A DNA stretch of 53,926 nt from Parasitella parasitica NRRL 2501 (taxonomy: Eukaryota; Fungi; Mucoromycota), in assembly GCA_025201805.1 (NCBI GenBank), contig MU619306.1, positions 113,274 through 167,199 on the forward strand. Reading direction: 5' to 3'. Made by a program: the position numbers and the translations under genes. Each line of letters starts with the position of its first letter. Positions within the stretch are counted from its first letter, which is position 1. Shown piece by piece: positions 1-53,926 of this stretch. The notes under the pieces are model-generated. The model saw only the letters and a program-made list of their open reading frames with translations, ran no database searches and was not told the origin of the DNA.

Positions 1-1806
1 ACCTCTTTTCCTGCTTAAACACATAACTTGCAATTACTGATGTCTTTGCAAACTAGTAAGCGATGGAGACACAATTTTCAGCCAAAATATTTCCCGTATG
101 AACTATTCTACAATATATTCAATTCTCAAACATTTCTGACCATGATTCGGATTCTGCGATGTTTGGACCCCAAACCTCATATTCGATTTTCAATTTTCAA
201 CTTTGGGGCAATCTTTAGGGTCATTTTTAGGTACGATTTTGGGGTCCAAGGCAAGTATGCATCCAAGTACTAGTACAATAACTGTACGTCACCACGCTCT
301 CTGAATGCCAATATCTATCTTAGTTGTCGAGATACTGCCAAAACAAGATTTTGCAGATATATTTTATAGCAAGCTATACGGATAATGATTAAGCAAGATT
401 AGGCTTTGGTATACAGTAAATAGAGAAGATATTATTCAGAAAGTTTTTATCACGTTAAAATAACACAGTTACACAACATTTTGCTCTGCGCTTTACTGTA
501 TATGGGGAATGTTATGTCGAAAGTCTGATAAAATAAATCTGCCAAAGAATTACACTTTTACTCATAATACATCTCTCGATGTATTATATACACATTCATT
601 ACACTAGGGTTCTACTGTCTAACTGCATAATGTAAATCATGACTACTCATGATTTACTGTAAGACCCTGGGACTGATCTGAGATCCTGATGTGAGACCTT
701 GCCATGTTATTGATATAACAAATGTGTTAATTTGTCGTTGTTTAATTTTAGGATTTAAGGAGCAGCAAATCATGCTGAAATGCTTTTACCATTGATAGAG
801 ATTTGCGTAATAATGTTAGTTGGCCGTGTGAGGATGAATATCATCAAATTATACTTATTCTGTGAAAGATATCCTTATCCAGAATAATAGGAAAAACTCA
901 TTGAATGACGAGCTGTCATAATTGATGTCTTTGTCATTATTTATTGATATTCTGAATGCTTATAATGTAAGGGAAAGCTCTTTGATCAGGAGTGTTATCC
1001 TTCACACGACATTGATTGATGATGTCTTGGATTATATTTGTAGTGCGTTTTGATTTATATAACTTCACATGTTATGCGAACTCGAATGGGATGAACTCTC
1101 TATGTGTGACATTTGAGTCTGAATCTTTCAGATATGCGTGATGTGTCAATTTTCCAACCGGAAGTCAAACTCAAGTAAACTCAATACTGAACAACATATC
1201 CCAATAGATCATGTTCCTTATTTATAGCTCAACTTGACATGTTCATGGACAATAGATACAATCTATCGTTCCATTCTCTAAATCACACCATGTCTCACAC
1301 CTGTATCTTATCCTCCCATCAATCCACTTAGATTCACTAGTATATAAACCATCATTTTTTCCATGTAATAAACGAGATATTTACCTAATTGATTCACAAC
1401 CGCTTTATTTGAATAATTTCTCATTCTGAGAAATCAGTAACCATGGCATTCTATGGACGCAACAGTGTTGCTCCAAAAAGGCATGAGATTAAGTAATTAT
1501 TAGATTGGTATTTCTTTGAATACGATGACAAGGAATAAACTATTTATGCACAATATAAGATATAATTAACTTTGTGGAATCGATTTAAGTTGTTATATGG
1601 ATAAAAAAACAATAATGTCAACTTGATAAAGGTATAGGAGGTTTTTATTATCAAATCGACAGGTGTATAAAGCTCAAGTTCATCTACTGGCCAGGTAGAT
1701 GAACCTTTATATACTTAAACTGTGGATAATTGTTCTACTCTCGCAATTTAACATGCACGGCAATACTGCGTAACTATAGCTCCTTAACTTTGTGTGAGAT
1801 GACAAG

Positions 1807-2301
1807 TTAATGCAAGTTCTCCACAAAATCCTTCCTGCCTTTTATTTCTAGTGAGTTTTTTTTTTTCAATTTTTTGAAGGATATGCTTCCCTCTTCAGCA
1901 AGATTAGGAAAATTCTTGAAGAGCTTGTCTCTGATGATCTCTAACGTAAGCTGATGAGAGCCATCGTCCAGATCAGGCGGATAATCTACTTGGTGTGCTC
2001 TTCGGTGAGTTTTACGAGCGATTGAACTCGTTCTCCTCGCAACTTGTCTTTTACAGTTCCTCTTTTGATATATCGAATTGACGATATGATTAACTGTGTA
2101 CCAAGACAGATTAAAAAGTTTCGCAATTTTAACAATAGACAAGTCTTCATCAGGGTGCTTTTCAATGATGAGCTTCTTTACAGGGCCACTAATGTGAGTC
2201 TTTCTTCTTGTCCTTTGCTTTTTTGAGGAAAAAGTAGCAGAGTTATCATTATTAGCAGACATTTGAATAACGCTGGTACCGTATACTGTATCGGGTTGCA
2301 A
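1807..2301 (-). pseudogene. Tc1/IS630-like transposase N-terminal (HTH) remnant
   Basis: HTH-like 'LSIVKIAKLFNLSWYTVNHIV' and 'LTLEIIRDKLFKNFP' resemble fungal Tc1/IS630 N-termini. No DDE domain; appears frameshifted. Confidence 0.55.
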
Positions 2302-2614
2302 GATTTTGATCTTTTTTTAAAACTTTAGAGTTTGTAGACCACTGTAAAGCAAAGATAATAGTAGTGCTGATAAGGTTACGAGTGCTACATGTAATAAACT
2401 TTTTTAAAGTCTCATTGTCAAGAATGTCAACTATAGACCATGTTAATCTGCAGTACTTTTAATAGAATTAAGGTGTAGGGTATATCATGTTATGCGATGA
2501 TACGATAGCGAAATCATTTTATACGCTGCGTTTGAAAGCGAACTCTCTAACCCCTAATCAAAAAGTTGACTCACGCGCGCTTTTCCTCCTTACTGTCAGT
2601 CATCATCATTCAAC

Positions 2615-3460
<846 letters not shown>

Positions 3461-3589
3461 TGATAATAATAATAAATGACTTTGAGTAATACATGCTTTT
3501 GTGTGTATCTGAGTCTGTGTATACTTCTGCTTGGGGTAAGTCTGCTCTGACTGTGCCCAACGAGAGAGCGTGGGGGGAAGGAATTTAGC

Positions 3590-5983
3590 TTATTTGCTAG
3601 CGGTATATTGTCTCATCATATCCAATTCTTTGTGATTATTTCGACCATTAGGCTGACCACCTGGTCCACCCAACGGAGACGTGGCAGAGGTAGGAGAACT
3701 TCCTGTACCTGAAGAGTTTTTCAAAAGCGATTGGAAAAAATTGGCCAAAACTTCATGAGAGGGTGCATTTTGTTGACTAGAGTTTGTCGATAATGCCGGG
3801 GCAGTAGAAGCTAAAGCGGCAGCTGCGGGTGCACCTGCAGTTGATACTGGCATGACACTGTTGGCTCCAGTTGGAGATAAGGGTGATGCCATATGGCCAT
3901 TTTTATTATTGATGCCTTTCATGAGTAGCTTTTCCAAGCTTAGATCCTGTGTATGTAGTTTATATCAGTATGTGCGTGTGTATGTGTACATGAACCTGTG
4001 GGGTTTGTATTTTTTTTGTTTTGTTCAAATACCTTCTTTCGAACATGCTTGTCTAAGTGGCTGCCATTCTCTACAGGTGTTGCTATGGGAAACGCTGTTG
4101 CTGCCGCCGCTGCTGCTGCTACTGTTCCTGGCAGTGTTGCTGTAGTTTCTGGCAGTGACGTTGTTGTCATGGCTGATGCACTGTTTCCGCCACTTCGCAT
4201 CATATGTTGGAGTGCTGCAACAGGAGACTGGCTCAAAGGACCCACAATGCCGGGTCTAGCAATGTCACCGCCGTTGCTAAGGTGCTTTGATTCCTGGTTC
4301 TTTTGCAGTTTTTCATAATGGCGATCGTAAAACGATTGCTCGTCTTCACAGAAGGTTGTGATAGGTATATTGTATTGCGGCTGAATCTCTGACTCGCCGT
4401 TGGGTATAGCTTCTTCATATGTGCCTCTTGCACCTGTATTTCCGGGTTTTTGTCGATCAATGACAGCATCCATATCTGCATCCCAGCCTTCACTTACATG
4501 ATCGCAATCAAAGCCTTCTCTTAAAACTTTAATTTTGTTCCAAGAGTCCCATCCTGAAGGCACAAGTACTGTATCACGTTCAATGACTTGAGCTTTGAGG
4601 CGAAACTTGTATGGTTTGGCATGCGTAGTCAATGTGCGATGAAGGATATATTCACGAAGGTTATGGAATGTGTACGGATGAAGCGTTGATGTATAGAATA
4701 ATGCTGCACCATCTATGCATACACTTGGTTATGCAAAAGCGAGGTAATGTTTAAACAAGAAAAAACCTTACATTTCATACAGATGCATCGCAGCGTTTGT
4801 TGGATAAAGTCAAATTGATCGTCTTTGTAATCATGCGTTTGCTCCAACTTGTTGATTGCGTCGCTCTACGGTGAATTTATATTTATTAGTACAGCCAAGA
4901 ATTCACGCGATATTCCATTACGTACCTTGCAGCAGACGATGGTGATGGGCAAACCCAGATTGTTTGTCAAGCAGCCATTAGTTAGAGGCAGCATGACCTG
5001 GTCTACTGAGGTAGAGGCATTGCTGTTATTGACTAGAGGCGTGCTGCTGGCCATAGTGGAAAATACCGAGCTCGTTGAAGTGGAGGCAGTGAGAATGATG
5101 TTATTGTTTATGAACGACGGTTCTGTATAAGTCTGTAAATAATGTTCCACTACATGATCCATAAAAAAGTTCAGTCTATGTGAAACTTACCCCTCTTCGC
5201 TAAACTTACATTTTTCTTTGATTTCATCGACAACTGCTCTTCCTTTGCTCCAATTTGTATCGGTGGCTATTCCTTCCTTGCAAATTTCATCAATCAAGTA
5301 ATGCAGCACATTGATCCATCGCTCCAGTGTCTCTAGAAACTTCCAAGGACGCGTCCAGTCAATCAGTAACAGGACGCACGAATCAACGATAGTTTCCGCC
5401 CTGATTGCAAACTTTAACAGTGGCAAAAACTCTGGAGACGCAAGGCTTAGCTGATACAAACCAAGTCTTGCAATGGCTGCAAATATAGCATTATTTATTA
5501 CAGGCTCAAAAAAAAAAAGTTTGTACTACAATACCTTCATTTTCTTCATCTTTGACATCTACAAATGAATATCCCAGGGCCAAATCAATCGTTTCATCGT
5601 TCTGAAATTGCCCGGCCAGATTGTTGCTTGGTTGGGCATAGTTGTTATGATTGACGCTAAAAGGCGCCGGATGCTCATTATGATCAAATTTGGGTATTTG
5701 CTGTGGTCCTGGATCATTTTTCAAAAAATGTACCAGTGTTGACTTCCCAACGCCGGGCTCCCCTATAAGATTTTGCTTGGTTACCAAGGGACAAAAGAAG
5801 AAAAAAAAAGCAAGACAAACCTAGAATCAAGACATTCTTTGTGGGCACTATCTTGGATGAAGCTACACCCTTCAATATGCCTGACCAAAGTTCTTCTTTC
5901 TCGGGCATAAAAGTCCTTTGATATTGTTGCGTCAAGTTTGACTGGGTTGAAACACTTTGTGAAGGTGTTACTGAAGATAGCAT
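3590..5983 (-). CDS. Cytoplasmic dynein light intermediate chain, multi-exon
   Basis: EELWSGILKGV, P-loop GEPGVGKST, LLIDWTRPW, NLGLPITIVCCK, VPSGWDSWNKIKVL and C-terminal EVLANFFQSLL helix typical of DLIC. Confidence 0.92.
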
Positions 5984-6843
5984 GTTTGCGTTTTGGAGGA
6001 AGTTAGAAGGAAAAAAAGAGAGAGAGAGAAAGAAAAGCAACAAAATAAGCTCGAGAACCCCTTTTTGCTTTGCCTTTATATATATACATTTATATATATC
6101 TCGTATGTACGCATATAAATAAGCACAGCACAAGACATGTGTGAAACTCTAAATAGCATCTATTTTTTGGACTCGCAGACAAACGTGCATACACACACGA
6201 CATGAAAAGTTTTAAACTTTTTTTTCCAGTTTGGTTCCAGATGAAGAGTTTCTTGTACGGATGTCGAGTTGGCCAAACTAGATACTCGTGCTGAAGATCC
6301 CTTTTTTCATTGATCAGTCTCGGAATCAAAAATTATGCGAGATGAACTTGCCTGTTCAAGAAGCCTTCTTCTTGCTGTTGACCCTGCGTATTTTGCAACA
6401 ACTTCTGATACCATATATAGTTTGCACAGTGATTTAAGATGCTCGCTTTTTCTTTTCTTTTTTTTTTCACACCAGGGCCACAGAAATCAGTTGGTTGAGA
6501 TGCAATCACTAGTGCAGTGAGACGAATATTCTGTAAAGAGCTGTTGCTGATTGGGAGTAGCAATACAAGTGAATAAAGTATATGTGGCTTCTCAGTTTGC
6601 CTCTCAGATGGATGAGCTTACCCCATCGCTTGTCAAGTCAATTTTTAATATCTACGTAATGATACTGCTAATCCAAATTCTTGTATAGTTTATGTGAACT
6701 CCCCCAATCTCCCCCCCCCCCCCCCCAACACCCATCTCACACACACAAACACGCACACAAAACGGAATGGCTTTTTAAAATATATTCTCCACTCTGTTCC
6801 TTTCCTTGCAATCCGAAAAATAAAAATTAAATAAAATAAAGAA

Positions 6844-8469
6844 ATGTATCGAAGACGAATCCCTAAGGTTGATGAAAAGCCGAAAATCCCAGATAACCTC
6901 GAGGAATTTGGCTATGTCTTGAAAGAGAATGGAGAATTGCGCAGTAACAATGAAGGTAACTAAATGCAAAAGACGGAAAAACACGAAAACGACAGGATTG
7001 ACATATTTGCGTAGCGGACCAGCCCTACGTGTTCGATTATCTACCCAAAGATAAACCTTACAACGAAGATCGCTATGATAAGTTTATGGGTAACATCAAG
7101 GATTGTTTGTGATGAATGAGCGCTATTTCTTATTCTATACGTGTAGAGCTTGTTGGAGATATTGTGGAGGATCGTCTTCAACAGGAACCTTTCAACTTTC
7201 AAAAGGTACTTGTCCCTAGTGGTGCAGATCCCGCCAAGGATGTTCATTCATACATCTACATGACGTGAGTCTTTTTTTTTTTTTTCCTTTTCGAATGTCG
7301 CATAGCGGCTAACATTGACACTGATTAGACCAAACGCTATGACCACCACAGGGAAGTTAATGGTCATGATCCCAGGAATCAGCACGAGGTATATAATGTA
7401 CATGCAGTGCACTGAAATACGTTTCACTGATGCAGAGCAACACTGATAGAATTGGACAATGGAGTCAACGAATTATGTGTGATACGAATATCCAGGTACG
7501 TGCCTAATATATGGTTATTATGCAATAAACGCCAAACCAGCATGTGTGTAGTCTGGATCCATGATGGAGATCAGCGAGATGGTGTTTGAAAAAGGCTACG
7601 AGGTTATTATCTTGAATCCAAATGCCAACTTCTGGTACAATGGTCGTGCAAATATGGTGCCTCAGAAACACACGAGTGTTGTGGTTACTGTTCCTGGTAA
7701 AACGACGAATATTTGCATGAGAGCAGAATAGAAAAACTAAAAAAAAAAGTGCATTCGATAGATAGTGACACACCTGAGGCACACTGCCAGTATGTTTTCC
7801 ACAACTTTGTCCGGTAAGACACTCCCTAAAACAGATATGAAATGCTCTACAACTCTATCTTACATGCATTGTTTTCTTTTCGGGATGTGTAGACATGCGA
7901 AGGCGGAAAAGGTAGCCATCATTGCCAACGGCTGGGGAGCACACGGTTTCGTTCTTACCTTGAACACTGAATGTAAGTAATCTTGTAGACCAGCTTGTAT
8001 CTGATTTTGGGGGGCTAATACGGACAACGTTGATCAAAAAGTCGATTATATCAAAGACCATGTCAAGGCGGTTGCAATGACGAATTCTGTACACATGAAG
8101 GACGCAGTCAAAGGCGAAAAGGAACGCGCTTTTGTGTATAATGTAAGCTACATTTAATATTACTTGCATGGGAAGCAATGGTGATATAACCACTCTGCTG
8201 GATAGAACTGCTGCAACTGGTCGGCTTCAGTCGATAAAAAAGGAACGCTCGTGCCAGATATTCGTCTAGGCTGCACAAACATTGCGTCAGGAGAAGCGAT
8301 TGCTGACTATACCTTGCCGACCATGCTGAAGGATATCATGAACTACATTTTCGTTCGAATGGGAGACATCGAGTGGGAGAGCGAGTCAGATGATGATGAA
8401 CCCAAGGAATTAACAGAGGAGGATTTAGAAGTATTATCTCAAATCGATGTTTTGAGCACCAATGCATAA
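6844..8469 (+). CDS. Arb2-domain / FAM172A-like protein, many small exons
   Basis: ATG 6844 MYRRRIPKVDEKPKIPDNLEEFGYVLKENGELR; later exons give KLMVMIPG, RIGQWSQR, YEVIILNPN, HCQYVFHNF and AIIANGWGAHG, matching the Arb2/FAM172 alpha/beta-hydrolase-like pattern. Confidence 0.75.
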
Positions 8470-9645
8470 TATCGCCATAAACAGCTTTTAAATAAACATA
8501 CACATTTGTAGCACAGTGCTTCCTCGCTTGCTGCTGCGGATGCTGCTGTACATTATAACCGTTATACATGGATAGATTCGTCTTGGCACCATGATGCGAG
8601 GCTGCTTCCATTCTATCTTTTTCCGGAGCAGGAACAACTAAAGAGAGGAGGGGGGGTGGTGAAGCAAATGACCAAAAAACAGTGTATCATTGTTTTGATT
8701 TAGGTTAGTTTCTCATGCACCATTATGCGTGACCATCGTGTCGTTATCAATGAACATACAAACATCAACCCGTAGCACTTTTTGCTGTTTTTGCAATGTG
8801 TATTTTCTTGTCGCAGCAGCGAACGCATCGTCAATGGTAATACATGGCAAACACAAACTCCCCCGCGTCAACAAAGAAACATGCATTTTTACAAGGCTAA
8901 AAGAGAAGGAAGAGTCTGCCTTGTTTGTGGATGTTTAAAAAAAAGTGTGTTTGCAGTATTGTACTGCTGCATCACCTTGCATTGCATCTTCTTTCTTAAT
9001 ATCAAATTATTCTACACTCACAATTCTTTTACGTGAACCCAAAGATTGAGATGTTGTTGTTTTTATTGCTGAGATATGATGACGGTTCACAAGGTCATTC
9101 CCCTTTTTCCTTTATTTTTATTTATTTATTTTTGGTTTATAGTCAATGTTGCAGCAAAAAAAAGAAAGAAAAAAAAACAAGCAGCCAGCTTAGCTTGGCT
9201 TGCTGTTGTCAACGTTTTAATTTAATACATGATGGAAAAGCAAGCTGGTTGTATTTAAATCACCACCGGCATAGAAGCAGTTTATAGAAACAGATGTCCA
9301 TAGATGGAAACAATAATAAGGGGGTTTGTATCTGGAGGGTGGGGGAAGAGGATGGGGCGTAATAGGGGATCAATACAGACGATTCCTTTAAGGAACGGAA
9401 AACCCGTTTAAACAGAGATATAGTATTCCGTCTTGTATAACAGATTGTACTGTTTGGTTGGTTCAGCACATATAAATAATATGCAGGTAAAGTCAACTGC
9501 TTTGCAGCATAAATAGTAAACAGACAGACAATCAATCATTGAAGCACTGAGTACGTAAATATTTCGCCACTGTAATTTAATATCATCACCACTATCATCC
9601 CCCTTCAGTTTTTCCGTATTAAAAGAAGCTTGATTTTCTTCCCTT

Positions 9646-9671
9646 TCTCCCTCTCTCTCTCTCTCTCTCTC
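9646..9671. repeat. (CT)n microsatellite upstream of the APSES gene
   Basis: ctccctctctctctctctctctctc run seen directly. Confidence 0.8.
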
Positions 9672-9803
9672 GCTTTCTCATTTTCTATTTCATAGGCACT
9701 CATTGCTGCAATTAAATCATCATACAAAAAAAGAGCGCATATACACTCTTTTTAAAGACCAAGGAATCACACATACACACATACACATATAGCATCAGAC
9801 AAC

Positions 9804-11744
9804 AGTAAGTACCCATATCCGTACATACATGTACACGGCATACATGAATATTAAAATTTTAATATAATCTTCATCAGTGGAAGGCATTTACCAAAACAAC
9901 CTGTACTCAAACGATAGCTACCCATATCAGCCGCAATATCGCTCCAGTGCATTTTCAGACGCTAGATCATGTCAACCCAACACAACCACTTCCACCACAG
10001 CATCACTATATCATTCGGCTGGTCTGAATAATACCCATCATAGCACCACTAATACTAATGAATTGCACAACCATCATCAGCATCAGCATCAGCATCACCA
10101 CCACACTGACTACCATAGCAACAGCCATCCCTCGGTTGGATGGTCGTCTTCGTCTTCATCCAACTTATCCTGGAATTCAAACACCCCCCCTCTTCCACCC
10201 CCTCTTCCCTCGTCTTCCAATTCCTCTCGTCATAATAGCTTTAGCTATGCATCGACCACTCCAATGCAAAGACCAAAATTAACTACCACCGTTTGGGAAG
10301 ACGAGGGCACTGTATGCTACCAAGTCGACGCAAAAAGCGTCTGTGTTGCTCGCCGTCAAGACAATGACATGATCAACGGCACCAAGCTTCTGAATGTTGT
10401 TGGTATGTCTCGAGGAAAAAGAGACGGCATCCTCAAGAACGAAAAGGGTCGTGTTGTTGTCAAAGTAGGTGCAATGCATCTCAAAGGTGTCTGGTAAGGT
10501 TAAATCCATTTAAATAACGGCCATGTGCACTAACCAAGGCACTACTACCCACAGGATCACTTTTACAAGAGCAAAAGATTTAGCTACAAAGTTCAAGATT
10601 GTAGATATTCTATACCCACTGTTTGTCGAGGATCCCTCGGTATTCTTATCGGTGCCTCCTCCTCCACCCACCTCTTCTGTCCATGTCAACGGCCCTGTTA
10701 CTGGCAACTCAATGAATGGAAATTTGCCCATCATGTTGCCACCGTCTAACCCTGCTGCTGCTGCCTCAAAATACAGCAACAACTTTGGTTCCTTTAACAT
10801 GCAATCCTGGGAAAAGCAGCCCTATCAGTCTCTCCCTAGTATTACAAACCAACAAGATCAAAGTACGTTGTTACTTATTTTATTGTATTTTTGGCACATG
10901 TTCTAAACGTTATCATTTCTTACACTATACAGTGCTTATTCGATCACAGCATCAACAACAACAGCAACAACAGCAACAGCACCATCATCACCAAAACCTA
11001 ACCCACGGTAGTGGTAGTTGTAGTCCTGTTCCTGGGAACATTGCCCCCATTTTATCATCAGCTGAAGAAAATGATCTTTATTTGTTAAATAACTCATACG
11101 ATTACCGTAATAACAATAGATCTGCTACTTCTACTGCCGCCTACAATAGTAACTCATATCATGTATATGAAAACCACCACAACAACAGTGGCGGTGCTAC
11201 TGAAAATAACAATTACTCTTCCCCTTATGAAAATACATCAAGTCCCTACGTCCAACAGCGCAAATTACATCATTCAGTCATTGACCATGTCGACAAGGAG
11301 CCTTACCATACTGAAAAACGTAGCAGCATTGATTTACCCACTAGCCCCCCACCAGAAGGCCTAAAATACACTGCTCCCCCTGTGTGGCCTGATGCAACAG
11401 CACCTCGTCTCAATGATCTCTCAGACAACACATCGTCAACAGCGGCCGACAGAAAAAGCTCTCCATTAGGTGTGTTTTTATTTGCAAAAGCATGTTTTTT
11501 TAACGTTATGTAGCTAACGCACGCCATATTGATTATAGGTTCTCCCTCAGGACTTCGAAATGCTAGCAATTCAGTCTTATCCGGCAACTCTCGCCATCCT
11601 CTTGCAAACGAATTTGATGAACAACAAGACGGTGCAACATCATTGTATAGCAACAAAAGTAAAAAGAGATCTCTTCAAGACATGGGCAGTAGCAACAGCG
11701 TCAGTCCTCAGAACAAGCGTATGAAAAATACTGCTTCTCCTTGA
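9804..11744 (+). CDS. APSES transcription factor (StuA/Sok2/Efg1 class)
   Basis: [59 protein letters not shown]...HLKGVW|[10 protein letters not shown] is a canonical APSES domain, with His/Gln/Ser-rich flanks. Start codon inferred from splicing of intron 9805-9877. Confidence 0.93.
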
Positions 11745-13153
11745 AAAATCATATACATACCATTTCATTGCTATCCATTATTATTATTTTTTTTTTTTAT
11801 TATTATTTATTATAACCGTATTTTCTATATCACACACCAACACTCTCACACACATATACACACACACAAATATTAGCAATAAAAATAAAAAAAACTAAAA
11901 GCAATTCTTATGTCTACTACTCATATGATGTGAAAATTATGTTTTGTCTAACGATGGTACCACCATGTCGTTAATGTCCAAAGTTATGTATTATACATGT
12001 GAGTCATTGGATCTTCAAAAATATGAACATATATGGCTGTTCTTCATGGGCTTGCACATGTAACTATCCAACTTTTTATATACATGTATATGTATATCAT
12101 TGTGAATTTTCATTGTACACGTCGAGCAGCAGAATGCTTGTACATGCTATGCTTCATTCTTTCTTACATATAATCGTACATATAGATCAACAGTACATCG
12201 CTTTTTTTTTTTGGACAAATTGTTTGTAATGTACTATACATGCAATCAAGTTTGAAACTGTAGACTATGTACATTTTCACGTTACCTACGGCTTAACTTC
12301 CGGCTCATTGGTGTAACTCTTTGTATTTGTTTGGTAAAACATTATGCGACTCAAACAAGTATCTACATACATTTTGTTGCTAAAGTGCAGCAAAAGGGAA
12401 AGTTTGCTCCTGAAGCTTTAGTAGCTAGTAATGGTATTTCCACCATGGATTTATTTTTATTCTCACTTTGCGTTACATCAACAAGACGTTACTTGAAAGT
12501 TTTACAAGATACAGACACATTTGCGATATACGAATGGATAGTCACTGGAAAAAAGAAGGTTGTTGAAATAGATTATTATCAATTATTACCAGGGTTCAGC
12601 AACGCTATTACTAGGTTTTTTTTTTTTTAATTGTTTGTGTTTAGAACAATTCAGAATATAGTAAACATTTGTCTTGTGATTTATCTTGTAATAATAAAAG
12701 CATTTACGTAATATTCAATGTCAAGATACCTACATAAAGAAAAAATGTAGCATTTGCGAGTTTCAATGGTGTGTCTTGAATTCATGTACCATCGATCTCA
12801 GCATGTGAGGCTCTCTGTAAATCATTAAAAATACTAGCCTAACTACATTTCAGCATATTACCCGCTTTCAGTCAAATCAACTTGCATCAGTCAGATGGGT
12901 TTATCTAAAGAAACGAATAAATTATACACTCTTTTCGGAAAGTAAATTCGTCATCGGTCGAAAACAAATGCACACTGAATCGAGAACATGAATTCATTCG
13001 AAAATTCATGTTGTATAAAATGTAAATTGGCCTCGGATGCCCGTGTTGCCAAGATTATTTTGTAGTACAAGCCTTGGCATATTTGAGTATATAAATGCAT
13101 CCCAAATGCTATCTTTTTTTTTATTTCTTTTTCACAATTACACCTGAAATTAT

Positions 13154-13842
13154 ATGACAATGAACATTCAGTTTTTGTATGAAAATGGAAAAGGTTCTGC
13201 TGTCGATGAGTACGGCAGGCCTGAGCCAATGGATTATATTGTTGATGAGGAGCAGTTTCGACTCGAAACGTTGAGTTCTCATACACAATATATAGATCAA
13301 CTGCATTTGGAGAGCGAGAAAATGATAGGGACAATGCAGATCGAAGAGGTGAAACCTAGTAACGATGTTAAAATGAAAGAAACATCAATGATATGAAGTT
13401 ACACCCACTACTCTGATCAGGACAAAGTGAGGTTCTTCAAACTGTTATTTGAGAGATGTCTGAGTGCTGCAGCTGCAGCAAAACATCTAGGGACTCACGT
13501 TCGTACAGGACAAAAATGGGTTGCACAATACGAGAAGGATCCTGACAACATCTTTGAGAAACGGAGAAAAGCTGGCCACCCACTTATTCTCCATGAGGAA
13601 CACAAAAATACTATTCTCGAGTGTATAGACGAGAATCCTTCCGTCGTCTTGGACGAAATAATGAAAAAGTTAAAGCAAACATTTACAGAATTAAAAGTAT
13701 CCAAAACTACTTCTTTCGATTTTGTAAAAAGCAATTGCAATTTGTCTCTCAAACAAGCTCGGCTTCAGCCCATAGACCCGAAACAGCGAAGAAAAGATTC
13801 AAGAGCGCTTGGATTGGATTCGTAAATGGGATAAAACAGATA
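13154..13842 (+). pseudogene. Tc1/IS630-family transposase, 5' part (premature stop, frameshift, truncated before the DDE domain)
   Basis: In-frame ORFs 13154-13396 and 13427-13825 are separated by TGA. HTH 'LSAAAAAKHLGTHVRTGQKW'; a frameshift leads to RNSEEKIQERLDWIRKWDKTDM, cut where the TIR at 13843 begins. Confidence 0.8.
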
Positions 13843-13885
13843 TGGTGTCAGAAACTTAAAAAAAAAAAAAGACCAATGGGACAGG

Positions 13886-14239
13886 ATAGCCTATGATGTA
13901 GCCTATGATATAGGTCATAGGCTATATCATAGGCTATATCGTAGGCTATATCATAGGCTATATCGTAGGCTATATCATAGGCTATATCGTAGNNNNNNNN
14001 NNNNNNNNNNNNNNNNNNNNNNNNNNNNNNNNNNNNNNNNNNNNNNNNNNNNNNNNNNNNNNNNNNNNNNNNNNNNNNNNNNNNNNNNNNNNNNNNNNNN
14101 NNNNNNNNNNNNNNNNNNNNNNNNNNNTATCGTAGGCTATATCATAGGCTATATCGTAGACTATATCATAGGCTATAGCATAGGCTATATCATAGGCTAT
14201 AGCATAGGCTACATCATAGCCTATGGCATAGCCTATGAT
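13886..14239. repeat. 12-bp tandem array (ATATCATAGGCT / ATATCGTAGGCT) within the left TIR; spans an N gap
   Basis: Directly visible; true copy number unknown because of Ns at 13993-14127. Confidence 0.95.
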
Positions 14240-14261
14240 CGAGGTTGCCATTGGCCATTAC

Positions 14262-15857
14262 ATGTCACAGCCTGAATTTGTAACTCTGGTTAATCGTTGC
14301 TTTCTTTACGAAAGTTGTACTACCAACTATACTACACCCCAAAATCTTCGTGTACATCTGCATACTAGCCACAATTTCGTATTTCCTAATCGACTCAAAA
14401 TAAAGCGACGGCGCAACAACAAGTTATTTTGGTATACGCCCTATCCTTGTAATGATAAACGGATCAAGAAGCATTTTGCATGTCCATGTTGCACTGCTCA
14501 TTTCGACAATTCGAACTCTCTCAGCAATCATTTTAATACCGAGCATCAAGATTATCTTCCTGTAGACGAGCCCAGGCCACTATCCCTCAGTAGCGGCAGT
14601 GTATTATCTTGCAGTAATACCAATACATCGTCCAACAGCAACACGCTACCTAGCGAATTGTCTCTCAGTGATGATCAGCACAATTCTCTCAACATCACCG
14701 CCACCATTTTTATGGACAATCATCAAGATCAAGATAGCACTGAAGCTGGGATAAAACGCAACCACGACGAAACTCTCTTGCCGGATACAGTTTCGTTTGA
14801 ACCACCACAGGGCGACCGCTTGACTGTGAGGGATTTTGATGTATCTGAAGCGTTGTACCAAATGCAACTTTCACAAGTATAAATTGTCTCTGGAGGATCA
14901 TCTGCATGTCATAATGGCCTCACCATCGATCTTGCTTTTGACGCCCTACAAGTATCCGGATGAGTTGAAGCCTTTTATTCAGCACGACAACTGGCTTGCT
15001 ACCATTAAACTCATTCAAAACAGGTACAAGATCAATCGGTTGTCTATGCCTGTCAACACCGTGGCCAGCATGCTCGCGACCATCGACCAGCTCCTCACCG
15101 GCAATATCAACAGAAAGGGTGCTGTTCACGCCATTGATTCTTTATCACTATCAGCGCACGAGTCCATGTTTGCTGCGGCATTGTGCTCTTTGATCCGCAA
15201 ACTTCCACCTTAGCCATTGAAGAAGACATGAATGAATCCGAACTGTGCTCGAGATTTGTTGATCCATTCCTTTCTGGTCTTTTTGACGACCCCGATGCCG
15301 GTGTATATCTCCATTGGACCAATGAAACCACTTTAGAAACGAAAAAGCACGGAAATCAAGATAGTTTGCGTCCTGATATGTGCATCACTAAGTCTTACGG
15401 TATCAAGTGGAGCTCAAGCTGTAGATATGGTGAGGCTAAGGCATCCAAGCAAGCGGAAGATCATCATGTGGTATGCTATGATCTCCTCAAAGTAGCAGCA
15501 TTCTGCAAGAATGCTCTTGACAAGCAAAAATTCGATGGTATCTTGGGAATCCAGATCGTTGGCCGAACAATTACCTTTTATGTACTTCTTTTGCCTGCCA
15601 CGAAACTGTACACTATGCTCAGATTGGCCGAGATCAAGCTATCCGACAGCCTCCAAGGTTTGCCATCCTTAGTGACAGAACTACCAAACATCTTGGGTGT
15701 TTTGGATGTATTTGACAACTAATGCATTCCAGCAAAGGATATAAAACGAGCCATCGAATGCCAAACCTCAACAGAACCAATGTCTTTGTTCAACCTCATC
15801 CTCTCATCATCTAAGGATCGAAAGAGACCCTGCCATTTAAAGCTTTGACATAATTAG
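14262..15857 (+). pseudogene. C2H2 zinc-finger + restriction-endonuclease-like (PD-(D/E)xK) protein, frameshifted
   Basis: Two C2H2 fingers (CFLYESC..LRVHLHTSH; CPCC..LSNHFNTEH). C-terminal 'RFVDPFL..LRPDMCI..YGEAK..DLLKVAAFCK..GIQIVG' motif series. Three frames are joined at ~14865 and ~15210, with stops at 15720 and ~15846. Confidence 0.7.
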
Positions 15858-16107
15858 TATCTATTATCCACGTGCTCCAACCAATCTAAACTACCCAATC
15901 TGTACCCACATTTCGGTTGATTTCAAATAAAAAAATATTACCTCCTGCAGTAAAGCACAAATTTTGAATCATCAAAATAATTGGATAGACTTACTCTCTT
16001 CTTCACTTATTTCCATGACCATACACATACAGAGACGTCAAAAAAAGGGTAATTTTGTGTTAGTTTCTGTTAATTTCAGAAAAGTGATATGGCCAATGAC
16101 AACCTCG

Positions 16108-16185
16108 ATCATAGGCTACATCATGGCTAGTAGGCTATATCATAGGCTATATCATAGGCTATATCATAGGCTACATCATAGGCTA
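16108..16185. repeat. 12-bp tandem array (ATATCATAGGCT) within the right TIR
   Basis: About 6 units directly visible. Confidence 0.95.
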
Positions 16186-16223
16186 TCCTGTCCATTGGTC
16201 TTTCTTTTTAGTTTCTGACACCA

Positions 16224-16364
16224 ACGCCCTTGTTTTTGTAGAAACGACTTGTTCAAAGTGCCTCGTCTATTGCGACATTTATCCAAGCATTTACGAGAAT
16301 GTCTAACAATTCCTTTAAAATCATTTGGTTTCAAACTATTAGAAGCTTCACTGATCCGAGCCAT
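16224..16364 (-). pseudogene. C-terminal fragment of a Tc1/IS630-like transposase
   Basis: MARISEASNSLKPNDFKGIVRHSRKCLDKCRN resembles the post-DDE tail of Mucorales IS630/Tc1 transposases (recalled similarity, not searched). Confidence 0.55.
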
Positions 16365-16558
16365 GATTCCTAATTGGTGCGTAGCATACGGTATATCGTG
16401 TATTGTATGTTTATGGATCAAATTGGTGATATGAATGGTTTATATTAATTTCCTTTCGTTTCAGATGCAACTTTTTTTGTTGTTGTTATTTTCAGCGCTC
16501 ACTGGAACAAAAGGTTATTTATAATGTAAAGAGGGGGGGTGTTTATTTAAGAGATATA

Positions 16559-18448
16559 TTAAAAAACGCTTACAAAAGAAATAGACAAACTTTGCAGCTT
16601 CTTACACTTGATAGAAATGTGAAAATCAGCTGGTCCTCTAGGCAAACCCACAGGTCCTTCATCAGTTTTCTGGTAGGTTTTCTGGTGCTCGTCTCCAACA
16701 TTATAGACGTAGTTCTTTGTTACATCGCCAATGGTCACAGCAACTGTGTGACATTTTGGAGGAACAATGCTACGTGAATCAAAAATACTATTCAGGTTCA
16801 GTTCCAAGCAGCCCACTCTAGTCTCGGGGAGATCAATGTTGATTTGATAAATAGAATTTGACATAAAAATACATCTACTAATTATCAATTTACCAACTGT
16901 GGGTAATCTCGGCGACATCTTTAGCAGAACATTATAATGAAATACACAGTTTGTTAGCTTCAGTTCAGAGATGCTTGTCTCCATGGAGGTCATCTGCTTT
17001 CCAAGTCCACGCCTAGGAAAGACCATTTTATCCAAATGCACTACCGATCCAGTCTTGCCGTCAACCAAAGACATGACGCCGTTGAACATACCCCAGAACT
17101 TCTTTTGGGACTTTTGAGCCCACTCAACATTGCTCTCCTTGGAGACGGTTTTGAGATATTCTAATATACATTCAGGTTCCAGGTCAGAGCTGGCATCCAA
17201 TACTCTAATAATATCAAGTGAGAAGCAGGGCTTCAGAGCTTTAAATACTTCATTAAGGTGCACACATTCCATAAAAGCACCACTATCTCTGTTACAACTT
17301 TCAAAAAATCGAACAAATGAACCATTTTTTTTCACCTCAATGCCGTAAGTCTTCGCTGTGTCCCGTCTATCAAGAATCATGGTGAGCTCAGTGGGAATCT
17401 CGGCGGTGTGTTGTGCAAGTGCGTTTGACAGTATTACGAAACCTCTAATTTGATGCAAATAAGTAATCGGATCTAAATCCTTAATGCTGATATCGTAGTG
17501 CGAAACGCCCTGGCAGATATCCACTAGGCCATTCCAGCATTGAATAATAACGTCCTTTGCCGTTGTTTCTGCAAAGGTGTGATCTTCGGTAGTCAGTACA
17601 AATGTCTCTAATGCTTCTAACTTTGTTGCCAAATACTGGAGTGTGGAACCCGAAAGACGACAATCTGTAAGCTGAAGTTTCTTTACACTGCTGTTTGGCT
17701 TCATTTTTCCAGTGTAGTCGTGGTCTCTTGAAAACTTGCACCTCCTAAGCTCCAACAAAGGTGCTTTATCGGGGTAAGAGTTGATAAGGCTGTCTACTTC
17801 AGTGATAATAGGTCTCTGGGCTACTGAGTTGCCCCAAAGCTGCAATTTGGTCAATGATTTGAATTCATTTATGCGTTCCTTCAATTCATGACAGTTGTTA
17901 AGCGACTGGTCAGGGCACAATCGAAGTTCGGTTAAAGAGTCAATGCACTTGAAGCAGAGCGATGTGTACTGGTTACTTGTTGGAATACAATTCTCCATCA
18001 AGGCTATACGTTTTATACACTTGAGATTAGCTTTCTTTGTTATACCGAGCAGACGCCAAGTGACAAGGGGCTCAAAATCATTTGATGAGCTTCCAAATGC
18101 CTCAAGGTATGGGCTATATGTTAAGATGCGTTCGAGGTAATGGTCTAGATCGGGAGAGAATACGGTTTCGTCATTAACAACATCAAGGCGAATCTTGACA
18201 CTCCTAACAATAGAACCGATAGTAGGTTTAGTTCTAAGTGTGTAGACAAAATCAGGAACTGTGTCTAGGCTCAAATCTACATTAGAATATAGCTTATATT
18301 TTGCAGCATTTGACCAGCTTTCGCAAACAAACAGAATTTGGTATAGAAATTTTCCAAATTCTTTCCGACTTGATGTAGCTTCAACAAGCTCAAAAACTTT
18401 TTCTAAAAGCTCGATAGGGAGCTCGTTCCAACTGGATGGTTTAAACAT
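16559..18448 (-). CDS. Intronless F-box protein with LRR/RNI-like repeats
   Basis: 629-aa ORF; N-terminal WNELPIELLEKVF..ILFVCESWSNAAKYKLY F-box; LxxLxL repeats (LTELRL, LTKLQL, VKKLQL, ISELKL). Confidence 0.85.
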   Translation of the reverse strand: MFKPSSWNELPIELLEKVFELVEATSSRKEFGKFLYQILFVCESWSNAAKYKLYSNVDLSLDTVPDFVYTLRTKPTIGSIVRSVKIRLDVVNDETVFSPDLDHYLERILTYSPYLEAFGSSSNDFEPLVTWRLLGITKKANLKCIKRIALMENCIPTSNQYTSLCFKCIDSLTELRLCPDQSLNNCHELKERINEFKSLTKLQLWGNSVAQRPIITEVDSLINSYPDKAPLLELRRCKFSRDHDYTGKMKPNSSVKKLQLTDCRLSGSTLQYLATKLEALETFVLTTEDHTFAETTAKDVIIQCWNGLVDICQGVSHYDISIKDLDPITYLHQIRGFVILSNALAQHTAEIPTELTMILDRRDTAKTYGIEVKKNGSFVRFFESCNRDSGAFMECVHLNEVFKALKPCFSLDIIRVLDASSDLEPECILEYLKTVSKESNVEWAQKSQKKFWGMFNGVMSLVDGKTGSVVHLDKMVFPRRGLGKQMTSMETSISELKLTNCVFHYNVLLKMSPRLPTVGKLIISRCIFMSNSIYQINIDLPETRVGCLELNLNSIFDSRSIVPPKCHTVAVTIGDVTKNYVYNVGDEHQKTYQKTDEGPVGLPRGPADFHISIKCKKLQSLSISFVSVF

Positions 18449-18933
18449 ACGAGATTTATAGAGAAAAATAACTCTTAGGTCTATTCATATCTACTTTTAT
18501 ACATTTGAATCTTTCTAATGCTTCATTGTTATTGATTCTGTTCATGTTGACACCATCTGAATGAGTCCTTGTACCATGACCCACTCACCCTCATAAATGG
18601 CATACAGTGACACCTTTTTGAATCGTTTTTTTTGCTACTATTCTTGATTTATCGATTAAGCAGCTATCCCACGATGCAGATGTCAACATTGAACTGACTT
18701 TGTGGCCGTAAACTAACTAGTGAAATTAGTACCGTATCATTATAAAGCCCACGTAGTCTGCAATTTCTTTGCATACACTGCTTCAATATGCTTTTCATTC
18801 CACTACAATTCCTTTATGGGGCCATAGTGAGTCCATGCGTATTTTTATTGTGTTTGAAATGATTTTGCGTGGAAAGATTAACAAAAAGATATGCAGTAAC
18901 TAAAAATAGATATTTACAAAATGCAGTAGATTT

Positions 18934-20003
18934 TCAAAGGTTGATTAAAGCAAATAATGAGGCCATTAACAAAAGCAATGACCAATCAATACCAAAGAAG
19001 GCCCCACGCAACAATAATGGCGCATCAGTAGTTGCGCTTGAAGTTGGAGCTGCAAACATTCTAAAACCATCAGCACTAGTCATCGGATCTATCAAGTCAT
19101 CCAAGGAAAGCTTTGTTACGCTCATTATCCACTTTAGGTGTGCAGATGGCTTTACAAAAGAGTCGATAAAGCTGGTCAGGTTTGATTCATGGAGAGGACA
19201 GGAGCCATTTTCAGGGTCAGGATCATAGGCATTCAATATTCGGTTGAGTATACCACCAAGATAATATTCAGCGTCGATATTAGCGGATGATTTGACTAAA
19301 AGAGGGCTTCCTATTGAAATCATCGCAATTAATTAGCACAAAAGCGTAATTTTATAGAATTTAGCCAACTAGAGCCCCAAGTGTATGTACCTGAATCACC
19401 GTGGCATAATCCTGCATTTGAAGTAGCCAATATAATACTGTTGTTATAGTTATTGTCCCGGAGAGTTTCCGCATTGCTCGAATTGCACTGCGCAAACTGC
19501 AATATTTCAGCTTGTGGTTTCTCGTAGCCAGTGTAACCCATGCCAATTGTCTCCAACATGTCCATTGATGTCGTTTGGTTCACTAAAAGGGGGATTCTAT
19601 TGACAAATTTGTTTGCCACGAGTGAAGACGTCAGCCTTATTAAGCCAATGTCGTACGGTATTCCGTCTGTATAAGCTGTGGCGTAAACTTGTGCTTGCTG
19701 TCGTTGTGATGAAACATAAAGTGGGTGAACTATGGCTTGTCGGATGGCAGCGTAGGATTGCCTAGTAGCATTCTTGTTGCCATAAGCAACGGTATAGCGA
19801 TTTTGATTTATCTGCAAGTTTTCAATACAATGAGCTGCTGTCAAAATCCATGGTGGGTTCAATGAAATTATGCTCCCACCACACAAAATTGGCTCTGTTA
19901 ATCTAACAGAAAATGGGTATGTCGAAGAAGAATCTACTGAAGCTCCGCCTCTTATGGCCATCACTATTGCTGGGAATGCGATAATGACGAATATAATGTA
20001 CAT
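18934..20003 (-). CDS. Secreted S1 (trypsin/chymotrypsin-fold) serine protease with hydrophobic C-terminal tail; intron 19311-19390
   Basis: Signal peptide then IRGG; CGGSII, LTAAHC, DIGLI and CHGDSG|SPL give a complete triad. Confidence 0.9.
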
Positions 20004-20092
20004 TTGATATATATTATTTACAAAATTAATGTGGTGAAAAAACAACAAAAAAAAACAAAAAAAACTAAAAGAAATAAAAANNNNNNNNNNNN

Positions 20093-20165
<73 letters not shown>

Positions 20166-20426
20166 CGAAAAAATGATGTGATTCTTTTTATAAATGGTGG
20201 CAAATTAACAACCTAACAAATAAACATAAAGGGAAAAGAAATAAAGAAAGAAAGCGGTTTAAAAAAAAAAGGAGGAATTGACTCTCCAGATTCACTGTTG
20301 CTTTAAATACCATTACAGAGGCATTTGTAAAACTTAATTTACTATAAAGAGATATTTTTTTGCTAATGTATGTAATGTAAGGTATGGTTCCCTCCTTTTT
20401 TTTTGCCTCTTTTTTTCCCTCTATTT

Positions 20427-23400
20427 TTACCAACTGTTTGATCCAGTTGCATCTAATCTGTTGGATTTATAGGGCTCTGACTTCTCAATGAATTTGATAC
20501 CTTTCATTTCGAGTTGGTCTAAAATAGGCAAGTACACGTGAGGCTTTGTTGGCCTCTGAATGCCCCTTTCTGGTATCTTATTATCCAATACCAAATCTAC
20601 TGTCATTGCTGTAGGCAATCCAACAGTGTCTGCCATTGCAGTGTGCGTTTCGTTGCCATACTTGATCAAGGTTGAGGTTAAGGTTTCCTACAGTATACCT
20701 GTTAATACATTAGCTGAATTGCTAATCATCATTTTACCTTCTTGCCAGAACGATGCTCAACTCCGAATTCATGATGCATAGCCACCATATCCCTTTCTCC
20801 TTTGTCATACTTGAGACTTTTAGCTAGTAAAATAGAAAAGAGGTCTAGGGCAGAGCCGTTGGGAGAGTTTACTTCTTCCTTGTCATTTGCGGATAAAAAG
20901 TACGAGATAGCTGACCATGTTTTCTCAATCATAAAATGATCTTTGGGCAAGCCTAATTTATCAGCCATACGCTGATGTCTCTCATCTTGGGATAGCTTGG
21001 TGCTCTTTCCTGATAATATAAAATCAAAATAATTTGACTAGATATAAGCCAAAAATGATCAGCAAACAAAAAAATGTAACAGGTGCAATAATATACACAA
21101 ACCCAATTTTGACACTGGTCAGCAATAGGTCTTCCTTGATCCAAAAAGCCTAATTTACGGAACGCGTACAAAAGATCAGAATAGCCTTGATATCTTAATG
21201 TACCGCGAAACATGGTATCCATTTGGGCCAAATCACCAAGGCCATAGATATCGGCATAGCCTAAAGAGTTCCTGTTTGCCAATCCTTCAAAGACAAACCC
21301 AGCATAGGGGGTTTGTACGACAGGAAAATGTTCTTTCAGCAGGTTTTCCCCCAAGATAGTGTGTTTCTAAATGCAATGATTGTTACATTTAATGCTTTGG
21401 GGAGGAAAACATAAAAGAGCACAAACCTCTGCGTTATTCCAATAAACAGCATCGTTCCCGCTGGCTGTTAGCACACCTCGTGGCGACCAGCTAAATTTGT
21501 ACCCCAGAGGTACGTTTGATGCTTCAGGAGAAGGAAGACCGCCACACCAGGAAATGAAGGACTTGATCTGCATGCATCATAGAATGGTCAGTAAAAAAGA
21601 TCAAAATAAACAAACAAACAAGCGATGCGTGTACCTTGGAGCCGTTGCGATGAGCTTCATCAATAATCTTCATGGCAGACATATGGTCAATGCCAGGATC
21701 TAATCCAACCTCGTTCATAATCAAAATACCTGCTTTTTGCGCTCTTGGTGGACAAGTATTATCACGCGTGAATATACATGACCATGTGCAACATGCAACG
21801 CTTTCACTTACTTGTGTTCGAGCTGCTCCATTTCTTTGGAGACATAGCTCGCTGTAACCATGTCTTTTCTTTGTTCGATACATACATTGGCCACTTTGGT
21901 ATGCAAAAATGCAGGCACAAGACTTGAGATTTTGCATGTCAAAACGTTAGCTTTGTGGCATGCATATATGGTCTGTATGACATGTTTACCTTACTACCAC
22001 GTCAGCATTACTAACCAGCCTGGATAACTCTTGGCAATTAGATATGTCTAGGGGAACCGATTCTGCATTGGAGTAGTTTTCAACCAACGCTTTTGCTTCG
22101 TCAGCCATGTTACTAGCTATACGTGTGTGTGTGTTAGTATTAGACGAGTCGTTCTGCGCTATACATATACAAACCAACAACCACATTGACGTCAGGTCTC
22201 TTGACCAAATGCTCGACCAAAGGTGCTGCCACCATACCAGAACCCAAGAGCAAAACTGTCTTTTTATCATTGTTGGTGGCAGCTTTTGAGCTTAATAACC
22301 CTTTGTGAGGTTCAGTCAGTTTTCCTTGATCAGCAATAGTAGCTTGACGTAATAAAGGGGACAGCTTGTCCAAAGGGGTATTTGGCGAGCTTTGGACCTA
22401 ACTCACCTATTTAATACACACAAAGAAGAATCAACCGCCAGTGTATACGTACTATTTCCTTGATATAGGGATAGAGTGCTTTGCTAAAGAATTCACTGCT
22501 CTCTACAGGAAGTTCTGCGGGCAGTATATCGATGCCCATGACTTGGATGCCTTCCCCCTCGGCGCTATTCAAAAGGTTCAGATACGATGAACGCATTTAT
22601 AAGATGGTGCTATTATCCTTACTTTGCATGCTCTGTATCACGGATAGCGTCATAATAAAAGAATCCGTCATCCACATTTGTGCTGTGAGATAGGCATTCA
22701 AATGCGCCCTTTTACATCATTTATGAAGCGTGAGAAACGTGGGGGGGGATATTCCTGCGCATTGTGAAAATCTCACCTTGACGTCGCACACAATATCAGC
22801 CAAGCTCATCATTTTGCCCTTGTTGATCAGGCCCTTTTTCTTCAATTTCTCGAAATCAGCCAGCTGTTTGTTGGTCATTAAACGCGGATAGTTTTTATCC
22901 CAATAAGCGCCTGTTACTACGCAATTTGTGTAGGGAGCAATCTAACGTAAAACGTAAATACGTTTGCGTATCGTGCAGCAACTATGGATGACATGGATGT
23001 ACCTTGTGATGGAAATTAGATTGGTATCTTTCGGGATTTGCAAGGTAGTCTTCGTAGTCGATCATTTTACCGCCACCATCTTTCAACTCAATGTAGTCGT
23101 TTACCTGCAAATGAGTTGCGTATAGTCTGTCTAGTCTAGGATCTGTTTTTTTTTTTTAGAAAAAAAAAAAATGAGTACACCCATGTGTGTGCGCAGGTTT
23201 TAAAAAAATGATGATTGTTACTCTTATCGTTGACTAATTTGGGGAGATCCTCTGCAGGAACAAATTCGTGGGGAACCTCTTTGAATATTTCCATCGCACC
23301 CTAATCCCGAAGTTGTTACAGCACACTTTTATGTAGCTATTTCAAGCATACAATTACCTTGGCAACATTACCCGATCCTGTAAACGCATATACCAATGGC

Positions 23401-24296
23401 CCAAAGTCCTTTGGAGTGCCATTTTCAGTAATAGCATCTCCCATCCGATGCAACGCTGATTTAGCCTCAGCAATAGTCGGATATGCATGTGCCATGGACG
23501 TGTACTATGCTCAAGTTATCAGCCGCGTGCTAGAAAACGGAAACACATATACATACCATGAAAGGCGTGCTATAGCCTAATCCAAGGAACCGATGTCCCA
23601 TACCATGGAATATGTCAATCATACCTACGTGGAATACCAAGTGAGTTTTGTTTGTTATTTGCTCCAAGTTGTAGTAACTGCAAACCTGCATTTCCCGCAA
23701 ATTGACCGAACGCTACTAGCCTTTTTCCTGTTTCGTCCTTCATTAATTCATAGTCTACGAGACGTATTTTCTGTAACATTATAATGAAGTTTGTGTTTCC
23801 CACGGAGGTGTGAGAAAACCCGTACCAAGCTTAATTGAAAATTATATCCATTATTTACCTTGTCAAGAATGCGTTGAAGCATAGGCATATTCTTTTCGTT
23901 GCCCTTGTGCGTATGAGAAAAGAACATATAAGTCTTGTCGTTTAGCAGTGACACTTCAGGAACCTCTTTGATGCCCAGGATTAAATCTGCCTTTGATATG
24001 TCCTCGGTAATGATCGCTCCAGCCTTGCTGCATGTGTTAATATATGCCACCCATCTACATGATGTCTCTATTCATACCTTTTCATATGATCCATTTGTAA
24101 AGATGCGCTTTGTGCTGGGCTGAACGTAAACTTTTGTTCCTGTTTCTTGGATCAATTGCCTGACAGTGCTTGGTGTTAAGGCAGATCGACGCTCCCATCT
24201 ACTCTTATTCTCGCGACGAATGCCTACACTGCTTTGACCAGCAGTAGTGTAGTGTCTTGGGAGCAGCTTTGATTTGCAGTTATTCAGTCGAATCAT
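20427..24296 (-). CDS. AASS: Bifunctional lysine-ketoglutarate reductase / saccharopine dehydrogenase (alpha-aminoadipic semialdehyde synthase-like), multi-exon
   Basis: LKR motifs [41 protein letters not shown] and [14 protein letters not shown] motifs [47 protein letters not shown] and AMADTVGLP. Same strand and contiguous. Confidence 0.9.
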
Positions 24297-25516
24297 GTTT
24301 TCTATGGTGAAAAATAGAGACAGAAAAAGAGAAAACAAAAAAAAAAAGGGTTAGATTTACAACAGGCTATGATCCTTTTATGCAGAATAAGGAAATTTTA
24401 TAATCTCACGGTCAGCTGCCGGTTTTATGCATAGACACCATCTCAAGCTTGTTATTTTGCTCTGTGGACCGTATACAGGTACGCATTTTGCGAAAACAAA
24501 TACGAAGGGCACCGATTCATCATATGCTTCCGTGCGCTGTGGATAAAACTAAATTTTGGCATAACGCCAAGAATCTATTGCGAGCATTGTTTCGCTTTTT
24601 ACAGGACTTTGCACGTAATAACTTCTGCTTTGAGTTATTCTTTATCCTTCATAAGAATGAGAACCAGATCTGTATAGTGTACAGTAGTGTCATGCAGGCA
24701 TATTTGGTATTCTACATCATTAGGCTTGCAATGTTTGTTTTGCATACCATTCTCTGACATAATTGATCTTGATGCTGTCAGTAGATTCAAGACCTCAGTC
24801 TCATCTCTTGCATCAATTGAAGGCAGGGAATCTCGTAACATTTTTACGAATGGGCCTATAGATTAGTTGGGACTATCGTCAGTCTGTGCATTACATGATC
24901 GACTACTCCAAAGTCAACGGATAGTATTACATTAAGAAGCTCAACGCCCTTAGTTCTTTTTTTAAAAAAGGAAACATTTGAAAACTAACTTTAGGCTAAA
25001 ACATCAAACTAAGCCATGTAATATTATAGATCCAACGCAATGCTTATTTATTTTTAAAGAAAATAAAAAAAATAAAATTAGAGGGAAATAGTACTAGCGA
25101 TCAAGTCGAGTAATCTAATGAAAGAAAGAACTATTAGTAACCAATACAACAAACAGGTTGAATCAATCAAGAAGATAGATTTTTCTTTTACTATAAGTCA
25201 GGCTCATTAAATCAGATATTTTTTGTAAATCAACAGATATGATTAAGACGTTAAGGTTATACATCCTTCGAATAGTAAAAGAAAAAAAAAGCTTCTGCCA
25301 TAACACTCCGAATAATAGACTTACCAGTTTTAAATTTTACAAACAATTTACTAAAGAGAAAGTACAAGAAGGGTTTCGTGGCTAGAAACTAGTTAAATAG
25401 TTTTTTTTTTATAGAGTGGCTTGTTGACAAGAAATTTTTGATTGCTACATGGGCGATACATCCTGAAAAACGACAATGCAGTCCTCTATTGTGTTTAGGT
25501 ATCAACCATCGCCTCT

Positions 25517-26018
25517 TCAATCCATGGGTACACTCATTTTATACGTTTCTCTGGCTCTCTTTGCAAAGTCTGTATAGCCCCCAATTAGTTGTTGATTCTG
25601 CAGACCACATCCTTCATAGATGAATGGCGATGTTCGCTGATTCGTTTTGAATTCCTATTCATCACCATGTTGATCAACATTTTAGCAGGGGGTTTGGGAT
25701 TGATGTATTTTGTTGTGCGGCATACCTGCTGTAATTCTTTTGATCGCTCACTCCATTGTTCTCTGACATAAGCACTAACGTCAACTTTTACATTTGGATG
25801 TTTAGCAGTTAATTGATCTCCAATTCTGATTGCATTTGTAAAATAGGAGCAGGAAAGAAATCCCTCCTATCAATTTGAAGTTTTCAATGCATAATCATCT
25901 AGTGAATTGATGTGTTTAATATACTTACGATATGGTAACATTGGTTTTTTTCTGGGATAGATGAATCGAAATCTTTCGATGTGTTCTCTTTTGAACCGAA
26001 CCATGAAAATAACTTCAT
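25517..26018 (-). CDS. Small glutaredoxin-like (thioredoxin-fold) protein, 122 aa, 3 exons (26018-25929, 25866-25726, 25654-25517); absent from the ORF track
   Basis: Two phase-0 GT-AG introns give an open frame containing YHIEGFLSCSYF, RTSPFI and LIGGYTDF. Confidence 0.85.
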
Positions 26019-27153
26019 TTTGGATAAATGTATATCTAGTAATAAACGAAAAAGAAAGCCAGAGCTATGAGATATGGTACCTGATTTTATCGCAAGAATT
26101 CAAATGCAGCACACGAAGGTCTTTACTTTGATACTAGCTAGTAAGCTATAATATTCATGATAAAAGTACCATTCCGAGAAAAGCCCAGAAAAAATCAAAT
26201 CTTAAATAAAAATGAGCGTTTGCCATATCTAATACTAACTTATCTTTCAAGCATAAGATATCAAATAATAAGCTAATTACTGGATGGTATCGACTGGCTT
26301 GTATCAGTCATTTAGTAGCCAAACAATAAGCATAAAGACCGTTGAAGGCTAGAAATAAACATATTTTGGGTCTTGGATGGCATGATCTTCAGCCTCTTTA
26401 GCCAAATAAAGAGCCCAGAAGTGCACTAAATGCAATTTCAGAGCTCATAGCTATCATCTAGTGCATATGCAAAAGTAAATTTTTTGAAAAAACCAACGAT
26501 TTCTAGATCCCATCGCCTAGTTTGTAGATTTTACCCGCAAAAATAAATCTCTTTTATCATGAAAATGGTTCAAAATGCTCACAAATTCACATCAACTTAC
26601 TTTCTTTGAAGTCATATATGCGAAATATAAATAGTTTTAGCAAAAAACGTGTTTATTTTTAGGCTTAAAATACTCAAAAAAATTTTTGTAAGTTTTTCTT
26701 GGGAAATATACCATTCGATGCGCATTTGACTAATCTTTAAAAGTATATTAATGTTAAACGCCAACATGCTTAATAAGATCGAGGAAAGAGGTATAAAAGT
26801 TCAGATCAGTCGAATCTGAAAAAAATAAAAGGTACAGCGGAAATATAATTTATTTGGCAGAGGCATTTCTTAGGTCACGGCAGGCAGTAGTATATATTGA
26901 CATAAGCGCTTGTTTTGAGGATTGGACGCCATGAAAAATTCAGATAAACAGCGATATATGAACATCGACATGTCAATGTATCCTTAAAAACAATTCGAAA
27001 TTATTTAAAACCATTTTTAAGCCTCTTTATAGTAGAAGAGATGCTTGACTGGATGCAATCACCGCATCAGCCAGCAACAGTCAGTGCTGAAGTCAGAAAA
27101 AAAAAATAGGATGGTGGATAGTTGTAACTTTTGTTTTGCCACACATAACACGG

Positions 27154-28527
27154 ATGTTTGAAATCATAGATTCAGAAAAAAGCTTTTCAGGTGGTATATC
27201 ACCATATAGACTTATTACAGGAGAGTTTGATGTATTTCAGCCTTATTTTCGAGCAAGAAAAGAAGAATCGCCTGAAGACGCTCCAACATCAAAAAGGCGA
27301 AAAAAGACTAGGAGCAAAAGTTTTAGTAATGCTGATTTAGATACTAAAGAAAGACACCAAGAGTTGCGACCACAGCTAATCTCTTGTTTGGAGCAATTAC
27401 CTAGTGTATGGCCTACTGCGTGGAAAACAAAAACTGCTCCAACTGTAGCAGCTACTATTACTGAAAATGCGCAAGCTGTCGATTTTCCTTGTATCCAGCA
27501 GATGGTCGAAGCCGCACAGAATAAATTCAGTCTCAAGTCATCTGAAGACGACGACATGGATGTGCCAGAGTTTGAACTCGTTTTGTCTGTTACGAAAGAG
27601 CTTGATATATTTTCTGTTTTTAATACAGTGTGCATGAATAAATCGCTGTCAGATGTTAAACTGTTACAGCTAACGCCATCAGCTACCTATCTTGTTCCGC
27701 CAAAATCATCGTTTTTAATGGGATCAATGCAAAACAGTCTAGATCAACTTGGTGCTCATGGTAAGATTGTGTGTGTGTAATTGATGTAAGCGACAAAATT
27801 CTGATGTATTGAACAATAATGCACACTTTTAGTAAGCAAAATGGGTGGAGCAGATTTGATTGTCATGGACCCTCCATGGCCTAACAAAAGTGGTAATTAT
27901 ATGCATATATATGCACATCGGATAAAGATAGAACTGATGGTTTGACATACATAGTTCAAAGATCATCACATTACGACACTAGGGATATATACGATCTCTA
28001 CTCTATACCAATGAAAGACTTGATATCCAGCAAAGACACAATCGTGGCAATTTGGGTCACAAATAAACCCAAGTTCAGAAACTTCATTACCAAAAAGCTA
28101 TTTCCCTCATGGAATTTAGAATGCGTTGGTGAATGGGCTTGGCTCAAAATGACTACGCAAGCAGAGTGTATCTTTCCGATTGATTCAGAGCATAAAAAAC
28201 CCTATGAACAGTTGATTATAGGCAGGCCCATAAGAGAAAACAAGATTAATGGTCGAATAGAGATACCAACATCGCATATTATAGCTAGTATACCAAGTGT
28301 AAGACATTCTAGAAAGCCTCCTTTACACGGTATTGTATATACTTATAAGATTGTCGCATTATACTAATTCGACTTTTGTATACTTAGACGTTTTGAAAGC
28401 TTACATTGAAAGCAAGACAAATCCTGTGTGCGTAGAAATGTTTTCTCGGTGTCTGTATCCTGGATGGATTAGTTGGGGAAATGAATGCCTGAAATTTCAG
28501 CATTTGAGTTTTTTTGAGAAAGAGTAG
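27154..28527 (+). CDS. METTL4: MT-A70 family N6-adenine methyltransferase, METTL4-like; start uncertain
   Basis: YLVPPKSSFLMG, DLIVMDPPWPNKS|V, IWVTNK, WAWLKMT, HKKPYEQLIIG, HSRKPPL, EMFSRCL and WISWGNE. Confidence 0.9.
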
Positions 28528-28685
28528 CGCACGCTTGTATTCAACTTTTTAATGCCACAATATTAAAGAAAACTCTACAATTATTTACTTTAGTGGCTTC
28601 ACTATACAGTGGAAGGGGAGGAGAGGGGGCAATAACTTAAAATGAGTGTGGTTTATACGCCATGTATTTTTGTGTATGTATCTTG

Positions 28686-29943
28686 TCAACTTTTCCTTCT
28701 CTTAATTGGCCTGGGATTATCGTCTTTATCGATCTCGTCGTCCTCTTCTTCTGTCAAATAATCCGTTGCATGATGTGCACTTAATAACTGCTTCACAAGC
28801 ATATCGTGCCCTCTGTTGTGAGTCGTTTTAGCAGTAGATGCCTCTGGCGTTAGTAGTTCTCCTTGTAATCCCAAGTTTTCTTTGCCAATAAGGGATTGAT
28901 GTACATGCTCAATTGATTTAAAGTATTTCACAGTCTACATGGAAACATAAAATGTGTCAATGTGATGGCTTTCTCAGGCCAAACAGCTATTCCATACCTT
29001 AACATGTAACTCCATTGTGGCATCCTCATCACACACAATTAGTCCCTTGGGGTGCATCTGAATTGCAGATACAGTCCACATATGATTAACCCCTTCCTCG
29101 ACACATTTAGCTAAAGCCACACTACAATGCACAGGTTTAGTTTTGAGATGAATCTGGCCTAGATTTTGCTTACCTTTTATGGGCTCCAGTAATTATGACA
29201 CATACTTCACGGGCATCTATCACAGTACTATATATGTTTTTTTTTTTAGAATGAGCTGCATATACGGTGATATGCATGGATACACTTACGCAACACCCAC
29301 AGTCAATGCTACCTTTGGCACCTTTGTAATATCGCCGCCAAAAAATCGAGAATTTGCTATGATTGTTTCGTAGGCCAATGTTTTGACACGAGTACGGGAA
29401 GTCAATGAAGAGCCGGGCTCATTGAAGGCGAAATGGCCATCAGGCCCAGCACCACACACAAACAACTCAATGCCGCCCAGGCTGGCAATCTTTGCTTCAT
29501 ACCTCTTGCACTCTGCTTCCAAATCAAAGGCATTGCCGTCTAGCAAATTAATATTTTCCGGCTTGATGTCCAGATGTTTGAACAAGTTTGTGTTCATGTA
29601 AGTATAGTAAGACTCTTTATGCGTTCTACATTGTGTACGTCAAGATGAGAAATTACCCGTCAATAAGACGCAGGTCTCGGTGTATAGTTATTCTTGCTAC
29701 AACTTACTTGGGGATGCCAACGTACTCGTCCATGTTGAATGTCACCACATTTTCAAAGCTCACCTCGCCTGCTTTGCAGAACTCGGCCAATCTTTGAAAA
29801 AAACTGATGGGAGAGGAACCGGAGGGAAGGCCCAAGACAAAAGGCCTGTCTTTCGTTGGCTGAAATTGTTTAATGCGTTCCTTGACGTAATGAGCAATCC
29901 AGGCTGAAACTTCATCATAGTCGTTTCGGATAACTAATCGCAT
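28686..29943 (-). CDS. NAG1: Glucosamine-6-phosphate deaminase, multi-exon
   Basis: [58 protein letters not shown] and [12 protein letters not shown]. Confidence 0.93.
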
Positions 29944-30788
29944 GATATTTCTTGTAAGCAACAAAAAACAAAAAGAAAAAAAGAAAAAAAGAGATTTTAC
30001 TTTGGTGAATAAACTACTTGAAAAATTCGGATGTTATAATATATACTCATTTCTCAAAATCCCGAATGAACAAAGCGAGATGCTGATGTATTATACAATA
30101 TAGTGCTTCCACCCTCTTAAGTTCTGGGATCAATTTACTCCATATTTTGACACGGATGAGAATTACCAGAAAAGGTAGTCTATCTTGGCAAGAGCAAAAA
30201 AAAAAACTATATTATTTTGTAGCCAAGCGAAGGCTTAATTGATCCATCACATCATTAGAAGAATGATTGTTTGCCAGAGATGTCGCCATTATCAAGCGTA
30301 AGCGCGATGATGAATCTGAACGGTTGGAGCATCAGCGTCTATAAATAAACAGAAGATTATTTAGATTTTTGAGTAGCTTCGCAAACCTATGCAAACTTGT
30401 TGCATATTCAATGTTTTTACATTGTTTTAATACAAAATGAGCCTAAGAAATCCTTTCGAGCATAAATGGATCCAACTGAGCATATCATATGTACTTGCTG
30501 TAAATGTATGTAATCGATCGCTCATGTGGATTAAAAAAAGGGGGGGGGGTCAGGGCGGGGGAAACGACTTACAGAAAGCTGATAAGGGAAAAACATTGTT
30601 GGAAGCTCGGGTGTGCCGAATGATGAATCATTTGATAATTCAATCAGATTTCCTCATCTCAAATAGTTAAAAGTTTTATTGGTTATCTGGCTTGACCGAC
30701 TTTCTGGTCATGTTCTATACATGAATTACTGTAAAGATGGTCGATCTGCATTCCAATATCTGTATGATCCATGCATGTTATACATTAG

Positions 30789-30808
30789 GAGTCACTTTAT
30801 ATGACTCA
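30789..30808. promoter_or_regulatory. Paired Gcn4/CpcA-type sites upstream of DAHP synthase
   Basis: GAGTCA at 30789-30794 and TGACTCA at 30802-30808, about 170 nt upstream of the ATG. Confidence 0.5.
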
Positions 30809-30977
30809 AAGCATATCATACATTTCATTCGAAAAGCCTGCCTGTGGTTGATCTATGATGTAAATCCCGATCCAGAAACATAATTTGACACAATGTTTAA
30901 AAAAAAATAAAAAAGGGTTCTTTCTTCTTTTTTTCTTTCCCTTAAACTTTCATTACATTGCATTAGATCAAGACAAG

Positions 30978-32276
<1,299 letters not shown>

Positions 32277-32444
32277 GCAAACCGCTCGATTTATTAGACA
32301 TTATATTATTATCCACAACATTTCTCATTACATGTATTAATCAACCAAGTAAAAATTCCTTTTGCACATAGTATTTAATGAAAACACCATATACTACGGC
32401 CAATAATCCAAAAAGATTTGGTAGCAGTATATGAAACAATTCTA

Positions 32445-33176
32445 TTAAAATTTAGTGATAACTCCAACACACAACACAGCACCTAATGAAGCTAAAATTC
32501 GCCACGTAGAGTAAGGTCTGACTTCAACACCCACAAGGCCCCAATTATCAATCAGACATGCAGTAATAACCTACAATACAACAAGTAAATATATGTGGGG
32601 TATATTGCAAAATGGTGGATTATAACCTGTGCACAAACGAACAGTGCCAACGAAGTCCCCACGCCTAGTTTTGGTACGGCAAGAATGTTGGAAGCGACGT
32701 AGAAAAATCCACATATCCCTCCTATATAAATATCAATATTAACATTTCTACACACAAATTTTGTTAATCTACCAACCTATCCAAGCATACGCTGGTGCAG
32801 CTGGAAAAAAAAAGTACAAATATTAAATAACTTGATATAAATTTGTACATTTGATTCATAATCATTATACTTTTCAAGGTTTCTGAGGGTAAGGGTGTAT
32901 CCAACGCACCAACATCTATACCAAAGAAAATCAGGCAGCCCATTAAACCGATGCTAAACGACATGACCGCTGAAAACGATCTGCCCCCATATCTTGTGAG
33001 AGTAGCATTGCACCCTATTACAGAGTTTAGGAATAAATTGATCGTCATAAAATAGAATAGCTATTAACACTATGCTATTTATTGTACGCTATACCTGATT
33101 GTAATGCAAGTGTACAACCTGCAGCAACTAGAAGGAAACCAGAGAAAATTTGATTGTCCAGCAAATCAGCAGGCAT
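32445..33176 (-). CDS. Small DMT-superfamily membrane protein (YdcZ/DUF606-like), about 5 exons
   Basis: Spliced product AAGCTLALQS|GCNATL..FSAVMSFSIG..PAYAWI|GGICGFFYV..VPKLGV..AQ|VITACLIDNWGLVG matches the YdcZ pattern. Confidence 0.75.
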
Positions 33177-34010
33177 GATAATTGATTTACACACANNNNN
33201 NNNNNATCATATATAGGGAGAAATAGTAACAAGATGAACATATAATGTGACTTTATAAGCATACTATACTGTAACAAGGAAGCTCGTTATTCATTTCATT
33301 CCTTTTGCAAAGAGGTGTCTACAACAAGTAGTATACAGTGAACAGGTACATGTGGTTTTTTGATTATACCCTTTACCGGCAGATCAATGTTGAATTTCCT
33401 AATTTGTATCATCGATCAATATGTTTGGGATGTGAGTCGTATAACGGCCGAGTTTGATCAGTCGTCGTTCTTTTATGTGCTTACTGCAAGTATTTAGCTC
33501 TCATTTTTTGATTCCACACAACCAAGGCAAAAAAAAAAAAAGGAGAAATGTCAACCCAATTTTTACCATATTTTGAAATACTAAATGCTCTGAATTAAAC
33601 CAGTTTAAAATAATCTGTACAAAAGCATTTGGGTTAGTATGAATATGATGTGCTATTATATCAATAAAGTGCTTATTTATTCAATTTATACTACATATTC
33701 TTTGTTTAATTCTGTCAAATTAGTACAAACAAAAAAAAATAGGAGGCGAAAAATAGGGAAACATCGAAAAAGCTCTGCTGATTTGAGGGAGTGAAATCGA
33801 ATTTTGGCATAATAGAAAGTAAATCATAACATAACAACATTGAATGCATTATGATTTCTCGACGCATCCAATTTACATTGAATACATACAATTGAAATAG
33901 TATCCGCTTACAGATATCGTGTATATATATATAAGCTGTATTCTCTCTCTTTCTTGATTTTTTTTTTTTTTTTTCGTTTTGTTTATCCCAACCTAAAAAT
34001 TACTCTCAAC

Positions 34011-34605
34011 ATGAAATCTGCTTTTGTTATTGCTGCCGTTGGTGCTTTTGTTGTTGCCTCTGTCCAAGCCCAATGTGAATGTGATCCTTCTGATAGTGCT
34101 TGTCTTAGCGAGTGTGGTAAGTTTGACTAAATACTCTAGCTTTTATGATCTATTATTAAGCCGTTTTGCTCCATCAGTTGGAAACACTCAAGAATGTATT
34201 TCTGAATGTCATAACAACGAGTGCTACAACCGTTGTATCTCTTACCACTGGCCCGGTGTCAACACCAACACACAATCTAATGTATGGGAACACCCTACAT
34301 CCACCATGCAAGCGGGTTCTGCCTCTGCCACACCCACATCAGGAACCAATGGACAATCTTCGATGGGACCAACTTCCTCAGCCTGGGCTCCTTCTTCAGC
34401 ACCTACTATGGGGCAATCCTCTCAATGGCCTCAATCCAGTGGCTGGCCATCATCTGCTACTGTTTCTGGATACTCAGTCTCTGGTGCTATGCCCTCTGCA
34501 TCAGCATCAGCTACTACCTCCACCAGCGGATCCTCGTCTACCTTCGATATGTCCAAAGCAATTTTGGGTCTCACTCTTGCTGCTGCTGCTTATGCTATGC
34601 AGTAA
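34011..34605 (+). CDS. Small secreted Cys-rich, Ser/Thr-rich, probably GPI-anchored wall protein; one intron ~34117-34177
   Basis: Signal peptide MKSAFVIAAVGAFVVASVQA, 8-Cys module, S/T linker and hydrophobic tail AILGLTLAAAAYAMQ. TATA-like run at ~33923. Confidence 0.85.
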
Positions 34606-35556
34606 GATTTTGCCCGATTTAACGAGCATGTACAAGAGAATATCAATCATAAACTACTATTCACTAAATCATACATAATCAACTGCCTTAATATATTAAT
34701 TAAATGATTATTTTTTATCTTTACAAGTTCCTGTATAACATTGCAAATCAAGTGTGCGATACATAATAAACTACTGTGAANNNNNNNNNNAAAAAAAAAA
34801 ATAAAAAAAAAAAAAACATTTGAAGGTAATGAAATAAAGATGTGATTTACAGGTATAATAAAATGACAAAATACCTCATCCGGTACCGTACCTCGAAATT
34901 TCGCAAAGCGATTAACAATATTCTTCTCTTAACTTGCGAAAAGTAGTAGTTTTTCGTGTGCTTTCTTTTTCGAAATATTTGAGCCATTCTGGATAGGTAA
35001 TCAGTATATTTTAACCAAAATCAAAGAGTCTGTTTGTGCTTTGTTGTATGTCAATTTTTGCTGTCAGTAAAACATCTATCCTATAAAGTGCTAATCCATT
35101 GCATCCACTCTTTCATGAAGCATGGTAGTAATGAATATAATTTATCGCTATAAACGATACCACTTTCGGAATATATACCTTTGATTTATCTTGTCTTTAT
35201 GCTATACATGTCTCTATATATTAATTAAAATAGAAGCAAAGAAGTGCTCAAAATCACTATCTTTTCCACAGGAGGTAGATCATAAATAGTGAATTGTAAT
35301 ACCCCCTTCGTCTCTTGTACGTGTCAACTGTCATTTATCAATAGCTTCTATGCTTTCTAATGAATTTTATCCGATCCAACAACTCCATACTTTCTTCAAT
35401 TAATGAGATTGCAACTAGCATTGGTGCTTTATAAAACTTGCAAAACATGAGCAATTGCATAATAAGGACTGTAAGGGAAATCAACACACAAGCACATACC
35501 TTCCCAAATCAACAACACAATGTGCAGCGATACATGGCAGGCTGCTTTTTTTTTTC

Positions 35557-35618
35557 GGCTATTGGCTATTGGCTTTTGGTTTTTGGTTTTTGGCTTTTGG
35601 CTTTTGGCTTTTGGCTTC
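35557..35618. repeat. 7-bp tandem repeat (GGCTTTT/GGCTATT), about 9 units
   Basis: Directly visible in intergenic DNA. Confidence 0.85.
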
Positions 35619-36076
35619 TAAACCGAAATTCGATTAGTTCCGACTACTTTTTCAATATTGTATTTTGAAGAATCAAAATCTGAAATGCCCGGTTGTGAAA
35701 TACCATGGTCATTCAGCACGGTAAGTGAATAAGTGCTCTGCAACATTTGAGCTGCATCTGTCACATTCAACTGCTCAATCTCCTATAGTTTTCATAAACG
35801 AAAATTTATATTGGTGAGGCACAGTCTCCTTGTTTTGCTCTGATGTATCTAGGGATGTTGTCATGCACGGTGTATCTGTTATTAAAATCGGAATATCCTT
35901 GCACGCAATGCATGTAGGAGAGTGCAATAATAGCTTTTCAATCCTTGAATATGTAGACAGTTTAAACATGGTAAATACATATTAAAAAACGAAGATAAAT
36001 ATGTAGATACAGTATACTCGCAATATGCATCATGTGTAGCTATGTAACTGTTGTATCCTCATTTAATCTGCAGTAT

Positions 36077-39000
36077 TTATTCATTCGCTTCAACGAGCCC
36101 TAATAATCTTGCGCAGTGAAGATGTAAAAGTTGACCATGTTGACTTTCCCGAACAAAGACGCTGCTGCCAACGTTGCGATGGCATTTCAAACAAGCTGTC
36201 TGATTATCTATTGAGATGGGGCCGATTTCTTTGTATGTGCGGATCAAATCACTGCCTGTTAGCAGATTTTCTCCACGACTTAAACCAAGCACAATTTGGC
36301 TTTCATTGTAATCGTCCAGAGATCGTCTCAGGGACCTTATTAAAAACTCTTGTAGCATGTCCACGGACCAGCCTTCGGGTATTGTGTCAAGGACCTCGAG
36401 GGTATCAAGATAAAATCCTTGGGTGTTTAATAGATGCATGCTTCGAGCAACCATCAATTTGCTATCGTCAACAGATTAATAACAGCAAAATAAATAAGCG
36501 GCTGCAAGTTATTTACCTGTCCTTGATAGCAATGTACGATTTGAACAGCATGGTAAAGAGTGAACGTCTTTCATTCAATGATTTTGGTGATAGGTACTCG
36601 TCATCCAGAATAAGTGGGGGCAGTGGCTTCTCGGCAAGAGGCACAGTTGCAGGAATGACACCTGTACTTTGACCATTTGTCACGCAGTAAGTCTCTGCAC
36701 CAACAAAATCACATAGCTCATGAATTAGGATATCAAGTGCCTCTTTGTGCTTGCTCATCTATCAGCCAAGTTAGTCATGGCAAATGCGTGCATCGTGTAC
36801 AAGGGTATTTACTCTCCCATAGACGATCACCTTCTCTATATCCAAAGGTCCAGCCTTTACAAGTGCATCCAACAAAGTTTGAGGCGAATAGAGTTGCGAG
36901 CTCTGTAGCAATTGTATAAGTAATAGTCTTTTTTTCACCAGATGTGTCTGTTGCTGTTCCAATCCAAGGTAGCCCACAAACGTAGAATTGTTGAACCCTT
37001 CTTCATCATTGACAATAGGGACAATCTTCATTGGATCTGTTTGCTTCTTGAAGCCTTCTTTCAGTGCTTTCATTTGCTTGAGCTGCTTTCCCTGATTAAT
37101 CTCTGTATAAACGTCCTTGACATAAATGCAGGCAAGACGAGTGTGATATTCTGCCCTTTCGCTCTTTTGCGTAAATACCAGATATTCCAGATACGTGCGT
37201 ACGCCTTCGTTACCGTAACTAGACATTCTTTTCTGAATTTCGTTCGGGTTTACATCTCCAGTTTGGGAAGACTCAAAAGCATTTTTGTTGCTATAGCTGG
37301 ATAGTCTTTCCATAATCTCATCAGGGTCCATATCCCCTGTTCGGGGAGATTTTGTAAAAACAAGTATGCCATATGCAGGCTTCTGATGTGTCAACCACCA
37401 AGCATAATGCATTATCACAGACAGAGGAAGCTCTTCTGGATGCACGTCTTGCAAGAGCAAGTCTTTGACGCGTTCCAAGCCATTTTCAAACTCTGGATCA
37501 GCAAGTTCCCCTGAATAAATCCTGTCATCGTGTATATGTGTATATAAATATATATATATATGTGTGCGTGTAAGAGTAAATCGCTTTTAAGAGTGTAGAT
37601 ACCCGCAACTTACTTTGTCCATATGTCAAGCACCTTGTCATACATGTGTTTTGATTCATACAAGATAGAAAGAGCATAGAACTTTTTCGACTTGTAGAGA
37701 GCTTTTGCGCACTCTTCAACGCTGCAGTCATTTGGCTGTTTTAATAGCTGGTAAATTGCTTTGTCGTCCTTCTGAGACATGTATATTTTCAGCAGAGATG
37801 TGTCAATCACTTTGCAAATGGTATCATTTTGCCCCAGCCTATCTCTTCTCTTTTCTCTTTCCTTGCGTAGATACTTGTTCAGAGCCTCTCTTGCATTCAT
37901 CAGCAACACACGACGCAATTCCTCGTTAGAATTGGAATCCTGAAGACTGTGGTTTACGATATTCTTGATAGTGCCCAACTCTTCCACCAGTGCAATGACT
38001 CCATCAAATAGCAATACAGGTGGGGCTTCCTTTAGCCATTTCGGCTGAGCCAAACCTTCAAACATATGAATCACCACACGGGGGTCCATATCTCCCTTTG
38101 ACAAATAGACGAATGCATCGTCAAACAATGTCTCCTTTAACAACAATAACCCAGACTTTTGACAAGTGTAGTTTAATTCGGATCCAAGACGCTCAACATA
38201 GACATTGTTATCGCTGGAAATTGTATTTCGTGCCTGCTCTGCCAACTGCATTGCTTCCTCGACCAAATTCTTTTCTAGTAATGCGTCTACTTGAACAACC
38301 AATGGAGTTGTTACTTGTGCCAGGACCGAATCCTTTCCAAACACCAGTATTCGCGCTGCTCCTGTTGAGTACCGAATAATTTCTCGTTGTAATTGACTTT
38401 CCAGGTCGGCATCATAGTTTCTGTCTTGGTTGTCTTGTAAAAGAGGCGGTGATGGCCAAATATGTCGCTTCAGTCTCTTTGCTAGAACATCCATCCATAC
38501 CTTGATGCCATGGCCAAATGTCATACCCTTTGCTTCCATACTCGGATCCAGTGAGATTGTTTGCAACAAATTCTGATCCAAAATGTTGTGAATTTCAATA
38601 GTGTTGTTCCGCAAAAGTGCTGCAATGTAGGGATATTCAACACAAAGCGCCTTTGGATAGCTGGACCATTGTAATGTGCCTCGAATAGCATCGCCGTTTG
38701 CATTGACAAAAATACCAATCGTTTGATTATCCGAACTGCCACTCACGACCAAAAATTCGTCTTTGCGAACTACTGCTACAAGAGGCCGAGGTACTAGCTG
38801 TGTGGCTGATCGCAGCAATGTTGGAGATGTCGCTGAAACTTGTGGAGTAGGTATTAAAAGCGTTACCGACGACTGTTGTAAATTGATGAGTTTGTAATTC
38901 TGCGCATCTGCCAAGCAGAGAATACGGCTGTGTCTAGTCAATGCAATGGCTCCATCTATTAACGGCAATTCCTATGACAATGCTTTTGTATAAGATTTCA

Positions 39001-39797
39001 AAAACACAACACACATGCACTCATGAACGCGCACCTTTTTTAAATGCATGGATTCCCCAATTTTATATATTTGAATAGCTCGTCTTTTTATCACTGACAA
39101 CTCTACGGTGCCATCTTCCCCAATTCGATCTTCCTCTCCAATATCATGCGAGAAACAGGATACTCCCTTGATCGGCTGGATAAACGATGTTGGTATTGGA
39201 TCAAAAAATGGCAATGAAAAGAACAAAAGTGTCGAGTCTAGATGCAGTGTTAGTTTTATGCCAAAAAAAAAAACTGGCCAATGCAATCTAATCTATTACC
39301 ACAAAGAACAACGGCTTTTGACACTTGGGGTATGAGTAAAATACGCTCCACACTTTTCTTGCCGATTCCTAAATGAATCGTGTTTTCCAGCCGGGTGCTG
39401 AAAGACTATACAGTGCTTATTGTTAAATACTTGGACTAGTGTTTCTTCGTCTTGTTTTCTACCTTGTCTGGAGACGACGAGCTGTCTTCTAACGAATAGT
39501 GCAACACCACACCGTCAGAGGTACCGCAATAAAGGTCGCTATCTATACGCAAATATATGCCATATTGTATGTATTAAATCATGTTTAGGCAACATATACA
39601 TGATGCAATTTACCCCAGGCACCTACAGAGTCGATACGAGCCCGAGCATAGCGTACTGTGGATGCGTTTTCTGGCTCCTGATTAGGCGAGATGGGCCTTC
39701 TCGAGAAAATCGAGGCGGAACTACTGGTGGAAGGCGCTGGCTCTTCTTTCTTGGAAGGGCTTAGTATGGACTGTAGTGTATAAGGCGTATAGGGCAT
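36077..39797 (-). CDS. Vps3/TGFBRAP1-Vps39 family tethering subunit (CNH + CHCR + C-terminal Zn finger)
   Basis: GIFVNANGDAIRGTLQW, KVIDTSLLKIY, YLEYLV..YHTRLA, HKEALDILIHEL.DF..AETYC and C-terminal CLKC..HLHC. Confidence 0.88.
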
Positions 39798-41775
39798 CTA
39801 TGTGTAGCAAAGCTGAAAGAACAAACAGGAGAGGGAAAAGAAACGAAGAAAAGTGAATAGCACTGATTGTGTATTAGAGTACGCGGCGATTGTAAAGCAT
39901 GCTGTTGTGTCCAATCAACTTGATATTAAAGCACGATGCCTGTGTGGTGTATACCATACCTGCTCGTTTTGTAAAGTTGATCAATGATGAAGTTGGAAGC
40001 CCTAATTTGTGTTGTTATAATAGTAGCCACCTAATGTACAAGTTGCGTGAATATTTTAAAGCTGATATCTTGGTTAGTAAGGCAAAGTTACGCTACCATC
40101 TATGAATGCTTTGGTCGGTTATCATGCACCATTCAAAGAAAGACACTTTACTTTTTGAGCCTAATTAATGTCGTGGGCGGTGGCAGCCGACATAGCATCA
40201 AAACATCTCGCAATATTCATGTTGACAGGAGCTTGTTTTTGGCAAATTGATAAATGGGCGCTATAAATTCTCTATGCAATCCCTCCAAAAAGCTGCTTAA
40301 AAAAATGACCATGAGCTTGTCGAGATAAGCATTATAGCACAAAATCAATTCCAGTTTGCCAGTGAGCTCCTTGTTTCAATTGAGGAATGAAACAGGTTAA
40401 ATAGCTCTCAAAAAGCTTTTGATATAAATACTACCAAATCTGAAAAATTACCCATTTTCTCGCTTTAGCGAGTAAAATCTCAATGTTTAATACTTTTGAA
40501 AAATATCAAGCAATGTAGACATCTTCTTCAACCAAGCCCTACCTCTTTTGCTCCGCTCTGCATCATATTCAAGTTTCATGCATCTCCAACCAAAATCTCA
40601 TACAGTGTTTTCTTGAAAATGAATTCCCTTGGCCGTAAGAAACATGCAAATCCTCAACATCCCATTTAAGATGGTCCACAAGAAACAGAGCTGGTCACTT
40701 GATATCTTCAAGCTGACCACATAGCGACAAATCAGTGCTATGTTCTATGCTTAAGAAAAACGAATAGAGAAATTACAAAGATTCTGTATAATTTAGTTCC
40801 TTTCCATTTGGGCAATGCCAGAGGTTGGAAAAATCCAGGGACAGTAGGCCCCCGGATATTCGAAATGACACTTTTCTTTGGAAGCCCAATGGAAGAATAG
40901 CAGAGTTATTGACAGATAAGCACACTGGACCCAGAGGTGAATCAAGTATTTTTGGCATAATAAAAAGCAAGAAACAGCGATTCCGTTTCATAATGAACCT
41001 GGCTATCACATTACGCTGAATAGTGATATGTGAGAGTGTTCACTGGATTGGGTCAGGTTCGTATCGCACATTTAGCAGCGGTTGCTTCAGACAAGCGCAA
41101 TAAAGCTCAAGCCACATTTGCTTTCATTGTTGTTGGTATGTCCAGCGGATTGGCGATGTTTATTAGTCGGGTACACAGGTAACCAGGCAACAGCTTTTTT
41201 TTTTTTTTACGTTGCTAGGGGTGAAATGTATGGGATATCAAGTGTCCGATTGGCCTTGAAGCTTGTTGATGTTTGTCTATTTATTGCTGAATATCGCGAA
41301 AATCAAGCTGCTGCATCGGTATAATATTAGATGTTATTTACTCGTCCGCTTTCAGACAATAATCTACAGAAACCAAAAACGAATGATAGAGCGGCATGTA
41401 GTGTTGGCAGTTAGAATGCTCAGGCACATCAGGAGGAATGTTGATCATTGAAATGAAATAATGAATCTCTACATTAAAACGATGATACCTACTTCTCTTA
41501 GGGAGCAATGTCATTTCTCTGATGTGTATTCAACTACTTTGGCCAACGAGATGTAGCCATGCATTCCGAGATTTCATAAATGCTCACTTTGTTGATTGGC
41601 TTCTACACAACTTGACGTCACCCATGTATAGAGCAAAACCATATGGAATCCAAACTGAGCAGAATCGTGGGGTCAATACAAAAAAAAAAAAAAAACGGAC
41701 GTTGCAATAAAACCCCTCAATTTCCAATAAACAAAAAAAACAACACTGTCTCCCCACTCTATTTAAATTATTACA

Positions 41776-42707
41776 ATGGCCACCTCAGCACTTGGATTGC
41801 AACTCGCTAAAAGAGCATTGTGTAAGAAGGATGGCAAAAGAAGGAAAGACTGAACAGAATGACTAACAACCGTTTAAACAGCCATGACAGCACCTCAAAC
41901 AATGGCAACTTCACAACGCTTCATGTCTACCGAAGTTGTTAGAAACATTGATCAAATTAAGGACATCACAGTTACTCCCAGCAATAGCGCAGGTGAGGAA
42001 CAAACATATACTTACACAAGTACAAGAACGAGCGAGATGTTTATTGATGGGTAATCCGATAATAGAGTATGTCTTGTCCACTGTCGATCGTGTTGTAAAC
42101 TGGGCCCGTGAAGGCTCTATTTGGCCCATGACCTTTGGTTTAGCATGTTGTGCTGTTGTAAGTATTTGATGTCTGTGTGTTGGAAAAGCAAAAAGATTGA
42201 CCGTTATGGGGAATATCTGTAGGAAATGATGCATTGCTCTACTCCTCGTTATGATCAAGATCGTATTGGTATTGTTTTCCGTGCCACACCTCGCCAATCT
42301 GATGTCATGATTGTTGCTGGCACTTTAACCAACAAAATGGCTCCTGCGTTAAGAAAGGTTTATGATCAGGTAAGCGTGGATGATGGGAGACTTTTTCATT
42401 GATTCCAGTGCTAATGAAACCCTGTTCAGATGCCTGAACCTCGTTGGGTTATTTCTATGGGCAGCTGCGCAAACGGCGGTGGTTACTACCACTACTCTTA
42501 TTCAGTTGTCCGTGGCTGTGATCGTATTGTACCTGTAGATATCTATGTCCCTGGCTGTCCTCCCACTTCTGAGGCATTGCTTTATGGCATTTTCCAATTG
42601 CAAAAGAAGATGAGAAGAGTAAGTTTTCTTGGCGTTTATTTTGACGATTGACAGCTAACTGGATATTTCATTAGACCAAGATTACTCAACTTTGGTACAG
42701 AAAGTAA
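41776..42707 (+). CDS. NDUFS7: NADH:ubiquinone oxidoreductase PSST / 20-kDa subunit
   Basis: [12 protein letters not shown]|[29 protein letters not shown]|[20 protein letters not shown] and [11 protein letters not shown]. Confidence 0.97.
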
Positions 42708-44361
42708 CTTTTTAATGGCTATATAGTATACGTATTCAAACGATAGATATTTTTTTCTACACCACAAGCACCACAAATAAACAAAACATTGGAAAAAATT
42801 GCATGACAAGCCCTAATATATAATAGTTCACGGGCTGCGATTTTCTCCCTTCATTATGTTCTTTTCGCAAATCAAAACATCCCCGGTCGATATTACCACG
42901 ATTAACGGAGACGATCCTTCTACGGCATCTGTTTTTGACCCAAGAATTACTAGATTATTGTCCAAAATTCAGCATAAAGGATAGAGTTACTGCGGTTGGC
43001 TGATGCAATCTTATCAACGTTTTTATAATGCCTTTGGTTTTTCCACCACTGTAAGACAACTTTGCAGGCAAGTCTTTATGTCTAAATGATGAGTTTGCTA
43101 GACTTCATTGGCTCTCATCTCAAGTGTCCAGATCTTTGAATTTATTGATCTAGACTATTCTTAAACAACTTTTTCTTGGGTGGGAAGCCACATATGCTTA
43201 TAATGTTTAAAAAGCCAAACTGATAAAGGAAAGGTCGTTTGGGTTTTAAGCAAAGATTAAATGTGCTGTATATTCGTTTCATTAGTAAGAGAATCTCGCA
43301 ATAAAAGTCCTTCAAGTACGTTTCCAACAGCTCCAGGACGCTTTGATCTGTGTCATCAGGCTGCCTATTCTGAAAGTTAATATGAGGCCTGCTGGGAGAT
43401 GTACACGCATTCTTTTTTTTTGTAAGACCAAACACATCCTCCATATCTTTTCTGATAATCGATAAATTAATGATTGTTGTACCTTCCACTGTGAGTGCAG
43501 CTGATTGCATTTAAGAACTCTTGAAACTTTCGATATGATTCTATTTAGTGATCGTATCACTCATACAGTAGTTAACTATTAATCTCAACTGTTTCCACTT
43601 GAAGAAGTTGATTTTTTTTTTTTTTTTTTTTTCTCGCTCTGAAAATAAATATATTGCATTTGCCTTCATTCTTTTTATTTTTTTCATTCAAATCTTGCTT
43701 TCATCGTTTGCTTAGCCAAAGCCCATGTAGGGCTTCTCTCGTTTTTGTGCATCACAACTAGAGACCACATGGACAAACCTTTCATATGTTTAATTACGGA
43801 ATATGTAAACTATTTCTTTTAGTGAGGAGCTAATCCCTGAGTTCTTTACAATGAAATTTGTCGATCTTTAATAATAACAATAAAAAAAAAAGAAACCGGC
43901 TAGTAGACTACAATTCAAGTTTTACAAGGTACGCCTTTAATGGTGAGCATTGGTAAATAGGAAAGCGTTGCATGCAAGGTCGCATCCTATTAATTGATTT
44001 TCACCACAAAACTATAGATGGTAAAATATGTATTTGGAGCCCACATCTAAGCTACTCTAGCCTAATAATTGCGTGTAAATACATCTTTGGATCTACTCAT
44101 TTTATACCAACTTTTAAGATACAGTCGCTTCTACTACGAATAAACAAAGCGCTGGAAAGATGCGCTATTATTAGGCTGTTGCTGTGTGCCCACAAACACA
44201 TTATTATTAGTTTGGTCTAAAGTCAGATCCAAGGAAAGATGTGAATGTAATTAGCTCTTATTTAATGGTTCTCGGGATGAAACAATCTGCTTTTCCTTCT
44301 TCCTCTTCTTCCTCTTCTTCTTTTGATACATCCTTATCGCACATTTACATACATAAAACAT

Positions 44362-46147
44362 ATGTCTTCCGCAGATAAGGCTACAACTGATATAAGCGAT
44401 CCCACAACCACAGCCGTTTCTGCCAAAGAAACATCAAATGAACAAGAGGAGACAGGAACTGCTAACGAGGCAGTGACGGCTACTGCTAGTGAGGTAGAAA
44501 CTACTACTTCAGATGCCAATGAGCCAGGTGCCACAACAACATCCAATAGGGAAGATTCTACCACTTTTACTGCAACACCAACAGAAGAGGAGTCTTTGAC
44601 AAGCACAGCCAATGTCGAAACTACCACTACAACCATTGAGCGAGAATCGTCGACATCGACAAACGCTGAATCAACTGCCACGGAGCAGCCGCAAACAACC
44701 GCAATAGCATCCGATAGTACCACTCCAACAGCGACGAGTAGTAACAGTGATGAAACATCTGCTGTCGAGTAAGTTTTTGTTTATTCTGCAAAAGGCCGTG
44801 TGCTCAAGTGTGCGTATAAAATACACACCAAATCTTGATATAAGCCTCACAGCCTAACTTGTCTCCGTTTAATGTATAATTATAACATCATCTAACGACT
44901 TATCTATTTATACATTTTTACCCAAATAGAACCCAACCTTCTTCTTCTGCTTTTACTTCATTTTCAAACACAATGTCCTCGAGCAAAGCTGCAACAACAA
45001 CGTCTTTGGCATCTACATCAGCAACAGATTCCGTAAGTGTAGAACCTGCTTCTTCCTCTTCTTCCTCCTCCTCTTCTGTTGCTACTTTGACTAGTAGCAG
45101 TAGCCAGGATGTTGACTATACCACAGAAATCAATTCTGCTACTTCTTCCTCTCCTGATTCTGCTACTTCTCCTCCTAATTCTACCTCCCCTCCTCCTGCC
45201 CCCCCTAATTCTGCCTCGACTTCTGAACCAATAATCTCATCCTCTACTTATGATCAGGAAATCCCGCCCAACAGCACAACCCCCCCTTCAACGACATCAT
45301 CCGACGTAATCACATCTTCCTCATCTAGATCAGAGGTAGTTTCTACAACCCCATCATCAGAAGCGCCGCCTTCATCTACTATACAATCGACTACAAATGT
45401 CCCTACTACGACATCATCCATTCCTGATCCAACTACACCTATCCCTACTACCACCGCTGAGATAAGCACTACTGAGGGGCCGAATACTAGCCTTCCACCT
45501 ACATCAACAACAAAATCAAGTGAAACACCGACTCAGGAACCAACCCAACCTCCACCACCGCCAACTATTGTAACCAGCGAAACATATACAAGCACCACAA
45601 TATCAATCGATATCGTGACAACAGTGACCACCGTGTCAAACGGTATCACAACCACTATCACTACTGTCATCCCAACAACGTAAGTATTTCTTTTTATTTT
45701 ATTTTTCTTCCTCTTGTGCAAATTGGAAAAACTTGGCTTAGTTACTAATTTTGTATAAATGTTGATAGCACTGTGATACCAACATTAGCATCAGATAAAA
45801 GCGGAGGAAGTATCCAAGGAAACAATGGAGGCACCAACACAGGATCAATTATCGGTGGAGTTATAGGAGGAGCGGCTGGTATAGCTTTGATTGTAGCTGG
45901 CATTGTGCTATTGAAGAGACGTAAACGAAAGCAGGCATTTTCGAGAGGGCAGCAGGAAAGCCAAATGTACGATGATGAGTTCTACGGAGACCCATACCGT
46001 CAAAACGGATTTCCCGGCACAGGAGAACAAGCACAACGCATGAATCCTCAAAACACGTCCACTACATTAGACGGTGACGACGAAGACTTTTATCTGTCTA
46101 GACAGACGAGAAGTTCTTGGTGGTCCTCTGTGTCGAGATGTATTTAA
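44362..46147 (+). CDS. Mucin-like single-pass membrane protein (Mid2/Wsc/Msb2-like architecture)
   Basis: Long S/T/P-rich exons, then GSIIGGVIGGAAGIALIVAGIVLL TM, KRRKRK stop-transfer and a short cytoplasmic tail. Confidence 0.75.
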
Positions 46148-46373
46148 ATAAAATATAATAAAATTAATATGTATTCTACAACTAATAAATCATGTGATTT
46201 TATACATGAAGAAGAAGAAGGAAGCATTAGGTTCACACTGTTCATTGGCTCACCACTTTACAGATTCAAACAAAAACACCTTTACACACACTGGTCTTTT
46301 TTTCCTTTCACTCCTTTTTTCCTTTTTTTTTTTTTTTTTTTTNNNNNNNNNNCACAAAATATTGGAGTAATAA

Positions 46374-47676
46374 ATGATAAATGATACTGAATCAGTAGAT
46401 AGCTCGTCGGCCCCAATAACAGCATGCAAAGTTCGAATGTGTAAGATTTGTCTGGAAAAAGACCAAGTGAACCAACTAATTTCGCCATGCCACTGCAAAG
46501 GTTCAATGTAAATTACATCCTGTGAATACATAAATTCATTACAAGCACTGAAATCAAAATAGAAAGTACGTACATCCTCATTGTATGGCGGGATGGCGAA
46601 AAGCATTGATGCAAACAGGTCGAGAAGACGATCTTTACCATTGTCAATTGTGCAAACATCGTTTGTGGGTGAAACAGAAGAGGCTCTGGGCTGCTCTATT
46701 GCATTACAAGAGTAAGAGTGAAAGGAAAATAAAAGTAGAAGCTTTATTTAATGATTGCGTTATACAGTTTTTCGGGTTCTTGTGGCAGCTTCGTTGTTGG
46801 GATTGATATTAATACCAGCAGGCAAGTAGTACAAGACGAAATCCACATGAATTTATTTTTAACGCCCCTCTGTCAAATTTCCCAGGAAGTATCATGAAGG
46901 CGTTTATTCATTTTTCTGTGCTCTTGACAAACCATCCTGGAGGACTCACTCAAGCCTGGGAAACTAGCTCATTGACTCGATTGCTTTTCGATAGCAGCCA
47001 AACATCTATTCTAGCATCAATATCACCATCGCATTACTCTACTTCAAGCACTAATTCAACATCCATCCGAGTATTGTATTCCCCGTTTCCAGTCTGCATT
47101 CTACCGTCCCCCGCCTCAACCGCCACCAGCGCTTCACATGCATTGTTCTCAAACCAGATATTGTATTATTTCCTATTTCCATTTTCTGACGAACGGCTTT
47201 GGCAGTTGATTTTGTGCAAACTGGAGCATTTCCATCTAGGCTTCTTTTTACTAGGAAGCGTCAACAACATTTACTTTACCTATAGAATACTGAACGACAT
47301 GTTTGACATTGTGTTGTTGGGCCAAGATCAACAGGACAATGACGATGATGTACAAGAGGACGAAGAACAGCGACTCAATAGTATCACTAGAAGACTGAGC
47401 AAACTTCTCAAAGGATTCCTCTTGACGTACTGCTGCTCTTTGGTCATCTTGTTTTGGATCCATTTCAACATATTTGCTTTTCATGTTGATTCTCAGTACG
47501 AGTATACTACATCGAAACAATTTGTAGCGGAATTGCCGCTCTGGACGCTTCGCTGGGTGACGTTGGGAATTGCTGTTGGGGATTTTGCTGCAAGAGGTAT
47601 CTATCGTTGGTTAACCCGAATTACCAACTGCGTAGATCAAGAGGACGTTTTATCATTGCCTGAGAATATCAAATAA
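46374..47676 (+). CDS. RINGv (RING-CH, MARCH/Doa10-type) membrane E3 ligase
   Basis: CKICLE..LISPCHCKGS|IKYVHPHCMAGW..CQLC (C4HC3) followed by several hydrophobic helices. Confidence 0.85.
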
Positions 47677-47775
47677 AAAAATGCATAACAAATTGGGTAC
47701 AATTCGAAAGGATATTGGCAACGCATCTTGGCAACCATTCATCTTAAATGACCTAAACAAAAAAANNNNNNNNNN

Positions 47776-47806
<31 letters not shown>

Positions 47807-47843
47807 ATATTTTATGTATATTAAAACAAATCGTTTAATTTAT

Positions 47844-48994
47844 TTAAGCTTCAACAGGCTCGACAGCAGCGACAGGAGCAGGTCTGAAATCTTGAGCGGT
47901 AGGTTCAAGGATAGCGGTTTCATCCTTGGGTTCAAGGATGGTGACAATATCAGGAAGACATTGCTTGGGACCGTTGCGACCGGTAGGATCGTTATCCAAC
48001 ATAATCTTGACCTTGATGCCCAAAACACCTTGACGCAAATCGACGTGACGGACAGCAGTGGTGATGAAATCACGAGCAGGGTTACCAGAGTGAATCATGA
48101 AGCCATCAGCGAACTTCATGGCCTTGGCACGAGCGGCACGAACCTTACCAGAGACAACGACTTCACAGCCCTTGGCTCCAGATTCCATAACGAAACGGAC
48201 AACACCATAACAGGCACTAGTTCAAGGCATTTGTCAGTATTAAAGGCACAAAAACAGAAACCAACTACGATATCTAAGACTGCACTTACCGGCGAACAGC
48301 CAAACCGTTAAGGAGCTTGAACTTGACAGACTCACATTGAGCAATAGCGCAAAGACCACGGTTTTGAACACGTTCAGCATAGAGCTCAACAGCGTTCTCG
48401 GGGAACTTGAAACGCTTTTGGACAAGAGTGGTCAATTCACGAATGCGACGACCCTTCTCACCGAGGACGTTTTGGGTGTGAGTGGCACGGATGATAATTC
48501 TACATTCGATTTAACAACTTTTATTCACAGATTTCTCAAAACAAATGCAACTTACTCGGTACGGGCAGGAGTGACACGGACCTCAACACCAGCATAACCA
48601 TCTTCAGCAAGTTCACGAGTGAAGAACTCGTTCAATTCGGCGTAGAAAACACCATCAGCGACCTACACATGTTGTTTAAAAAGTTGAATCAATACATATT
48701 GCCGTCAAATGAAGATAAATTGATGTTGAATGCGAAGAATATAGTAAAAACACTGTCGCATTTCATTTTGTGCAGGTAATTTATATCTTCAACATTTCAA
48801 CGCAGCAAAAAAGAAAAAGAAAAAATTGCAGAAAAAAAAACTTACAAACTATATAACAAAAAGAGTTAGTAAAAAGGCAATCGTCAATCAATCCATCCAT
48901 CCATCGATATAGATGACAAGTATATCATCCAACAATGGATGTATCATGTTTATACCTTTCTCTTCTTGGAGATCTGAGCTGCAACGGCGGCCAT
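47844..48994 (-). CDS. RPS3: 40S ribosomal protein S3 (uS3), including a 3-nt micro-exon
   Basis: [13 protein letters not shown]|F|[47 protein letters not shown] and [12 protein letters not shown]. Confidence 0.97.
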
Positions 48995-49765
48995 ATTGTA
49001 TATCGATTAAAAAGGAGGAAATTCATCTTTGCCAGTTTGAAACTTACTTTTGCCTGTTGCTGCTTCCTGGTCTTGCCTTGAATTCTTGCAGTTTGGAGAT
49101 GCAACACTTGCCGGACATATTTAAACTCCCGGCCAGCATCATGATTGCTTGTAATCAAGACCCTTTATGACGACAATACCGTATATGTACGGTATGAGTG
49201 CAATGATTGCATTTCATTGTCATTCTGTATATACAAATTGGATGTAATTGAATATAAGCCTATTGATTTTAAGTAATATCCAAAGATCATAGATGCAGAT
49301 TTGACTTGAAGCATTATCGAAATCAAAATTTAGCGCTCGACATCCAATTGTTAAAATGTATGCCACACATGACAATAGTAAAATAGGAGAGATTTTAAAC
49401 CTATGCGTGAAATGTACTCCTGACAGTAAATATATGGTGAGCACTGGGCAGTTGCTTCCTATCTATTGCGGTGGATAAAAAAAAAACGCTTATTGCAAAA
49501 AGAAATGAAATGGGGCAAGGGCTAGTCTTTCGTCTGACCCTTCCCTTTCTCTTGTTTTATATTATTGTAATTTTTGCCAATTTCAACTTCTTATTTCTTA
49601 TATTGATAAGCATATATACAACAATTTATTTATATATAAAACGAAGAAACTCTAGATAACAATACTCTCGCATTGAAATTTTTTTTTTAAAAAAAAGTAT
49701 TCCATCATCTTTTTCGTTAATCAAAACAAAGACCTTTCCACATAACAAGCCAAGTTTAATTTACA

Positions 49766-51147
49766 ATGGGAAATCCAGATGAATGGTTAGAAACAGTTCG
49801 TAAATGTGAATATTTACCTGAACAGGATATAAAGAAACTATGTGAAATGGTAAGTTGATTAGAGATGGGTTGCGCGTCCTTTATATGTGCATTTTTCTCC
49901 GTTTGTAAGAAAAAGAACTGAATAATTGGATAGGTTAAAGAACTATTAATGGAGGAATCAAATATCCAACCAGTCCAATCTCCTGTCACCGTATGTGGTG
50001 ATATACATGGTAAATATTATGATACTTACTTACTGCCCCTCCTACATTCAAGGATTAACATGAAAAATTAGGTCAATTTTATGACTTACTTGAATTATTT
50101 AACGTGGGTGGAGATGTGAAAGATACAAACTATATTTTTATGGCAAGTGATTTTGATTTTATAAGATGGCGTGGTATTTATCTGATTATATGAATAGGGC
50201 GACTATGTTGACCGTGGTTATTTCAGTTTAGAGACATTCACACTTTTGATGGTCTTGAAAGCAAAGTACAGTATTAGAACTAAATATTATTTTTTTTACT
50301 TACAATCCTAATTGTTCGCTAGATATCCCGATAAAATTACATTATTAAGAGGAAATCATGAAAGTAGACAAATTACTCAAGTATACGGTTTTTATGGTAG
50401 CTTTTATAATAGCATTTTTATAAAAAGTAGAGGTGTTCATAGGTTCTTGTCTATTTGTAGACGAATGCCAGACAAAATATGGAAATGCGAATGTTTGGAA
50501 ATATTGCTGTTCGGTTTTTGATTATTTGACATTGGCTGCAGTAATGTATTTGAAGGATGGAAAGTGTGAATGGTTAAATTAATTGATTTATAGATCATTG
50601 ACGGATCAATCTTGTGTGTTCATGGAGGTTTATCGCCCGATATTAAAGCACTCGATCAAATGAGAACCATCCACCGTTTGCAAGAAATCCCTCATGAAGG
50701 ATCGTTTTGTGATTTAATGTGGTCTGACCCTGAGGATATAGATACTTGGGCAGTGAGTCCCAGAGGTGCCGGTTGGCTATTTGGAGGAAAAGTAACGAGC
50801 GAGGTAACATGTTGTTAAACAGTAAATATTGTAACCAGAAGTAACGTCTTTACTGTGTTTAGTTTAATCACATCAATGGACTATCATTGATCGCAAGAGC
50901 ACATCAGTTGGTACAGGAGGGATATAAATACATGTTTCCAAACAACGAATTAGTAACGGTCTGGTCTGCACCTAATTATTGTTACCGATGTGGTAACGTT
51001 GCTTCCATCATGGAAGTGAGTGACAATGATACAAAATTCAAAATATTTGATGCTGTACCAGATCAGGATCGTTTTGCTCCATTTTCTACTAGAAATGGAA
51101 TGAGTGGATCAAAAATGGGTGGCACTGGTGGGCAATACTTTGTATAA
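49766..51147 (+). CDS. SIT4: Ser/Thr protein phosphatase PP6/Sit4/Ppe1 catalytic subunit
   Basis: [52 protein letters not shown] and [15 protein letters not shown] (PP6-type residues). Confidence 0.9.
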
Positions 51148-52886
51148 ATCTATATATTACCATTATTAGCTTGTTTACTTTTTCTTTTATATTTGATTTG
51201 AGCAACAACATCTACAAAGATAAGTACCTTTATCTGTTTTCTCTTCTTTCTGTCTTTTTTTATAATTACCATTTATATATAATTTTTAATTGTATTTTTC
51301 CCTTTCTCAAACATTTGCACCTTTTTATTTTTTGACGACCAGTTCTTCATATTCTTCATCGTTTGTTTCTTACATTTATATGTCGCCAATGTATACAAAA
51401 AAGAAACCCCCCTCCCCCCAATAAATGAAAGTCTAGATCAATGTTCATCTGTCAATATGTGATTTCAGTTCATATCAATTGAAAAATTTTCAACAACAAT
51501 GTCAAATAAAAGAACATATACACTGTGAACATTCGGAAACTGCTTTGTATTGCTTCCCATTTAGAATTAACCTCGTACATAAATCCTTACTCTTTCTTAT
51601 TTCAAGATCTGCTCTAAATTTTAATTTATTAAACCATCTTATAGTATTGTGGTCTCAAGCGCTATTATATCACTTTTATGAAACCGGATGCTACTTAAAG
51701 ACACATTGGAATCGACGTCAACTCGCATTATATTCCAATAGTCATCATTTATGATGTGTTCACACTGTTACAATTAAATTATCAATTCCTATACAAGTAC
51801 TGCGCATCTTGGTTTACTATAGATATAGTGTATAATTGTATTAACTGTAACTAAATAGGGGAATATCAACAATCAAGGCACGGATCAACTATTTGATGGC
51901 CACATCAATCAACATTCTTAAATTAATCTCAACCATAAAAATATCAAGTTAAGCAATAGTACTGAAACGGTGTATATCTCTCTTTTTTTTTATCAATAGT
52001 GATACGTTCATCTATTGATTATCTCAGTTATTATTGTAAAAAATTGAAACGTTTGAATTCAATATTTATAAAGACCCTGTTTTATCAAAAACTTTACCTT
52101 CATTTCTAAATAGCAGGAGTTTTCACTTCACTATACCTCAATTACTAAAGAGCAGAACATTAAATTAATTAACAAACATCAATCTGGATCCTTGAATAAA
52201 CCATTTTTGTACACTTTACTATAAGCAATGAGCTATTTCTTAACTTGAATATTCATTATTACATTATTAAGTCTGTTGAATTACATATCAATGTATTCGA
52301 TTCATTTTACACTTTATGTTATTGTTTTCACCTTATACGTATGTATTGAATTAGTTGAATTGGAAAATGCTCATTAACTTACAATATAGATTGCTCTGCT
52401 TTGACAAATTAACCTATATTGATTTCAATCAACACCTCTATTCTCAAAAACGTTTTTTACAACGTTATTGCTGCAATTGAAAGCAACATTGTTACAATGC
52501 AAGTTAATCTGCTAAGGCAGATCGATTTATCAGTAGTAAGCACTAGGTTTATAGTTGCGAAATGTGTACTATGTGGGCCTTAAAGTGGACTAACAGGTAA
52601 ATGTTGTATAAAAAGTTATATAGTTACTTATATTAATAGGATTGATAAAGACAGTTAAATAAGTGTTAGGTAAAATGTTTGATGATCTCTATGTTGAGCT
52701 TTCAATTATTCTAAAAGCATTGGTCAAACTTTAATAGGACTATTCGATTTAATTGAACAAATATTCTTTAAAAATTGACGTCCTTGTTAATTTATAAATA
52801 AAACATTGACAGATCACCCTTTAGGATTCTTTAGATTATGAAATTACGATAGAACTAGCGTCACCAACTTGGTTGGAAAACAAAAA

Positions 52887-52959
52887 TGGAGACACCGGGG
52901 ATTGAACCCGGGGCCTTTCGCATGCAAAGCGAATGTGATAGCCACTACACTATATCCCC
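52887..52959 (-). tRNA. tRNA-Ala(UGC)
   Basis: GGGGATATAGTGTAGTGGCTATCACATTCGCTTTGCATGCGAAAGGCCCCGGGTTCAATCCCCGGTGTCTCCA folds as a cloverleaf with anticodon TGC and the G3:U70 identity pair, followed by a TTTTT Pol III terminator. Confidence 0.97.
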
Positions 52960-53926
52960 ATGATATCTGGGTCAATTTTTTAAATTATATTGATATTTAA
53001 AACACAATCACGAATAAAATTCGGAAAAACATCAATAATTAGCGAACAAATTCATTCAGATCCTCAATATACCATTTGCAGTAACTGCCCAGATGTACAG
53101 TGCTTCCACTCTCAACTTACCAAAGTTTTGAAAACACTGCCAACATTTTTGAAAAAAATTGCCCACTTGTGCAAGGCTAATTTGCCCATAAAAAAGAGAC
53201 TAATGAGGCCTGATGTTTGAAGCTAATTTGACCAGTTTTGTGAGAATAAATTAACCAATTTCTGGTCAAATATATTACAAATTACTAAGGTATAATACCC
53301 TATAAAAAACATTTGGCATTATAAGACTTCATTAAGAACAAGCCCACAGGGCGACGCCGTAATCGACACTATGGCCTCGCCGATGTTCTCATAAGAATAT
53401 AGATGTGCATGAACGGGAACATTTTTTAGAGCCGAAAAAAGTGCTTATCGAGCTAGGTTAAGGCGATAAATGTGCTCATGCGAGAACAAAAATTGAAACA
53501 TCTTATGATCTGCCATAATTATAGATAGGAGATCATGGCAATGTACTTCAATTGAAGATTGAAGATTGTGATGTATACGCACTGCTACATCTGCACTATA
53601 TCAATTCCTACAAGTACTACGCTTGCTGATTTACTGCAAATATATTATATGATTGTATCAGATACGAATCAGTATAATATCTCAACGGTCACTGGATATC
53701 GCAATGTCTTGGCTGCCATGACATCAACAAGATATGCAGACTTGCTCAAATGTCAAGGTGCAAACAAACTATTTGATATGTTACATCAGCTCATATTCTT
53801 GGATCAATCTCAACAATGAAACATATCAAACCAATTGACAACGATAACACGGTGTATTTTCTATTCGTTCATCAACAGTGACAACATACTATCACATTAA
53901 TCTATTGGTTATTACAGCTACCATCT

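Follow-up and report, generated by a model that had tools for sequence, protein, structure and literature searches.

The unit at positions 13843–16223 of the window, which is the whole stretch of 53,926 nt analysed from Parasitella parasitica NRRL 2501, raises the question of whether a gene for a zinc-finger nuclease, enclosed by inverted repeats, can constitute a transposon of its own. A sequence-only reading had proposed just this, a new type of DNA transposon moved by the nuclease with no DDE transposase. That interpretation fails, as the unit is single-copy, has no target duplication and is associated with Tc1 elsewhere. We favour an explanation where it is the inner part of a dead, long-TIR Tc1/mariner (DDE_3) transposon of unusual build, and consider this highly probable. 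The true span of the element is about 12927–16369 (Table 1). Its membership of a mobile element, which had been claimed as well, is thereby retained.

Table 1. Parts of the Parasitella element, in positions of the window.
Feature	Positions	Strand	Remarks
True left end: TA, then Tc1/mariner-type terminus CACTCTTTTCGGAAAGTAAATTCGTC	12925–12952	+	Homologous to the intact Phycomyces termini (TA followed by CAGTCATTTCAAAAAGTAAAGTCGC) and to the R. arrhizus Tc1 outer end
Left arm, outer part: Tc1/mariner 5' region	12953–13842	+	N-terminal extension ORF 13154–13396; transposase HTH part 13427–13842; DDE domain deleted
Deletion junction, last bases of Tc1 3' UTR, A-run and unique outer arm GACCAATGGGACAGGATAGCC	13843–13890	+	TGG common to both sides at 13843–13845; outer TIR of the sequence-only reading
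Left 12-mer array, unit TATCATAGGCTA and its complement, 24-bp super-period	13886–14239	.	Contains assembly gap 13993–14127
Left inner arm	14229–14258	+	97% complementary to 16089–16118
Unique centre, 1830 bp, zinc-finger nuclease pseudogene	14259–16088	+	DNA 97.4% identical to R. delemar copy
Right arm, inner part: inner arm, 12-mer array, unique outer arm, T-run, last bases of Tc1 3' UTR	16089–16223	-	Right TIR of the sequence-only reading
Right arm relic: 3' UTR and last ~38 transposase codons, antisense, truncated	16224–16369	-	94% identical to L044:2796–2934

Boundaries of the unit

The composite inverted repeats are real, with outer arms (13843–13913 vs 16159–16223) that match at about 90% with two small indels, and inner arms that are 97% complementary. 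The same is true of the 12-mer arrays, which form two sub-arrays on the left (13915–13992 and 14128–14236), showing two orientation flips, and one on the right (16131–16186). It is also correct that no DDE triad occurs inside 13843–16223, but relics of a DDE_3 Tc1/mariner transposase gene adjoin both ends.

At the left boundary, the Tc1 codon run ending ..KTDM is fused to the tail of the 3' UTR via the shared TGG, a 3-bp microhomology. At the junction the window has ..ACAGATATGGTGTCAG.., in place of the ..ACAGATATGGATTTTAC.. of the intact Tc1, and the outer-arm bases of 13843–13890 continue unbroken from the transposase stop codon and 3' UTR at loci L044 (R. arrhizus) and L054. Read against these relatives, position 13843 marks a deletion within a Tc1/mariner transposase gene and not a transposon end. 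The Tc1 region of the left arm is 96% identical in DNA to R. arrhizus (L044:3441–3936) and 94% to M. circinelloides (L067:2406–2924), and the HTH part of its transposase matches the Pfam models HTH_32, HTH_23 and HTH_28. The left outer terminus (CACTCTTTTCGGAAAGTAAA.., 12927–12952) occurs once in the window and is homologous to the CAGTCATTTCAAAAAGTAAA.. found at both outer ends of the intact Phycomyces element L076.

On the right, the boundary at 16223 borders on the 3' end of the same Tc1, in inverted orientation, and this junction is identical in L054 and L044. Homology on this side ends near 16369, 190 bp short of the next host gene, the remaining arm and the right terminus having been lost. 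The boundaries first taken for those of a complete TIR element are, rather, the inner ends of much longer arms. Nor do the repeats behave as the TIRs of a dispersed element, as a genome-wide search (32.8 Mb) matched only the locus itself: the 20/21-nt core of the outer arm is present at just these two places, and the 13-mer tip at near-chance frequency. No target-site duplication was found at 13843 or 16223.

The assembly gap at 13993–14127 falls within the collapsed 12/24-bp array, with no foreign DNA hidden in it. In the contigs of two independent samples (X4 and X5), 13939–13984 joins directly to 14128, and the array words have a depth 5–8 times that of single-copy sequence, so the gap represents further repeat units without unique sequence. 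Being non-coding, it puts no reading frame at stake.

Intact relatives and the proposed complete element

The view that the unit lacks a DDE transposase is contradicted by its relatives, as its ends run on into Tc1 in four genera (R. arrhizus, R. delemar, M. circinelloides and Phycomyces being among these relatives). In R. arrhizus and R. delemar, a right repeat of the window type passes unbroken into an antisense Tc1 gene, first its 3' UTR and then its stop codon, and the R. arrhizus locus L044 carries an intact transposase of 357 aa with a DDE_3 domain (PF13358). Tc1 pieces are found on both sides in M. circinelloides also, the left one in sense and the right one in antisense orientation, and the deletions there fall at other points. 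An equivalence between the right junction of M. circinelloides and the left junction of the window was considered and rejected upon reading the sequence, as Tc1 simply continues there.

The most complete picture comes from the Phycomyces element L076. Its arms (2905–4888 and 6720–8710) are 1991 bp long and 99.5% identical, and each holds a full Tc1 (DDE_3) ORF, with 66% aa identity to that of L044, followed by an A-run, a 12-mer array of 23 units and a 112-bp inner arm. They enclose a centre of 1831 bp with an intact zinc-finger nuclease gene of 494 aa. Termini (TA followed by CAGTC..) are found at the two outer ends only, in a search allowing up to 3 mismatches, and no terminus-like sequence occurs in the arms 3' of the transposase stop codon. 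In both L076 and the window, the arrays lie about 0.9–1.6 kb inside unique transposase-coding arm sequence.

Two more elements with this long-arm build, C128 and C25, are present in the genome from which the window comes, with arms that are 99.9% identical. In C128 the transposase ORF of 469 aa is intact in both arms. Both elements have the ends TA followed by C(A/T)GT and a gene of the nuclease family in the centre. The layout recurs in two subfamilies, with three different Tc1 families. TA is found at both ends in L076, L070 and L071 and also precedes the left terminus of the window element, where the right end is lost; TA is self-complementary, so that its presence at both ends looks the same as 2 more bp of inverted repeat would, and no empty site was found. 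By our own count, about 17 of about 43 loci of the nuclease family lie within 4 kb of a DDE_3 match.

Arrays and arms do not accompany every member of the family. None were found in the DNA read for the diverged homologues in Apophysomyces (L068) and Parasitella (L069), nor for most paralogues in the window's own genome, and the nuclease gene thus also persists outside such elements. Within ±1.5 kb of the 30-odd paralogues, inverted repeats were detected only at L028 (70 bp) and L034 (133 bp).

We propose that each arm of an intact member would be about 1.5–2 kb long, with a Tc1-type terminus next to TA at its outer end, and from there inward would comprise a complete transposase gene that points to the centre, a short 3' UTR, then an A-run, a short-repeat array and a unique inner arm of about 30–110 bp. 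The two arms would flank a unique centre of 1.83 kb encoding a C2H2 zinc-finger and PD-(D/E)xK nuclease. Given the TA flanks and the presence of termini at the outer ends only, the whole unit would be moved by the Tc1 transposase, working at its two outer termini, and the zinc-finger nuclease would be a conserved passenger or accessory gene rather than a transposase. This full design is drawn from a sister subfamily (40–48% aa identity in the nuclease) and from partial copies; no complete copy with both full arms was seen in the window's own subfamily. Within this scheme, the window copy would have kept its left terminus (12927); the microhomology deletion at 13843–13845 would have removed the DDE part of the left transposase, almost all of the right arm beyond 16369 would be gone, and the nuclease ORF would have acquired three disabling lesions.

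The element also probably came into its lineage through horizontal transfer. The window element and the R. delemar copy are 97.4% identical in DNA, while host genes of the two are 72–74% identical, and it is this disparity (97% vs ~73%) that indicates a transfer. The unit, including its non-coding parts, is 93–97% identical in four genera at unrelated loci, where host genes are at about 73%. Syntenic host genes are only 82–83% identical to the P. parasitica CBS 412.66 assembly.

A different explanation would be an immobile structure, a composite of bacterial style or a local palindrome, formed either by two independent Tc1 copies around a host nuclease gene or by an inverted duplication from fold-back repair at the near-palindromic arrays. 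The arm boundary of C128, which falls inside the nuclease gene, is what an inverted duplication would leave, the arrays are indeed near-palindromic with flips in orientation, and inverted DDE_3 pairs are numerous in the genome. However, the arms have no inner Tc1 termini and so cannot be two complete elements, three elements end in TA and Tc1-type termini, and neither the recurrence of the layout nor the near-identity of the unit across four genera fits an immobile structure. We therefore regard this explanation as quite improbable and return to the long-arm Tc1/mariner element.

The zinc-finger nuclease and the arrays

The nuclease ORF of the window starts with an ATG at 14262, 3 nt past the left inner arm, and is broken into frame pieces at 14262–14882, about 14873–15213 and about 15208–15722, with a tail to 15848. 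Compared to the uninterrupted ORF of 535 aa in the R. delemar copy, 11 bp are missing after 14872, 1 bp is missing after 15207, and a TAA occurs at 15720; the same lesions are evident against contigs of organism C. The copy is thus dead by two frameshifts and a stop, much as had been supposed. Likewise present, as reported earlier, are both C2H2 fingers and the RPD..GEAK motif. The fingers (C-x2-5-C-x12-H-x3-5-H) lie in frame A of the ORF, where Pfam places zf-C2H2_2 just under its cut-off (E 9e-6, 26.2 vs 26.9 bits) and zf-C2H2_4 at E 4e-4. Members of the nuclease family match C2H2 models, and the Phycomyces homologues are named C2H2-type zinc finger proteins at NCBI.

The claim of a PD-(D/E)xK fold was upheld by structure modelling. 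When folded alone from a 98-row alignment, the C-terminal domain gave a model with a pLDDT of 92.3 and a pTM of 0.88, for which the best VIA-align matches were HsdR (3h1t, Z 9.7), BpuSI (3s1s, Z 9.4) and DrdV (7lo5, Z 8.3), with nearly all of the top 50 being restriction-fold nucleases; Foldseek returned DrdV (probability 1.0, E 6e-3). On this model the domain is a PD-(D/E)xK fold with an alpha-beta-beta-beta-alpha-beta core. The residues E13, P59, D60, E79 and K81, conserved to at least 90% across 98 diverse members, are located on a helix (H13–29) and two strands (E61–67 and E70–81) of the predicted structure, and RPD and GEAK are kept in the window copy. The domain is accordingly a predicted PD-(D/E)xK nuclease, which in the protein follows C2H2 fingers and a helical middle domain. 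A model of the whole protein (408 aa, 39-row alignment) had a pLDDT below 50 in the catalytic stretch and gave no Foldseek match. Pfam searches with the C-terminal and middle domains and a profile search of PDB sequences were also without a match, and in the ESM Atlas only unnamed Mucoromycota clusters were matched. The family comprises 1148 cluster representatives (50% identity) and has no Pfam model.

Three subfamilies with fingers are each flanked by an array unit of their own, and two relatives that lack fingers are without one; a link between the zinc fingers and the 12-mers appears plausible. It is very unlikely that 13843–16223 is an autonomous transposon in which the fingers bind the subterminal 12-mers, the PD-(D/E)xK domain cuts the ends and Tc1 copies merely serve as the preferred landing place: the inverted arrays around the gene in two subfamilies with different 12-mers, the 21-mer array adjoining a third finger-bearing paralogue, the conserved catalytic E..PD..ExK residues and the very large family would suit such a unit, but it is single-copy and without a target duplication, its left "end" is a deletion junction, the Tc1 termini of the intact exemplar lie 2 kb further out, and the Tc1 junctions are mirror-symmetric and identical in three species, which rules out an insertion into one Tc1.

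Within the long-arm Tc1/mariner element, the fingers may instead recognise the element's own arrays, and cuts by the nuclease at these arrays may set off recombination between the arms or copying of one from the other by fold-back. Such a process would result in nearly identical arms, array flips and shifting arm boundaries. On this basis we tentatively suggest, as an idea that is itself rather doubtful, that these are cut-and-paste transposons with two nucleases, where the Tc1/mariner transposase moves the element and the zinc-finger PD-(D/E)xK nuclease recognises and cuts its own subfamily-specific arrays, either in the manner of TnsA (cutting a second strand) or of TnpB and Fanzor (the break driving copying or retention), so making and homogenising the kilobase-long arms as a side effect. 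If true, the accessory nucleases of transposons would gain a new functional class, one guided by protein where TnpB and Fanzor are guided by RNA, and the recurring inverted-transposon "sandwiches" in Mucorales genomes would be accounted for.

Comparison with known systems

Where inverted repeats enclose a nuclease gene and "no transposase" is in sight, misreading is tempting; here the arrangement is the eroded core of a Tc1/mariner element. The build that emerges, with transposase-duplicating kilobase arms, internal arrays and a conserved zinc-finger restriction-fold nuclease in the centre, seems to be undescribed, as no account of it was found in the literature searched. Such elements appear to have moved between genera and orders of the Mucoromycotina, some of which are opportunistic pathogens or food-fermentation moulds.

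The elements resemble Tc1/mariner transposons, including those with long TIRs of the IR/DR type, in their HTH and DDE_3 (DD34E-type) transposase, CAGT-like termini, flanking TA and proneness to horizontal transfer. They differ in having arms of 1.5–2 kb that contain the whole transposase gene, so that an intact element has two copies, and in possessing short-repeat arrays at an internal position, about 1.5 kb from the termini, and a second, conserved gene for a nuclease that occupies the centre. Inverted transposase-bearing arms around a cargo are also found in Tn5 and Tn10, but there each arm is a complete IS element with an inner and an outer end, and inner ends are absent here. Drosophila FB foldback elements likewise have long, rearrangement-prone inverted arms with tandem short repeats; in FB, however, the repeats extend to the arm tips and the arms hold no transposase, whereas in the present elements unique Tc1-type termini form the tips and the arrays lie further in.

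The nuclease domain shares its core fold and E..PD..ExK residues with those of type I, IIG and IIL restriction enzymes (HsdR, BpuSI, DrdV), to which it is only 11–17% identical in sequence. Unlike those enzymes, the protein lacks methylase and helicase modules and joins the nuclease domain to C2H2 fingers and a middle domain of helices. A pairing of a DDE transposase with a PD-(D/E)xK nuclease is known from TnsA/TnsB of Tn7, a likeness in composition, and the zinc-finger nuclease might conceivably have a TnsA-like strand-cutting role. Elements of algal viruses also combine a Tc1/mariner transposase and an extra endonuclease gene (GIY-YIG, restriction-endonuclease-like, or RNA-guided Fanzor) within one TA-flanked unit. 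Those elements, however, have ordinary short TIRs, a single transposase gene and a passenger with neither a C2H2 and PD-(D/E)xK fusion nor flanking arrays, and their hosts are algal viruses, while the elements described here reside in fungi of the Mucoromycotina.

Transposase remains around the nuclease gene

Both inverted repeats that enclose the zinc-finger nuclease gene adjoin remains of a Tc1/mariner transposase, and the sequence-only reading of this locus as a new transposon type without a DDE transposase is thus wrong. On the left, 13843 is adjoined by the 5′ third of the transposase gene (HTH domains), which has 96% DNA identity to an intact 357-aa DDE_3 gene at a Rhizopus arrhizus locus (L044). 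Where the intact Tc1 gene has ..ACAGATATGGATTTTAC.., the window has ..ACAGATATGGTGTCAG.., and its bases from TGGTGTCAG onwards are the final bases of the 3′ UTR of this very Tc1 gene. As the 5′ part of the gene is fused here to its own 3′ UTR tail, we interpret 13843 as the scar of a deletion inside the gene, joined through 3 bp of microhomology, which rules out a transposon end at this position. Past 16223, the Tc1 3′ UTR and the last ~38 codons follow in antisense, ending at about 16369, and the same junction is found in R. arrhizus and R. delemar. The Mucor circinelloides unit is flanked left and right by Tc1 pieces, the former sense and the latter antisense, with different deletion points, and a 2-kb contig from one further organism (X8) also carries the left inner repeat. 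These observations in the window, Rhizopus, M. circinelloides and X8 point to a common ancestor with a whole Tc1 gene on either side, in mirror symmetry.

The Tc1 5′ region contains a 369-bp stretch (12980-13348), including an N-terminal extension ORF (13154-13396, MTMNIQFLYENGKG..), that is found in the M. circinelloides and Phycomyces arms and is missing from the R. arrhizus Tc1, so that the N-terminal exon or extension of the transposase is variable.

The window copy had already been taken as dead, which holds for both genes. Compared with the R. delemar copy, where the ORF is uninterrupted (535 aa; 97.4% DNA identity to the window over 1921 bp), it shows deletions of 11 bp after 14872 and of 1 bp after 15207, plus a TAA at 15720; the DDE domain is gone from the left transposase, and about 280 bp remain of the right arm. 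Judged from these lesions, the element is dead and non-autonomous, and its Tc1 family is represented elsewhere in the scanned genome by fragments only. Taken alone, the 13843-16223 locus is an ordinary dead relic. An R. delemar contig (JAANJB010003510.1, 1-213) has, exactly at the left-inner-arm position, a unit of ~210 bp bounded by 20-bp inverted repeats of its own (..GTCAAAAAACTGCACCAAC..); this unit directly adjoins the ORF start and resembles a MITE insertion or replacement.

Features of the window copy, of the intact Phycomyces element (L076) and of inverted DDE_3 pairs in the scanned genome
Feature	Position	Description
Window, Tc1-type terminus	12927-12952	single occurrence, preceded by TA; homologous to L076 terminus
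Window, outer arms	13843-13913 and 16159-16223	about 90% aligned identity, two small indels
Window, inner arms	14229-14258 and 16089-16118	97% complementary
Window, 12-mer arrays	13915-13992, 14128-14236, 16131-16186	unit TATCATAGGCTA, super-period 24 bp
Window, nuclease ORF	start 14262	three frames: 14262-14882, to 15213, to 15722
Window, F-box/LRR-like ORF	16559-18448 (-)	629 aa, adjoins element
L076, arms	2905-4888 and 6720-8710	1991 bp, 99.5% identical
L076, arm order		TA followed by CAGTCATTTCAAAAAGTAAAGTCGC, full transposase ORF, stop codon, 13-nt UTR, A-run, 23x TTTGTTAAGCAC, G-run, 112-bp inner arm
L076, centre		1831 bp (window centre 1830 bp); intact ZnF-nuclease gene, 494 aa
Inverted DDE_3 pair	C46:167897/175900	only listed pair with a nuclease-family match between its DDE_3 copies
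Inverted DDE_3 pair	C66:63818/69960	
Inverted DDE_3 pair	C46:211998/215770	
Inverted DDE_3 pair	C30:246049/249895	
Inverted DDE_3 pair	C29:17151/23961	
Inverted DDE_3 pair	C45:31903/34280	
Inverted DDE_3 pair	C38:61848/67094	
Inverted DDE_3 pair	C14:312667/313700	

The intact design and the nuclease family

A complete element of a sister subfamily (L076; nuclease 40-48% identical) is present in the long-read assembly of Phycomyces blakesleeanus, with a transposase ORF that has 66% aa identity to that of L044. A search of this element found its terminus at the two outer ends and none internally, which is why we regard it as a single transposon whose TIRs are 2 kb long and not as a pair of elements. 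Two more elements of this long-armed build, from other Tc1 families, occur in the scanned genome (contigs C128 and C25), with arms that are 99.9% identical, ends reading TA followed by C(A/T)GT and a central nuclease-family gene; both arms of the C128 element retain an intact 469-aa transposase ORF. At eight or more further sites in the same genome, DDE_3 matches lie in inverted pairs with a few kb between them; the pairs listed in the table are probably further long-armed Tc1/mariner elements. Listed pairs have equal scores within the pair and a spacing of 1-8 kb. By our own count, about 17 of the ~43 nuclease-family loci lie <4 kb from a DDE_3 match, against a chance expectation of about 4-9% for randomly chosen positions, a figure to be read with the clustering of transposons themselves in mind. 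Two other nuclease-family paralogues are flanked by short, young inverted repeats, one of 70 bp (96% identity, 1.3 kb apart; G000:C6:353230-356547) and one of 133 bp (89% identity, 240 bp apart; G000:C49:56659-59742).

The two C2H2 fingers and the RPD..GEAK motif noticed by the sequence-only reading are both present in the window ORF, the former as Pfam zf-C2H2_2 (E 9e-6, slightly below cut-off). The C-terminal domain is found at at least 43 loci in the scanned genome (own count) and is matched by 1148 representatives in a clustered protein library (E up to 0.001); relatives named in the first protein search and the ESM Atlas clusters are all from Mucoromycotina. Full-length family members have 470-535 aa, some being named C2H2-type zinc finger transcription factors at NCBI, and neither the middle nor the C-terminal domain was recognised by Pfam or PDB sequence searches. 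In a 98-row alignment, conservation is 90% or higher at residues E13, P59, D60, E79, K81, D95, K104 and D108. For the closest intact copy, the C-domain is predicted (pLDDT 92.3, pTM 0.88) to have an alpha-beta-beta-beta-alpha-beta core, with the conserved E in helix 1, the PD right before strand 2 and the ExK at the end of strand 3. Among 48,161 chains, VIA-align matched it best to the HsdR nuclease domain (3h1t; Z 9.7, rmsd 3.5, 126 aligned), followed by the nuclease domains of BpuSI (3s1s, Z 9.4) and DrdV (7lo5, Z 8.3), and nearly all of the top 50 are restriction-fold nucleases; Foldseek agreed weakly (DrdV, probability 1.0, E 6e-3). The model, the conserved residues and these structural matches bear out the PD-(D/E)xK assignment for both motif and predicted fold. 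Three family members (P0019, P0040 and P0042) carry the UniRef label 'Fungal-type protein kinase domain-containing protein', which looks like annotation carry-over, as a Pfam scan of 39 members gave zero matches to kinase families.

Repeats, arrays and a possible mechanism

The inverted repeats are real, to the degrees of identity listed in the table. The dispersed copies anticipated for the TIR were not found, as it is single-copy in the genome (its 20/21-nt outer-arm core has two sites only in the 32.8 Mb searched, both at this locus), and a target duplication is absent. The left 12-mer array contains two orientation flips. Public contigs of the source sample end at the array, whose words reach ~5x single-copy depth. 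Two independent samples (X4 and X5), from this organism or a sister one, share the flanks and frameshifts of the locus; in both, a single contig bridges 13939-13984 directly to 14128-16160, and array words reach ~8x depth. Since these contigs bridge the assembly gap (13993-14127) and array-word depth is elevated, the gap consists of more units of a collapsed array with no foreign DNA; being non-coding, it does not put the reading frame at stake. The A/T-run between Tc1 3′ UTR and arrays is a repeated assembly trouble spot, where the R. arrhizus (L044:2560-2780) and older Phycomyces (L075:6373-6780) assemblies contain N gaps, G-runs and long stretches of spurious homopolymer. In Umbelopsis ramanniana (L078:6914-8278), a TTTGTTATGCAC 12-mer array 3′ of the ZnF-nuclease gene has grown to 1.3 kb and folds back on itself, forward units being followed by reverse units.

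The architecture, the Tc1 termini and their TA and the lack of inner termini were read directly, as were the conservation of the catalytic residues and the predicted nuclease fold. We favour a process where the Tc1 transposase would act from the outer termini and move the whole unit, the ZnF-nuclease being an accessory gene whose zinc fingers may recognise the arrays. Each finger-bearing subfamily has its own array unit (the window 12-mer, another 12-mer of Phycomyces type, and a 21-mer next to a third paralogue), and the two finger-less centres have no arrays; with n=5, this link is only suggestive. Cuts made in the arrays and mended by fold-back or between the arms would account for the near-identical arms, for the flips in the left array, for the palindromic Umbelopsis array and for the C128 arm boundary falling inside the nuclease gene.

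Distribution and comparison with known elements

The element has 93-97% DNA identity, non-coding sequence included, to its counterparts in R. delemar, R. arrhizus and M. circinelloides, which occupy unrelated loci; for host genes, identity between these species and the scanned genome is 72-74%. This contrast points to horizontal transfer of the element. Within the sister subfamily, identity is 85-94% among Phycomyces, Rhizopus, Mycotypha, Umbelopsis and the scanned genome. Syntenic host genes at G000:C25:259039-261665 have no more than 82-83% DNA identity to Parasitella LN734207.1 (P. parasitica CBS 412.66), by which the scanned genome belongs to a relative, distinct from that strain and probably from that species. 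The F-box/LRR-like ORF has three database homologues (57%, 56% and 38% identity), all from Parasitella parasitica and one with a Pfam F-box-like domain, and by this distribution we assign it to a lineage-restricted gene family and the host to the relatives of Parasitella.

A Foldback element, a Tn5/Tn10-type composite and a novel transposase-less type were each rejected, and we assign the element to the Tc1/mariner superfamily. The initial interpretation was right as to the protein and to mobility, and failed in its new, DDE-less type. The literature found holds no account of kilobase arms that duplicate the transposase, of internal arrays or of a C2H2 + PD-(D/E)xK passenger. The nearest published precedent found is the Mariner elements of giant algal viruses, which carry GIY-YIG or restriction-like endonucleases together with a methyltransferase or Fanzor; Fanzor1 also occurs in Mucorales transposons (Bao & Jurka 2013, PMC3627910). 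The long-armed Tc1/mariner build is apparently an undescribed variant that merits a dedicated survey.
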